64,000 bases of DNA from an uncultured Nannocystaceae bacterium (GCA_964402225.1 CAYOBQ010000012.1:20747-84746); one strand, 5' to 3'; counted from the first letter of the stretch, positions 1-64,000 are shown. Numbers and translations: made by a program. Notes: generated by a model from the sequence alone, not told the origin.

Positions 1-2
1 GG

Positions 3-275
3 CACTTCGAGGTCGAGCCCGAGCTGCGAGAGGTCTACGTCCTCGTCGGCGGCGCGGGCGACCCGATCCGGCTGTTGGAGGTCAACGAGGCCACCGTGCG
101 CAGCGAGCGGTTCGAGGCCTACGTGTTCGCGCCCACCAAGGACGTCCCGTTCCCGACCGCGATCGCCGAGGTGACCCCCGACGAGCTTGCCCAGCTTCGT
201 CGGACGCCGGGCGCGGTGCCGCCCGAGTGGGATCTGGACCGGGCCGAGGTCTTCAAGCGTCCCAAGGCGGCATAG
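3..275 (+). CDS. Hypothetical protein, 5' end truncated by the window edge
   Basis: Frame is open from position 3 (HFEVEPELREVYVL...PIRLLEVNEAT...) to TAG at 273-275, with GC-rich third positions; no family recognised with confidence. Confidence 0.65.
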   Translation, partial: HFEVEPELREVYVLVGGAGDPIRLLEVNEATVRSERFEAYVFAPTKDVPFPTAIAEVTPDELAQLRRTPGAVPPEWDLDRAEVFKRPKAA

Positions 276-352
276 CGTGTCCAGCCGCACCGCCGATCGG
301 CCACCCGCAAATGAACGGTGGCCGGATTTGCGGGTGTAGCCCCAAGCGAACC

Positions 353-910
353 ATGGCTGAAATACCGAACCTCGATGGCCTCAAGCTGGGGCTCCAGCCC
401 AGGCACATCCGCATCGACCGCAGCGTGCTCGACGGTGACGATGCGTTTCACCCCATCGAGCCGGTCTGGTGGACCGCCAACATCTACGACGGGGAGACCG
501 AGTACGAGCGAAGCCTGGCCGGGTTCTCCCGTCCGCAGAGGTTGGCGTTTGCCATCCACTGGTACCGGGCGGAGGTGAGCAACGGCGGGCATGCCCAGTT
601 CTACTCCAACTCCACGGGGATCGTGTGGCGAGATGCGCTCGCCGGGTTCGAGGAGATGCGCTTGTCCGACTACGCTGCCGTGCTACGGGATTCCGCCCGA
701 CTCCTCGGTGGAGACCCACCTCTCGACCGTGTCAAGCGGGAAGAGGTCCTCGACGGGCTGGGTCCCGAGTCCGACGACAGCTTCGATGACCTCGACACCC
801 GCTACTACGACCTCGAAGGCAGGCAGGATCTCGACAAGGCGCTGCTGGTCTACATGCGAAAGCACTCGAAGGACTTCGAGTTCGACGGGACCGTCATGGC
901 TGGGTTCTGA
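353..910 (+). CDS. DUF4375 / DMP19-family protein
   Basis: The AEVSNGGHAQFYSNSTG motif matches the family signature; acidic protein; ATG at 353 chosen inside the longer 227..910 ORF. Confidence 0.75.
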   Translation: MAEIPNLDGLKLGLQPRHIRIDRSVLDGDDAFHPIEPVWWTANIYDGETEYERSLAGFSRPQRLAFAIHWYRAEVSNGGHAQFYSNSTGIVWRDALAGFEEMRLSDYAAVLRDSARLLGGDPPLDRVKREEVLDGLGPESDDSFDDLDTRYYDLEGRQDLDKALLVYMRKHSKDFEFDGTVMAGF

Positions 911-1208
911 CGGCGTGGGTGGGCTGGTCCGACACCAGCTTCTACGCCTCGCAGACCATCGCACCCGCCGTTGGCTCGGGAGCGATACAGCTCGTCCAAC
1001 GATGAACGCACCCACGCCCGTTGGGCCTACTCACCTCCCGTCTCCATCGGCCACGAGCCGCCCGCCACGCGCCGACGAGAAGAGCGGTGACGTTGCCCCG
1101 ACTATGCTGAGCTTCGCATGGTCGGGGTCGGCTCAAGCGAGCGGGGGACCGGGAGGCGGTTGAAGACCAGGACCGCTCCACGCGGACAAGGCGCGCGGTG
1201 GGTCCTCG

Positions 1209-2105
1209 TCACCCGAAGGCCGCTTCGTGGCCGAAACGCACGAGCTGCGCCACGCGGGCCTCGTCCATCCCCTCGATTTCCGCGGTGCGGGCCAGCTCGG
1301 TGGGCAGGTCGATGTCGGAGAGCAGCGTGTTGTCTGTGCAGACCGTCACGCGTACGCCCAACGCCAGCCAGCGGGGGAGCGGGTGGGCGGCGACGCAGTC
1401 GATGGCGCCGGTGTGGACGTTCGACGTGGGGCAGGCCTCGATGGTCACCGCGCGCGCCAGGACCAGATCCACCACCTCTGGGTCCTGCAGCAACGTGGTC
1501 CCGTGGCCGATTCGCTGGGCGTGGAGGGTCGTGACCGCGGCCCGGATCTCCTGTGGAGGGCGCCCCTCGCCCGCGTGCACCGTGCGACCGAGGCCGATCT
1601 CGCGGGCGCGCTCGAAGGCGGGCGCGTAGTCGGAGAGGTGCCACGCGTCCCCGCTGGAGGGCCCTCCTGCGAGGTCGATGCCCACGACGCCTCGTCGCGT
1701 CTGCGCCAACTCCACGTGCCCTCGCAATACGTCGGGTGACTCCCCGTAGAGGCCGCAGAGCACGATGCCCGCGCGCCCCTTTGCCCCCTCTACGGCGGCG
1801 TCCACTATGTCTGCGACGGGCGCGCCCCGGTGAAGCTGGGGCGCGAAGCGGATCTCGAGGGTCGTGACGCCCTCCGCCGCCGCGTCCTCGCAGATCTCCG
1901 CGCTGACCCGGCGGACCGCGTCGGCGGTCTGGAGCACGCTCAAGGTGACGGCGAACTGGGCGAGCGCCTGGTGGAGGCCCATCCCGGCGTGGAAACCCAG
2001 GTCCGCCGGGACCTGGACGCCGTGCGCGGCCGCCAACATCTCGAGGGTTGACCGCCGCAGAGAGCCGTCCAGGTGTCGATGCAGATCCGCCAGCCCGTCC
2101 GTCAC
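1209..2105 (-). CDS. add: Adenosine deaminase family protein
   Basis: Motifs DLHRHLDGS, EIRFAP, GIDLAG, TVHAGE, RIGHG, EACPTSN, CTDN; the GTG start overlaps the upstream TGA (GTGA). Confidence 0.9.
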   Translation of the reverse strand: MTDGLADLHRHLDGSLRRSTLEMLAAAHGVQVPADLGFHAGMGLHQALAQFAVTLSVLQTADAVRRVSAEICEDAAAEGVTTLEIRFAPQLHRGAPVADIVDAAVEGAKGRAGIVLCGLYGESPDVLRGHVELAQTRRGVVGIDLAGGPSSGDAWHLSDYAPAFERAREIGLGRTVHAGEGRPPQEIRAAVTTLHAQRIGHGTTLLQDPEVVDLVLARAVTIEACPTSNVHTGAIDCVAAHPLPRWLALGVRVTVCTDNTLLSDIDLPTELARTAEIEGMDEARVAQLVRFGHEAAFG

Positions 2106-3250
2106 CTTCGCACGACGAGGTCCTCGTAGAGGTCCGCCAGGGCGTCGCCCGCCTTGGCCGGCGTGTGGTGGGAGAGGAAGCGCTCGCGGGCCGCGGCTCC
2201 GCGCCGGGCCACCTCGAGGTCGGTCGCCGAGAGGACCTCGTCCAAGGCGAGGGCGAGCCCGCTGGAGTCCGCCCTTGGCACCCGGCTGATGAAAGCGCGC
2301 TCGGGGTCGAGGGTGGTGATCCCCGGCAACGCCGTCGCCACCACCGGCCGGGCGCACGCCATCGCCTCGATGACGCCGCGCGGGCAGCCCTCCATGTAGG
2401 ACGGCAACACGTAGGCGTGACAGCTCGAGAGGAGCGCCGGCATCGCGCGGCGCGGTACGGGCCCAGGCATCGCGACCACGTCCCCGAGGCCCAACTCGGC
2501 CACGGACCGCGCCAGCCCCGCCTCCTCGGACGGGTGCTGGGCGCCGACCATGAGCAGCCGCGCTTCGGGGTGGCGCGGCCGGAGCTGGGCGAAGGCGCGG
2601 AGCAGCTCGTAGGCGCCCTTGTACCGGAAGATGTTCCCGCTGAAGAGCAGGACCCGGGCGCTGGGGCCGAACCCGTGAACGCGGGCGTCCCTCGGCGCCG
2701 GGAAGAAGAGCGTGTCGTCGGCGCAGTTCGGCAGCGAATGCACCCGTGAGGGGTCGAGGCCGTAGGACTCCGCGACCGGCGCGCGATGCCCCTCGCCGAA
2801 GACGGTCAGCGCGTCGGCCACCTGCGCCGTCGCCCACTCCTCCGCGTAGCCCTGGACACGCTGACGAAGATAGCGCGCGTCCCAGTACGGATAGGCCCCC
2901 ACCAGCGTACGCCGCCAGACGTACGCCGCCGTGAAGGTGGAGGTGACCAGGACGGGGCGGGGGCGCGCAGACCACAACCGCGCGAAGAGCGGCAGCATGA
3001 AGTTCTGCGTGTCATGGATCAGATCGGCGCGGGTGTTGCGCAGCAGCCGCCACAAGCGCGCGGCCACGCGCGGACGCGTCACCGGCCCCCGGAAGAGCGG
3101 CTCGATGGTGAGGTGCGGCGTCGCGAAGTCCTCGACGGGCGGGGCCATGGTGAACAGGTGGATGGGACCCACGCGCGCCGCGACAACCCCCAGCATCCGG
3201 GCGCGGTCACGGTAGCGATCGAGATCGACGTAGAAGGTCTGAACCCTCAT
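2102..3250 (-). CDS. Glycosyltransferase family 4 (GT-B)
   Basis: FSGNIFRYKG and LPSYMEGCPRGVIEAMACARPVV (EX7E motif). Confidence 0.88.
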   Translation of the reverse strand: MRVQTFYVDLDRYRDRARMLGVVAARVGPIHLFTMAPPVEDFATPHLTIEPLFRGPVTRPRVAARLWRLLRNTRADLIHDTQNFMLPLFARLWSARPRPVLVTSTFTAAYVWRRTLVGAYPYWDARYLRQRVQGYAEEWATAQVADALTVFGEGHRAPVAESYGLDPSRVHSLPNCADDTLFFPAPRDARVHGFGPSARVLLFSGNIFRYKGAYELLRAFAQLRPRHPEARLLMVGAQHPSEEAGLARSVAELGLGDVVAMPGPVPRRAMPALLSSCHAYVLPSYMEGCPRGVIEAMACARPVVATALPGITTLDPERAFISRVPRADSSGLALALDEVLSATDLEVARRGAAARERFLSHHTPAKAGDALADLYEDLVVRR

Positions 3251-3251
3251 G

Positions 3252-3548
3252 TCAGACCTGGAAGAACGCGATGACCAGCGCGCCGCCGAGCAGCGCACCG
3301 TGAATCACCAGCACCCGACGTGTCGACCGACCGAAGAACAGCACCGCGAGGCTCGAGAGGCCGAGGTAGAGGCCCAGCCCGAGCAAGGCGAAGAGCCCCA
3401 GCGCCATCCCCACCGCCGACCCCCCGAAGTGACCGCCGCCTACCTGCCCTGCGCGAACCAGGAGATAGACGATCGGTGGGAGCGCCAGCAGGGTCACGGC
3501 GCCCGCCGCCTTCGCCTGCGTCCTCCAAGCGCGCGCCTTCTTCCTCAT
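3252..3548 (-). CDS. Small membrane protein (about 3 TM helices)
   Basis: Basic N-terminus followed by three hydrophobic stretches; ends 1 nt before the glycosyltransferase start. Confidence 0.6.
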   Translation of the reverse strand: MRKKARAWRTQAKAAGAVTLLALPPIVYLLVRAGQVGGGHFGGSAVGMALGLFALLGLGLYLGLSSLAVLFFGRSTRRVLVIHGALLGGALVIAFFQV

Positions 3549-3621
3549 CGTCGGCGGACCATACCGCACGGAACATCGATGCGCTTGACTCGGCCCGCGC
3601 CGCGGACGAAACAAGGCGCCC

Positions 3622-5808
3622 ATGATCGCGCGCATCACCAACGGACTCCGCCGCCTCGAAGACGCCGTCCTCGTCGCGATCTTCGCGGGGGTGGTCATCC
3701 TGCCCATCATCGAGGCGCTGGGCCGCCCCATCCGCGGCTTCCACATCCCGGGCGCCTCGCAATACCTCCGCCACATGGTCCTGTGGCTCTCGTTTGTCGG
3801 CGGCCTCGTCGTCACCCGGGAGCACAAACACCTGCGGCTCTCGACGGCCGAGGCGATCCCCGAGGGCCGCTGGCGCGACGCCGTGCGCGTCTTCTCGATG
3901 GGCGTCGCCGCCGCCGTGTGCGTGGTGCTCGCCTACGCGTCGTGGCTGGTGGTGCAGGTCAACCGCATCGGCGGCCGGACGCTGTCGATCGGCCTGCCGG
4001 AGTGGATCAGCGAATGCGTGATGCCGGGGGCCCTGGCGCTCATCGCGCTGCGCTTCGTCTGGCACGCCTCGCCCCGCTGGGGGGGGCGGCTGGTGGCGCT
4101 GGCCCTGGCACCGCTGGGCGCGTTGCTCGACCTCACGCCCAACCTAGTCGAGGCACAGGTCTGGCCCCTCGTCGGGCTGGTCCTGGTGGCGGCGCTGTTG
4201 GGGGCCCCGGTCTTCGTGGCGATGGCCGGCGTGGGCATGCTGCTGACCTACGAGGGGGGCAGCCCGGTCTCGGGCGTGGCCGCCGAGGTCTACCGACTCG
4301 TCGCCTCCCCCGCGATGCCCGCGATCCCGCTGCTGACGGTGTGCGGCTATATCCTCGCCGAGTCGAAGGCGGCCGAACGCCTCGTGCGCTTCTTCAAGGC
4401 CCTCTTTGGCTGGTTGCCCGGCGGCGTGGCGGTGTTGGTGGCGGGGGTGTGCGCGCTGTTTACGACCTTCACCGGCGGCTCCGGCGTCACGATCATCGCG
4501 CTGGGCGGCCTCGCCTACGGCATCCTCCGAGAGGACGGCTATCCGCAGGGCTTCTCCCTGGGCCTAATCACCGCGTCGGGCAGCCTGGGCCTGCTCTTCC
4601 CACCGAGCCTCCCGGTGATCCTCTACTCCGTCGTGACCTCCCAGCCGGGGGCCGGCACCAGCGTCTCGGCCCGGGACCTCTTCCTCGCCGGGCTGCTGCC
4701 CGGCCTGTTGCTGGTGGTCCTGGTGGCGGCCTACGGCATCTGGATGGGGCGGCGGCTCGAGGCCGCCGGTACGGGTAGCGCGCGGGCGCCCTTCGACTGG
4801 AGCGAGCTGGGCCGGGCCACCTGGGCCGCCAAGTGGGAGCTCTCGGTGCCCGCGCTGGTGCTGGTGCTGTTCATGGGCGGCTTCGCCTCCATCGTCGAGG
4901 CCTCCGCCGCCGCCGCCGCCTACGCGGTGGTCGTCGAGTGCTTCGTCACCCGCGACATCCACCTGACGCGCGACCTGCCGGCCATCGTGGTGAAGGCCGG
5001 CGTGGTCGTAGGCGCGGTGCTCATCCTCTTGAGCGCCGCGATGGGCCTCAGCGGCTACCTCGTCCTGGAGCAGATCCCCGACCAACTCCTGGATTTCGTC
5101 CAACGACACATCGAGGCTCAATGGGTCTTCTTGCTGGCGCTCAACGCCCTGCTCCTGGTGCTCGGCAGCGTCCTCGAGATCTACGCCGCCATCGTCATCC
5201 TCCCTCCGATCATCGCCCCGCTCGCCGTCCACTACGGGGTCGATCCAGTCCACATGGGCATCATCTTCCTGGCCAACATCGAGCTCGGCTTCCTGCTACC
5301 GCCGGTGGGCCTCAACCTCTTCCTCTCATCGAGCCGCTTCGACCGGCCGATGACCGAGCTCTACCGCCATGTCGTGCCCTACTTGCTCATCCTCGGCACC
5401 GGCGTCCTGCTCATCACCTACATCCCCAGCCTCTCCACGGGCGTGCTTCGCTTGTTCGAGAGAGATCAACCCAAGGAGGCCCGCGTTGCCGACGATCTGG
5501 CACAACCCCCGTTGCTCCAAGTCCCGCAAGACCCTCGAGCTCTTGAAGGCAGCCGGCATCGAGCCGACGATCCGTCGCTACCTCGAGGAGCCGCCGTCGG
5601 CGGAGGAGATCGACGCCGTCCTGACGATGCTCGGCCGCGCGCCCCGCGAGCTGATGCGCCGCCGCGAGGCGCCCTTCACCGAGCTGGACCTCGCGAACCC
5701 GAGCCACGACCGGGCCGCGCTGATCCAGGCGATGGCCACGAACCCCATCCTGATCGAGCGACCGGTGGTGATCCACCGGGACAAGGCGGCCCTCGGCCGC
5801 CCGCCTGA
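3622..5808 (+). CDS. TRAP transporter fused small/large permease (DctQ-DctM); homology ends near 5460, frame runs on over arsC
   Basis: DctQ-like N-terminus; DctM motifs AIPLL, TGGSG, SGSLGLLFPPSLP, GVDPVHMGI, ELGFLLPPVGLNLF. Confidence 0.88.
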   Translation: MIARITNGLRRLEDAVLVAIFAGVVILPIIEALGRPIRGFHIPGASQYLRHMVLWLSFVGGLVVTREHKHLRLSTAEAIPEGRWRDAVRVFSMGVAAAVCVVLAYASWLVVQVNRIGGRTLSIGLPEWISECVMPGALALIALRFVWHASPRWGGRLVALALAPLGALLDLTPNLVEAQVWPLVGLVLVAALLGAPVFVAMAGVGMLLTYEGGSPVSGVAAEVYRLVASPAMPAIPLLTVCGYILAESKAAERLVRFFKALFGWLPGGVAVLVAGVCALFTTFTGGSGVTIIALGGLAYGILREDGYPQGFSLGLITASGSLGLLFPPSLPVILYSVVTSQPGAGTSVSARDLFLAGLLPGLLLVVLVAAYGIWMGRRLEAAGTGSARAPFDWSELGRATWAAKWELSVPALVLVLFMGGFASIVEASAAAAAYAVVVECFVTRDIHLTRDLPAIVVKAGVVVGAVLILLSAAMGLSGYLVLEQIPDQLLDFVQRHIEAQWVFLLALNALLLVLGSVLEIYAAIVILPPIIAPLAVHYGVDPVHMGIIFLANIELGFLLPPVGLNLFLSSSRFDRPMTELYRHVVPYLLILGTGVLLITYIPSLSTGVLRLFERDQPKEARVADDLAQPPLLQVPQDPRALEGSRHRADDPSLPRGAAVGGGDRRRPDDARPRAPRADAPPRGALHRAGPREPEPRPGRADPGDGHEPHPDRATGGDPPGQGGPRPPA

Positions 5809-5830
5809 GTCGGTGCTCGAGCTCTTCTGA
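5486..5830 (+). CDS. arsC: Arsenate reductase (glutaredoxin), ArsC/Spx family
   Basis: HNPRCSKSR and NPILIERPVV...GRPPE motifs; TTG start preceded by AAGGAGG. Confidence 0.9.
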   Translation: MPTIWHNPRCSKSRKTLELLKAAGIEPTIRRYLEEPPSAEEIDAVLTMLGRAPRELMRRREAPFTELDLANPSHDRAALIQAMATNPILIERPVVIHRDKAALGRPPESVLELF

Positions 5831-6679
5831 TCAATGCCACCAGGTGCCGCCGCTGGGCACCATGGGCACTACCGGCGGTCCGTCCTGTGGCCAACGCTCG
5901 CCGAGGATGCGACGCACGTCCCCGGGCCGGTAGAGCTGGCTGAAGTGCATCAGCACGAGTGACTCGTTGCGCAGCTCCTGAGCCCACGGGAGTAGGTCAT
6001 CGAGGTGGATGTGGCACCCGGCGCGGGCGTCCTGGATCGTCTTGCGGTCGTCGAGAAACGTGCACTCGAGCACGAGCGTGCGCACGTCGAGCAGCTCCGG
6101 GGCGGTCTCAAGGACGCGCGGCAGCGTGTCGGTGGCGTAGGCCAGCTCGTGGTGTTCGACGGTGGTGAACAGGTCGTGGCCGGCCTTGCGGCGGCGACCG
6201 ATCTCGGGGCCCGGCAGCCCGGCGAACTCGGGGCGCAGCTTCTTGACGCGGCGGAAGAAGAGGTAGCCCAACGAGGGCACGGGGTGCCAAGTCCGAAAGG
6301 CCCTGACGCTGAGGTCGCGGCGCAACTCGAACTCGTCCCCGGGCTCCATCGGCACGACGTCGACCTCCAGGGGCCAGCGGTGCATCGAGCCAAAGCCGTC
6401 GAGGGCCGCGGGGAGCCGAGCGGCCACCTCGGACGGCGCGCAGACGCGCAGCTTCTTCTTCACCCCGCAGAGCCCGCGCATCCCGAGCAGCGCCGGCAGC
6501 GCGCCGATGTGATCGAGGTGGGCGTGGCTCAACAAGAGCGTCCCGGCTGCGCAGGTGCTGCGCAGCGCGGTGCCCACGTCGAGCAGCGCGTCGAGCTGCG
6601 GGACGTGGAGCGAGGTGTACATCCCCCCGAGGGACGCCCCGCGGATCGTGTACCGGCCGGCCTGGACTTCGCTGGACAT
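5831..6679 (-). CDS. MBL-fold hydrolase, RNase Z-like
   Basis: SHAHLDH, TWHPVPSLGY, KKLRPEF exosite-like arm, YATDT, LECTF, HIH, MHFS. Confidence 0.82.
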   Translation of the reverse strand: MSSEVQAGRYTIRGASLGGMYTSLHVPQLDALLDVGTALRSTCAAGTLLLSHAHLDHIGALPALLGMRGLCGVKKKLRVCAPSEVAARLPAALDGFGSMHRWPLEVDVVPMEPGDEFELRRDLSVRAFRTWHPVPSLGYLFFRRVKKLRPEFAGLPGPEIGRRRKAGHDLFTTVEHHELAYATDTLPRVLETAPELLDVRTLVLECTFLDDRKTIQDARAGCHIHLDDLLPWAQELRNESLVLMHFSQLYRPGDVRRILGERWPQDGPPVVPMVPSGGTWWH

Positions 6680-6721
6680 CCAACCGAGGATCGACGACCC
6701 GAGCCCTGGAGTACAAGCGAG

Positions 6722-7300
6722 ATGGTGCTGTTGCTCGACGTGATGTCCACGCTCGTCCGCGACCCCATCTTCTCGACCGTGCCCGCGTGGTTCGGCACCC
6801 GGGCCCGCGACCTGCTCCCGGCCCTGGACCGCGAGGTCTTCTTCGCGCTGGAGCGCGGCGAGATCGACGAGCCGACCTACTTCACGACCTGCTTCCGCGA
6901 CGGGCGGGCGGTGGACGCCGACGGGTTCCGCGCGGCGCTGCGCGCGGGCTACGAGTGGTTGCCCGGCGTCGAGACGCTCCTCGGCGAGCTCCACGCCGCG
7001 GGCGTCGAGATGCACGCCTTGAGCAACTACCCGGTGTGGTATCGCCTCATCGAGGACAAGCTCCGGTTGAGCCGCTACCTCCGCTGGAGCTTCGTGTCCT
7101 GCGAGCGCGGCGTTCGCAAGCCCGACGCCGAGGCCTATCTGGGCGCCGCCCGGGCCCTCGGGCGCGCGCCCGCGGAGTGCCTCTTCATCGACGACCAGCC
7201 CGCGAACGTCGCCGCGGCGGAGGCCGTCGGCCTCGCGGGCCTGCGCTTCACGGACGCCCCATCGCTGCGCGCGGCGTTGGTGGAAAGAAGCCTGCTCTAG
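6722..7300 (+). CDS. HAD-family hydrolase
   Basis: LLDVMSTLV, ALSN, RKPD and FIDD motifs. Confidence 0.85.
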   Translation: MVLLLDVMSTLVRDPIFSTVPAWFGTRARDLLPALDREVFFALERGEIDEPTYFTTCFRDGRAVDADGFRAALRAGYEWLPGVETLLGELHAAGVEMHALSNYPVWYRLIEDKLRLSRYLRWSFVSCERGVRKPDAEAYLGAARALGRAPAECLFIDDQPANVAAAEAVGLAGLRFTDAPSLRAALVERSLL

Positions 7301-7322
7301 GGCCGCGTGGTAGAAAGCAGGC

Positions 7323-9044
7323 GTGGTCCCGACCCCTCCACGATCCTCGGCGCGCTCCAACCTGCCCGTCGAGTTGCTTCACCGCGGCTACAAGGTGCTC
7401 AGCCTCGTCGGGCGCGGCGCCACCTCCGAGGTGTACGAGGCGCGGCACGGGGAGACCTCTCGCGTGGTGGCCATCAAGGTCGCGCTGGGCAGTATTCAGG
7501 ACGCCGCGCGCGTCTCGGCGCGGTTGCAGACCGCCTGGAACGTCGGCCGCGGGCTCCGGCACCCGCATCTCGTCGCGACGCTCGACGGCGGACGATTGTC
7601 CGACGGCCGGGCCTGGATCGCGATGGAGCGCCTCCACGGCCTCGATCTGCAGTACGAGATCGAGGACAAGGGCAAGCTCCCGCCGGCCCGCGCCGTCCAC
7701 ATCATGCGGCAGGTCTGCGAGGCACTGCTGGTGCTGCATCGTCGTGGGGCGATCCACCGAGACGTGAAACCCGAGAACGTCTTCTTGTGCGACACCGGGC
7801 GCTACGCCGACCACGTCAAGCTCATCGACCTCGGCGTGCTGGCCTTGGAGGAGAGCGACCCGCACCGCGCCCACGAGGTCACCGGGCCGGTCATCATGGG
7901 CACCCCGCTCTACCTCGCGCCGGAGCTCGCGCGGGGGCAGAAGCCGGGGCCCTACACCGACCTCTACTCGGTGGGCGCCGTGCTCTACCACCTGCTGAGC
8001 GGCGCGCCACCCTACGACGGGGAGGATCCGACGGAGGTGGTCGAGCGGCACCTCAACGAGCCGGTGCCACGTCTCGATCCGAACGGGGAGCTCGATCTGC
8101 CCCAGGAGCTGTGCGCGCTGACCCGGCAATGCATGGCGAAGATGCCCGCCGCCCGCCCGGCGGATGCGGCGGTCGTGATCTCGGTGCTCGACCGTTGCCA
8201 GATGGCGCTGGCCGGGGGGATGCCGCAGGAGCTCCTCTCCCGCGAGGCGCTGGTCCCTGGGGTTCCGGTGGTCGGCGCCCCGGCGGAGTGGAAGCAGTTC
8301 GCGGAGGATCTGCGGAAGAACATCGCGCTGTGCTGGCCCCGACCGCGGGCCGAGGTTCGGCAGGGGCTGGAGTGGGTCCGCGACGCGCGCAACGCCCTCG
8401 CCGCCGCCGACGTGCGCGCCGCCGAGCACCGCGCCCGCGCGGACCGCGCCGCGCGGCGGAGGATCGAGGCCCGCGGCAAGGTCGAGACCCGCCTCGAGGC
8501 GCTGCACACCGCCCTCGACGAGGAGCGCGGGGCCCTCAACGACGCGGCGAACGCGGTGGACGAAGCGGCCCGCGCCCGCGACGACCTCGACGAGCGCTAT
8601 CGCGAGGCCGTCGGCAGGCTGCAGGCCCTGGGCGGCGGGGAGTTGGACTCCGTCAACCCCACCGACGTGCTCCCGGTCCTCGCCCAGGTCCGCGAGCTGC
8701 TCGCGCTGCGAAACGAGTTCGAGCAGGGGCTCCGCGCGGCACGAGACGCCGAGCGCAACGGATCCGAGCAGGTCGCGCTCACGTTGGCCGAGGAGGTCGA
8801 GCTGCGCCGCGTGATCGCGGACGTCGAGCTTGAGGAGCAGGACGAAGGTCAGCGCGCCGAGCTGCTGGCGGCCCGCACAACCGACGAGGTCATCACCGCA
8901 CAGCGCGCCTTCGAGAACGCCTGCCTCAACCTGTACCTGCAATACGTGAAGCGCGCCTACGCCAGCGCCGGCGGGTTGGTCGACGTCTCGATCAACCTCG
9001 ACGCCGCCGAGTTGGCGACCTCCGACTTCGATCCCGACGCGTAG
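7323..9044 (+). CDS. Ser/Thr protein kinase with C-terminal coiled-coil region
   Basis: GRGATSEV, VAIK, HRDVKPEN, DLG, GTPLYLAPE; C-terminal half is Ala/Glu/Arg-rich and helical. Confidence 0.9.
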   Translation: MVPTPPRSSARSNLPVELLHRGYKVLSLVGRGATSEVYEARHGETSRVVAIKVALGSIQDAARVSARLQTAWNVGRGLRHPHLVATLDGGRLSDGRAWIAMERLHGLDLQYEIEDKGKLPPARAVHIMRQVCEALLVLHRRGAIHRDVKPENVFLCDTGRYADHVKLIDLGVLALEESDPHRAHEVTGPVIMGTPLYLAPELARGQKPGPYTDLYSVGAVLYHLLSGAPPYDGEDPTEVVERHLNEPVPRLDPNGELDLPQELCALTRQCMAKMPAARPADAAVVISVLDRCQMALAGGMPQELLSREALVPGVPVVGAPAEWKQFAEDLRKNIALCWPRPRAEVRQGLEWVRDARNALAAADVRAAEHRARADRAARRRIEARGKVETRLEALHTALDEERGALNDAANAVDEAARARDDLDERYREAVGRLQALGGGELDSVNPTDVLPVLAQVRELLALRNEFEQGLRAARDAERNGSEQVALTLAEEVELRRVIADVELEEQDEGQRAELLAARTTDEVITAQRAFENACLNLYLQYVKRAYASAGGLVDVSINLDAAELATSDFDPDA

Positions 9045-9116
9045 GTAGCCCCTCCTCTTCAGTCGAGCGGTCCCGTCGTGGTATGTGCGCGGGTCGCGAA
9101 ACCAGGGGAGACGAGC

Positions 9117-10952
9117 GTGAGCACGATGACCATCGACGATCCATTGCTGGAGTCGAGTGATCTCGACGAATTGCAGGCGCTGCTCGAGGCACAGGTCGTG
9201 AAGGCGGGGACCGTCGTCGATGGGACGATCGAGTCGGTCGACGGAGCGGAGGTGCGCGTTGGTGTGCCCGAGGCGGGCGCGGCGGTGGTGCCCGTCTCGG
9301 AGTTCGCGGTGCTCGGTGAGACGCCGGCGGCGGGGGATCCGGTGCGGATCTACGTCGATTGGGTGGCGCCCGACGGGCTGCGGCTCTCCCGGCAGAAGGC
9401 GGCGGGGCTCGACCTCTGGGCGAGCTTCGAGGCCGCCGCGATCGATCGCGAGCCCATCGAAGGCGTGGTGCTGGCGACCACGCGCGGCGGCTACTCCGTC
9501 GACATCGGCACCAAGGCCTTCCTGGCCGACAACGATCTCGCGCCGGGAGATCGGCGCGGGGTCGAGCTCATCGGGGAGACCCTCGAGCTCTTCGTGCACC
9601 ACGCCGACTCGCGCAAGACGAAGCTCAAGCTCTCGCAGTCGAAGCCGCGCAGCGCGCCCGCGCATCGGCTCGAAGAGGGCGAGGACGTCTTCGACTGCCT
9701 GGAGGTGGGGCAGAGCGTCGTGGGCGTGGTGGCCCGACTGACCGACTTCGGCGCCTTCGTCGACATCGGGGGCTTCGATGGGCTGCTGCACGTCAACGAC
9801 ATGTCCTACGGGCGGGTCAACCACCCCCGCGAGGTGGTTCACGTCGGCGACGAGATCGTAGTGAAGGTGCTCAAGCTCGACGAGGACGCTCGACGCGTCG
9901 GCCTCGGCCTCAAGCAGCTCTCGCCAGACCCTTGGACCGTAGCCGCGGACCGCTACCGCCCCGACATGCGCGTCTCGGGGCGCGTGATCAGCGTCACGAA
10001 CTACGGCGCCTTCATCGAGGTCGAGCCTGGACTAGAGGGCTTGGTCCACGTGTCCGAGATGTCGTGGAAGCGGGTGAATCACCCCAAAGACGCGGTGAAG
10101 AAGGGCCAGCTCGTAGAGGCGGCCGTGATCCGCTGCGATCCCGAGCAACAGCGCCTGAAGCTGAGCATGAAGGCGGTCGAGCCGAACCCCTGGGAGGTCG
10201 TGGCGGAGCGCTACCCGGTCGGCTCCCGGCTCACGGGCAAGATCCGAAATGTTCGCGACTTCGGCGTCTTCGTCGGCGTCGAGGACGGCATCGACGGGTT
10301 GGTCCACATCAGCGATCTCGCGTGGGGCAACGCCGTCCGGCGGCCCAGCGACCACTTCCAACGCGGCCAGGAGATCGAGACGTTGGTGCTCGAGGTCGAC
10401 GTCGATCGGGAGCGCATCAGCCTCGGCATCAAGCAGCTCAGCGCGGATCCGACGCGCGCCTTCTTCGACGACCACGCCATCGGAGACATCGTCTCGGGTC
10501 GGGTGACGGGGCTCGCGGAGTTCGGCGCCTTCGTCCAGGTCGCCGAAGGGCTCGATGGGCTGGTCCACATCAGCGAGTTGAGCCACGAGCCGGTGGAGCA
10601 CACCGCCGACGCGGTGAAGAAAGGCCAGGAAGTCCAGGTGATGGTCCTCGGGCTCGATGCAGAGGTGCCCAAGGTGAGCCTGTCGCTCAAGGCCGCGCTG
10701 CCGGAGCCCGGCGGCGAGGAAGAAAAAGATGGCGGCGCGGCCGAGACGCCCGCGCAGAGCGCCTCGGAGGAGGCGCCCACGGGGGCCGGGGGGGAGTCGA
10801 ACGACTCGACCGACACCGCCAAACCGGCCGGTGACGCGGGGGAAGGCGTCACCGAACCGCACGACATCACCGAAGAGAGCGATGTCGCATCCATGTCGGC
10901 GACCGACGATCCGCCGGCCGCCACCGAGATCGACGAAGCCGATCCCGAATGA
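9117..10952 (+). CDS. rpsA: 30S ribosomal protein S1 homologue, probably a paralogue
   Basis: Six S1-type repeats (DFGAFVDIGGFDGLLH, NYGAFIE..EGLVHVSE, DFGVFV..DGLVHISD, EFGAFV..DGLVHISE); first two diverged; acidic tail. Start uncertain (9078, 9117 or 9126). Confidence 0.85.
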   Translation: MSTMTIDDPLLESSDLDELQALLEAQVVKAGTVVDGTIESVDGAEVRVGVPEAGAAVVPVSEFAVLGETPAAGDPVRIYVDWVAPDGLRLSRQKAAGLDLWASFEAAAIDREPIEGVVLATTRGGYSVDIGTKAFLADNDLAPGDRRGVELIGETLELFVHHADSRKTKLKLSQSKPRSAPAHRLEEGEDVFDCLEVGQSVVGVVARLTDFGAFVDIGGFDGLLHVNDMSYGRVNHPREVVHVGDEIVVKVLKLDEDARRVGLGLKQLSPDPWTVAADRYRPDMRVSGRVISVTNYGAFIEVEPGLEGLVHVSEMSWKRVNHPKDAVKKGQLVEAAVIRCDPEQQRLKLSMKAVEPNPWEVVAERYPVGSRLTGKIRNVRDFGVFVGVEDGIDGLVHISDLAWGNAVRRPSDHFQRGQEIETLVLEVDVDRERISLGIKQLSADPTRAFFDDHAIGDIVSGRVTGLAEFGAFVQVAEGLDGLVHISELSHEPVEHTADAVKKGQEVQVMVLGLDAEVPKVSLSLKAALPEPGGEEEKDGGAAETPAQSASEEAPTGAGGESNDSTDTAKPAGDAGEGVTEPHDITEESDVASMSATDDPPAATEIDEADPE

Positions 10953-10956
10953 TTCA

Positions 10957-10987
10957 AGCGCGCGCCGTCTTGGGAACGGCGGGCGCT
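10957..10987 (+). terminator. Hairpin immediately after the S1 gene (possible terminator)
   Basis: agcgc-gc-gccgt [cttggga] acggc-gg-gcgct imperfect stem; no clear U tract. Confidence 0.35.
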
Positions 10988-11520
10988 ACATTGGAGAGAT
11001 ACGCGAGCCGGCCATTACGTCGCACGACCGCGACTGCGGCGGTCCGCGGGCTGAGACGTGGTGGGCGCGAACCGTCGGCTACGACCCGTCCCCATCACGC
11101 CTCAACTCGCGAAGACCACCGCGGAGCAGATCCGGAGGGATCCCCCGGGCGTGGTGGACACGAAGCCGCTCTCGCGACGCCGCCTCCATCACGCCCGGAG
11201 GAGCCCGCCTCCGACGTCCATGAACCGTCGGCCAGACCTCCTCCAACAAGACGTCCTCCAGAGAGACCCGCCTCCCGGTCAGGCTGCACGCACGGCCACC
11301 AACAGGAGCGACCTGCTTCGGCCACCCGCGGGATTCGAACCCGCCCCGCAATGCGTGCGTCCATGTATTCAGCTTCACATCCTTCTCCAGGCACACGCCG
11401 GCCGCTCCGCGACGCCCGGGAGGACGACACATAGACAGACTGCCGCGTTCCGGTGGGGCGACGCGGAAGCGACCGGCGACGATGATCGAGAGGAAGCTCG
11501 TCCGCGATAGGGGGCCTTCG

Positions 11521-11560
11521 AAACGAAGACGCCCGCCGCTCGAAGACGAGGGCGGGCGCC
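11521..11560 (-). terminator. Intrinsic terminator-like hairpin
   Basis: Minus strand reads ggcgcccgcc-ctcg [tctt] cgag-c-ggcgggcgtc followed by ttcgttt. Confidence 0.55.
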
Positions 11561-11724
11561 GCAAAACCAAGCGTTATTCGCTGGTTACGGACCCACCCAA
11601 CCTCCGAAGAGGTGGCCGACGCGGCGCACCCCGACCCAACCGCGGGCGTCGCATGCCAGCGGCCGGTCGCTTTGGATTCTCGACGTGGGCTGCACGTTGC
11701 GCCCTCCAGTTCAAACTCGAATGT
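11521..11724 (-). ncRNA. Candidate ~200-nt small RNA or leader RNA, family unassigned
   Basis: Lies between a sigma70-like promoter and a terminator-like hairpin; contains an acctc-UUCG-gaggt hairpin; no convincing ORF. Confidence 0.4.
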
Positions 11725-11729
11725 CTTCA

Positions 11730-11758
11730 CTTATATGGATGACTTCGACTCGCGTCAA
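11730..11758 (-). promoter_or_regulatory. sigma70-like promoter TTGACG-N17-TATAAG, flanked by an 11-bp direct repeat
   Basis: Read directly on the minus strand; cgaatgtcttc occurs at 11718-11728 and 11772-11782. Confidence 0.6.
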
Positions 11759-11816
11759 CACATTTTCGGAACGAATGTCTTCGTGGCTGGGGGCGGGGTC
11801 GCGCTAGCCTCCGGCC

Positions 11817-12875
11817 GTGGGAGCTTCGCGCTTGTATCGGACCGTCCTGGCGTGCCTGCCGCTGGTGGTGGCGGGGTGCGACGACGCGCCCACGCCGGAG
11901 GTGGCGGATCTCGGGCCTGCCGCTCACAGCTCGGACGACGGGGGGGCCGACGACGCCCGCGTCCTGCCCGACTTCGCCCCTCTGGTGCCGCCGGACGCCG
12001 GGCCCGACGGCCCCATCCCCTCTCCCGATGGCGGGCTGCCGCCGCAGCATGGGGCGCTCGTGGCCCAGGGCCCGTGGGGCCCCGCCGCCCGCGTGACCTG
12101 GATCGACATCCCCGAGACCCCCGCGGCGGCCCGCTCGGCTGGATGCCTCGTCGAGGGGAAGAGCGCGGGCAGCGCGGTCCGCAACCTGATCGCGCTAGCG
12201 GGTGGCGGGCTGAGCGGCATCGTCGAGCCGGCGGAGGATGGGCGCATCTCGGCGGTGATGCTGTTTCGGGCCGCCGGCTGGGCGCCGGGGCGCAGCGCCC
12301 TCGATCTCGAGGTCGTCGATCTCGAGTTCTACGAGGGCGGACAAGACGCGGAGCTCGGCTTCGTGATCTCGCGCGGGGCCCTTGTGGACGGGGAGGTGGC
12401 GGCGGGCCCGAGGTTCGGCTTCCCGGGCACGCCCGTCGAGGGTGGGTGGCTCCGAACGGAGGCGGGTCCCTTCGTGCTCCCCCTCAGCCTGGAGCTCGCG
12501 CCGGATCTCCCGCTCCCGCTGAGCGGCGCGCGGGTCAACGGACGCCTCGCCGCAGACGCGCCGGGCTTCCGCCTCGACCGGGGGATCCTCACGGGCTACG
12601 TCACCCTCGACGACGCCCGGCGACTGGTGGCGGACATCAAGTCGACCTGCGCGGCGGACGAGCCGCCGGGGCTGTGCGCGCTGGTCGGGGGTCAGCTCGA
12701 CCGACCGGTGGACGAGCTGGTCGACCTGGTCATTGGCATCCTCGGCGGCTTCGAGGTGCGGTTCGAGGAGGGCGTCGCCGAGCCCTGCGACCCTGGCGTC
12801 GAGGCGGGATGCAACGCCGTCGGGCTGTGCGTGACCCTGCGCGCGAGGGGGGTCGAGGTGGTGGGCCTCGACTGA
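11817..12875 (+). CDS. Putative lipoprotein
   Basis: Lipobox VVAGC, Asp/Pro/Gly-rich stalk, paired cysteines. Confidence 0.72.
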   Translation: MGASRLYRTVLACLPLVVAGCDDAPTPEVADLGPAAHSSDDGGADDARVLPDFAPLVPPDAGPDGPIPSPDGGLPPQHGALVAQGPWGPAARVTWIDIPETPAAARSAGCLVEGKSAGSAVRNLIALAGGGLSGIVEPAEDGRISAVMLFRAAGWAPGRSALDLEVVDLEFYEGGQDAELGFVISRGALVDGEVAAGPRFGFPGTPVEGGWLRTEAGPFVLPLSLELAPDLPLPLSGARVNGRLAADAPGFRLDRGILTGYVTLDDARRLVADIKSTCAADEPPGLCALVGGQLDRPVDELVDLVIGILGGFEVRFEEGVAEPCDPGVEAGCNAVGLCVTLRARGVEVVGLD

Positions 12876-12964
12876 GCTCGACGGCTCGTTGTGGGTTGTC
12901 TCCCGCCGCTGGCTCGTGCTTTCATTCGCGCGCTCCAGGGGGTGCCAGGACGAGGAGGGAATCC

Positions 12965-13453
12965 ATGGAATTCACGGTCGGCGACATGGCCGTCTATCAG
13001 GGGCAGGGAATCGGAGAGATCACCGAGATCGGCGATATGCACGTGGGCGGCATGTCGCTCGAGGTCTACACGCTGACCATGGCCGACGGGACCATCGTCC
13101 GCGTACCCACCGCGAAGGCGACCACGGTCGGCCTCCGCGAGGTCATCGACGAAGCCGATGTCCCGGAGGTCTACCAGATCCTGCGCCAGGAGGCGGAGCG
13201 ACCCAAGGACAAGACCTGGAACCGCCGCTACCGCGCCTACAGCGAGAAGCTGAGGACCGGATCGGTGCGGGAGATCGCCGAGGTGCTGCGCGACCTCTAC
13301 CGCCTCAAGGGCGACAAGGAGCTCAGCTACGGTGAGCGCCAGATGCTCGACCAGGCCCGCACCCTCCTCGTCCAGGAGCTGTCCCTCGCGACCAGGCGGG
13401 ACGAGAACGAGGTGGGACAGGAGCTCGACGAGCTGTTCATCGGAGAGTGCTGA
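12965..13453 (+). CDS. carD: CarD/CdnL family RNA-polymerase-binding transcription factor
   Basis: FTVGDMAVYQGQGIGEI, VRVP, WNRRYR, KELSYGERQM; GAGGAGGG RBS. Confidence 0.93.
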   Translation: MEFTVGDMAVYQGQGIGEITEIGDMHVGGMSLEVYTLTMADGTIVRVPTAKATTVGLREVIDEADVPEVYQILRQEAERPKDKTWNRRYRAYSEKLRTGSVREIAEVLRDLYRLKGDKELSYGERQMLDQARTLLVQELSLATRRDENEVGQELDELFIGEC

Positions 13454-13512
13454 ACCTACCGGCGCTCGGCGTTGTCCAACCCCGGTGACGACGTAGCCAA
13501 CGTGATCCGCTG

Positions 13513-14253
13513 ATGTCCCAAGCGCAGCAAGACCCGACCCGCACCGACGAGCTCGACCACGAGTTCGACGAGTGGCTTGAGAACGACGAGCTCGAGGAGC
13601 CGCGACCACGCGGCGTCACGATGCGCCACCCGGCCTTGCTGATCGTGGTGCTCGTGTGCTCGGCCTTCGTCTCGATTCGCGCCGCCCGGGATCTCCGCCA
13701 CCGGCTCCTGCAACGGGAGGTCATCGAGTGTGGGGACCTGGGGGAGCGGCCCATCCTCAGGGCCGAGGCGGCCGGGAAGCTCGCGCCGCTGCCCGACGAC
13801 CGCTGGTGCTCGCTGACGGGGATGGTCTCGAGCCAGGTCACCCTGGCGACGGGTGAGCCCACCGAGACCAACAACCCGTACAAGAAGCACGCCGAGCGCA
13901 CCTTCTTCGTGCGGCTCAGCGGCGACCGCGTCTGGGCCGCGGTCCCCGGCGACGACTGGGACGCGAACAACCACCGCATCAAGAAGGGCAGCCTCTTCGG
14001 CTTCCAGATCAGCGGCGTGGGACACATCCGCAACCCCGACCGAACCGCAGAGCTCCGCCGAACGGCCGAGGTGCTGCGGCTCAAGTGGGGTGAGCCCCGC
14101 GAGGCCGAGATCCGCATCTTCGACCTCACCCGCTCGCCCCCGAGCCTGTGGGCACCCATCGGCGTCCTGGGCGTCGCGACCACCGCTACCCTGCTGGGGA
14201 TCTACGGCCTCTTGAACATCGTCCGACGGCGCCGAGATCAGGCGCGGGCGTAG
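13513..14253 (+). CDS. Hypothetical membrane protein (2 TM)
   Basis: Hydrophobic helices near both termini; typical codon bias. Confidence 0.7.
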   Translation: MSQAQQDPTRTDELDHEFDEWLENDELEEPRPRGVTMRHPALLIVVLVCSAFVSIRAARDLRHRLLQREVIECGDLGERPILRAEAAGKLAPLPDDRWCSLTGMVSSQVTLATGEPTETNNPYKKHAERTFFVRLSGDRVWAAVPGDDWDANNHRIKKGSLFGFQISGVGHIRNPDRTAELRRTAEVLRLKWGEPREAEIRIFDLTRSPPSLWAPIGVLGVATTATLLGIYGLLNIVRRRRDQARA

Positions 14254-14291
14254 TCCCCTTCGCAACGAAGTCCACGAGGCGCTAGACTTCG

Positions 14292-16091
14292 ATGATGCTC
14301 CGCCTCCTCGTTGTGTTCGCGTCGCTCTCCGTCGCTGTAGCCGGCTGTGCCGACTCGACGGCGCCCACCGAGCGGCAAGTCCTGGTCGAGGTCGATCCCA
14401 ACCGTCCCATCGCCGAGCCGACCTACGATGACGCCGGCAACCTCATCGCGCCGACCACGAACCGCATCCTGGTCATCGCGGGGAACGAGGAGAAGAACGT
14501 CAACCTCGAGGGCTTCGTCGAGTTGGCGGTGATCCTGCTCGACAGCAACGGTGACCCCGTCGAGGGCGAGCGAGTCGAGTACCAGATCGCGGAAGAAGAC
14601 GAGAGCGGCACCGCGCTGAGCGCTCGGCGCACCTCCACGGACCGTGACGGCTACTCGCGGATCACGTTTCAGGCCGGGACCGAGATTCAGGACTACGAGG
14701 TCGACGTCTGGCACCCGGAGACGCGGCGGCTGAAGTTCCTGGTCCATGTGCTCGACCTGCCTTCTGGCGGCGTAGAGGTCGAGTTCGAGTACGAAGGGCC
14801 CGTCGAGCTGGGCCAACTCGAGGTCTACCTGCTCGAGGACCGAGACTTCTGCGAGGACGCCTACTACCTGGCGCCCCCCGAGGAGGTGCTCTTCAGCGCC
14901 AACACGCAGCGGCTCGACGACCGCATCACGGTGGAGCCCCTGCTGGCCGGGACCCGCCTCTCGGTCTTGGTGCGCGCGCGGGTCGCGAGCAATGGCGTCC
15001 TCGCCGCGGGGGGCTGCGTGGGCGACGTGGTGGTGCGGGAAGACGAGAACGTCCGGGTCAAGGTCCCGGTCTTCCTCCTGCCGCTGAGTCCCGCGGGCAG
15101 CTACACCGTCGACAACCACCTCGACTTCACCGACGCCATCCCCGGCACGCTGGGTGATGTCATCCGTGGGCTGGTGCGGTTCTTCGGTGACCAGAACCAC
15201 GAGCGAGAGATCGCGGGGCTGATCTTCGACCTCGTAGAGGGGCTGGCGCGCGAAGCGGCGGGGGCCATCGGCGCCCTGGTCATCGATCTGGTCCGCGGCT
15301 GGATCGAAGACGACCTCAACGAGATCATCAACGAGTACATCGACGAGGACGGCCCCGACTGGCTACGCGACTTCTTCACCATCGGGTCGGACCTGATCAG
15401 CGTGGTGTCGAACCTCGAGGTCATCAGTCGAATGCGGATCTCGAAACCGAGGCGCGACGGCACGTTCGAGGGTAGCCAGAACTGGATCGGGCTGGCGTTC
15501 TACTGGCGCCTGCCCTGCCAGGACGACCCCGATCCGCAGTGCGGGCGCCACCCGTTCACCATGGACGAGGTCGCCGCCGCGGCCGAAGGCATCCAGCTCG
15601 TCTTCGGGCAGTTCACCGGGCGGATCCACACCTACAACCACGGCGTGATCGATCTGCACACGATGGACCTCCAATACGGACGGCTCATCCTCTTCGTGCT
15701 CAACAACATCATCCTGCCGTTCATCGCCGACGGCGCGAACAACCTGAGCGACGCCCTGCTCAACCTCGCCAACTGCCCCGATTTTGCCGACGGCATCACG
15801 GGCGGTCGTGGCCACCTGCGCCTGGGCGGGATCAACATCGTCAGCCGGAACACGATCGAGGACTGGTGCGTGGCGGTGATGAGCATCGCTGGCGACGCCG
15901 CCGAGGCCATCATCGGGCGTCTGCGGATCGACACCCGCTTGAGCCTGCAGGGCGAGATGATGTTCGTCGAGGAGACCGACGACCTGGTGGTCGACGCGAT
16001 GACGGACGGCATCTGGCGCGGCGTGATTCGGACGGCGCAGGACGAGGGGCCACCCTTCGAGGGCGACTTCGCGGGTACCCGAGACGAGTAG
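14292..16091 (+). CDS. Large lipoprotein with Big-1/Ig-like N-terminal domain
   Basis: Lipobox VAGC; LLDSNGDPVEGERVEY...TDRDGYSRITF Ig-like pattern. Confidence 0.75.
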   Translation: MMLRLLVVFASLSVAVAGCADSTAPTERQVLVEVDPNRPIAEPTYDDAGNLIAPTTNRILVIAGNEEKNVNLEGFVELAVILLDSNGDPVEGERVEYQIAEEDESGTALSARRTSTDRDGYSRITFQAGTEIQDYEVDVWHPETRRLKFLVHVLDLPSGGVEVEFEYEGPVELGQLEVYLLEDRDFCEDAYYLAPPEEVLFSANTQRLDDRITVEPLLAGTRLSVLVRARVASNGVLAAGGCVGDVVVREDENVRVKVPVFLLPLSPAGSYTVDNHLDFTDAIPGTLGDVIRGLVRFFGDQNHEREIAGLIFDLVEGLAREAAGAIGALVIDLVRGWIEDDLNEIINEYIDEDGPDWLRDFFTIGSDLISVVSNLEVISRMRISKPRRDGTFEGSQNWIGLAFYWRLPCQDDPDPQCGRHPFTMDEVAAAAEGIQLVFGQFTGRIHTYNHGVIDLHTMDLQYGRLILFVLNNIILPFIADGANNLSDALLNLANCPDFADGITGGRGHLRLGGINIVSRNTIEDWCVAVMSIAGDAAEAIIGRLRIDTRLSLQGEMMFVEETDDLVVDAMTDGIWRGVIRTAQDEGPPFEGDFAGTRDE

Positions 16092-16094
16092 ACC

Positions 16095-16529
16095 CTATTC
16101 GTCCAACGACGACTGCTGGGTCCCGCGCACCACGTGGCGATCCTGGTCTTGGACCTCGATGAGCACCTTCAGCGCCGTGCCGTCGTCGCCGCAGTAGATC
16201 TGCTCGCTGTCGCGGCTCTGCTCCCAGGCGTAGGTGACGTCGCACTTGCCGTCGTCGGCGGCGCAATCCTCGTCGTCGGGCGTCGTCCGCGGCAACTCGG
16301 TCATCGCCAGCCGGGTCGCCTCGACGATCACGAAGGGCTCCCGGAGATCCTCGGGGCCGTCGAGGTCGCGCACGGTGAATTCGACGCGGCTGAGCTTCAC
16401 GACGCGCTCGATCGAGCGGCACTGAACCAGGGGTCGACCGACGAATTCGGGCTCTGCAGGGGGCGTCGTCTCGTCCTCGCAGGCGGGAATTACGGCCAAG
16501 AACAACAGCAATGGTGCGGTCCTGAGCAT
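16095..16529 (-). CDS. Putative small lipoprotein
   Basis: Signal peptide ending IPAC; several cysteines. Confidence 0.65.
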   Translation of the reverse strand: MLRTAPLLLFLAVIPACEDETTPPAEPEFVGRPLVQCRSIERVVKLSRVEFTVRDLDGPEDLREPFVIVEATRLAMTELPRTTPDDEDCAADDGKCDVTYAWEQSRDSEQIYCGDDGTALKVLIEVQDQDRHVVRGTQQSSLDE

Positions 16530-16582
16530 TCGCGGATGCTACGTGTGTTGAGCGGCCCAGGTCCATTGGATAACGTGCGTGG

Positions 16583-18028
16583 GTGCATGCCCTCCTGCTC
16601 GCGGTCTTTTTGGCCGCTCCTTCCCCCGCCCCGGTGGTGTGGCGCTTCGCGGATGACCACGGTCCCGCGATCCGCGACGCCGTACTGGCCGCCCGCGGCG
16701 AGAACCTGCCGCACCACCTGATCGCCGAGTCATCGATCCTCGAGCACCTCCGCTCGGTGCGCTGGCCCGCGTCGCTGGGCTGCCTCGACGACAGCGCGAC
16801 CTGCCGTGACCCTCGCCAGGGCGCGCTGCCGCTGTTGGGCCTGTCCGGTAGCGTCGAGGCGAGCGCGAAGCCAAGGGGGGAAGGCTTCGAGGTGACGCTA
16901 CGCCTGTCGCTGGTGGATGGGGAGCCGCAAGCCTTTGTCGGCCGTGGACCGGACCTCGAGATGGCCGCCGTCAAGGCGTGGGTCGCGCTCCGCGGCCACG
17001 GGACGATCCGGGTCGAGGCGCCGGAGGGCTCGGTCGTCTTCGTCGATGACCAGGCGGTCGGTGAGGGGCCCGGCGAGTACCCCGTCGCCCCGGGGAAGCA
17101 CGTCGTGAAGGTCGACGCCAAGGGCAAGCGACCGGTGGAGCAGTCGATCTCCGTCGCCGCGGGTGAGAAGAAGTCACTTCGGTTCGAACTCGCCGACTCG
17201 TGGGGACGACTGGCCCTCAACTACGCGCCCGCCACGGCCAAGGCGTGGATCGACGGTGAACCGTGGCAGACGCCGGATGAGGAGCGCGAGCTGAAGCCCG
17301 GCGACCACGTGCTGCGCCTCGAGGCCGAGGGCTACGACCCCACCGAGCACCCGTTCACGATCAAGAGCGCCACCCGATTGGACCTCACGATCGGTCTTCA
17401 GAGGTCCGAGCCCGAGTGGCAGAAGCTGCTGCGTGCCCCCCACCCAGACACCCAGGCCCACCCCTACTACGTCCGCGCGGGGCTGCGCCTGGGCAGCGTT
17501 CAATCGGGCAAGGCGGAGGCGGCGGCGGGCAGCGGGGCCGATCGAATCGGCCTCGACACGCAGGACGAGTCGTCGGCGCTCTTCGGCATCGAAGCGGCGA
17601 TCGGCTGGCGAAGCGAGCTGTGGACCTTCGAGCCGTTGGGCCTCGGCTACCAGGGAGGCGGCGAGGCGGCCGGCGTGACCTTCGAGGACGGCGAGCGCGG
17701 CCGGATGCGCGATCTGAGCCGTTTCAACCTGCGCCTCGCGACCTTCGGCGTCCGGTACCCGGCGTGGCGTCTCGAACCCTACGCCGCGGCTGGTCTGGTC
17801 TTGGCGTCGGAGTCCTTCAGCGTCGAGCCCGACGACGAGGAGAAGAAGACCCAGGACTTCTCGCGTCGCCTCTTCTTCCTCGGCCTCGACATCGGCGTTC
17901 GCTACCACCTGACGGGTGAGCTCTTTGGATCGGTGGCGTTGAACACCGATGTCTGGTCGAACGAGCGGGCCGCGGTCGCGCTCGTGCTCTCCGTCGCCTA
18001 CGCCTTGGATCTACCCGAATGGCTATGA
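16583..18028 (+). CDS. PEGA-domain protein with probable C-terminal outer-membrane beta-barrel
   Basis: Two PEGA-like repeats (VFVDD...PGKHVVKV; AWIDG...PGDHVLRLEAEGY); alternating beta-strand pattern at the C-terminus. Confidence 0.75.
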   Translation: MHALLLAVFLAAPSPAPVVWRFADDHGPAIRDAVLAARGENLPHHLIAESSILEHLRSVRWPASLGCLDDSATCRDPRQGALPLLGLSGSVEASAKPRGEGFEVTLRLSLVDGEPQAFVGRGPDLEMAAVKAWVALRGHGTIRVEAPEGSVVFVDDQAVGEGPGEYPVAPGKHVVKVDAKGKRPVEQSISVAAGEKKSLRFELADSWGRLALNYAPATAKAWIDGEPWQTPDEERELKPGDHVLRLEAEGYDPTEHPFTIKSATRLDLTIGLQRSEPEWQKLLRAPHPDTQAHPYYVRAGLRLGSVQSGKAEAAAGSGADRIGLDTQDESSALFGIEAAIGWRSELWTFEPLGLGYQGGGEAAGVTFEDGERGRMRDLSRFNLRLATFGVRYPAWRLEPYAAAGLVLASESFSVEPDDEEKKTQDFSRRLFFLGLDIGVRYHLTGELFGSVALNTDVWSNERAAVALVLSVAYALDLPEWL

Positions 18029-18936
18029 CCGCCGCCGCGCTAGCCGTCTTGCTGCTCGCGTCCCCGAACGCGGCGCTGCCCGACCACCCCGACGTGGAGG
18101 TGGCGAAGGCTGCCTACAACGGTAAACGCTACAACGAGGCGGCCCGGCGTTTCCTGGCCCTCGCGCAGCGGTGGCCCAACAACGCGGCGCTCTACCGCGC
18201 GCTGGCGCGCTCGCGCAACTTTGCAGGCGACGCCGAGGGGGCCGCCGCGGCGTACGGCTTCTACCTCGACCTCGCCAAGGGCGCCGAGGACCAGGAGAAG
18301 ATCCAGGCCGAGCTCGAGTTGGTGACGCGCAAGGCGGGGGGCGACGTGCAGCTCGGCCCGCCGGCGGAGGCGGCGACCATCCTCGAGGGGGCCCGCGCCC
18401 GGGCCGCGGCGGGTCGCTTCGCTGGGGAGTCGGGGGCCTTCGGGTCCATCGACGCGGCCCTCGAAGGCGGCTACTTCGGCCCCCGGCTCGCGGCGGTGCG
18501 CCGGGAGGTGGCCATCGAGCTCACCCGCCTCTCGAACGAGGCGATCGAGCGCTGGTGGCTGCCGGAGGCGAGGGTCTCGGAGACGGAGATGAACGGGCTG
18601 GACGCCGGTTGGGCCGACCAGACGAGTCGGCGCGATCTCACGGACGCCGAGCAGGCCACCTCCGCCGCCATTCGTGGTCTCTCGCTGGTGCGCGCCCACC
18701 AGCCCGCGGCGGCGCTGGCCGCCCTCGCGCCAGTGGCGACCGATATGGCCCCGCTGCGGTACGCGCAGGCGCTGGCGCTGATCGACGCGGGGCGCGAGGC
18801 CGAGGCGCTGCGAGTGCTAGACGCGATGCGTGGCGCCTTCGACGACCGCCGCGTCGACCTCCTGCGCGGCTTGCTTCTCGCGAAGATGGGCCAGAGCGAT
18901 CGCGCCGCGACCGCCCTCAAAGAGGTGATGGAGTAG
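18019..18936 (+). CDS. Secreted TPR-like protein
   Basis: Signal peptide; helical repeats (YNEAARRFL...LYRALAR...AAAAYGFYL); overlaps the PEGA gene stop. Confidence 0.7.
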   Translation: MAMTAAALAVLLLASPNAALPDHPDVEVAKAAYNGKRYNEAARRFLALAQRWPNNAALYRALARSRNFAGDAEGAAAAYGFYLDLAKGAEDQEKIQAELELVTRKAGGDVQLGPPAEAATILEGARARAAAGRFAGESGAFGSIDAALEGGYFGPRLAAVRREVAIELTRLSNEAIERWWLPEARVSETEMNGLDAGWADQTSRRDLTDAEQATSAAIRGLSLVRAHQPAAALAALAPVATDMAPLRYAQALALIDAGREAEALRVLDAMRGAFDDRRVDLLRGLLLAKMGQSDRAATALKEVME

Positions 18937-18940
18937 AGCG

Positions 18941-20734
<1,794 letters not shown>

Positions 20735-20769
20735 TTCACTACCTCCGACCACCTACGCCTACATTGTGG

Positions 20770-20798
20770 ACCATATCGGTGTCTTCGTCACTCTGCAA
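20770..20798 (-). promoter_or_regulatory. Putative sigma70-like promoter TTGCAG-N17-TATGGT upstream of the kinase
   Basis: Read on the minus strand in an AT-richer gap. Confidence 0.4.
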
Positions 20799-20840
20799 TG
20801 CAAAGCAACGCTCGTGCCGAATGACGGGCAGGCTCAGCCG

Positions 20841-21803
20841 CTATTCAGCGGCACGGAGCGGTGGAGGCACCGGATCGAAGTCGTCGATGGCCAAAATGCC
20901 CGCGAAACGCTCGGCCCGGTTGTCGGCGCCCGCGACTCGGCGGATGACGATGGCGAGGACGCGTCCCGGGTGCTCCTGCGCCGCGCGACGATAGATCTCG
21001 GGATCGGACTCGCCGGAGTCGCCCACGAGCACGAAACGGAGCCCTGGGTGGGCGGAGAAGACGCGACGAATGTGGCCGAGCTTGTAGCCGATCTGGTCGA
21101 AGGTCGGATCGCGGCCGAAGTTCTTCAAGAGCACCGGACCCGCGGGAAAGCCGTTTCGGCGGAGGAAGTCGAGGATGCGTGGAAGGAAGTTCTGCGGGCT
21201 TCCGCTCAGGTAGAAGACGCCTGCGAATCGCGTCCCCACCGCCGCCGCGTACGCCTTGCCCGCGCCCTCTACCGGGCGAAGCTGGGCGGCGTTGCGGAGG
21301 AGCGCCTGCTTCAACAGGCCGCGCTTGCTGGTGACGTGGCTGTGGACGACCGTGTCGTCGAAGTCGCTGAGGAGCGCGACGGCGCCGCTCGCGGGGAAGA
21401 CGTGGACGACGCCCCTGGCGGGGGGCGTCGGGTGACCGCGGTCCTCGAGCACGCGGACGCGCACGCTGTGCTGCCCCGGCTTCAAGGGTGGATTTGCGGC
21501 GCAGACGACCCGCCACACGCCGTCGTCGTCGGTCTTCACGCGGAGCTTCTGACCGGCGACGCTCACCTCGAGCAGGGCGTCCTCGATCTCGTCGGACTCG
21601 AGCCGCCGCGCGTTGTCGAGCAGGTTGCGGAGCCGCCCCGCGGACGCCCGCCCCGAGTCGACGCCCTCGTCCTCGATGAGCCGGCCGGAGATCTCGAGAC
21701 GATCGGGCGTGCCGTGACCGGGATAGACGATGAGGAGGCCGGGGTCGTCCCCCGCCCAGGCCGGCGCCGCGATGAGCAGCGACGCGGCGAGGAGCCGGGT
21801 CAA
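20841..21803 (-). CDS. App1-family phosphatidate phosphatase (DUF2183), secreted
   Basis: SDFDDTV, FYLSGSP, FVLVGDSGESDPEIY; TTG start overlaps the upstream TGA. Confidence 0.85.
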   Translation of the reverse strand: MTRLLAASLLIAAPAWAGDDPGLLIVYPGHGTPDRLEISGRLIEDEGVDSGRASAGRLRNLLDNARRLESDEIEDALLEVSVAGQKLRVKTDDDGVWRVVCAANPPLKPGQHSVRVRVLEDRGHPTPPARGVVHVFPASGAVALLSDFDDTVVHSHVTSKRGLLKQALLRNAAQLRPVEGAGKAYAAAVGTRFAGVFYLSGSPQNFLPRILDFLRRNGFPAGPVLLKNFGRDPTFDQIGYKLGHIRRVFSAHPGLRFVLVGDSGESDPEIYRRAAQEHPGRVLAIVIRRVAGADNRAERFAGILAIDDFDPVPPPLRAAE

Positions 21804-22399
21804 TAGTCTCCGAAGAGGACCGTCAGCTTCACACCGAGGGCGACGGCGACCTTGTAGAGCGAACTCACGGAGGCGCTCGACTCGGCTCTCTCGATCTGAC
21901 TGAGCAGGCTGACCGACAGCGCCGTGCGCCGCGAGAGCTGCTTGAGCGTGAGCTCCCGCTCCTTGCGAATGCGGCGGATGTTGGCGCCGATCGTCTTGTG
22001 CAGCTCGGCCTCGGGGTTGAGAAGCAGCCCCTTCTTCTTGAGGATCTCGGCGATCTTGTCGCGGAAGTCCTCGATGTCGAAGGGCTTTCTCACGTAGTCC
22101 GAGACGTCGAGCTTGAGGGCCTCGACCGCCGTCTCTACCGAGGCGTAGCCGGTGAAGACGATGATCGCGATGTCGCTATCGATCTTGCGGATGCGCTGGA
22201 TCAGCTCGATGCCGTCCATCTTCGGCATCATGAGATCGATGATGAGGAGGTGGAACTCCTCACTGCGGATCAGATCCGTCGCCTCGGTGGGGTCGGAGAG
22301 CGTCGAGACGTGGTAGCCCGCGGTCTCGAGCATCGTCTTCATGTAGTCGCAGATGTCCTGGTCGTCGTCGACGATCAGGATGTTGACTTGCCTCGCCAT
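21800..22399 (-). CDS. Response regulator, receiver + XRE helix-turn-helix
   Basis: ILIVDDD, DLMMPKMDG, KPF; C-terminal IRRIRKERELTLKQLS...LSQIER. Confidence 0.9.
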   Translation of the reverse strand: MARQVNILIVDDDQDICDYMKTMLETAGYHVSTLSDPTEATDLIRSEEFHLLIIDLMMPKMDGIELIQRIRKIDSDIAIIVFTGYASVETAVEALKLDVSDYVRKPFDIEDFRDKIAEILKKKGLLLNPEAELHKTIGANIRRIRKERELTLKQLSRRTALSVSLLSQIERAESSASVSSLYKVAVALGVKLTVLFGDY

Positions 22400-22450
22400 C
22401 GGTTCCTCCAACCGCGCCAAGCGCAACAGGAATTTCAGCCTAGCTGTATC

Positions 22451-22852
22451 TCACGTCTTCGGCTCACGCAAGAGGGCCTGCTGGGCGATCACGCCGTGGA
22501 TGCGCGCCTGGAGGTCCTTGATGCGAAACGGCTTGTTGACGAAGTCGTCGGCGCCGAGATCGACGGCGCGGACCCGCGCCTGCGGGTCCTGCATCGCGGT
22601 GACCATGATGATGGGGAGGGCCGCGGTCTTTGGGTCTGCTCTCAGCCGCCGCAGAACCTCGAAGCCATCGATGCCCGGCAGCATCACGTCGAGCAGGACC
22701 AGGTCGGGGGTCTGCGCCTCGACGGCGGCCAGCGCGCCAGCCCCATCGATCGCCGCCCGAGCGCCGTGCCCGGCGCCGCGGCAAACCTCGGTCATGAGCT
22801 TGATGTTGAAGTCGTCGTCGTCGACGACCAGCACGTCCAAGGGTTCGCTCAT
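22451..22852 (-). CDS. Single-domain response regulator
   Basis: VLVVDDD, DLVLLDVMLPGIDG, GADDFVNKPF; TGATG overlap with dnaB. Confidence 0.9.
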   Translation of the reverse strand: MSEPLDVLVVDDDDFNIKLMTEVCRGAGHGARAAIDGAGALAAVEAQTPDLVLLDVMLPGIDGFEVLRRLRADPKTAALPIIMVTAMQDPQARVRAVDLGADDFVNKPFRIKDLQARIHGVIAQQALLREPKT

Positions 22853-24180
22853 CAGGAGTCGGGCTGGAGGTTGTCGAAGCGCGTCCACTGCTTCGTGAAC
22901 TTCAGCTTCGCGGTGCCCGTCGACCCGCTTCGGTTCTTCCCGACGATGACCTCGGCCAGACCCGCGTCCTCCGAGTCCTCGTTGTAGTAGTCGTCCCGGT
23001 ACACGAACATGATGATGTCCGCGTCCTGCTCGATTGCGCCAGACTCACGTAGATCGCTGAGCAATGGCCGTTTGTTCGGGCGGCTCTCCACCCCGCGGTT
23101 GAGCTGCGAGAGCGCGACGACGGGCACCTCGAGCTCCTTGGCGAGGCCCTTGAGGTTTCGACTGATGTCGCTGATCTGCTGCTCCCGGCTGTGGATGTGG
23201 GGCGGGCCCTTCATGAGCTGGAGGTAGTCGATCAGGATAAGCCCCAGCGGGGCGATGGACTTGTCGCTGGCCAGCCGCCGGCACTTCGAGCGCGCCTCCA
23301 TCACCGTGATCGCCGGCGTGTCGTCGATGAAGACGGGCCAGTCCTGCATGCGTTTGAAACCCTGGAGGATGCGGTCGATGTCCCCCTCCGTGAGCTGGCC
23401 ATTGCGCATTCGCTCCGAGTCGATGCGCGACTCGGAGGCGAGCATCCGCGCCCCGAGCTGCACGGTGGGCATCTCCAGGCTGAACAGCGCCACGCTGATG
23501 CCGCCGAGGGAGGCCGCGTTGGTGGCCAGGTTGAGGGCCAGCGCCGTCTTCCCCATGGCCGGCCGTGCCGCGAGGATGATGAGGTCGCCGCCCTGGAGCC
23601 CGGACGTCATCTTGTCGAGCAGGTAGAAGCCCGTCGGCACGCCCGTCACGGCGCGCTTCTCCTCGTAGGCGCGCTTCACCCTCTCGACCACCCGCTTGAG
23701 CGCCTCGCTCATGCCGGTGAACTGCTTGCGGGTGCGCGTCTGGCCGATCTCGAAGACCGCCTGCTGCGCCTCGTCGAAGAGCCGGTGGGTGTCCTCGTAG
23801 TCGCCGCCTTGCGCGCGCTCCACGATGCCCGCACAGACCTGGACGAGTCGGCGCGTGTCGGCGGCCTCTCGGACGATGCGAGCGTGGTGCTCGATGTTGA
23901 CCGCGGTGGCGGTCGCCTGGCTCAGCGTGAGGAGGTAGTCACGCCCGCCAGCGTCTTCTAGCTCGCCCGCTTGCTCGAGGGCGGTCGCCAGGGTGACCGC
24001 GTCGAGGGGCTGCTGCTGGTGCTGCAGCGCAACCATGTGCTTGAAGACGTGGCGGTTGCGGAGCGCGAAGAAGTCGTCGGCGCCGAGGACGCCGGCGACG
24101 AGGTCGAAGACGCCGTTATCGAGCAGGATGCCGCCCAGCACGCTGAGCTCGGCCTCCTGGGCCTCCAGGTGCCGCGACAT
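22852..24180 (-). CDS. dnaB: Replicative DNA helicase
   Basis: AARPAMGKT, FSLEM, IDYLQLM, LSQLNR, SDLRESGAIEQDAD. Confidence 0.97.
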   Translation of the reverse strand: MSRHLEAQEAELSVLGGILLDNGVFDLVAGVLGADDFFALRNRHVFKHMVALQHQQQPLDAVTLATALEQAGELEDAGGRDYLLTLSQATATAVNIEHHARIVREAADTRRLVQVCAGIVERAQGGDYEDTHRLFDEAQQAVFEIGQTRTRKQFTGMSEALKRVVERVKRAYEEKRAVTGVPTGFYLLDKMTSGLQGGDLIILAARPAMGKTALALNLATNAASLGGISVALFSLEMPTVQLGARMLASESRIDSERMRNGQLTEGDIDRILQGFKRMQDWPVFIDDTPAITVMEARSKCRRLASDKSIAPLGLILIDYLQLMKGPPHIHSREQQISDISRNLKGLAKELEVPVVALSQLNRGVESRPNKRPLLSDLRESGAIEQDADIIMFVYRDDYYNEDSEDAGLAEVIVGKNRSGSTGTAKLKFTKQWTRFDNLQPDS

Positions 24181-24217
24181 GCGCCTCGCTCCATGATGTG
24201 AGTCCCAGGGGAGGACT

Positions 24218-24667
24218 CTACTCGGTCTTGGCCTCGACCTTCACGTTCACCGTGACGACGACGTCGCGATGGAACTTGATGGGCACGTCGTACTCACCCA
24301 GCGACTTGATGTGCTCGCTGAGCTGGATCTCGCGACGGCTCACCTCGAAGCCGCGCTCCTTGAGCATCGCCTCGATGTCCATGCTCGTCACCGAGCCAAA
24401 GAGCTTGTCGTTCTCGCCCGCCGCTCGCTGGAACTTGAGCTTCACGCCGAAGAGACGGTCGCCGCGGCCCTGCGCGTCGGTGCGCAGCTTGGCGACCTTG
24501 GACTCGATGACGCGCTTCTCGTGTTCGACCCGCTTGACCTGACGCGTGTCGGCCATGACGGCCTTCCCACGTGGGAACAGGTAGTTGCGGGCGTAGCCGG
24601 CCTTGACGTTGACGATGTCACCGACCTCACCGAGGTGGGCCACTTCATCGCGTAGGATAACCTGCAC
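24218..24667 (-). CDS. rplI: 50S ribosomal protein L9
   Basis: VKAGYARNYLFP, KLFGSVT, IKSLGEY. Confidence 0.97.
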   Translation of the reverse strand: MQVILRDEVAHLGEVGDIVNVKAGYARNYLFPRGKAVMADTRQVKRVEHEKRVIESKVAKLRTDAQGRGDRLFGVKLKFQRAAGENDKLFGSVTSMDIEAMLKERGFEVSRREIQLSEHIKSLGEYDVPIKFHRDVVVTVNVKVEAKTE

Positions 24668-24677
24668 GGTGACCTCC

Positions 24678-24923
24678 TCAGTGCGCCTTGACGGTGGTGA
24701 ACGGCATCAGCGCCACCATCCGTGCGCGCTTGATCGCCTGGGTGATCTTGCGCTGGTTCTTCGCGCACAAGCCGGAGACGCGCCGCGGCACGATCTTCCC
24801 ACGCTCGGTGATGAAGTACTTGAGGATCGACGGGTCCTTGTAGTCGATCACCAGCGTCTTGTCGGCCAGGAAGCGGTCGACCTTGCGGCGCCTGCCGCGG
24901 CTGCCGAAGCGGACGTTACGCAT
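24678..24923 (-). CDS. rpsR: 30S ribosomal protein S18
   Basis: IDYKD...[15 protein letters not shown]...AIKRAR. Confidence 0.97.
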
Positions 24924-25449
24924 CGTCGGCCTCCTTCTTCTCACTCTCGGGGGTCTCGGGCTCGGGCGCTGCCTCGACGGCGGGCTCGGGCTCGGGCGCT
25001 GCTTCGACGACGGCCGCTGCCTCGACAGCGGGCGCCGCCTCGGCGGCTGGCTCGGCCTCGGGCGCTGCCTCGGCGGCGGGCTCGGGGGCGTCCTCCGGCC
25101 GCAGCGGCAGGGGCTCGCCGAGCAGCGAGAGGTGGTCGGGATCGATCCCGTCCTCCAGCTTGATGTGCTGCCAGCGGACGCAGTTGTCGAGCATGCGCAA
25201 CACGCGCTCGACCTCGGCGGTCGCGCCCGGCTTCGTCACGTAGACGAGGTAGAAGTAGTACGCCTTGGAGTGCTTGCGGATCTCGTAGGCGAGCTTCCGC
25301 TTGCCCCACTCCTCACGCTTGAGGAGCGTGGCGCCGTACTCTTCCAGGACGTTGGTGACGCGACCGGCGATGCGCTCGCGCTCAGCCTCTTCGGCCTCCG
25401 GCTGTACGAGGTAGATCAGCTCGTACTTGCGGAGCTTGGCGTTGGCCAT
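24916..25449 (-). CDS. rpsF: 30S ribosomal protein S6 with Pro/Ala/Glu-rich tail
   Basis: [17 protein letters not shown]. Confidence 0.96.
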
Positions 25450-25456
25450 GTTGGCA

Positions 25457-25503
25457 CTCCCTGTGGGTTGTGCAGCCCGCGACTCAAGGCCGCGAGCAGG
25501 GAG
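25457..25503 (-). promoter_or_regulatory. Probable rpsF (S6:S18) leader RNA
   Basis: CUCCCU pairs with the SD-containing AGGGAG around an inner hairpin gcucgcggc/gucgcgggc; matches the known architecture of S6:S18 leaders. Confidence 0.6.
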
Positions 25504-25535
25504 GTTTCAGATTTCGGGTGGCGAACTCTAGGGAC

Positions 25536-27212
25536 TCACGAGCCGGAGGTCAAGGGCGGACCGCGCCAGCTCAGGCCGAGGCCCTCGACGAAGGCCCGCT
25601 CCTTCTGAAGCAACCGAGAGCGCCTGCATTCGAGGAGTGCCTTCACGGCGCCTCGGTCGTCGACCTCGATTCCAATGCCGTTGAGAAGAGTCTCTTGTCG
25701 AGAGTCGCTGGGGAGCAGGCCCTGTTGACCACCGCTGCTGACCGCCGCGCGGTCACGGAGGGCCTTCCTGAGCTCGACCAAACGGCCCACGCGCGACTCG
25801 ATCACCAGATTGAACCACTTTGACCGACCGAGCTTCGGCTCGAGCGTCCCGACCGACGCGGCCCCGCTGGCGAGAGCGGTATGGGCGGGGCCGTCCGGCG
25901 CGCCTTGGTCAGCGCGGTTGGCCATCTGGAGGACGCAGGCCCGCGAGCGAGCCGCCCGAAAGTCGAAGCGCGTAGCCTCCTCAATCTGCTGTGTGGTGTC
26001 CCGCCGCATCGCCTCCCAACCACCGCCGGTGAGCATGTCCGAGAGCGCCTGCGTCGCGCGGTCGACCACCGCCGCGTTGATTCCTGCGAAGACCCCGCCG
26101 TAGGTCGTCAGCCAGAACCAGCGCGTGAGTGCCTCCGTCGCCTGCGGGGAGAACGCCACGGGATCGCCGCGACCGGCCTCGATCGCGAGGATGAGGAGTT
26201 GCCAGGAGTACGGGAGGATGGCCGGGCCGTGGACACCGATGCTGCGAAGGAAGCTGACCCCGGCCTTCAGCCCGTGCCCCGCTCGGAGGATGATCTCCGG
26301 ATTCTCCTTGAGGTCCGTCGCCAAGCCCCTGATGTCCAGCCTCGTTGGGTGCTGTGATGTCTTTCCGAGGCCGCCGCGAAGGAGGCCCGCGCACACCCGC
26401 AACATGTCCATATCGCTGATGTTCCCCCAGCCCTCCGGCTCGAGAAGCTCGCCGCGGACTCTCGCGAACTCGGCTTGGGGGTCGAAGCTGTCGGTGTAGG
26501 CCAGGGCGGTCACCATGTGGAAGGGGCTCATCGGTGTCCCCCCGCTGTTGATCCGCTGGAAGCTCTCCGTCGCCTGGTCCAAGGACTCCGTCACCAAGGA
26601 CGCCACCGGCACGCTGTATTCACGGAAGCGGTCACGCAGGCTGTCCGCACGCGCTACCTCGGTGTCCGTGAGCTCCGCTTCTTCACGAATCCACTTGTTG
26701 AGTTGCACCCGGTCAAGGGCCAGCTCCATAGGGATCTGCCGGGGGCCTGGGCGCTCTCCGGGCTTGAGCAGGAGGAACCGGTCTCGTCGGGGTGTCGGCG
26801 ATGGCGCGCCTGCCTCTTCGTCCGAGACATCGAAGACCCAGCGTTCTTCCAAGGGCGGGGCCGTCGCGGGCGTGTGACCCTGTAGGCTAGGACCCACGAT
26901 CGCGATGAGCGTGGACAGCCGTTGGTGACCATCGAGCACCAGGCGAAGCCGCTGACCTCCTGGCGGGTCGGGGACTCGAGCACCACCGACGGCCCCGAGG
27001 ACCTCGACCTTCTCCTTCGTCGACCACAGCAAGATGGTCCCGATGGGGTAGCCGCGGTGGATGCTGTCGAGCAGCTCGCCCCGTTGCTCGGGCTTCCAGC
27101 TCACCTCCGTGCCCGGACGCTGAAATCGCGGCACCTGGATCTCGCCGCGCAGGAGCTCCTCCAAGAGGCGGTAGAGAGGATAGATCGTGGGTTGATTCTC
27201 GTAGAAGGGCAT
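25536..27212 (-). CDS. DUF262 (GmrS/ParB-like NTPase) domain protein
   Basis: VPRFQR, LLDSIHRGYPIGTILLW, VLDGHQRL, FQRINSGG; no intact HNH motif seen at the C-terminus. Confidence 0.88.
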   Translation of the reverse strand: MPFYENQPTIYPLYRLLEELLRGEIQVPRFQRPGTEVSWKPEQRGELLDSIHRGYPIGTILLWSTKEKVEVLGAVGGARVPDPPGGQRLRLVLDGHQRLSTLIAIVGPSLQGHTPATAPPLEERWVFDVSDEEAGAPSPTPRRDRFLLLKPGERPGPRQIPMELALDRVQLNKWIREEAELTDTEVARADSLRDRFREYSVPVASLVTESLDQATESFQRINSGGTPMSPFHMVTALAYTDSFDPQAEFARVRGELLEPEGWGNISDMDMLRVCAGLLRGGLGKTSQHPTRLDIRGLATDLKENPEIILRAGHGLKAGVSFLRSIGVHGPAILPYSWQLLILAIEAGRGDPVAFSPQATEALTRWFWLTTYGGVFAGINAAVVDRATQALSDMLTGGGWEAMRRDTTQQIEEATRFDFRAARSRACVLQMANRADQGAPDGPAHTALASGAASVGTLEPKLGRSKWFNLVIESRVGRLVELRKALRDRAAVSSGGQQGLLPSDSRQETLLNGIGIEVDDRGAVKALLECRRSRLLQKERAFVEGLGLSWRGPPLTSGS

Positions 27213-27228
27213 GGTCCAGCCGACGTGT

Positions 27229-27818
27229 TCAGGTGAAGGAGGCGATGGTCTCGGCGAGTGCTGTCATCTCGGGCCAGGAACCATCCTTCTCGAACCAGGC
27301 GTCGTTCCAGTCGAGCTTGTGCTCCAAGAAGTCGTTCTTGAACCAGCTCCCCGCCTTGGCCTGCGGTCGCGGTCGCAGACCACGAAATGCGAGACCCGCC
27401 AGCTCTCTGGCCCCAGACCGAGCGGATCTTCGGAGCCGCCGCTGGCAGAGTGCTCGATGAGCCGAGGCAGGTCGCCACCACCACCGTGCTCGAGCTGCAC
27501 CCGGCCCGCGGGCAATCGGTTCGTGTCGGCAGGGTTCAGCTCTCCCACCACCATGACGACGGCTGCACCCCGCGTCACCGCATGGGCGCCGAGATTCCGT
27601 AGGGCTTCTCGCAACCATCGGACCTCGCCTCCGAGGTCGCGCCCCAGCCGCTTGGTCCACTCATCGACGAGGATCGACTCCTCCGAGGCGACCCCATTGG
27701 GGTCATCGACGACCCACAGCGTATGCCCCCGCATGGCGCCCGCCCGCAGGAGCGCGACCAAGTCGGCGTCTCTGGCCGCTCCCGCACGAAAGAGCGCTGC
27801 ATCGACGAGGAAGATCAT
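27229..27818 (-). pseudogene. Disrupted ATPase-partner gene (possible TOPRIM-like effector)
   Basis: ATGA-coupled to the ATPase; LEHGGG and FVVCDRD motifs; a protein-like C-terminus (SWFKNDFLE...AETIASFT) is in a different frame after ~27365. Confidence 0.6.
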
Positions 27819-29044
27819 GTGCGCCCCAGCGTCTCCCAACGCGCCTCGAACAGCCTGCGCGAGAGCTTCTGTTCGTCCTCGAAGGAGTCCGCTTCCCAAC
27901 CCTCCAAGGTCCCATCGCGCTGGACCTCGATCCGGCGAACGCTTGCAGCTTGGTCGTCCGGGCCGCGAGATACCCAATGCAGCGCGACGTCGTCAGGTTG
28001 CAACTGGCGCGTAGCGAGCGCCAGTTGCAGGCAACGGAGGATGTAGACGGAGTGGGTCTCGAGGACCACCGGAATGCCCGCCTTGGAGAGCTCGATCAAG
28101 CGCTCGAAGAGAGGCTCTTGCAGACTTGGGTGCAGCCGCGCCTCGGGCTCCTCGATCGCCAGCATCGTGGGGCTGTTCGATATCCGCTCCTGCGCCCAGT
28201 ACGAGCAGAGAAGAACCGGCAAGAGCCATCGCATGCCCTCCCCAGCGAGGTAGAGCGGTAGCGACTCACCTCCGCCGCGTCGCAACCTGAACTCGTGCTC
28301 GCCCTTGCTGTTCTTCGAGACCTCGACGGACTCCCCCAACTCGTCGCGCGCCCGCAGCCATTCGGACGCATGCTCGAGCAACGGCTTGTGCTCACTCAAC
28401 GCCTTCGCCAGATCACGCCCATCGGGAGCGCAGCAGCGACTCGCGCGGGGAGCCGCGCCGCTGGCCGACTTGGAGGCCGCCAACCATTGAATCCGTTCGA
28501 GGGGCGCGAGCGCGGGCCGGATCCGGTCCAGGTCCTTTTTCGCCCGCGGCGGCAGGCCACGAGGCAACATCGACTCGAAGTGGAGTGGGCCGCTCCAGGG
28601 GCTGCCTGCGCTCTTGCCCCGGTAGTCTGCGTGAAACTCGTGAGGCGTCCGATTGGGGTTTCCGTCCCAAGACACCGCGAATTGCGGCGCTTCGGCGGCG
28701 CCGATGTGTACCCGGTTGGGTACCAGTCCACCGTCGTCAGTGAGCTGCAGCTCCAAGTGCGGCCCGGCGGGGAGGCCGACTCTGAGACGAGGACTGCCCG
28801 AGGGTCCCGGTCCCAGCCAGCCAAGCTCCTTGAACGTAGCACCGAGGAGGGCCGCCGAGCTCAGATCAAGACCCGGCGCTTGGCCGTAGATCGAATCGGC
28901 CAGCAAGGGGAGCAAGCGAAGCAGGGTGCTCTTGCCCGCCTGATTGCGCCCGTAGAGCAGCGTGAGTGGCCGCACCGTGAACTCGCTCACGTCGCGGAAC
29001 GCGCGAAAGCCGGCGACCTGAATGACGAGCGGGTTCACGGGCAT
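27815..29044 (-). CDS. ABC/AAA_21-type ATPase with DUF3696-like C-terminus
   Basis: GFRAF, Walker A GRNQAGKS, GEG signature region, Walker B IEEPEARLHP, H-loop ETHS. Confidence 0.88.
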   Translation of the reverse strand: MPVNPLVIQVAGFRAFRDVSEFTVRPLTLLYGRNQAGKSTLLRLLPLLADSIYGQAPGLDLSSAALLGATFKELGWLGPGPSGSPRLRVGLPAGPHLELQLTDDGGLVPNRVHIGAAEAPQFAVSWDGNPNRTPHEFHADYRGKSAGSPWSGPLHFESMLPRGLPPRAKKDLDRIRPALAPLERIQWLAASKSASGAAPRASRCCAPDGRDLAKALSEHKPLLEHASEWLRARDELGESVEVSKNSKGEHEFRLRRGGGESLPLYLAGEGMRWLLPVLLCSYWAQERISNSPTMLAIEEPEARLHPSLQEPLFERLIELSKAGIPVVLETHSVYILRCLQLALATRQLQPDDVALHWVSRGPDDQAASVRRIEVQRDGTLEGWEADSFEDEQKLSRRLFEARWETLGRT

Positions 29045-29082
29045 CGGGAGACCAGCGTCCTCGAATGGTGCGCTGGATCCTC

Positions 29083-29251
29083 CTAGGACGGTGCGGCAGA
29101 CAAAGCGACCAAGTGATGTGCGTGCCCGCCAACCGAGTTCAAGGCGCGAAGCCGTAGCGATATCCGAAGATATCGGTAGGCTTCGCAACGCCGAAATCGG
29201 TTGGCGGGCGCGTGCAGCGCGCCGCGTCGCGACTCTGCCGCACCGTCCTAG
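29083..29251. mobile_element. Palindromic miniature element (MITE-like), copy 1
   Basis: CTAG on both sides; perfect 14-bp terminal inverted repeat gacggtgcggcaga/tctgccgcaccgtc; self-complementary interior; second copy at 48932-49100. Confidence 0.85.
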
Positions 29252-29309
29252 CCCCGCGCGGGGTTGGAATGGAACCCACATGGGCCGCCGTGGGCAGCCC
29301 GTGGGCGGC

Positions 29310-31398
<2,089 letters not shown>

Positions 31399-31406
<8 letters not shown>

Positions 31407-31995
31407 GGTTCATCGACTCCTGGGTGTCGGGTTTCGTGTTGATTTGGTTCATGGCGCGACGCACACCCTCACAGAGGGCGAGCCGTACGGCGTCTGCGGC
31501 GCGATCGATCAGGTCAGGGAGCCACGGTCGCTCGTCGGCGTTGAAATCGGAGAGCACGTAGTCGGCGACCTCGCCGTGCCGAGGGCGACCGACCCCGACG
31601 CGAAGGCGCGCGAACCCGTTGTCGCCCAGCTCGGCGACGAGGGAGCGCAGGCCATTGTGGCCAGCGTGGCCGCCGCCGATCTTGAGCCGGAGCGTGCCGA
31701 AGGGCAGATCGATCTCATCGTGCACCACGACGAGGCGCGCGAGATCGATATCGTAGAAGTTCCGGGCCGGCGCCACCGAACGGCCGCTGAGGTTCATGAA
31801 GGTCTGGGGCTCGAGCAGCACGACCGGCGCATCGGCGATGCGACCGGTGCCGAGGTGTCCCTTGAACTTCGTGCGGCCGAGGTCGATGCCGGCGTCTGAG
31901 GCCAGACGGTCCACCACCATGAACCCGACGTTGTGCCGGTTGCTCAGATAGCGTGGCTCGGGGTTACCGAGCCCGACGACGAGGTGGCGGTCCAT
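31399..31995 (-). CDS. pth: Peptidyl-tRNA hydrolase
   Basis: VGLGNP, RHNVGF, TFMNLSG, GHNGLRS. Confidence 0.96.
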
Positions 31996-32030
31996 GGGTG
32001 TTCGGCTGTCGGGTGGGCGCTCGAGGGATG

Positions 32031-32660
32031 CTACTCGTCCGCCGCCGACTCTTCGGCCGCGGCTTCGCCCGACTCCTCGCCCTCCTCCTCCTCCGCCAGA
32101 CGACCGCGCGGCTTCACGATCTTGACGACGACGTAGTCGCGCTCGAAGACCGGGGCCACGCCCTCGGGCAAAGCGAGCTCGCTCGCCATCACGCCGTCGT
32201 CGTGGTCGAATTCGGTGATGTCGATGACGATCTCGGCGGGCACGGCCTCGGGCAGGGCGCGGACCTTGACCTCACGGTACGGCTGGTTGACCACCCCACC
32301 CATCTGCACCCCGATGGAGCGACCGACGTGGCGCACCGGGACCGACGCGACCAAGGGGCGCGTGAGATCGGTGACGACCAGGTCGACGTGCATGATCTGG
32401 CGACCCACCGCGTGGCGCTGAATCTCGCGGACCAGGCATCGGTGCGTGGCGTCCCCGACGGCGACGTCGAAGACGGCGTTTGCCCCCTTGGGGTTCGCTA
32501 GCGCCGTGTCGAGCTCGCGCGGATCGAGGCTGACGGCGACCGCCGCCTCGAGCTGGTGGCCGTAGACGACGGCGGGGGTGCGCCCCTCGCGCCGTAGGCG
32601 GCGGGCTGGGCCCTTGCCCCCGGTCTCGCGGGGGAGCGTGGAGATGTGCGTGGGTTCCAT
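32031..32660 (-). CDS. rplY: 50S ribosomal protein L25 / Ctc
   Basis: GKGPARRLRREGRTPAVVYG, HVDL; start at 32660 or 32672. Confidence 0.93.
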   Translation of the reverse strand: MEPTHISTLPRETGGKGPARRLRREGRTPAVVYGHQLEAAVAVSLDPRELDTALANPKGANAVFDVAVGDATHRCLVREIQRHAVGRQIMHVDLVVTDLTRPLVASVPVRHVGRSIGVQMGGVVNQPYREVKVRALPEAVPAEIVIDITEFDHDDGVMASELALPEGVAPVFERDYVVVKIVKPRGRLAEEEEGEESGEAAAEESAADE

Positions 32661-32681
32661 GGTGGTCCTCATAGAGTTCGG

Positions 32682-33620
32682 TCAGACGAAGAGGCTGCTG
32701 ACCGAGTCAAAGTCGTGAATGCGTTTGATGGCCTCGCCGAAGAGGTCGGCAACGGAGAGCTGCTTGATCTTCGGGCAGGCGCGGCCGGCGGCCGTGAGCG
32801 GAATGGTGTTGGACACGATGACCTGCTCCAACACGCTCTCGTTGATTCGACCGATCGCGGGGCCCGAGAGGACGGCGTGCGTGGACACGCAGAAGACGCG
32901 CCCGGCCCCGAACTCGGTGAGCGCTCGCGCGCCCTGCACGAGGGTGCCCGCGGTGTCGATCATGTCGTCGATGATCACCGCGTCGCGGCCCTCGACGTCG
33001 CCGATGAGGTGCATGACCTCGGCGACGTTGGCCTGCTCGCGGCGCTTGTCGAGGATCGCGAGGGAGGCGCCGAGCCGCTTGGCATAGGCGCGCGCCCGCT
33101 CGACGCCACCGGCGTCGGGGCTCACGATCACCAGATTGTCGAGATCCAGGTTCCTCACGTGCTCGAGCATCACTGGGGAGCAGTAGAGGTGGTCCACGGG
33201 GCCGTTGAAGAAGCCCTGAATCTGGCCCGCGTGAAGCTCCATCGTGATGAGCCGCTCGGCCCCCGCCGCGGCGACGAGGTCGGTGACGAGCCGCGCGGAG
33301 ATGGGGGCGCGCGGCGCCGCCTTGCGATCCTGTCGGGCGTAGCCGAAGTAGGGCATGACGGCCGAAATGGAGCCCGCTGACGCGCGCTTGAGCGCGTCGA
33401 GCATGATCAGCAGCTCCATCAGGTGGTCATTGACCGGGGTGCAGGTGCTCTGCACCACATAGACGTCCGCGCCGCGCACCGACTCTTCGATCTCGACCCG
33501 CGTCTCGCCATCGGAGAAACGGCTCACGCGCGCGTTGCCGAGCGGCACCCCGAGGTAGGCGCAGATCTCGCGTGCCAACTCGGGGTTGGAGTTGCCGGCG
33601 AAGATTCTGACGGCTGCCAT
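32682..33620 (-). CDS. prs: Ribose-phosphate pyrophosphokinase
   Basis: FSDGE, PYFGYARQDRK, VSPDAGG, DDMIDTAGT. Confidence 0.97.
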   Translation of the reverse strand: MAAVRIFAGNSNPELAREICAYLGVPLGNARVSRFSDGETRVEIEESVRGADVYVVQSTCTPVNDHLMELLIMLDALKRASAGSISAVMPYFGYARQDRKAAPRAPISARLVTDLVAAAGAERLITMELHAGQIQGFFNGPVDHLYCSPVMLEHVRNLDLDNLVIVSPDAGGVERARAYAKRLGASLAILDKRREQANVAEVMHLIGDVEGRDAVIIDDMIDTAGTLVQGARALTEFGAGRVFCVSTHAVLSGPAIGRINESVLEQVIVSNTIPLTAAGRACPKIKQLSVADLFGEAIKRIHDFDSVSSLFV

Positions 33621-33660
33621 GGCGCGGGCCTCCGTGATCCAAGATGCGTAGCCGACGGGG

Positions 33661-33732
33661 CAGGGGCGGCAGGATTCGAACCTGCGACACCGGGAACCAA
33701 AATCCCGTGGCATACCACTAGCCTACGCCCCT
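33661..33732 (-). tRNA. tRNA-Gln(TTG), CCA not encoded
   Basis: Acceptor AGGGGCG/CGCCCCT, anticodon arm CGGGA-TTTTGGT-TCCCG, T arm GCAGG-TTCGAAT-CCTGC; canonical position upstream of prs. Confidence 0.95.
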
Positions 33733-33807
33733 TTATGCGTCGTAAGATCCCGAAACTATAGAGGAAACCTCTACCCGGGACCCTCATATCGGCACGCAGG
33801 GTGGAGG

Positions 33808-33836
33808 TTGATAGCACAAGGTCCTGGGGGTGTCAA
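33808..33836 (-). promoter_or_regulatory. sigma70-like promoter for the tRNA-Gln/prs operon: TTGACA-N17-TATCAA with extended TG
   Basis: Read directly on the minus strand. Confidence 0.65.
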
Positions 33837-33880
33837 CGCAGCCTCGGCTCGCCCGCACGGCGTTTGGCTCGGAGCGTGCT

Positions 33881-35914
33881 ATGACGGACGCGGTGTCCGC
33901 CGACGACGAGACCAGGACGGGGGTCGCGCTCGCCGCCGCCGGCGGCGCGCTCTACGCGTGGAGCGCTGCCCCGGGGCTGACCTGGCTCGACGCCGGGGAG
34001 CTGGGGGCGGCGGCGTGGGAGCTGGGGGTGGCCCACCCACCGGGCTTCCCCGTCTTCGCGCAGGTACACGCGGCCGTCATGCGACTCTTGCCCCTGGGCG
34101 ACGTCGCGTTCCGCGGGAACGTCGCGTCGGGCCTGTGGGCGGCGGTCACGTTGGGGTTGGTGTACGGCGCGGGCCGAGCGCTCGGCGCGGGGCGGCTGGC
34201 GACGGCGGCGGGGGCTGCGCTGCTGGCCTTGTCTCCATTGTGGGCGCTGCACGCGACGACGATCGAGGTCTACAGCGGGGCCGCGGCGATCGCGGCGGCG
34301 ATGGTCTGGGCAGCGGCGCGGGCGCGAGACGACGCCCGGTGGGGGCTGGCCGCGGCGTTGCTGGTGGGCCTGGCGGCGGGACACCACGCGGAGCTGCGGA
34401 TCTTCTCCTTGCTCGTGGTGCTAGCGGTGCTCGCGGCTCGGCGCGACCGGCGTGAGCTCGGTCTCAGCGCGGGCTTCGTCCTCTTGGGTGGCCTGGCGCT
34501 GCTACAGCTCCCGTTGCGCGCCGCCGCGCGCCCCTGGCGGAACTGGGGCGATCCCGCGAGCCCCGCGGCGCTGTGGGACCACGTCTCGGGCGCGCGCATC
34601 CGAATGGCCTACGCCGACGAGTTCGCGGTCTTCGATCTCGACGCCGTGGCCCAGCTCGGCGACCAGCTCGCGACCCACGCGCCGGTCCTCGTTCTCTTGG
34701 GCCTCGTGGGCTTCGCCCTCGCCGTTCGCCGGACGTGGCTGCTGCTGCTGGTGTGGGTGGCCGACTGCGTCTACGCGACGACGCTGAACCCGATGGGGCT
34801 GCGGGACCTCCAAAACGGGGTCCCCGGGTTGGTGATGCTCGCGATCGGGGCGGCGGTGGCCCTCGATTGGTCGATTCGCCGCGGGCGGTTGGCGGGCATC
34901 GGCGGCGCGGCCCTCGCGGTCGGGTTGACGGTGGCGTGGTCGGAGCCTCCCGGCGCGCGGCGCGCCGACCGAGGTCTGGCGCGGCTGATCGACGCCGGGT
35001 CCGACGCGGCCCCCCCCGAGGCCTTGGCGCTGGTCGCCAGCGACAGCTTCGCGTCGGGGTGGGCCTTCGCGCAGGTGGTCGAGGGCGCGCGGCCGGACCT
35101 GGCGGTGGTGGTACGCCAGCACGCCTGGGACGCGTCGTCGGTCGGACCCGTCCGGCGTCGCCTGCCATCGGCGCTGGCGGGGTGGCGGCCGGGGGCCGTG
35201 GTGAACGACCTGGCGCGACTGGGAGAGGGCGGCGTGGTCGTCTGGGAGTGGGCCGGCGGAGCGGTGTCCGAGGGTCGACCGGTGGGTATGGGCCCGCGCT
35301 TCCCGTGGTTCGTGCGGGGCGCCCCCGACGATGGCGCCTTCGCCCGGCGGGTCAGCGACGAGCCGACCACGAGCCGGGGCGCGCGGCGAGCGCTCGGCCG
35401 CTTGGCGACGGACTTGGGCTTGTATCGCCTGGGGCAGGGGCGCGCGGCGGACGCGGTGGCGGCGATGGAGCTCGCGGTGGAGACCGATCCGCTGGCCACC
35501 GCGCGTTGGACGAACCTCGGCGTCGCGCTCTCCAGCGCCGCCGACGCCGCCCGGCGAGGCGGCCGGCCGGAGGAGGGGCGGGCGCTACTCGAGGCCGCGG
35601 TGGAGCAGACCCGGCGGGGCTTGGCGCTCTCACCGCGGGACCGCGAGGGCGGCGTGAACCTGGCCCGCTACCTGGTCAACCTGGGGCACAGCGAAGCGGC
35701 GATGGAGGCGTTGGGCCCGCTGCTCGAGCGGGACCCGGGCGACCCGGAGGCCCTTGGCCTGCGGGGCGTGTTGCGCGGAAACGGGGGGGACCTGGTGGGC
35801 GCCTGCGAGGACTTCGAGGCGGCGTTGCGGCGCGACCCGAATCAGTCCGAGGCGAAGTACGGGCGACCGCTCGCCTGCGAGCGGCCGCCGAAGCGGACTA
35901 CAACGAGCCCTTGA
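33881..35914 (+). CDS. DUF2723 (TMEM260-like, GT-C) membrane protein with C-terminal TPRs
   Basis: DAGEL...LGVAHPPGFP, EVYS, NWGDP motifs; many TM helices; TPR tail. Confidence 0.85.
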   Translation: MTDAVSADDETRTGVALAAAGGALYAWSAAPGLTWLDAGELGAAAWELGVAHPPGFPVFAQVHAAVMRLLPLGDVAFRGNVASGLWAAVTLGLVYGAGRALGAGRLATAAGAALLALSPLWALHATTIEVYSGAAAIAAAMVWAAARARDDARWGLAAALLVGLAAGHHAELRIFSLLVVLAVLAARRDRRELGLSAGFVLLGGLALLQLPLRAAARPWRNWGDPASPAALWDHVSGARIRMAYADEFAVFDLDAVAQLGDQLATHAPVLVLLGLVGFALAVRRTWLLLLVWVADCVYATTLNPMGLRDLQNGVPGLVMLAIGAAVALDWSIRRGRLAGIGGAALAVGLTVAWSEPPGARRADRGLARLIDAGSDAAPPEALALVASDSFASGWAFAQVVEGARPDLAVVVRQHAWDASSVGPVRRRLPSALAGWRPGAVVNDLARLGEGGVVVWEWAGGAVSEGRPVGMGPRFPWFVRGAPDDGAFARRVSDEPTTSRGARRALGRLATDLGLYRLGQGRAADAVAAMELAVETDPLATARWTNLGVALSSAADAARRGGRPEEGRALLEAAVEQTRRGLALSPRDREGGVNLARYLVNLGHSEAAMEALGPLLERDPGDPEALGLRGVLRGNGGDLVGACEDFEAALRRDPNQSEAKYGRPLACERPPKRTTTSP

Positions 35915-36173
35915 GGGCCGAGGCGGCCTTGAATCCGATGGTGCTGCTGGCCGCGATCTGGATCTCGGCGCCGGTGCGGGGGTTGCGTCCCACGCGGGCG
36001 GCCCGGTCCTTCTTCGCGAAGGTGCCGAAGCCCGGCATGAAGAACTTCCCGTCGCCCTTCACCGAGCCGACGATGTTGTCGAACGTGGCGTCGATGAGGT
36101 CGCTGGTGGCCTTGAGGGTGAGGCCGTCGCCGGCCGCCTCGTGAACACGCGAAACGAGTTCTTGCTTGGTCAT
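35898..36173 (-). CDS. hup: HU-family DNA-binding protein
   Basis: MTKQELV, PGFGTF, RVGRNPRTG. Confidence 0.93.
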   Translation of the reverse strand: MTKQELVSRVHEAAGDGLTLKATSDLIDATFDNIVGSVKGDGKFFMPGFGTFAKKDRAARVGRNPRTGAEIQIAASSTIGFKAASALKGSL

Positions 36174-36187
36174 GTTCCGTCCCTTCC

Positions 36188-36463
36188 TTAGTTGACCGCG
36201 GCCTTCGCGTCGGGCGCAGGCTTGAAGTTGACGATCTTGGACTCGGGGATCTGGATCGCCTCGCCGGTGCGCGGGTTGCGACCCGTGCGCGCGGCCCGCG
36301 TCTTCACCGTGAAGGTGCCGAAGCCGGGGTGCGAGTAGCGGCCCTCGTTCTGGAGGGCGCCCGAGATCTGGCCGAACAAGGCGTCGACGACCTCGCCCAC
36401 CTTCTTCTTGGTGAGATCGGCTTGTCCCGACTGAACGCTGGCGATGATTTCTTTCTTCGTCAT
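36188..36463 (-). CDS. hup: HU-family DNA-binding protein
   Basis: MTKKEII, PGFGTF, RTGRNPRTG, FKPA. Confidence 0.93.
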   Translation of the reverse strand: MTKKEIIASVQSGQADLTKKKVGEVVDALFGQISGALQNEGRYSHPGFGTFTVKTRAARTGRNPRTGEAIQIPESKIVNFKPAPDAKAAVN

Positions 36464-36585
36464 TGTTTCCCGCCCCTCCCTGGGGTTGAAGGATGACACG
36501 CAACCGGCACCACATGCGCCGGCTGCAAGTTGAGGTTTCATGCGGTCTTGAGCGTTGTTCGCGCCGCACCGCTCGATGCGGGCGG

Positions 36586-36615
36586 ACCATATCGGCCCCA
36601 TTTTCTGGGTGTCAA
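36586..36615 (-). promoter_or_regulatory. sigma70-like promoter TTGACA-N18-TATGGT for the HU pair
   Basis: Read directly on the minus strand. Confidence 0.55.
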
Positions 36616-36816
36616 CCGGAAAAGAGGGAACGCCCGCAATGGCGCAAAAGCTTGCGCCGTGCGGTTCAGCGGGTCTTCGTGCGCGCCGCGGAAGGCGCTT
36701 GCGAAAGCAGAAGTCAACCCCTCACTTCGGCGGACTCGCTGGTGCAGGAAATCCCTTGATATTTCAATAGGTTCGTTGCTAGTCACCGCGTGCGCTTCCC
36801 AGGAATTGGAGATGGC

Positions 36817-37788
36817 ATGCGCGTTCTGGTCACCGGCGCGGCGGGGTTCATCGGGTCGCACACCTGCGATCGCCTGCTCGCCTCCGGGCACGTCGTGTGC
36901 GGGCTCGACAACCTCAACGAGTTCTATGATCCCGCCATCAAGGGGCGGAACCTCGCCGCCGCGAGGGCTCACGACCGCTTCGAGTGGGTGCAGGGCGACA
37001 TCCTCGACGCCGACGGCCTCGCCGATCTCTTCACCCGATTCCGCCCCGAGCGCGTGGTGCACCTCGCGGCGTGGGCCGGCGTTCGCCCCTCGATCGAGCG
37101 GCCGGGGCTCTACCAGAAGGTCAACATCGAGGGGACCACGAACCTGCTCGAGCGCTGCCGGGCCGACGGAGTGGATCGCTTCGTCTTCGCGTCGTCCTCA
37201 TCGGTCTACGGTGACCGGGAGCAGGTCCCCTTCCGCGAGACCGACAACGTCGACCACCCCATCTCGCCCTACGCCGCCACCAAGAAGGCCGGCGAGCTGC
37301 TCTGCTACACGTGGCACCACCTCTTCGGCCTCCACGCCCATTGCTTGCGTTTCTTCACCGTCTACGGACCCCGGCAGCGCCCGGAGATGGCCATCCACAA
37401 GTTCGCGCGGCTGATGAGCGCCGGCGAGCCGATCACGCTGTTCGGGGACGGCACCACGTCGCGGGACTACACCTATGTCGACGACATCGTCGACGGTATC
37501 GTGGCGTCGGTGGAGCGGGTGGAGGGTTACCGCGTCTACAACATCGGTGAGTCGAAGACGACCACGCTCTCGGAGTTGGTGGCCCACCTCGCCGAGGCCC
37601 TCGGGGTCGAGCCGCGCATCGAATACCTGCCGACCCAGCCGGGTGACGTCACGCGGACCTTCGCCGACGTCTCACGGGCCAGGGCGGAGTTGGACTACGA
37701 TCCGCAGATCGACATCGTCTCCGGCATCCGCCGCTTCGTCGACTGGTACCGTCAGACGGGGAGCGGCTCGCCACGCCCGACGGCGTAG
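36817..37788 (+). CDS. NAD-dependent epimerase (UDP-glucuronate 4-epimerase-like)
   Basis: [35 protein letters not shown]. Confidence 0.9.
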
Positions 37789-39101
37789 TAGACGAACCCG
37801 CGCCCGCGCATGCGCTCGGGGTCGTAGAGGTTGCGGCCATCGAAGACCACCGGCGTCGCCATCCGATCCCGAAGCTGATCGAAGTCCGGGCGGCGAAAGA
37901 GGCTCCATTCGGTCACCACGCACAGCGCCTCGGCGCCATCGAGGCAGGCGTAGTGGTCGTCGAGCAGCTCGACGCGGTCCTCGAAGAGCGCTCGCGCGGT
38001 CGGCATCGCTTCGGGGTCGTGGGCCGCGACCACGGCGCCGGCCTCCAGCAGACCGCGGACCAGATCGAGGCTCGGCGCCTCGCGCATATCATCCGTTCGG
38101 GGCTTGAAGGACAGCCCCCAGACGGCGACGCGCTTGCCGCGGACGTCTCCGAAGTGGGCGAGGACCTTCTTCAACAGCACCCGCTTCTGATCCCCGTTGA
38201 CGGCGTCGACCGCCTCCAGGATGCGCAGCGGGTGGCCATGCGACGCGCCGGTGTGCACGAGCGCCTTGACGTCCTTGGGGAAGCAGGAGCCGCCGTAGCC
38301 GGTGCCCGGGAAGAGGAACTGGTAGCCGATGCGAGGGTCGGAGCCGATCCCGTTGCGCACCCTTTCGATGTCGGCGCCGACGCGCTCAGCGAGGTTCGCC
38401 AGGTCGTTCATGAAGCTGATCTTGGTCGCCAACAAGGCGTTGGCCGCGTACTTCGTCAGCTCGCTGTCGCGCACGCCCATGAAGAGGATCCGCTCGCGCG
38501 TGCGCGTGAAGGGCTCGTACAGCTCGCGGAGCACCTCGCGCGCGAGCTCACCAGCCGGCCCCTCGGGCGTGCCCATCACGACGCGGTCGGGCTTGAGGAA
38601 GTCGTTGACGGCGTCGCCCTCCTTGAGGAACTCCGGGTTCGAGCAGGCGACGAAGGGCTGCCTCGCCGTGCGCCCGATGATCTCGGCGACGCGATCGGTG
38701 GTGCCGACGGGCACGGTGGACTTCGTGAGCACCACCTTGTGGCCATCGACGAGGACGTTCTCCCCGCCGGCGAGGGCGCCGCCGATCGTCTCGGCGACGG
38801 CCTCGACGTAGCGCATCTCGGCGGCTCCGTCGTCGCCCTGCGGGGTGCCGACGGCGATGAAGACCACCGCCCCGGCGCGCACGGCGGCCTCGACGTCGGT
38901 GGTGAAGCGCAGCCGCCCGGCCTGGATGTTGGCGCCCACGAGATCGGCGAGGCCGGGCTCGAAGAAGGGGATCTCGCCACCACGGAGGAGCGCGACCTTG
39001 CGGGCGTCGATGTCCGCGCAGACGACGTCATTGCCCACGTTGGCGAGGCAGGCGCCGCAGACGAGACCGACGTATCCGCTGCCGAGTACCGTGATGCGCA
39101 T
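37752..39101 (-). CDS. ugd: UDP-glucose 6-dehydrogenase
   Basis: [39 protein letters not shown]. Confidence 0.95.
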
Positions 39102-39188
39102 CGCAAGTCCCCCGTTGCTTCGGGCCGCTGGTTGTATGACATAGACGACCCCGCGGCAACGCGGGATGGCTCACGAGGGATTCGAGCG

Positions 39189-40364
39189 ATGGCGATCGTC
39201 GTCCAGAAATACGGTGGGAGCTCGGTCGCGACGCCAGCCCACGTGCGCCGCGTCGCGCGACGGGTGGTCGAGACCCGCCGGGACGGACACGACGTGGTGG
39301 TGGTCGTCTCGGCGATGGGCAACACCACCAACGAGCTGCTTGAGCTGGCGGCTTCGGTGAGCGAGAACCCGGAGCGTCGCGAGCTCGACATGTTGCTGAC
39401 CGTCGGCGAGCGCATCTCCATCTCGCTGCTGTCGATGGCGATCCACGACCTCGGCTACCCGGCGGTGTCCTTCACGGGGTCCCAAAGCGGCATCATCACC
39501 ACCGACAACCACACCAACGCGCGGATCATACGGGTGACGCCGGTGCGCGTGCGGCAGGCCCTCGACAATGGGCACATCGTCATCGTCGCGGGCTTTCAGG
39601 GGGTGAGCGAGCGGCTCGAGGTGACCAGCCTCGGGCGCGGCGGGACGGACACCACGGCGGTGGCCCTCGCCGCGGCGCTGGGGGCCGAATACTGCGAGAT
39701 CTGCAGCGACGTCGACGGAGTCTACTCCGCCGATCCGCGGGTGGTCCCCGACGCCCGACGGGCAGACGAGCTCTCCTACGACGAGATGCAGGTCCTCGCC
39801 GACGCCGGCGCCAAGGTGCTCAACGCCGAGGCCGTCGAGTGGGCGCGGCGCAGCGGGATCGAGATTCGCTGCGCCGCGACGGAGGGCGAGCGGCGGCCCG
39901 GCACGCGCATCCGCGAGGGGGCTTCGGGCGCGGATCCGCGGGTGATGGGCGTGACGGCCCACCCGGGCCTCTTCGTCCTCGGCCCGGAGTTCCCCGGCGA
40001 CGCGCCGCCCGCGGAGCTGGAGTCGACGCTGGTCGCCCACGGCGCCGCCGACGCCCAGGTGTGGCGCCTCCCGGGGGGCTGGTCGGCCCTGGTCCCTCGC
40101 CAGAACGTCCACGGACAGGCCGCCTTCCGCGAGGCGCTGGCGAGCCTGGGAGGGGTGGCGGTCCGGGAGGACCTGACGCTGGTGAGCGTCGTCGGGCGAG
40201 GGCTGGCGACGCCGCCGGGGAAGCTGACACCGGCCCGTCACGCCCTCACGGCGGCTGGGGTCGCGGTGGTCGGCCAGCTCGTCGAGCCGGGGCGCGTCGG
40301 CTTTCTGCTGGACGCCTCCCGCGGCGCCGTGGCCGTGGCCGCGCTACACGATGCCCTCGTTTGA
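39189..40364 (+). CDS. lysC: Aspartate kinase
   Basis: [34 protein letters not shown]; ACT-like tail is divergent. Confidence 0.92.
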
Positions 40365-41238
40365 CCTGCTCACGGGCGCGGGGGAAGATGTCGGCTCATC
40401 CCTTCCGTTGCTGCGGTTGAAGCGGACGCCACCCTCGGAGCCTGGATTGCATCGCCGTGACTTCCTCGCCACCGGTGCCCTCGGTCTGGTCGCCACCTGC
40501 GGCACGGCGCGGGGCATGGGGCGCAGCTCCGAGGTGGGCATCGCGCTGCTGAAGCACGGGAGCGGCTACGACGCGCGGCCGACGGCGGTCGAGCAGCTCA
40601 TGTGGGAGGTGAGCAAGCGCACCAGCGTCGACGTTCGGGAGCGTCCGGGGCTGGTCTCGCCCGACGATCCCGAGCTCTTCGAGTGGCCGTTTCTGGCGTG
40701 GCTCGGCGACGGCCCCTGCGAGCCCTTCAGCGACGCACAGGTCAAGCGACTGCGACGCTTCCTGCGCTCCGGCGGCTTCCTCTTCGTCGACGACCTCGCC
40801 GCCGACGACCGCTTCGACGAGAGCGCTCGCCGCGAGCTCGCGCGGATCTGGCCCGACGCGCGGCTGGGTCCAATCGACGACGACCACACGCTCTACCGCA
40901 CGTTCTTCTTGTTCGGCGGAAAGGGGCAGAGCCCGCCGGTGCGCGCCTACGGCCGTACGGCTCGGGTCGAGCGCCTCGAGGGCGTCCACTTCGATGACCG
41001 ATCGCCCATCCTGTACGGGCGCAACGACCTCTTCGGCGCATTTGGCCGCGACGACCTGGGGAGCTGGCACCTGCCCGTCGTGCCGGGAGGCGGCCGGCAG
41101 CGCGAGTTGGCCTTCCGCCTGGGCATCAACCTGCTGATGTACGCAACCTGCCTCAACTACAAACGCGACCAGGTGCACACCGTGGAGATCATGCGGCGGC
41201 GGCGCTGGAAGGTCAGCCGGCCTCCCGCCACACGCTAG
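40351..41238 (+). CDS. DUF4159 domain protein
   Basis: [35 protein letters not shown]; RRDFL twin-arginine-like leader, so the real start may be TTG at 40447. Confidence 0.85.
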
Positions 41239-41240
41239 AT

Positions 41241-43559
41241 ATGCTGCAAACGCTGTTCGACCCCGCAGGCGATTTCAACGCCGCGCGCCTGGTGCTGCTC
41301 TCCGACTGGGGCGGGTCCACGAGCCTGCTGGTCGGGCTCGTGGCGGCGGCGGTGGTGGCCCTCGCCTGGTACAACACGCGCGCTCAGCCCGGCCGCCGCC
41401 GCGGGGCCCTGGTCGCGCTGCGGGTCGCCGCGGTGGGCGTGCTCGGGCTGCTCTTCCTGCAACCCGGCGTGCGACTCGAACACCAGAGCCGGGTCCGAAA
41501 CCACGTCGTGATGCTGTTGGACGCCTCCCGCAGCATGTCGTTGCCCGGGGCCGACGCCACGCGCCTCGCAGACGCAAAGGCGATGCTCGCCGACAACGCC
41601 GCCACCATCGAGGGCTGGCGCGAGGCGCACCAGGTCGACCTCTACGCGCTGTCGGACCACGCGCGGCCGGTGGCGACGGTCGAGGCGATCGAGGCCTTCG
41701 GCGACGCGACGCGCATCCTCACGGGGCTCTCGGAGGTGGCGGCGCGCTTCCGGCCCGAGGATCTCGCGGCGGTCATCGTCGTCAGCGACGGTGCGGACAA
41801 TGGCGCGCTGGGCGCGGGGGTCGGCGGCGATGAGCTGCCCGCGGCGCTGGTGGCAGCGACCGCGCGGCTGGGCGCCCCGGTCCACGCCGTGTTCACCGGG
41901 CCCGACACGGCGCCCCGCGACGTGGCGATCGTGGACGTCGCCTACGACGACTTCGCCTTCGTCCGCAACGCCGTGAGCATCGAGGCGGCGGTGACCGTGA
42001 GCGGCTTCGAGGGGCTGCAGGTTCCGGTGACCCTGCGCCGCGGCCGGGAGGTGCTGGGGTCGAAGGTGCTCCAGACCGAGGCCGGCGTCACGCGCTATGC
42101 CTTCGACTTCGAGTTCGTGCCCGACGAGACGGGCAAGGCGGTGTTCACGCTCGAGGTGGGGATGGGCCCCGGCGAGCGGATCACGACCAACAATCGGCGC
42201 CAGTTCGTGATCCGGGTGATCCGCGACAAGATCCGGACGCTCCAGGTGGTCGGTCAGCCGAGCTGGGACGAGCGGTTCCTGCGCAAGCTGCTCAAGAAGA
42301 ACCCGAACGTCGATCTGATCAGCTTCTTCATCCTGCGCACCTCGGCCTCCCTCGACACGACGCGCAGTCGAGACGAGCTGGCGCTCATCCCCTTCCCGAC
42401 CCAGGAGCTCTTCGAGGAGCAGCTCGGTAGCTTCGATCTCATCGTCTTCCAGAACTTCACGTTCCACGGCTACAACATGCGCCAGTACCTGCGGCATATC
42501 CGCGAGTACGTGCGCAACGGCGGCGGCTTCGTGATGGTGGGTGGGCCGCTGAGCTTCGCCAGCGGCGGGTACGCGGGGACCGAGATCGCCGACTTTCTGC
42601 CGGTGGAGTTGCCGACCAGCAAGAACGAGCTCGTCTTCACCGACCGATTCAAGCCGGTGCTGACGCAGGCCGGGTTGCGCCACCCCGTCACCGCGCTGTC
42701 GGTGGTGCCGGAGGAGAACGAGGCGCTGTGGAAGGGGCTGCCGGAGCTCACCGGCGTGAACCGCGTCGCCGGCGTGCGCCAGGGCGCACAGGTGTTGTTG
42801 CGGCACCCGTCACGCTCCGTCGCGGGCGAGGCGGCGCCGGTGGTGACGGCGTCGAGCTACGGTGAGGGGCGCGTGCTGGCGATCAACACCGACAGCACCT
42901 GGGCGTGGGACTTCCGCGCGGCCGGCGAGGGGGCCGACAACCGGCACTACTACCGCTTCTGGGGCAACGCCATCCGCTGGCTGATCCGCGATCCGGCGCT
43001 GAGGCCGGTGCGGGTGTCGAGCGACCGCGACCGCTACCCGTTGGGGGCCGAGGCCACGCTGCTCACCCGCGTCGTGGGCCCCGACTACCAGCCGAAGAAG
43101 GACACCCTGGTGCGAATCGAGGTCGTGCGGAGCTACTTCGAGGGGGGCACGCCGAAGGAGGCGGTGGCGTTCGCCGCCGATGGGCGAACCGACGAGGTGG
43201 GCGAGCTGATGACGCGCTACACGCCGACGGAGGAGGGCGCCTACCGAGTGACGGCGACGGCGGCCCTCGAAGGTGGAGACATCGACGACCGGGACGTCTT
43301 CGTGGTCGCGCCGGACCCGGTGGAGCTGCGGGAGACGTCGGCGCGGCGGGACACGATGGCCGCGCTGGCGAAGGCCGGCGGCGGCGAGCTACGGGCGCTG
43401 GGCGACGGGCTTGAGAAGCTCGCGCGGACCGAGCCGAAGGTCGTGAAGGTGAATCGCCGCCGCGACGTACCGGTATGGGCCAGCGCGTGGTTGCTGCTGC
43501 TCGGGGTGCTGCTGCCCAGCGCGGAGTGGTATCTGCGCCGCCGATGGGGACTGCTGTGA
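41241..43559 (+). CDS. Membrane-anchored vWA-like + GATase1-like (DUF1355-type) protein
   Basis: LLDASRSM, VSDG, YVRNGGGFVMVGG, C-terminal EWYLRRRWGL. Confidence 0.8.
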   Translation: MLQTLFDPAGDFNAARLVLLSDWGGSTSLLVGLVAAAVVALAWYNTRAQPGRRRGALVALRVAAVGVLGLLFLQPGVRLEHQSRVRNHVVMLLDASRSMSLPGADATRLADAKAMLADNAATIEGWREAHQVDLYALSDHARPVATVEAIEAFGDATRILTGLSEVAARFRPEDLAAVIVVSDGADNGALGAGVGGDELPAALVAATARLGAPVHAVFTGPDTAPRDVAIVDVAYDDFAFVRNAVSIEAAVTVSGFEGLQVPVTLRRGREVLGSKVLQTEAGVTRYAFDFEFVPDETGKAVFTLEVGMGPGERITTNNRRQFVIRVIRDKIRTLQVVGQPSWDERFLRKLLKKNPNVDLISFFILRTSASLDTTRSRDELALIPFPTQELFEEQLGSFDLIVFQNFTFHGYNMRQYLRHIREYVRNGGGFVMVGGPLSFASGGYAGTEIADFLPVELPTSKNELVFTDRFKPVLTQAGLRHPVTALSVVPEENEALWKGLPELTGVNRVAGVRQGAQVLLRHPSRSVAGEAAPVVTASSYGEGRVLAINTDSTWAWDFRAAGEGADNRHYYRFWGNAIRWLIRDPALRPVRVSSDRDRYPLGAEATLLTRVVGPDYQPKKDTLVRIEVVRSYFEGGTPKEAVAFAADGRTDEVGELMTRYTPTEEGAYRVTATAALEGGDIDDRDVFVVAPDPVELRETSARRDTMAALAKAGGGELRALGDGLEKLARTEPKVVKVNRRRDVPVWASAWLLLLGVLLPSAEWYLRRRWGLL

Positions 43560-43561
43560 CG

Positions 43562-44485
43562 CTACTGTGGGAACAGCGTCTCCATGGAGAGGTACTTGTC
43601 ACCGCGGTCTGGCGTGATGAAAACGATCGTGCTCCCGGCGGGGGCCTCCCGCGCGATCTTCAGCGCGCCCCAGGCCGCGCCACCGGCAGAGATGCCCACG
43701 AAGAGGCCCTCGTGACGGGCGAGCTTGCGCGTGGTCTCGATGGCGTCCTCTGCGCTGACGTCGACGATGCGGTCGACGCGCTCCGGCTCGTAGATCTTCG
43801 GCAGGTACTCGGCTGGCCAGCGCCGGATGCCGGGGATGCGGGAGCCGTCCGTGGGCTGGCACCCGATGATCTGCACCTCGGGGTCGACCTCCTTCAGATA
43901 GCGGGAGACGCCCATGATGGTGCCGGTGGTGCCCATGGCGCTGACGAAGTGCGTGACGCGCTTCTCGGTGGCGCGCCAGATCTCGGGGCCCGTAGTCTCG
44001 TAGTGCATACGCGGGTTGGCGGGGTTCGAGAACTGATCGAGCATGAAGTGATCCCCGGCCGCGTGGAGCTCGCGGGCGCGGTCGATCGCGCCCTCCATGC
44101 GCAGCTCGGCGTCGGTGAGGATGACCTCGGCCCCGTAGGCCTTCATGATCGCGACCCGCTCCGGGGTGGCGCTCGCCGGCATCACGAGGGTGATGCCGCG
44201 GCCCTTCATGCCGGCGATCATCGCCAGCGCGATGCCGGTGTTGCCCGAGGTGGCCTCGACGATGCGGCGGCCCTCGAGGTGCCCGGCGCGCTCGGCGTCG
44301 GTGATCATCGCCAGCGCGGCGCGATCCTTGACGGAGCCCCCGAGGTTGGTGCCCTCGAGCTTGGCGAGGACCCGCACGTCGTCGCGGTCGACGAGGTTGC
44401 GCAGGCGGCGCAGCGGCGTGTCGGCGATGACGCCCTCGAACTCACCGGCGGGGTGTGGAGGGCGGGGGTGGCTGGTCGCGAACAT
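43562..44485 (-). CDS. cysM: Cysteine synthase B
   Basis: GGSVKDR (PLP lysine), ATSGNTG, MGTTGTIMG, IPGIRRWP. Confidence 0.92.
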   Translation of the reverse strand: MFATSHPRPPHPAGEFEGVIADTPLRRLRNLVDRDDVRVLAKLEGTNLGGSVKDRAALAMITDAERAGHLEGRRIVEATSGNTGIALAMIAGMKGRGITLVMPASATPERVAIMKAYGAEVILTDAELRMEGAIDRARELHAAGDHFMLDQFSNPANPRMHYETTGPEIWRATEKRVTHFVSAMGTTGTIMGVSRYLKEVDPEVQIIGCQPTDGSRIPGIRRWPAEYLPKIYEPERVDRIVDVSAEDAIETTRKLARHEGLFVGISAGGAAWGALKIAREAPAGSTIVFITPDRGDKYLSMETLFPQ

Positions 44486-44580
44486 GATGAACCCTCGAAG
44501 ACGCGTCGCTCGACAGTATACCCTCTTTTCCCGACCGGTTCACGGGTGAATGGCGCGAGTTCCAGGACGAGGAGGCGCCG

Positions 44581-45474
44581 ATGACCGAGTCCCAGCTCTC
44601 CGAGGCGCGCCTCGACGCGATCGTCGAGGCGCTGCTGTCGAGCTACGACCTGGACGACCCGCGCCCCCGGCTACCGGCCCGGGAGGCCATCGTCGGGGTG
44701 AGCGAGCAGGTGCGGCGGCTGCTCTTCCCCGGCTACTACGCCGACGAAGCGCTGCCGCCCGTGAGCCGCCGACACCACGTCGGTACGTGGCTGTGTGGGC
44801 TCCACGCCTCGATGGCGCGGGTGGTCTCGAAGGCCCTCGGCCATGAGGACGCGGCCCTCCCCAAGGCAGCGGCGCAGCGACAGGGGCGAAAGATCGCCAG
44901 CGAGCTGCTGGAGGCGCTGCCGTCGATCCGCGAGGCGCTGCGCTGCGACGCACAGGCCGCCGTGGACGGGGATCCCGCGGCCAGCGGGATCGAGGAGGTC
45001 ATCCTCACCTACCCCGGCTTCCTGGCGATCTCGGCGCACCGCGTGGCCCATTGGCTCTACGACAAGTGCGTGCCCTACGTGCCGCGGGTGATGAACGAGC
45101 ACGCCCACTCGCTCACCGGGATCGACATCCACCCGGGGGCCCGGATCGGGCGCCGCTTCTTCATCGACCACGGCACCGGCGTCGTGATCGGCGAGACGAC
45201 GGAGATCGGTGACGACGTGAAGATCTACCAGGGCGTCACGCTCGGGGCGCTCTCGGTCAGTCGGGACTTCGTCGGCACGAAGCGCCACCCCACCATCGAG
45301 GACGGGGTCGTGCTCTACGCTGGCGCCACGGTGCTCGGGGGCGAGACGGTGATCGGCCAGGGCTCGGTGGTCGGCGGCAACGTGTGGGTCACGGAGTCGG
45401 TCAAGGCTGGGACGACGGTGATCGAGAGCCCGCCCACGTTGAACTTCCGGGCGAGCGAGGGAGAGAGCGAATGA
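44581..45474 (+). CDS. cysE: Serine O-acetyltransferase
   Basis: [33 protein letters not shown]. Confidence 0.93.
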
Positions 45475-46037
45475 ACAAGGCGGTGATGGTCGGCGGTCTG
45501 GCGCTGGTCGGGGCCCTGGCGTGGCTCTTGTTGCTGCGCCCCGAGCGGGCGCCCCAGGCGCCGCGGGCCCCGAAGACGGCGCCGGCGGAGACCGCGCCCG
45601 CGGTGAAGGCGCCATCGGCCGTCACGCCCCAGCCGAAGCCACGCGTCGCGGACTCCGGCGCGCCGCCCGAGGACGCGGCGATGGAGCCCGACACGTCGAA
45701 GGCCAAGGGCCCGTTCACGGTGGATCTGGGGGAGCACCGCATCCACCTGCGCGAGCGCGATGGTCGCGTCGTGGAGATCCACGCGTTGCTCACGACGAGC
45801 TCCCACGCGACGTGGCGGGAGCTGCTGGGCCGCAAGCGGAGCCTGGTGCGGATGATGTTCTTCCTGGGGACCCACCGCGCGGCGGACGGCGCCGCGGCGG
45901 ACGTCGGTGGCGCGAGCTTCAAGGCGGAGCTCGCCAAGCGCTTTGGCAACGTGATCCGCACCGGCGCCTTCGAGCTTCGCTTCGAGCGCTTCGAGGTCTT
46001 CCAGCTCCCTCCGCGAGACGCCGGAGAGCCTCGCTGA
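45471..46037 (+). CDS. Single-TM protein, FliL-like C-terminal domain
   Basis: N-terminal TM helix, Pro/Ala linker, C-terminal pattern resembling FliL; ATGA-coupled to cysE. Confidence 0.55.
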
Positions 46038-46052
46038 CTCGAGAGGTGTCCA

Positions 46053-46871
46053 CTACTCGTCCAACAACTCGTCGATGGTGGTGCAACGGGCCGCCCGGGT
46101 CATCAGCGCCCGCAGCCGCTCGTCGGAGGTGACGCCGCGAACTCGTGTGGCGACCGCCTCCGAGACGACTACGCCCCGGTCCTCGAGGAGATCGAGGACC
46201 GCTTGCGCCCGACCCTCCACCCGGCCCTCCGCTCGGCCCTCCGCTCGGCCCTCCGCTCGGCCCTCCGCTCGGTCTTCCGCCCGGACGGCCTCCACCACGG
46301 GATGCTTCTTCGCCATGTAGGCCCGGACGATCGCGTCGTCGGCGCGGACGGTGGCCACCAGCGCGCCGACGGGTAGGCTGACGGCGAAGGCGGGGTCCTC
46401 GATGCGCGCGTCGAGGGAGACGACCGCCCAGTTGTCGGTCGGGCGCGACCACTCGACGAGCCGGCCGAGCTCGACGTCGATCCCGAAGACGCGACGCACG
46501 CCACGCTCGACGAGCTTCCGGGCCTTGTCGGCGGCATCGGAGAGCCGCTGCGTGCTGACGATCTCGAAGACGAGCTCCTCGAGGTGTCGGCCTCCGGTCG
46601 CGGGATCACGGGCCTTGGGATAGACGCTGACGTCCGGCGCGATGTCGTTGAGCTCGGACGTGCGGGTGAGCATGTCGACGGCGAGGGCGAAGTCCCGGTG
46701 GAGGTGGGCGCCGACGAGGTTGGTGACGGTGGCGTGTCGAGAACCATGAGGCTCATCGGCTGGGGGCACGTAGCGGACCTTTCCATCGAGGATCTCGTAG
46801 CGTCCCTCGGGCATCACCAGGCGTTCGTCCACCCGGGGGGCCGCGCGCGCCGACTCGTCGGTCGAGTTCAT
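46053..46871 (-). CDS. Uma2-family (PD-D/ExK) endonuclease-like protein
   Basis: YEILDG, APDVSV, FEIVS; C-terminal (EGRA)n repeats. Confidence 0.85.
   Translation of the reverse strand: MNSTDESARAAPRVDERLVMPEGRYEILDGKVRYVPPADEPHGSRHATVTNLVGAHLHRDFALAVDMLTRTSELNDIAPDVSVYPKARDPATGGRHLEELVFEIVSTQRLSDAADKARKLVERGVRRVFGIDVELGRLVEWSRPTDNWAVVSLDARIEDPAFAVSLPVGALVATVRADDAIVRAYMAKKHPVVEAVRAEDRAEGRAEGRAEGRAEGRVEGRAQAVLDLLEDRGVVVSEAVATRVRGVTSDERLRALMTRAARCTTIDELLDE
46223..46272. repeat. 12-bp coding tandem repeat (ccctccgctcgg), encoding EGRA
   Basis: About four copies read directly. Confidence 0.85.
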
Positions 46872-46896
46872 GGGCCCATTCTAGCACAAGGCCCGA

Positions 46897-47547
46897 TCAG
46901 CGACGGGCCTCGGCGGCGATGCGTTTCTTGGTCGCGGCCCACCCGCAGATGGGGCAGATCGCGAGGTCGTGGCGCCTCGCCGGGCAATGCTCACGACCGA
47001 AGTAGATGATCTGGAGGTGGAGCCGGTTCCACAGCGTAGGCGCGAAGACCCGCTTGAGGTCACGCTCGGTGGTCTCCACGTTCTTCCCCGAGGACAAGCC
47101 CCAGCGGGCCGCGAGCCGGTGGATGTGGGTGTCGACGGGGAACGCGGGGACGCCGAAGGCCTGGGCCATCACGACCGACGCGGTCTTGTGGCCCACGCCG
47201 GGGAGGGCTTCGAGGGCCTCGAAGCTCTGGGGGACGGCGCCGCCGTGGCGCGTGAGCAACAGCTCGCTGAGGCGCCGGAGGTTCTTCGCCTTGGTGGGGG
47301 CGAGGCCGATCTGGCGGATGAGGTGGGCGATGGCCTCGACCTCGAGGGCCGCCATCTCGGCGGGCGTGCCCGCGGTGGCGAACAGGGCGGGCGTGACCTC
47401 GTTGACCTTCTTGTCGGTGGTCTGCGCGCTGAGCAAGACGGCGACGAGGAGGGTGTAGGGGTCGGTGTGGTCGAGGGGGATCGGCACCTCGGGGTAGAGG
47501 CGCTCGAGGATGTCGACGACGCGGTCGGCCTTCTCTCGGCGAGTCAT
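46897..47547 (-). CDS. nth: Endonuclease III
   Basis: LSAQTTD, LPGVGHKTA, VDTHIHR; C-terminal cysteine cluster (3 Cys plus His). Confidence 0.93.
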   Translation of the reverse strand: MTRREKADRVVDILERLYPEVPIPLDHTDPYTLLVAVLLSAQTTDKKVNEVTPALFATAGTPAEMAALEVEAIAHLIRQIGLAPTKAKNLRRLSELLLTRHGGAVPQSFEALEALPGVGHKTASVVMAQAFGVPAFPVDTHIHRLAARWGLSSGKNVETTERDLKRVFAPTLWNRLHLQIIYFGREHCPARRHDLAICPICGWAATKKRIAAEARR

Positions 47548-49112
47548 TGCAGGCTGAAATCCCAGCGGAGCTTGACGAAGAGGCGGTCGTGCTCGTCCAG
47601 ACCGGTGAGGAAGGAGACCTCCTCGTCGTCGCGCGGTGGTTGGTAGGTGACGTAGCCGATGCCGGCGTGGACACCGTCTGTGACCTCGTAGTTGGCCTCG
47701 GCGCGAGCCACCCAGCCGAGCTGGGCGGTGTAGCCGAAGGCGCTGGCCGCGGCGGCGAGCTGGAGCCGCTGGCGCAGGGCCTCGTGGGTCACGCGCAGCG
47801 CGAGTTGGGGCTCGTCGGTGGGGAAGAGCAGATCGGCGGGGGCGTCGGTGAACAAGCCCTGACTCCACTCAAACGCGAAGGCCGTGTCGGCGACGCCGCG
47901 CCACGTGAGGCCGACCATCGGCGTGAGGAGCGACGCCTCGTCGACCTCGATTATGGGGATGGCCTGGGAGGTGTCGCCTGTGTTGAACGGGCGGTCGAGA
48001 TCAAAGGCGAGCTCCCACTTGAGCAAGAACGTGTCGTAGGTGGCGGCCCCCGAGGTGGCGAACAGGGTGTAGCGCCGATGGTCGAGCACGATGTCGATGT
48101 CGTCGCTGGCCAGCGCCACCGGATCGAGGACCACGACGCCCTGGCGGTCGAGGAGCGAAGCGGCGTAGAGGCCGAGATCGACGGCGGGTCCCTTGTAGAC
48201 CCAGCGCAACAGGACGTTTTGGCGCTCGGAGAAGCGGCCGGGCGTGTCCACGAAACGCAAGGTCTTGCCGGCGAGGAGCGCCGCCGCCGGACCGCCACCG
48301 GCGATGATGGAGCGGAAGGGGCTGAACTCACCGGTGGGCGGGGCGCGCTCGTCGAAGCGCTGCTCGTGGACGACCATCGCCTCGAAGCGGTGGTCGCCGG
48401 GGAACCAGCCGACGCGGGTGGCGAGGATCGGGAGGCGCAGGTCGTCGAGATCGGCGAGGCCGGGCTCGCGCAGATCGCGCGGGTTGACGACGTCGACGGG
48501 GGAGAGCGCGTCGCCTTCGCCCCAGGCGACGATCTGGCGACCCAGCGTGACGTCCACCGGGCCCAGGGCCGCGCCGACGAATTGCTCACCGTCGAGGTAG
48601 CGCGTCTCGTAGGTCTCGGTGGTGGCGTCGTCGTGATCGCCGCCACGGTAGACCAGGTCGTGCTCGACGTGGCCGGCGAGGACCGCCCGCCAACCGTGGG
48701 CGTTGAAGCGCCACGCGAGATCCAGGCTGCGCCGGTCCTTCGCCCAGGGGTCGGCGTCGGTGCGCTCGGCCCAGAAGTGCGTGTCGCTGCGGACGAAGCC
48801 GTCGAGGGACCAGGCGGAGGAGGTCGTCGCCTGCGGCTCGGGGGTCTCGCCGAAGTCGAAGTCATCGGCGGAGTCGCCCCAACCCTCCTCCTCCTGTGCA
48901 GCGACGAGGGCGGGCACGAGGGCGCAGCACACCAGGACACTGCGGCAGACCAAGCGACCAAGCGATGTGCGTGGCCGCCGGCCGAGTTCAAGGCGCGAAG
49001 CCGTAGCGATATCCGACGATATCGGTAGGCTTCGCAACGCTGAAATCGGTTGGCGGGCGCGTGCAGCGCGCCGCGTCGCGACTCTGCCGCAGCGTCCCAG
49101 CACCCGGCGCAC
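47544..49112 (-). CDS. Outer-membrane beta-barrel protein (DUF1302-like), with a 55-aa in-frame palindromic-element insert in its signal peptide
   Basis: LGRQIVAWGEGD...DVVNPRDL motif; C-terminal FVKLRWDF. Confidence 0.82.
   Translation of the reverse strand: MRRVLGRCGRVATRRAARARQPISALRSLPISSDIATASRLELGRRPRTSLGRLVCRSVLVCCALVPALVAAQEEEGWGDSADDFDFGETPEPQATTSSAWSLDGFVRSDTHFWAERTDADPWAKDRRSLDLAWRFNAHGWRAVLAGHVEHDLVYRGGDHDDATTETYETRYLDGEQFVGAALGPVDVTLGRQIVAWGEGDALSPVDVVNPRDLREPGLADLDDLRLPILATRVGWFPGDHRFEAMVVHEQRFDERAPPTGEFSPFRSIIAGGGPAAALLAGKTLRFVDTPGRFSERQNVLLRWVYKGPAVDLGLYAASLLDRQGVVVLDPVALASDDIDIVLDHRRYTLFATSGAATYDTFLLKWELAFDLDRPFNTGDTSQAIPIIEVDEASLLTPMVGLTWRGVADTAFAFEWSQGLFTDAPADLLFPTDEPQLALRVTHEALRQRLQLAAAASAFGYTAQLGWVARAEANYEVTDGVHAGIGYVTYQPPRDDEEVSFLTGLDEHDRLFVKLRWDFSLQ
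48932..49100. mobile_element. Palindromic miniature element (MITE-like), copy 2, intragenic and in frame
   Basis: CCAG direct repeat at both ends; 169 bp; 12 substitutions and no indels versus copy 1 by manual alignment. Confidence 0.88.
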
Positions 49113-49113
49113 G

Positions 49114-49929
49114 CTACAGGCCCTTCTCGAGGGCGCGCTGGCTGAAGTCGCCCTCCGCCACGTCGGCGTTCCCGTGGCTCAGCTTCTGGAACCGGAGCAC
49201 GGTGGTGGACTCGACGGTGTCGCCTCGCTTGGTCCGCGCCTTGAGCGTGTGGGGGACGAGGATTCCGCCCACGTCCTTGATGTCCTCGAAGCGCACCAGC
49301 TTGATCTTCTTGCCGGCCGTGACCCACATCTTCGCCTGCAACGGCATCAGCTTCGACTTGCTGACCCAGACGTGCGTCTTGAGGTAGCCGGTCTCCTTCT
49401 TGACCTTCTTGGTCTTGGGCCGGGACTCGATCAGCCAGCAATCCTCGCCAGCGGCCTGCACCGTCTGCTTCAGCATCTTGTACTCGTAGTGGGTGGGATC
49501 GGCGCGGGTCATGTCGCTGTATGTGAAGTCGGTGCCCATGAAGGAGCCGGACTTGTCCCCGCTGGAGATGCGCGTCGACTTGTGCAGGCTCGGCAGGTAG
49601 AGCCACTGGTCATCGTCCTTGGCACCGTCATCGTAGTCGGTGGACAAGAGGCCCGTGCCCTTCACGTCCGGCGGGCTCTCGAAGATCATGAGTTGGCGGG
49701 TGCCGCCGTCGAAGAGGAGGGCGCGGGTTCGCACCACGCGCTCGCGCTCGCGGCCGGACCGGTCGGTGATGGTGATCACCATCTCGCCCTTCACCTTGTC
49801 GCCGCGCGCGCGGGCCTCCACCGCGGCCATGATCCTGGCGGGATCCGTCTCGTCGGTTGACACCGTCGGCGCGGCGGCGGCCGGCGCGGCCACGAACAAG
49901 CTAAGCAGCAGGCTGATGCGGGTCCGCAT
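49114..49929 (-). CDS. Outer-membrane lipoprotein-sorting (LolA-like) protein
   Basis: Signal peptide; FESPPDVKGTGLL, DDQWLYLPSL, SFMGTDFTYSD. Confidence 0.88.
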   Translation of the reverse strand: MRTRISLLLSLFVAAPAAAAPTVSTDETDPARIMAAVEARARGDKVKGEMVITITDRSGRERERVVRTRALLFDGGTRQLMIFESPPDVKGTGLLSTDYDDGAKDDDQWLYLPSLHKSTRISSGDKSGSFMGTDFTYSDMTRADPTHYEYKMLKQTVQAAGEDCWLIESRPKTKKVKKETGYLKTHVWVSKSKLMPLQAKMWVTAGKKIKLVRFEDIKDVGGILVPHTLKARTKRGDTVESTTVLRFQKLSHGNADVAEGDFSQRALEKGL

Positions 49930-52408
49930 GGGTCTTCTCCTTGTTCTCCCCGTAGATCGTGCGCAGCAGCGCCGGGGCGAAGATGAGGTCGATGAGCAAG
50001 GCGACGGCGCAGGTGAGCCCGATGAGGAGCCCGAAGCGCTGGAGGTTGGCCATGTCCGAGCCCAGGTAGACGAAGAAGCCGGCGACCAGCGCCAGCGTGG
50101 TCGTCGCCATCGCGCGCCCCGAGTGGCTGGCGGCGCGGCGCACGGCGTACTCGGGGTCCCCCGAGTGCGTGTAGATGACGCGGAAGTGGTGCAGGAAGTG
50201 GATGGTGTCGTCGACGGCCACACCCAGTGCGATGCTCGCGATGAGCAGCGTATTCATATCGATCGGGATCGAGGCGAAGCCCATCAGGCCCATGATGAAG
50301 GCGATCGGCATCAGGTTGGGCACCATCGCGATGAGCCCGAGCTTCACGCTGCGCAGGAGCACCACCATGATCAGGGTGATCACCAGAAACGCCACGCCGA
50401 AGCTGCGCATGAGGTCGCCGAGGAGGAGCCGGATGGTGGTGACGAGGGTGTAGACCGAGCCCGTGGGCTCGACCCGGCCGGCGTCCTTCGGGATGTGGGC
50501 GTCGATGCCCGCCTCGACGTAGCGGGTCAGCGGCTCGAAGCCGGTGGCGTCGAGCCACTTCACGCGCAGGGTCATCTGCCCGCGCTCGAAGTCCGTGGAG
50601 ACGAAGCGGCTGAGCTGCTCCGGGCCGGCGTTCGAAAAGAGGAACATCGCGTCGTTCACGCCGCCCTGCGTCTCCGGGAGCGCGTACTTCGCCTGCGCGC
50701 CCCCGTGCAGGGCGCGGTTGGTCTCCTTGAGGAGGTCGACGAGGCTCAAGGTGTTGCCGACGAGCAACCCCTTCTCCGGGTGTTCGTAGGCCTGAATATG
50801 CGTCCGAAGCTTCTCGAGGCCCTCGAGCAGGCTCCGGTCGCGGACGCCGCGCTCGGTGGTGCCCGTCACCAGGAGTTGCACGTTTGAGGTGCCGCCGATC
50901 TCCTCGTCCATCATCTCGAAGGCGACCTTGATCGGCGTGCCGTCGGGGAGCCAGGCGAACGGGTTGTGGTAGACGCGCAGCGTCGTCGTGCCGAAGGCGG
51001 CGACGACCACCAACACGGCGCCGGTGACGAGGGTGATCCGGCGGCGCCGCTTGGAATCCGACGCCCCGACGCAGGCGCCGACGAAGTGGTCGAGGAAGTC
51101 GTCGCTGCCCTTCTCCTTGGCCCCGAAGCGGGCCGTCTCCGTGAAGCTGACGACCGCCGGCAAGAAGATCAGCGAGTGGACCATCGCCACGGCCACGCCG
51201 AAGGCCCCCGCGGTGCCCATGTCCTGGATGGCCTCCAGGCTGGCGAAGCGGAAGCTGAGCAGCCCGACCATGGTGGTGATCGTGGTGTAGAAGATCGGCG
51301 TGCCGGTGGTGGCGACGGCTTGGACGATCGCCTCGCGCCGGTCGAGCCCGTCGCGCAGATAGTCGCGATAGACGCTGAGCAAGTGCACCGAGTCGCCGAT
51401 GCCCACGCAGGCGATGAACGCCGGCAGGATGGTCGACATCATGGTCATCGTGGTGCCCGTGAGGCTCATCGCGCCGAAGGTCGTCACGACCGCCATGCCG
51501 ATCACGCCCATCGGGCCGACGACGCCCAGGGGGTGGCGGAAGATGAACCCCAGGATGAGGACGAGGGCCACCGCCGACAGCAGCCCGAGGCGCCCCATGT
51601 CGCCGAGCATCAGATCGTTGAGCGCCGAGTTGAGCGCCGGAAGCCCCACGCTGTGGACACGGAAGCCTTCGCCGTCGAAGCCGGCGCCGATCTCCTCGAT
51701 GGCCCTGTTGACGGTGAGCGAGTCCTCCTCGTCGAGGAACGCGGTGCGCACGGCCAACACCGAATGGCGACCCCTGGCGCCGACGACCTGACCGACCAGG
51801 AACGGGTCGCCTAGCACCTCGGCCTTCATCGCGGCGAGCTGGGCGGGGTCGGGCAACGGCTCCATCAACCGCCCGACGCGGATGCCCTGACCGTCCGGCG
51901 TCGCGCGGGTGCGCCGCACGTTGATCAGCGAGGTGACCTCCTCGACGACAGAGCCACCGGCCTCGTCGCCCCAGCCGCCCTCGCCCCCCTCGTCGAAGGC
52001 GAAGTCATCGGCGGTCTTCGGGGGCGGCTTCCTCGCGCTCTGGGTCGGCGACTCCCGACCCCGGCGGTGCCCGGCGCTGGTGACCTCGACGTCGAGCTTC
52101 TCGAGGGCGCGGTGGAGCTTCTCCAGCTCGCGGATGTAGGCGTGGTCGAAGACGTCGCCCTCGACCAGCAGGATGTAGACGTCGTCACGCCCGAACTCGT
52201 CGCGATAGGCCGTGAGCACCTTCTGGGCGCGGGACGCCTGGTGGACGAAGGCCTCGATGCTGGTGTCGCTCTTTATCCCCTTCGCGAAGTGAGCCGCGCC
52301 CGCGGTGAGGGCGAGCGTCAGCCCCAAGAACAGCCAGCGCGCGCCGACGACGGTGCGCGCGAGGGACTCGAAGAGCGGGCTTGGCGGGTGCACCCGCGGA
52401 TCAGTCAT
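49901..52408 (-). CDS. RND/MMPL family transporter
   Basis: Two TM clusters with GIGDSVH and GVAVDDTIHF; two periplasmic loops. Confidence 0.9.
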   Translation of the reverse strand: MTDPRVHPPSPLFESLARTVVGARWLFLGLTLALTAGAAHFAKGIKSDTSIEAFVHQASRAQKVLTAYRDEFGRDDVYILLVEGDVFDHAYIRELEKLHRALEKLDVEVTSAGHRRGRESPTQSARKPPPKTADDFAFDEGGEGGWGDEAGGSVVEEVTSLINVRRTRATPDGQGIRVGRLMEPLPDPAQLAAMKAEVLGDPFLVGQVVGARGRHSVLAVRTAFLDEEDSLTVNRAIEEIGAGFDGEGFRVHSVGLPALNSALNDLMLGDMGRLGLLSAVALVLILGFIFRHPLGVVGPMGVIGMAVVTTFGAMSLTGTTMTMMSTILPAFIACVGIGDSVHLLSVYRDYLRDGLDRREAIVQAVATTGTPIFYTTITTMVGLLSFRFASLEAIQDMGTAGAFGVAVAMVHSLIFLPAVVSFTETARFGAKEKGSDDFLDHFVGACVGASDSKRRRRITLVTGAVLVVVAAFGTTTLRVYHNPFAWLPDGTPIKVAFEMMDEEIGGTSNVQLLVTGTTERGVRDRSLLEGLEKLRTHIQAYEHPEKGLLVGNTLSLVDLLKETNRALHGGAQAKYALPETQGGVNDAMFLFSNAGPEQLSRFVSTDFERGQMTLRVKWLDATGFEPLTRYVEAGIDAHIPKDAGRVEPTGSVYTLVTTIRLLLGDLMRSFGVAFLVITLIMVVLLRSVKLGLIAMVPNLMPIAFIMGLMGFASIPIDMNTLLIASIALGVAVDDTIHFLHHFRVIYTHSGDPEYAVRRAASHSGRAMATTTLALVAGFFVYLGSDMANLQRFGLLIGLTCAVALLIDLIFAPALLRTIYGENKEKTHADPHQPAA

Positions 52409-53399
52409 CGTCCTCGAGATCCTGCATCGAGAGGGTCTCGATCTCCTCCTCGTCGTTGGGCAGGCCAAGGAAGTCGTGGAGGAGGTAGGGGCTGGTGGGC
52501 TCGCGGGCGAAGCCGGCGACGGGCTCGGGGGTGGGCAGGCCGAGCATCTCCCGGGCCGCGGGAGACAGGCCGAAGACCTCGCCGAGGGCGCGCAGGGCGC
52601 TCGACAGCTCGTCCAGGCTGCCGTGGCGATCGCGGGCGGCGGGGGCCATCGCCTCGAGCACGACAGGATCGAGATACGCGGCGAGCGGCGCGTCCTTTCG
52701 GCTCCACGAGGGCGGGGTGGCGAGGGCCCCGTCCCCTGGCTCGATGGTCGGCGGTCGCTGGCCGGTGAGCATGAAGTAGAGCAAGGCACCGGTGGCGAAG
52801 ATGTCGCCGGCGACCGTGGGCGTCCCGTCGGGATCGAGATCGGGCGCCTGGTAGGCCGCCGCGGGGGCCGGCGGGTTCGCGATGAATCCGCGCAGCCCGC
52901 GGGCCAGGCCGAGGTCGAAGACGCGGGGACGGGTCTCGTCGTCCCCGTCGGGATCGAGCAGGACGGTGGTGGGCCGCAGCCCACCGAGATAGAGGCCGCT
53001 GTGGTGGGCGGTGCCGACGAGGCGGGCGAGGCGCTCGCCTATTCGAGCCGCCTTGCGTTCGGCGAAGGAGCCCCCCTGGCGCACGACCTGGAGCATCGAG
53101 CGGCCGCGGAATCGCCCCAGGACGAGGTACCCGATGGTGGGCTCGAGGGCGCCGCCGCCGAGGGGCAGCATCAGATCCTCGGGCATCGTCCGGGCCCGCG
53201 CGGCTTCGCGTCGCACCCAGCGGATGAACTCGTGACCGCGCCCGGGGACCAGGTCGAGCGTGAGCAGCGTGCCCACCACCTCTTCCTGGACGTCGTGCAC
53301 CTCGAAGGCGGTCCCGATGCGCCAGCGTCCGAGGATGCGGTCGATGCGGTACCGCCCGTCCACCGTCCCGCCCACGACCAGTCGCTGCTTCTGGCTCAT
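52401..53399 (-). CDS. Ser/Thr kinase-fold protein, predicted pseudokinase
   Basis: GRYRIDRILG, DLG, YQAP, DIFATG retained; VAIK lysine and HRD aspartate absent (LGGLRPTT). Confidence 0.78.
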   Translation of the reverse strand: MSQKQRLVVGGTVDGRYRIDRILGRWRIGTAFEVHDVQEEVVGTLLTLDLVPGRGHEFIRWVRREAARARTMPEDLMLPLGGGALEPTIGYLVLGRFRGRSMLQVVRQGGSFAERKAARIGERLARLVGTAHHSGLYLGGLRPTTVLLDPDGDDETRPRVFDLGLARGLRGFIANPPAPAAAYQAPDLDPDGTPTVAGDIFATGALLYFMLTGQRPPTIEPGDGALATPPSWSRKDAPLAAYLDPVVLEAMAPAARDRHGSLDELSSALRALGEVFGLSPAAREMLGLPTPEPVAGFAREPTSPYLLHDFLGLPNDEEEIETLSMQDLEDDD

Positions 53400-53458
53400 A
53401 CTTCCCACTCAATCGCCGCTGGGCTCGCTACTTCCCACTCAATCGCCGCCGGGCTCGC
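53399..53458. repeat. 30-bp tandem duplication covering the pseudokinase RBS
   Basis: tacttcccactcaatcgccgc(t/c)gggctcgc x2, one mismatch. Confidence 0.9.
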
Positions 53459-53473
53459 GCGCGTCGGTCTATA

Positions 53474-54247
53474 TCACACCGAGTTGGAGAGCACCTCGCG
53501 CAGAAGGTCGGGGCGATCCGTCATGATCCCGCCGACCCCGTCGGCGACGAGGCGCCGCATCTCGTCGGGCTCGTCGACGGTCCACACGTTCACCCACTTA
53601 CCGGCCTCGCGCATCGCCTCCAAAAACGGCCCATCGACCAGGCGCAACCCGCCGTAGTGGAGGGGCATGTCGAGGACCTCGAAGCGCTCGTCCTCCGGGA
53701 GCGGGAGCCCGGACTTCGCCGCCGTGACCAGCTCGATGAGCGCCACCCGCGGGTAGAAGTGGCAGGCGCCGGGGAGCACGTGCAGCAACGCGGTGGCGAC
53801 GTCGTCGAGCTCGCTACCGATGCACAGCCGATCGAGGTGAGGCCGGACGATTCGGGCGAAGGCGTCGGCGTGGCCGGGGCGCTTGACCTCGATGTTGAAC
53901 CGCACGTCGGGCAGCTCGGCGAGGACCTCGGCGAGGCGGGGGACGCGGACGCCCTGGCCGCGAAAGCCGGGGTGGTGCCAGCCGGCGTCGAGGCGCTCGA
54001 GATCCGCGTAGCGGACAGCGCCAATGGGGCCCCGCCCGTCCGTCGTGCGCTCCAACGTGTCGTCGTGGAAGACCACGAGCTCACCGTCCGCCGTGACCTG
54101 GACGTCGGTCTCGATCAAGTCGGTGTCGTGCTCGGTGACGGCGGCGCGGAAGGCAGCGAGGGTGTTTTCGGGGTAGAGCGTGGCCCCCCCCCGGTGGGCG
54201 ATGTGCAGGGTGGGTGTCAGGCCGGCGAGGAAGCGCGTCGTCTCCAT
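53474..54247 (-). CDS. Glycerophosphodiester phosphodiesterase
   Basis: IAHRGG, PENTL, IETDV, FHD, NIEVK, WTVD, GIMTDRP. Confidence 0.93.
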   Translation of the reverse strand: METTRFLAGLTPTLHIAHRGGATLYPENTLAAFRAAVTEHDTDLIETDVQVTADGELVVFHDDTLERTTDGRGPIGAVRYADLERLDAGWHHPGFRGQGVRVPRLAEVLAELPDVRFNIEVKRPGHADAFARIVRPHLDRLCIGSELDDVATALLHVLPGACHFYPRVALIELVTAAKSGLPLPEDERFEVLDMPLHYGGLRLVDGPFLEAMREAGKWVNVWTVDEPDEMRRLVADGVGGIMTDRPDLLREVLSNSV

Positions 54248-54268
54248 CGATGCAGTATGGAGAGCCTC

Positions 54269-54601
54269 CTACCGCCCCGCTACCGTCACCCTCGCCGTGA
54301 TCTCGGCCACCTCCTGGCGAAACGCGCGGACGGCGCGGACGAAGGAGGGGTCCGTGGGGCACGTGGGCTCGCCCGTGGCGCCGCAGCCGAAGCCCCAGTT
54401 CTGCTCCAGCGATGTGGACAGCCGGGCATGGGCCGCCTCGAGTTGAGGCGACAGCTCGATGGGGGCGATCTTCTGGGCCGCTTCGATGCGATCGAGCAGG
54501 TCGGACGCGTCCCGACGCGCCTGCCAGGCAGCGTCGGGGGCCGGGTTGGCCCACGCGGCGGTGGTGAAGAGCAGGGCGGCGGTGGCGAGCAGGGACTTCA
54601 T
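54269..54601 (-). CDS. Small secreted protein
   Basis: Signal peptide MKSLLATAALLFTTAAWA; GGAGG RBS; one Cys pair. Confidence 0.7.
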   Translation of the reverse strand: MKSLLATAALLFTTAAWANPAPDAAWQARRDASDLLDRIEAAQKIAPIELSPQLEAAHARLSTSLEQNWGFGCGATGEPTCPTDPSFVRAVRAFRQEVAEITARVTVAGR

Positions 54602-54690
54602 CGCATCCTCCAGGGTTCCCCCGGGATCACGGCGCGCGGCCCCAAACGTGAAACGGCGGGTCGGCGCGGACCCCGCTCAAGCGCGGCGGT

Positions 54691-56577
54691 GTGGGCGCCG
54701 CTTCTAATCGGGTGGCTCCCACGCTCCGACCGACGCTCCTGGTGTGCCTAGCGGCCTGCGCCTCGCCCGATGGCGCCGTGAACCGGCCACCTATCGCCAA
54801 CGCCGGGCGGGATCTGCGGGTCCTACGCTCCGCCGAGCTAGTCTACGTGGAGTTGGACGGGCTGAGCAGTCACGACCCCGACGGCGACAGCATCGAGTGG
54901 CGCTGGTCGGTCGTGCGTGCACCGGCCGGGGGCGCGACGATCGGCGCGACGGCGGTGCGAGCCCCGAGACCCGTCGTGCCGCTCGAGGGTGACGGGCTCT
55001 ACGTCTTCTCCCTGGAGGTTCGGGACCGAGAGGCAGCCTCGACGCCCGACTACGTCAACGTGTGGGTCGGTCGGGGCGATCCGCCGCGTGAGCCACGCCC
55101 AGGGCCGGACGACGGCGGCGCAGACGACGCCGGCGCTCCAGACGCGAGGCTCGCGGACGCCGGGGACGTCGGCGTGGTCCCGGACGAGGGCGCCGGTGAT
55201 GGGTCAAGCCCCGACGCACCGGCGCCCCCGCCGGACGCCGCGCCGATGGTGGATCTGAGCGTCGCCGACGAGGCCGTCGAGCCCGACGGGCCTCCGCCGC
55301 CTCCGGTGGGACCGAACCGCGCACCCCGGCCGGTGATCGACGCGCCCGCCGACCGGGTCGATGTGGGTCAACCGCTGCGCCTGAGCGCGGCGCGCAGCCG
55401 CGACGACGGTCGACCGGGGCCGCTCTCCTTCACCTGGCGACTCGTCCGGGCGCCGTTCGGGGGGCGCGCGAGCTTCACGTCGCGGGGGGTCGGCGTCGAG
55501 TACATGCCACGCCGGGCGGGGCGCTACACCTTCGAGCTCGAGGCCGACGACGGTGAGCTGAGGGCGTCGGTGCGGCGCAGCGTCTTCGCCCGTGGGTCGC
55601 TGGCCTACGTGCTCTTCCCCGAGGACGGGGCGGCTCGGGCCTTCGACACCGATGATGGTCGACCGATCGGCGCGCCCATCCCGCTGGGCCCCCTCGACGC
55701 GGTCGCCGGCTTCGTGGCCCGCGCCGGGGTCCTCTACGTGACGGCGCATCACCGCGGGGACGCCCTGCTCGTCGTCGCGGAGCCCGGTCGGCCGACGCTG
55801 CGGCGCTTGCTCGCGGAGGACGCGCGGGCGACGAGCCCGGCGGCGGGCCTCGACGGCGTCTGGGTGCCCTTGCACGGTACCCCCGCGTTGCTCTTCAGCG
55901 ACCCGATCGGCGCGCGCCCCATGGTGACGCTGCGCCTCCCGCAGCGGCTCGACCGGGCGTTTGCCCTCGCGGTCCGCGGTGAGCGCGCCTGGGTCAGCAG
56001 CACGGATCCGCCGTCGCGCGTGACGGAGCTCGACCTCGCCGCGGGGGGGGCCCGGCGAGACCTGCTGCGCGGCTCCGATGCCTGCGGCCTGCTGCACACG
56101 GTGGCCGCCGACGAGGAGTACGTCTACGTGGGGTGTCGGCAGCGCAACGCCGTGGCCCGCGCGAGGTGGGGGCACAGCGGCGAGGTGAGGCGTGGAGACG
56201 TGATCGACCTGCCGGGGGGGGCGGCGCCGCGAAACCTGCGCGTCGTGTTGACCGACGAGCACGTAGTGGTCCGCCACCGGCTGACGGACTTCGTCAGCGT
56301 GGTGCCGACCTCCCGGTGGAGCCTGCCGCCGGAGCACGCGGACCGGGGGCGCGCGGCGCAGCGGGTGGTGCGGGTGGAGGACGCGGTGGTGGACGTCGCC
56401 GGGCGCGGGCGGAGCTTCTTCGCGTTGGTGAACGACGCCCAGGGCCGGGTCCGCGTCCACGCCTTCGAGGCGCGCACCGGGCGTCGGCTCTGGCGTCGCG
56501 GGCTGTCGGGGCGCCGCGCGACCCATCTCGCCGTCGACGTGGCGGATGATTTTTCGACGGATCTTGGGGAGTTGTGA
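54691..56577 (+). CDS. Lipoprotein with two PKD/K319-like domains and a probable beta-propeller
   Basis: LAAC lipobox; NRPPIANAG...LDGLSSHDPDGD..WRW; second repeat NRAP..LSAARSRDDG..FTW; start uncertain. Confidence 0.75.
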   Translation: MGAASNRVAPTLRPTLLVCLAACASPDGAVNRPPIANAGRDLRVLRSAELVYVELDGLSSHDPDGDSIEWRWSVVRAPAGGATIGATAVRAPRPVVPLEGDGLYVFSLEVRDREAASTPDYVNVWVGRGDPPREPRPGPDDGGADDAGAPDARLADAGDVGVVPDEGAGDGSSPDAPAPPPDAAPMVDLSVADEAVEPDGPPPPPVGPNRAPRPVIDAPADRVDVGQPLRLSAARSRDDGRPGPLSFTWRLVRAPFGGRASFTSRGVGVEYMPRRAGRYTFELEADDGELRASVRRSVFARGSLAYVLFPEDGAARAFDTDDGRPIGAPIPLGPLDAVAGFVARAGVLYVTAHHRGDALLVVAEPGRPTLRRLLAEDARATSPAAGLDGVWVPLHGTPALLFSDPIGARPMVTLRLPQRLDRAFALAVRGERAWVSSTDPPSRVTELDLAAGGARRDLLRGSDACGLLHTVAADEEYVYVGCRQRNAVARARWGHSGEVRRGDVIDLPGGAAPRNLRVVLTDEHVVVRHRLTDFVSVVPTSRWSLPPEHADRGRAAQRVVRVEDAVVDVAGRGRSFFALVNDAQGRVRVHAFEARTGRRLWRRGLSGRRATHLAVDVADDFSTDLGEL

Positions 56578-56613
56578 CGAGTGGATCTGCTGGGGGCGCG
56601 ATGGTGAGTGAAG

Positions 56614-56643
56614 TTGACACCCTTTTGAGAGGGTTTGTAGCCT
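56614..56643 (+). promoter_or_regulatory. sigma70-like promoter TTGACA-N18-TAGCCT with an inverted repeat (accct/agggt) in the spacer
   Basis: Read directly, upstream of the lipoprotein-murI-ftsEX run. Confidence 0.5.
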
Positions 56644-56683
56644 GCCTGAAAGGTGCGTCTGCTCGGCGCGAAGGGGAAAGACT

Positions 56684-58921
56684 ATGAGTCGGCTGGCGAT
56701 GTTCGGGACCCTGGCGGCGCTGCTCGCGGGGTGTCCGTCCGACGGTGGGCCCAAGACCTCGAACTTCGACGGCGTGACGCTGACCATCACGGCGAGAAAC
56801 GCCTGCGGGAAGAACGTCCTGCCGGTGCCCACCGTGCCGGAGCTCACGGTTGGCGATGTCCTGACGATGGCGGTCACCGTACGCGGCGTCGATCCTTCGA
56901 ATAGCTCCGGCACCGTGACCGGGGCAACGCCGGTGGAGATCTTCGTCGGGCAGCCCGACGAGGAGGGCATCTCCGAGGTCCCGAATACCGGCGTCTTCCT
57001 GTCCAAGGCCGCTGAGATCGAGCTCCCTCAGTACCCGGAGCTCGGCCACGTCTCACACGACGTCAAGTTCACGGGGTTCACCGCGCGCGACGAGTTCCAC
57101 TGCTTGAAGGGTGGGACCCATTTTCTGCATGCGCGCATCCGACAATACAAGGCCGGCGGCGTGGGTGAGCCCGCAGACGTCTTCACCCTCCGAGACCGCG
57201 GCTTCCCCATCCGCTGCGTCTCCCGCCCGGTCTATGAGGAGGAGTGCGGTCGCATCGGCGACCTCGGCCCCCTCGAGTTCGGCCCCGACGTCGCGGACGC
57301 GGGCGACGCGGGCGACGCCGAGGCGGGGATCGACATGGAGATCCTGCCCTCCTGGGCCCTGGAGTACATCCCCCTCGACAACGGCGAGGAGGTCATCGGC
57401 ATCCGCGGCGCGGCCGGCGGTCGGCCCTTCCAGGTGGAGCTGAAGTTCCTGGTCAAGGAGCTCGATCTGCCGGTCCCCGGCGTCGAGGTAGAGTTCAGCC
57501 TCGGCGACACGCACCCGCCCAACGTGGCCATCGATCCCGCCGCCGGCGCGGCTCGGACCGACCAGAATGGGGTCGCCACCGTGACGCTGATCGCGGGCGG
57601 GACCCCGGGCGTGGCGACCGTCTCCGCCACAGCGCGCCGCGACTTCGAGGGGGACACGCCGGAGGGCGGCTGCGCCTCGGCGGAGGAGTGCGGGGGAGAC
57701 ACCAGATGCGAGGACGGCGCCTGCGACATCTGCCGCGACCAGGTCTGCTACCAGCGACAATTCCAGGACTCGATCAGCCAGGTCATCACGATCCGGGCGG
57801 GCATCCCCAGCCACCGAGGCTTCCACTTCGTGTGCGAGAACACGAGGCTCGCCGCCTTCGACCGCCGTCGTGAGGCGCCGAACGGCGAGGACGTCTGGGG
57901 AGGTCTCGTCAACAAGCCCGGCACCGACTGCTTCGTCCAGGTCGCCGACCGCGTCAACGGCCGGGTCGATACGGCGACCCAGGTCTTCTTCCTGACGGAG
58001 GCGGGGACCGTCACCCAGGCCGCGGGCATCAACGACGACGGACGCGCGACGACCCACCTCCGCCTCGGCCGGCCGCCGCCCCAGGACGTCGAGCCGTGGG
58101 ACTACGAGGTGCAGGCCGGGTATCCCGGCCCCTACAACCCACGCGACGGGCTCGTGAGGCTGGTCGCCGTCACCCGGGGCGAGGAGGACTTCCTCGACGT
58201 CGATGGGGACAAGGTTTGGAACGACGCCATCGACCTGCAGCATCCCTGGCACCAACTATCCGACCCGTTCATCGACTACGACGACGACGGGGAGTTCGAC
58301 GACGGGGTCGAGGAGTGGCGAGACGGAGACGACAGCGGGGACTTCACCTTCGCCAACGACGACTGGGACGCCGACCTCGAGGTCTGGACGAGCGTGACCG
58401 TCCTCTGGATCGGAGAGCTCGCCGTGCCGGCGCCCCTGCCGCCGGAAGAGGAGGGCCGCTACCTGCGATTCGGGTGCGGCGAGAACGATGACGGTTGTAG
58501 CCCGATCCAGGACGAGAATGGTCGGATCGACACGATCCCGCCCATCATCAGCCGCCCCGGCAGCGGCTTCTACGTCTGGGCGACCTTCCGGGACCAAAAC
58601 GGAAACTGCCTGGGCCAGGGGGACTCGTCGGCGAAGATCGCCATCGATGGGGAGTGGCGTATCGCCGGTGAACCGGAGGACGTGAACCTCTTCCATCGTT
58701 GCTTCGACGATGCGACGGGGACGGTGCTCGGAGCCAGGCTCGAGTGGTTCGTCTTCAACACCATGCCGGACATCGACGGGCTCTTCGTGCGCGCCTTCGA
58801 CGAGTTGACCGTCGAGCTCGACTACGAGACAGCCGGCGGCAACAACGCCACGCTGGGGATCGCCCGCCACGTGATCACCGAGATCGGCGACCCGCCGCCG
58901 CCGGACGATCCCGGCAACTGA
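56684..58921 (+). CDS. Large lipoprotein with Big-1 Ig-like domain, Cys-rich insert and DxDxD Ca-binding-like motifs
   Basis: LLAGC lipobox; PVPGVEVEF...TDQNGVATVTL; GEEDFLDVDGD, FIDYDDDG. Confidence 0.78.
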   Translation: MSRLAMFGTLAALLAGCPSDGGPKTSNFDGVTLTITARNACGKNVLPVPTVPELTVGDVLTMAVTVRGVDPSNSSGTVTGATPVEIFVGQPDEEGISEVPNTGVFLSKAAEIELPQYPELGHVSHDVKFTGFTARDEFHCLKGGTHFLHARIRQYKAGGVGEPADVFTLRDRGFPIRCVSRPVYEEECGRIGDLGPLEFGPDVADAGDAGDAEAGIDMEILPSWALEYIPLDNGEEVIGIRGAAGGRPFQVELKFLVKELDLPVPGVEVEFSLGDTHPPNVAIDPAAGAARTDQNGVATVTLIAGGTPGVATVSATARRDFEGDTPEGGCASAEECGGDTRCEDGACDICRDQVCYQRQFQDSISQVITIRAGIPSHRGFHFVCENTRLAAFDRRREAPNGEDVWGGLVNKPGTDCFVQVADRVNGRVDTATQVFFLTEAGTVTQAAGINDDGRATTHLRLGRPPPQDVEPWDYEVQAGYPGPYNPRDGLVRLVAVTRGEEDFLDVDGDKVWNDAIDLQHPWHQLSDPFIDYDDDGEFDDGVEEWRDGDDSGDFTFANDDWDADLEVWTSVTVLWIGELAVPAPLPPEEEGRYLRFGCGENDDGCSPIQDENGRIDTIPPIISRPGSGFYVWATFRDQNGNCLGQGDSSAKIAIDGEWRIAGEPEDVNLFHRCFDDATGTVLGARLEWFVFNTMPDIDGLFVRAFDELTVELDYETAGGNNATLGIARHVITEIGDPPPPDDPGN

Positions 58922-58958
58922 TTGACCCCGGCGGTGGTGGCGCATACGGTCGCCGCCG

Positions 58959-59807
58959 ATGCCGCGCCCCCCTCGACCCGACGCGCCGATCGGCGTCTTC
59001 GACTCCGGCCTCGGCGGGCTGACGGTCGCCGCCGCCATCGCGCGGCGCCTGCCCGACGAGCCGCTGCTCTACCTCGGCGACACCGCCCGGGTGCCCTACG
59101 GGACGCGCTCCCCCGCCACCGTCGTGCGCTACGCCCGCAAGTGCGCCGGCTTCCTCACGCGGCGCCATATCAAGGTCCTGGTGGTGGCCTGCAACACGGT
59201 CTCGGCCCACGCCCTGGGCGGCCTCGCCGACGGCGCGGCGACCCCCACGCTGGGGGTGATTCGGCCGGGGGCGCGGGCGGCGATGGCCGCGTCCTCCGGC
59301 GGGGCCATCGCCGTGTTGGGGACGCCCGCGACCATCCGCTCCGACGCGTATCTCCACGCCCTTCACGAGATCGATCCGGGGCGGCGCGTCCACCAGCTCG
59401 CCTGCCCGCTTTTGGTGCCCCTCGTGGAGGAGGGCTGGCTGGACCACGCCGTCACCGAGCTGGTGGCCCGCGAGTACCTCGCGCCGCTGGCCAACACGGG
59501 GGTCGACACGGTGGTCCTGGGCTGCACACACTATCCGCTGTTGAGCGCGACGCTGCGGCGGGTCGCGGCGGAGATGCTGGAGCGGGAGGTGGCGGTGGTC
59601 GACTCGGCCACCGCCGTCGCGGCGGAGGTCGCGGCGCTGCTTGAGCGGCTGCGACTGCACCACCCGCGGGGCCAGGGTGAGCGGCACTTCTTCGTGACCG
59701 ACGCGCCCGAGACGGCCGAGGGCGTAGCGTCGCGCTTCTGGGGGGAGGCGGTCGGTGAGACCGCCGTCCGGCTCGAACACGTCGACGTGGTGGACGAAAC
59801 GCGATGA
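58959..59807 (+). CDS. murI: Glutamate racemase
   Basis: IGVFDSGLGGLTV, VACNT, LGCTHYP. Confidence 0.96.
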   Translation: MPRPPRPDAPIGVFDSGLGGLTVAAAIARRLPDEPLLYLGDTARVPYGTRSPATVVRYARKCAGFLTRRHIKVLVVACNTVSAHALGGLADGAATPTLGVIRPGARAAMAASSGGAIAVLGTPATIRSDAYLHALHEIDPGRRVHQLACPLLVPLVEEGWLDHAVTELVAREYLAPLANTGVDTVVLGCTHYPLLSATLRRVAAEMLEREVAVVDSATAVAAEVAALLERLRLHHPRGQGERHFFVTDAPETAEGVASRFWGEAVGETAVRLEHVDVVDETR

Positions 59808-60421
59808 TTCTCGGCCTCAACACCGATGTCCGGCACAAGGGCAAGACCTTCCACATCCAGACCGAGGACTCCGGCGTCACCAACCCGGTGCTGATCACCC
59901 ACGTCTTCATCGGCGGCACCATCATCGCCACCCGCAAGTCGAGCTACGACGACGCGCTGAAACGCGATGACCTCGAGAAGCACGTGCGACGCCTGATGCG
60001 CGCCCAGCACCGCGCCGCCCACGAGGCGGTGAGCGAGGGTGAGTTCGACGAGGTCGCCCGCACCGCGCGCGCCAAGAAGAGCGTCAGCGACATCCCGCTG
60101 GCGAAGAAGAGGGGCCCCGTCGGCGTGATGTCGGGGCGCCCCGAGCCGCGCACCGTCACCGCGCCGCCGCCCGAGGAGTCCATCGAGGAGCTCGACGCCG
60201 CCGATCTCGAGCCGGTGAAGGAGCCTGCGGCGGTCAAGCGAGCGCCCACCACGCCGCCGCCCCCCCCCGCGGGCTCGATCCGCACCCCGGCGCCGGCCGA
60301 GGAGTTGGTGCCCGATCAGACGGCCAACGGCTTCGTCGAGTACCCCACCGACCTCATCTCCGGGCGCCCGCTCGATCCGGTCCTGGTCGCGTGGCTCCTG
60401 GAGGACGAGCAGCCCACGTGA
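59804..60421 (+). CDS. Hypothetical protein (N-terminal HIQTEDSG domain, Pro-rich tail)
   Basis: GLNTDVRHKGKTFHIQTEDSG...MRAQH; 4-nt overlaps with both neighbours. Confidence 0.8.
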   Translation: MILGLNTDVRHKGKTFHIQTEDSGVTNPVLITHVFIGGTIIATRKSSYDDALKRDDLEKHVRRLMRAQHRAAHEAVSEGEFDEVARTARAKKSVSDIPLAKKRGPVGVMSGRPEPRTVTAPPPEESIEELDAADLEPVKEPAAVKRAPTTPPPPPAGSIRTPAPAEELVPDQTANGFVEYPTDLISGRPLDPVLVAWLLEDEQPT

Positions 60422-61143
60422 GCCAAGAGAGCGCCGACCGGCGGCGAAGGGACCGTCGGCTCTCCCAGGCGCCGTCGGACCAGATCGTCCAGATGTTCCA
60501 CGTCTCGAAGCGCTACACCCGCGACAGCCTCGCCCTGGAGGACGTCTCGCTCACCCTCGACAAGGGCGACTTCGTCTTCCTCGCGGGACCATCCGGGGCC
60601 GGCAAGAGCACCCTGATGAAGCTCCTCTTCTGCGCCGAGAAGCCCACCCAGGGACAGATCATCGTCGCCGGCCTCAACGTGCACCGCATCCAGCGGGAGT
60701 CGATCCCGTTCCTGCGGCGCAACATCGGCGTGGTCTTCCAGGACTTCAAGCTGCTCAACCGCCGCAGCGTCTTCGACAACGTCGCCTTCGCCCTCGAGGT
60801 GCTGGGCCGCCCCCGGCGAGAGATCAAGCGCCGCGTGACCACCGTGCTGCGCCAGGTGGGGCTGGGCGACAAGCTCCTGCACAGCCCTCAACGCCTCTCG
60901 GGCGGCGAGCAGCAACGCGTCGCGATCGCCCGCGCGCTGGTGAACGAACCCGCCTTGCTGCTCGCCGACGAGCCGACGGGCAACCTCGATCCGAAGCTCA
61001 CGATCGACATCATGGATTTGCTCTGCGAGGCCAACGTCCGGGGGACGACGATCGTGGTGGCCACCCACGACCCGACCGTCCTGGACCGGTACCGCAAGCG
61101 GGTGGTCACCCTCGAGCGTGGCCGCCTGATCGACGACGCGTGA
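60418..61143 (+). CDS. ftsE: Cell division ATP-binding protein
   Basis: GPSGAGKS, LRRNIGVVFQDFKLL, LSGGEQQR, ADEPTGNLD; followed by ftsX. Confidence 0.94.
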   Translation: MSQESADRRRRDRRLSQAPSDQIVQMFHVSKRYTRDSLALEDVSLTLDKGDFVFLAGPSGAGKSTLMKLLFCAEKPTQGQIIVAGLNVHRIQRESIPFLRRNIGVVFQDFKLLNRRSVFDNVAFALEVLGRPRREIKRRVTTVLRQVGLGDKLLHSPQRLSGGEQQRVAIARALVNEPALLLADEPTGNLDPKLTIDIMDLLCEANVRGTTIVVATHDPTVLDRYRKRVVTLERGRLIDDA

Positions 61144-61150
61144 ACCGCTG

Positions 61151-62071
61151 ATGTGGCGCCGACTCCAATACTTCAGCGGCAAGGCCGTCGCCGCGATGCG
61201 CGCCACGCCGGTCGTGCAGCTCATCTCCGTGACGACCATCGCGGTCTCGATGATGGTGTTGGGCGTGGTGATCACGCTGGTGCAAAACGTCGACCGCCTC
61301 GCCGACCGCTGGGGGCAGCAAGTGCGGGTGGTCGCCTTCCTGAGCGCCGACGCCACCTCGGACACCCTGGCGCAGGCCGAGGCGCAGATCGCCACCTGGG
61401 ACGAGGTGCTCACGGTGGCGAGCCGCACCCGAGAGCAGGCGATGGCCGAGTTCCGGGCGGCCCTCGGGCGTGACGCGCCGCTCCTCGACGGCGTCGACGC
61501 GGCCCTCGTGCCGGCCTCCATCGAGGTCGCGCTGCGCGAGGAGGCCCGCAACCCCGACGCGATGGGCGCGGTCGCCACCCGGCTCCGTCAACTCCCCGGC
61601 ACCGGCGAGGTCGACCACGTCGACTACGGGCAGGACCTCGTCGCTCGGCTCCACGGGCTGCGCGACTTCCTGCGCCTCGGTGGCCTGGTGGTCGGCGTGC
61701 TGGTGGCCCTGGCGGTGGTCTTCATCATCTCCAACACCGTGCGGCTCGGACTCTACGCGCGCCGCGAAGAGCTGGAGATCATGCAGCTCGTGGGCGCCAC
61801 CGACGGGTTCATTCGCGCCCCCTTCTATCTCGAAGGGGCGGTCCAGGGCACCCTCGGCGCGGTGTGCGGCGTGGTGCTCTTGTGGGCCGTCTACCGGGTC
61901 GTGCTCCCGGCGGGGGAGCGGGTGCTGCAGTTCGACTTGTTGCAGGTCCGCCTCGACTTTCCGCCCCTCGATACCTTGATGCTGCTGGTCGCGGGCGCAG
62001 CCGCCGTGGGCGTCCTCGCCAGCCACCTCTCCACGACGCGCTTTCTGCGTGGGCGCGGCGATCTGCTTTGA
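61151..62071 (+). CDS. ftsX: Cell division permease
   Basis: IISNTVRL..YARREELEIMQLVGAT..FIRAPF. Confidence 0.94.
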   Translation: MWRRLQYFSGKAVAAMRATPVVQLISVTTIAVSMMVLGVVITLVQNVDRLADRWGQQVRVVAFLSADATSDTLAQAEAQIATWDEVLTVASRTREQAMAEFRAALGRDAPLLDGVDAALVPASIEVALREEARNPDAMGAVATRLRQLPGTGEVDHVDYGQDLVARLHGLRDFLRLGGLVVGVLVALAVVFIISNTVRLGLYARREELEIMQLVGATDGFIRAPFYLEGAVQGTLGAVCGVVLLWAVYRVVLPAGERVLQFDLLQVRLDFPPLDTLMLLVAGAAAVGVLASHLSTTRFLRGRGDLL

Positions 62072-63129
62072 CCGGGTTCATCCTCGTCGGCCTGCTCGCC
62101 GCCACCGGGGCCGCCGAGGAGCGCCCCGCCGACCGCGCGAATCGGCTGCTCTCCCAAGAGCACGACGTCATCGACGTCCTCGACGCGCTGGACCTCCAGA
62201 TCGTGCGCATCGGCAACGCCCACCGGGAGGCGGGGCGCGACCTCGCCGCCCTCGAGGAGAGCCGCGCGCGGCTGGAGGTGGAGCTCGCGCAGGTCAACGT
62301 TCGCCTCGCGGCCCACCGCGAGCGCCTGGCCAAACGGATTCGGGTCCGCCACCGCCTGGACGACGCCGGCGTGATGCGCATCCTGCTCGACGCCGACGCC
62401 CCCACGGACTTCGTCCGCCGGCGCCACTATCTGCGGGAGGTGCTGACCGCGGACCTGAAGCTCCTACGCGACGCCAACGCCGACCACACGCTGCGCAGCG
62501 CGTTGCTGAAGCAGCAAGCGGAGACGATCGCCGGGCTCCGCAAAGCGTCTGGGGCCCTCGACGCCAACTACCAGGCGTTGCGCACCGAGCGGGCGGTCCG
62601 CGCCGAGATGCTGTCCGTGGTGCGCCGGGAGCGACGCCTCGTCGAGCGCATGCTGGACGGGCGGAAGCGCGCGCGCGCCGCCCTCGACGAGCAGGTCGAG
62701 GCCGAGCCGCAGGGGGCGCCGACGGGCTTCGAGGCGGAGCGCGGTCAGCTCCCGCCCCCTCTGGCGGGGCGTCGGCTGCGCGGGTTCGGCAAGCACACCG
62801 ACGCCGCGCTGGGGACCGAGACCTTCCACAAGGGGATCGCCATCGAGGCGAGGCTCGGAGACCGGGTCCGCGCCGTCTTCGCGGGCCGCGTGGTCTACGC
62901 CGGGTGGTATAAGGGCTTCGGAAACCTCGTGATCGTCGACCACGGTGACCGCTATCACACGCTCTACGCCCACCTCTCCGCGATCTCCAAGGCCCGCGGC
63001 GAGCAGGTCCTGCAAGGCGCCGTGGTGGGCGAGGCCGGTGACGCCGGCTCCCTGCGAGGTCCCGAGCTCTACTTCGAACTCCGCCAGCGCGGGCAACCGA
63101 TCGATCCGGCGCGATGGCTGAGACGATGA
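62068..63129 (+). CDS. envC: Murein hydrolase activator EnvC-like (coiled coil + degenerate M23)
   Basis: M23 fold with lost Zn ligands (HKGIAI, GPELYF); TTGA-coupled to ftsX. Confidence 0.88.
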   Translation: MTGFILVGLLAATGAAEERPADRANRLLSQEHDVIDVLDALDLQIVRIGNAHREAGRDLAALEESRARLEVELAQVNVRLAAHRERLAKRIRVRHRLDDAGVMRILLDADAPTDFVRRRHYLREVLTADLKLLRDANADHTLRSALLKQQAETIAGLRKASGALDANYQALRTERAVRAEMLSVVRRERRLVERMLDGRKRARAALDEQVEAEPQGAPTGFEAERGQLPPPLAGRRLRGFGKHTDAALGTETFHKGIAIEARLGDRVRAVFAGRVVYAGWYKGFGNLVIVDHGDRYHTLYAHLSAISKARGEQVLQGAVVGEAGDAGSLRGPELYFELRQRGQPIDPARWLRR

Positions 63130-64000
63130 AGGGCATCGCCCCCTGGATCGCGGCGGCGGCGGTGCTCGGCGCCGTGCTCGCGGTGGTGATCGACCGCGGC
63201 GTGGTGAGAGACGTGGCGCCGAGCGCGGCCCCCCCCGCGCCGAGATCGCCGCGGGGAGCGCCACCGGCGCCGATCGAGGCGGGGCCCGCCCGGCAGCTCG
63301 TGGTCGGGGCGCTGGTGGGGCTCGGCGCGCCGTCGAAGGCCATCGGGCATGGCGTCTACCCGCTGCGGGGGGAGGGGCGGCGCCCCGACGAGACGATCCC
63401 GTTGGTCAGCTTCACCTGCCCGGCGGGGAAGTCCTGCCCCGCCGTCTTCGCGCTCATCGAGGCCAAGGCCCGCGGCGCTGGCTACGAGGTGGTGGGCAGC
63501 CGGGAGGGGGATCGCCCCGGCCGCCCCGTCTTCCGCGCCCTCGCGCTCGGTGGGCGCCCCGCCCTCGCCGTTCGCGCCTTTCCGCCGGGACCACGGTTGG
63601 CCCTCGTCGTGGCCGAGGTCGGACGCGAGCCGGGCCTGCTCGACGCGCTGCTGGCCCTCGACGAGGACGTGACCTTCGCGGTCGCAGCCGAGGCGCCGCA
63701 CGCGGCGGAGGTCGCCAAGCGGTTGGGGGCGGCGCGCCGCGAGGTCGTGGCCCACCTGCCGATGGAGCCGGCCCCCCCCCGCACCCCGGATGGACCCGAC
63801 TTCCTCACCACGGCGATGAGCCCCGAAACGGTCGGCCCCAAGGTCGACGCGCTCCTCGGCCGGGTGCCGGGGGCGGTGGGGGCGAGCAACTTCCAGGGCA
63901 GCCGCCTGACCACCTCGCGGCCCCACATGAGCGCGGTCCTCGAGCGGCTGTCGAAGCGGTCGCTTTTCTACCTCGACAATCGGGCGAGCCCGGCCTCGGT
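63126..64000 (+). CDS. Divergent polysaccharide deacetylase (YibQ family), 3' end truncated by the window edge
   Basis: ATGA-coupled; frame reads EVVAHLPMEP, VPGAVGASNFQGSRLT, FYLDNR. Confidence 0.85.
   Translation, partial: MKGIAPWIAAAAVLGAVLAVVIDRGVVRDVAPSAAPPAPRSPRGAPPAPIEAGPARQLVVGALVGLGAPSKAIGHGVYPLRGEGRRPDETIPLVSFTCPAGKSCPAVFALIEAKARGAGYEVVGSREGDRPGRPVFRALALGGRPALAVRAFPPGPRLALVVAEVGREPGLLDALLALDEDVTFAVAAEAPHAAEVAKRLGAARREVVAHLPMEPAPPRTPDGPDFLTTAMSPETVGPKVDALLGRVPGAVGASNFQGSRLTTSRPHMSAVLERLSKRSLFYLDNRASPAS

Follow-up and report, generated by a model that had tools for sequence, protein, structure and literature searches.

A MITE inserted in frame in the signal peptide of an outer-membrane barrel gene, and an excess of signal-peptide sites among its copies in a Nannocystaceae genome

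In the genome of an uncultured Nannocystaceae bacterium a palindromic MITE is inserted in frame into the signal-peptide coding region of a DUF1302 outer-membrane barrel gene, and at least ten further copies of this element were found in the signal-peptide coding regions of other genes, all in one phase. The excess of such sites is plain from the counts, and it appears that the element can be tolerated within cleavable signal peptides. The barrel gene lies in the window, that is, the whole 64,000-nucleotide stretch of DNA that was analysed (GCA_964402225.1 CAYOBQ010000012.1:20747-84746), and all positions are counted from its first nucleotide. The gene and its 5' surroundings comprise the following features:

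47544..49112, minus strand: DUF1302 outer-membrane barrel gene, GTG start at 49110-49112, 522 codons with the insert
48897..48932, minus strand: remainder of the original signal peptide (VCCALVPALVAA), with predicted cleavage before QEEE, as read from the sequence
48933..49097, minus strand: inserted 55 codons (...GRLVCRSVL), 165 nt, after barrel codon 5, with zero stops in the frame of the gene
48951..48953, minus strand: in-frame TTG within the element, 7 codons short of its end, a candidate alternative start (MVCRSVL + h-region)
49114..49845, minus strand: LolA_like gene upstream of the barrel gene (Pfam PF17131, E 1.1e-47)

The barrel gene product matches PF06980 in Pfam (E 5.5e-13; 49.2 bits against a cut-off of 23.2). 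Pfam assignments give the gene order as MMPL-type transporter, LolA_like and DUF1302 barrel, the first two lying upstream. The TAG stop of the LolA_like gene (49114-49116) ends 1 nt ahead of the barrel GTG, which is preceded by GAGAAGGG; a promoter and terminator scan of 48600-49500 gave no match. On the minus strand the 5' end of the barrel gene reads GTG CGC CGG GTG CTG, then the insert (GGA CGC TGC ... AGT GTC CTG), then GTG TGC TGC GCC, and past the insert the frame continues as GTG TGC TGC GCC CTC GTG CCC GCC CTC GTC GCT GCA CAG GAG. The inserted codons specify 13 Arg, 1 Asp and 1 Glu (net charge +11), and their frame is also open in the family consensus. With the 55 codons excised, the leader becomes MRRVL-VCCALVPALVAA/QEEE, the same excised N-terminus in the source genome (G000) being MRRVLVCCALVPALVAA/QEEEGWGDSADDFDFGET. 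This has the layout of a Sec-type signal peptide (MRR, VLVCCALVPALV, and a predicted cleavage site VAA/Q), and homologues are built alike at the same place. The description given in the first-pass annotation, of an in-frame, stop-free and Arg-rich insertion of 165 bp, exactly 55 codons, whose removal leaves a clean leader, thus stands.

The element itself, and a second copy of it in the window, are defined by the following features, none of which is assigned to a strand:

48935..49097: MITE copy, 163 bp (GGAC...GTCC), a near-perfect hairpin, delimited by its inverted-repeat pair, genome copies and fold
48935..48949: left terminal inverted repeat GGACACTGCGGCAGA, 15 nt
49083..49097: right terminal inverted repeat TCTGCCGCAGCGTCC, 15 nt
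48933..48934: target-site duplication, left (CA; TG on the gene strand, giving the Leu codon CTG)
49098..49099: target-site duplication, right (CA)
49004..49027: central hairpin tip, GATATC-loop-GATATC, an inverted-repeat pair whose stem co-varies in related families (alignment of G015, G012 and G023)
29086..29248 (C12:49832-49994): second copy of the same MITE, 94% identical, with flanks cTA...TAg

The net gain of 165 bp is made up of the 163-bp element and one extra copy of the 2-bp flank. The first-pass annotation had described a 161-bp core flanked by a CCAG direct repeat; this is the same DNA, but cut one base inward, the true boundaries being those of a 163-bp element between CA and CA. 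The two 15-nt arms of the terminal inverted repeat are 93% complementary, and in the family consensus the arms are 16 nt long. The folding energy of the element is -62.7 kcal/mol as single-stranded DNA, shuffled sequences giving -40.1 (z -7.6), and -110 kcal/mol as RNA with flanks (z -4.1), the hairpin setting in 15 nt past the start codon. Six-frame translation revealed only the 55-codon read-through and no transposase gene within the 163 bp. Two of the six frames are open in the family consensus, and by our estimate about one in three 55-codon stretches would be open by chance at this GC content. In each of its six frames the element has the codon usage of non-coding DNA (from -0.39 to -0.86 per codon) under a model trained on 1483 long frames, which was also used for reading the flanks.

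The source genome (9.4 Mb, 358 contigs, 70.8% GC) was searched with the element using blastn, the copy count that had been proposed as a check. Of the 271 HSPs returned, 64 span 140 nt or more, and 55 of these 64 are at least 85% identical to the element. Given this number of matches and the strong fold, the palindrome is not a product of chance, and its designation as a mobile palindromic element is borne out by the 64 long copies, the inverted ends and the hairpin. Altogether 317 recognisable element ends are present in the genome; copies are 89-98% identical to one another, and just 3 bases of the barrel copy are rare among the others. Alignment of the 50 copies with 25-nt flanks gave the pattern cTA[GGACGGTGCGGCAGAC...GTCTGCCGCACCGTCC]TAg in 25 of them and TA on both sides in 27, while matching pairs other than TA occurred in 3 (CA/CA, TC/TC and TG/TG), the CA/CA pair being that of the barrel copy alone. 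The duplication is either TA (2 bp) or CTAG (4 bp), which are not cleanly separable, with a net gain of 165 bp either way; tandem copies have one TA in common. The element is therefore a MITE, with its small size, terminal inverted repeats, target duplication and many dispersed copies. An Rfam scan of 48700-49400 gave no match at E values up to 1. By eye, no clear bias of orientation with respect to transcription was seen among copies between co-directional genes.

A set of 40 other genomes of the same order, with no member of the source genus among them, contained related elements in 7 cases, and 6 of the 7 belong to the same family. In those inspected, from five genera of the family, the core is conserved at 70-80%, the central stem co-varies and the ends are different. 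The related families in two of these genomes (G015 and G012) likewise measure 163 bp plus 2 and lie at TA in CTAG, and one copy in a third (G019) measures 165 plus 2; the idea that in-frame length is a selected trait was set aside, as these lengths prove it neither way.

The family end consensus, GGACGGTGCG, agrees with the ends of E. coli K-12 IS5A, GGAAGGTGCG, at 9 of the first 10 bases at both ends. The target of IS5 is YTAR, and TA is duplicated by some IS5 subgroups; IS630-type elements duplicate TA as well. From the ends and the target we infer that the transposase that moves the element belongs to the IS5 family, and the parent may alternatively be of the IS630 type. Both the end bases and the palindromic tetranucleotide target CTAG are shared with IS5-family insertion sequences and their MITEs, from which the present element differs in being 163 bp long and lacking a transposase; no insertion sequence with such ends is present in the assembly. 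A scan of that assembly, whose 358 contigs break at repeats, for matching ends paired 0.3-4 kb apart found no transposase between them and yielded only chance pairs and one passenger cassette. Five hits to PF01609 (DDE_Tnp_1) were rejected for their unrelated ends, one of them being an ISAs1-like remnant beside a partial copy, and profile searches of the assembly with PF13586 and PF13358 gave no hit. The exact end pattern had 0 hits in a collection of genome contigs, and a 19-nt core motif had 8 single hits there; as 7 of the 8 were in unrelated taxa, these are probably due to chance.

The orthologues of the barrel gene were compared for an empty site, as had been proposed. Of 15 orthologous loci from other genera (40-55% identity), 14 have a short N-terminal signal peptide, for example MRRLLALGVLLATPAAA/QDWGG, and the insert was seen in none; the 15th, L045, is cut by a contig end. 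These orthologues align to residues 12-460 of the mature barrel without a stop. Three closer homologues from a protein collection (68-75% identity) likewise lack the insert and have signal peptides of 14-17 residues (MRALLVLLPVLASA/QDWGEEGDDFDFGET; MTRWALAALLPLGALA/QDWGEGGDDFDFGET; MKGALLLLVLAPWAAVA/QDEEGWGDGGDE). Since homologues at 40-75% identity carry short signal peptides and no insert, the barrel insertion is the derived state. In metagenome DNA from 4 runs of one marine study, contigs cross both flanks and extend 27-30 nt into the element with zero mismatches. An empty site, that is, a contig skipping the 165 bp, was found in none of these 4 runs; contigs drop rare variants, so the absence of an empty allele does not follow from this.

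Most copies of the element lie between genes or coincide with a stop codon. With G as its first base, C as its last and C/TA/G as its target, the element rebuilds TAG at both junctions, and this is how most gene-adjacent copies come to sit harmlessly on stop codons. Among 45 coding flanks that read inward, 27 end exactly on the junction TAG; at 21 of the 43 analysable full-length copies at least one neighbouring gene has as its stop a TAG composed of the duplicated TA and the first G of the element, and at 6 copies both convergent neighbours stop on a junction TAG. About 8-11 of the 43 lie inside genes, at least 3 of them with a stop. The listed open-frame length was dropped as a guide to such copies, since at 71% GC long frames often arise spuriously. 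The expectation that intragenic copies keep the frame holds for C41 (in a Reg_prop repeat protein), C128 and C174, and fails for C14, C335 and C163, which are broken by the element's own stop; the C14 copy splits a DUF4143 domain at profile positions 90/87. The proposal of a coding-compatible repeat family is weakened by these broken genes, by the placement of most copies off genes or on stops, by the two open frames out of six and by the non-coding codon usage. Coding compatibility by design is thus not demonstrated, and what the counts support is tolerance in signal peptides.

The counts come from a survey of the 317 ends, 293 of which could be analysed. Coding flanks that read outward from the element were found at 37 of the 293, and 23 of these are in the phase in which the last base of the element and the next 2 nt form a Leu codon, as against 9 and 5 in the other two phases. 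Flanks were scored with a home-made signal-peptide rule, in which a stretch free of charged residues must precede a lipobox Cys or a small-x-small site, with a polar tail after it. The rule is satisfied by 11 of the 23 flanks in the Leu-codon phase and by 0 of the 14 in the others (Fisher p 0.0022), and by 3522 of 91579 in-frame CTN/G sites genome-wide (3.8%; P 2.4e-10). It made one false positive (C14, in an AAA_14/DUF4143 gene) and one miss (C10), so the final list again holds 11 copies in signal-peptide coding regions, the barrel copy and 10 more, all in one phase. Nine of the eleven are in the open, Arg-rich orientation (the barrel copy, C28, C10, C160, C118, C219, C143, C54 and C225, the last an internally deleted copy); the other two, C163 and C115, lie the opposite way round, in which the frame has an internal stop. 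Contig ends cut six of the eleven inside the element, so that their upstream halves are not visible.

Two cases besides the barrel gene are complete and have the same orientation and frame. C28 lies in the gene for a GH1 enzyme (VRRRILWTL[55 aa]VALTVAC/GDD); seven homologues of this gene, two of them 54-69% and five about 33-34% identical, show a short lipoprotein leader at this place. C10 reads MNGLRWPLMP[55 aa]ALCASAHA/QPVDC, and its product has a MYXO-CTERM-like tail that scores below the cut-off. The domains encoded downstream of the leader copies include GH1, GH44, FGE-sulfatase/Laminin_G_3, NAGPA, Exo_endo_phos, PepSY (in the lipoprotein gene at C163) and DUF1302, and the downstream open reading frames are open in 11 of 11 cases, the longest running to 2346 codons. 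In five relatives, 20 related copies were detected, spread over 3 of the 5 genomes, and no leader insertion was seen among the 9 of these copies that were inspected.

The reading that we favour, and consider more likely than not, is that chance off-target insertions persist where the extra residues do no more than extend a positively charged leader that is later cleaved, with translation reading through from the native GTG. The element would usually land on C/TA/G and occasionally, within a gene, on a look-alike CTN/G, in which a Leu codon precedes a G. In the Leu-codon phase its ends read L-G-R-C-G-R inward and C-R-T/S-V-L outward in both orientations, and one of the two gives 55 open codons rich in Arg. 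In the barrel gene the landing would have been after codon 5 of the signal peptide. Translation would most likely start at the original GTG, coupled to the LolA_like stop and with GAGAAGGG ahead of it, and continue through the element. The added peptide would extend the positive n-region, and R-S-V-L would restore the junction to the hydrophobic core VCCALVPALVAA, so that Arg and three apolar residues would end up in front of what remains of the core. The entire leader would then be cut at VAA/Q; with the leader cleaved the mature barrel would be unchanged, and the insertion may be near neutral. The excess of leader sites would result from survivorship, off-target copies elsewhere in proteins having been lost. 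Both translation of the insert and continued export in its presence are in this way inferred from the sequence.

Several observations point to read-through. Leader copies are biased 9:2 towards the open-frame orientation, and the barrel open reading frame is intact. Differences from the consensus number 15 synonymous and 12 non-synonymous in four in-frame copies, as against 85 and 183 in the same frame of the other 46 (p 0.018), in a post hoc test of 4 copies to which TCA>TCG, found in all four, contributes as a polymorphism common within the family. At the downstream junction, CTG stands in place of CTA in 3 of the 4 in-frame copies, compared with 2 of the 46 others. Against read-through stand the resulting n-region of about 60 residues, far beyond the usual, the strong mRNA hairpin 15 nt past the start, and the public gene call, which starts after the insert. 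A look-up of sequencing runs that contain this stretch listed no RNA run. C163 and C115 carry an internal stop, and read-through therefore cannot explain these two. More tentatively, it is possible that the element occupies a coding niche, its outward C-R-T-V-L ends and open Arg-rich frame making it harmless at the n/h junction of Sec and lipoprotein leaders, which would then offer a general 'safe harbour', and its ends possibly having been shaped by that niche.

Translation might instead restart inside the element, at the TTG (48951-48953), to give MVCRSVL followed by VCCALVPALVAA, or at a GTG in the other orientation, and the 48 codons upstream would then be irrelevant and the element itself would supply a new short n-region. 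Each orientation has an in-frame start codon at a distance of 7 or 13 codons from the outgoing end, with Arg and T/S-V-L after it, and only such a restart would keep the stop-containing copies C163 (the PepSY lipoprotein) and C115 functional. In C28 and C163, moreover, CTA has given way to CTG at the downstream junction but is retained at the upstream one. We nevertheless think a restart unlikely. No purine-rich, Shine-Dalgarno-like run is present 5' of the TTG, which sits in the paired stem of the repeat; the 9:2 orientation bias is unexpected if the upstream codons are irrelevant; and the native GTG retains both the GAGAAGGG motif and its stop-start coupling.

It is also improbable, in our judgement, that the barrel gene is dead, its leader having failed or its translation being blocked by the hairpin, so that it would be a young pseudogene still free of stops. 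The copies are indeed young, at 89-98% mutual identity and with 3 rare bases in the barrel copy, others plainly disrupt genes, as C14 does in the DUF4143 domain, and the operon partners, LolA_like and MMPL, being located upstream, would be spared. Yet copies that had not been purged should follow target availability, at which 3.8% of sites are rule-positive, and not reach 11 of 23; the orientation bias of 9:2 and the downstream open reading frames, open in 11 of 11 cases, also speak against a dead gene. The 4 metagenome runs, in contigs that drop rare variants, also gave no empty allele. That the transposase prefers signal-peptide DNA, or that the Arg-rich extension or mRNA hairpin has been recruited to regulate export or translation, is very doubtful: eleven independent genes do carry the element at the same leader position and its core is 70-80% conserved across genera of the family while the ends differ, but the canonical target is CTAG at stop codons, unconnected with leaders, codon usage is not coding-like, the host genes are unrelated enzymes, none of the 9 inspected copies of relatives is in a leader, and survivorship alone accounts for the pattern.

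Extended signal peptides have a long n-region, as in autotransporters, whose ESPR is a conserved and vertically inherited motif. The barrel leader resembles them in carrying a long N-terminal extension before a hydrophobic core and a cleavage site that are themselves ordinary, and in extended signal peptides export continues; unlike the ESPR, the extension is here transposon DNA with non-coding codon usage, and its export function is putative.

The Rickettsia palindromic elements (RPEs), to which the element had been likened, are, in the passages of PMC10969869 that describe them, palindromic repeats of about 150 bp that lie in frame in protein genes and add a stop-free peptide, as is the case in the barrel gene. 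In the same passages nearly half of the copies from three RPE families are translational fusions, in many kinds of gene, and in-frame fusions by intragenic MITEs are called 'not unusual', with RPEs as the extreme case (PMC10969869). ERIC, BOX and other bacterial MITEs also form in-frame intragenic fusions, according to these passages (PMC10969869). The likeness to RPEs does not extend to the way the element is built, which is that of an ordinary MITE with terminal inverted repeats, a TA/CTAG target and IS5-like ends. In contrast to RPEs, it is mostly intergenic or on stop codons and has two of six frames open; its inverted ends and TA/CTAG target are distinct, and where its copies are in frame they cluster in cleavable signal peptides; and its host is Myxococcota-like, not Rickettsia, the elements being compared here by description. 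Taxonomic hints from the sequence are the names 'Myxococcales/Myxococcota bacterium' given to homologues and weak, sub-threshold MYXO-CTERM matches; a related-locus search with the MMPL protein yielded no relative. In the portions of the full-text literature that were consulted, no family that recurs in signal peptides and no repeat ends that encode the junction of n-region and h-region were found. A full-text search likewise found no report of MITEs in myxobacteria and no description of this element, in keeping with the first-pass annotation, in which it was not recognised as a described family.

MITEs and in-frame MITE fusions are thus already known, and what is new is the places in which this one survives, namely stop codons, where TAG is rebuilt, and signal peptides, in one phase. 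If the leaders work, signal peptides can absorb 55 extra residues, which would give mobile DNA a simple route to persist in essential-looking genes and would provide natural 'extended leaders' for probing the limits of Sec and Lol recognition. In practice, moreover, gene callers mis-start genes of this kind. The public call for the barrel locus (P0001) is a protein of 457 aa that starts at a GTG past the insert, and as it begins downstream of the insert, the leader is lost from the annotation.

A TAG stop codon is the usual site of the 163-bp hairpin element (MITE) throughout the genome that contains the window (G000). Examples of copies at such sites are:

Contig C19, 50984-51146, MITE at a TAG stop codon
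Contig C17, 57443-57605, MITE at a TAG stop codon
Contig C5, 43803-43965, MITE at a TAG stop codon

The stop is rebuilt upon insertion, the duplicated TA and the first G of the element together forming TAG. In 6 of 43 MITE copies of G000 both junction TAGs are the ends of two convergent genes, so that, prior to insertion, a single CTAG was common to both as overlapping stops.

Some G000 copies are arranged head-to-tail in tandem, their starts being 165 bp apart with one common TA between them. These include, among others:

Contig C55, 41764-42091, tandem MITE copies
Contig C296, 5916-6131, tandem MITE copies
Contig C149, 23028-23326, tandem MITE copies

Such an arrangement would be expected if new copies landed in the CTAG rebuilt at the edge of an older one.

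Copies also lie beside or within coding frames. The protein collection's call for the DUF1302 barrel gene (window 47544-49112, minus strand) is a 457 aa product which starts at an internal GTG past the MITE insert, and the barrel is therefore annotated without its signal peptide. The window holds a second copy:

Window, 29086-29248, MITE copy, 94% identical, with canonical cTA...TAg flanks

This copy precedes a gene on the minus strand, the frame of which remains open through the element; the peptide downstream is not signal-peptide-like. On another G000 contig, the copy at C180:8279-8441 ends 4 codons ahead of a lipoprotein gene's ATG and in the same frame (leader MRSLLPLLVLLSGC/AVV; the slash marks predicted cleavage). 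It therefore falls immediately outside this leader, not inside it. A mini-copy of approximately 70 bp (C225:13302-13371, G000) carries an internal deletion joining element positions 1-46 to 132-163. It is in frame, ahead of PAIALLVGC/GAESP, and the 980-codon frame holding it has no match in Pfam.

The same inverted ends bound a larger unit in G000:

Contig C3, 26029-27043, 1015-bp unit with MITE-type inverted ends, left flank cTA

Inside it is a 152-codon 23S_rRNA_IVP (four-helix-bundle) gene (Pfam E-value=1e-39; locus L121:582-1037), and the unit appears to be a passenger cassette which these ends mobilise. Related elements were found in other genera (genomes G023, G015, G019, G006 and G012; loci L056-L065). 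Their core is 70-80% identical and better conserved than the ends, which differ, and the central stem co-varies (GATATC/GATATC versus AATACT/GTATT).
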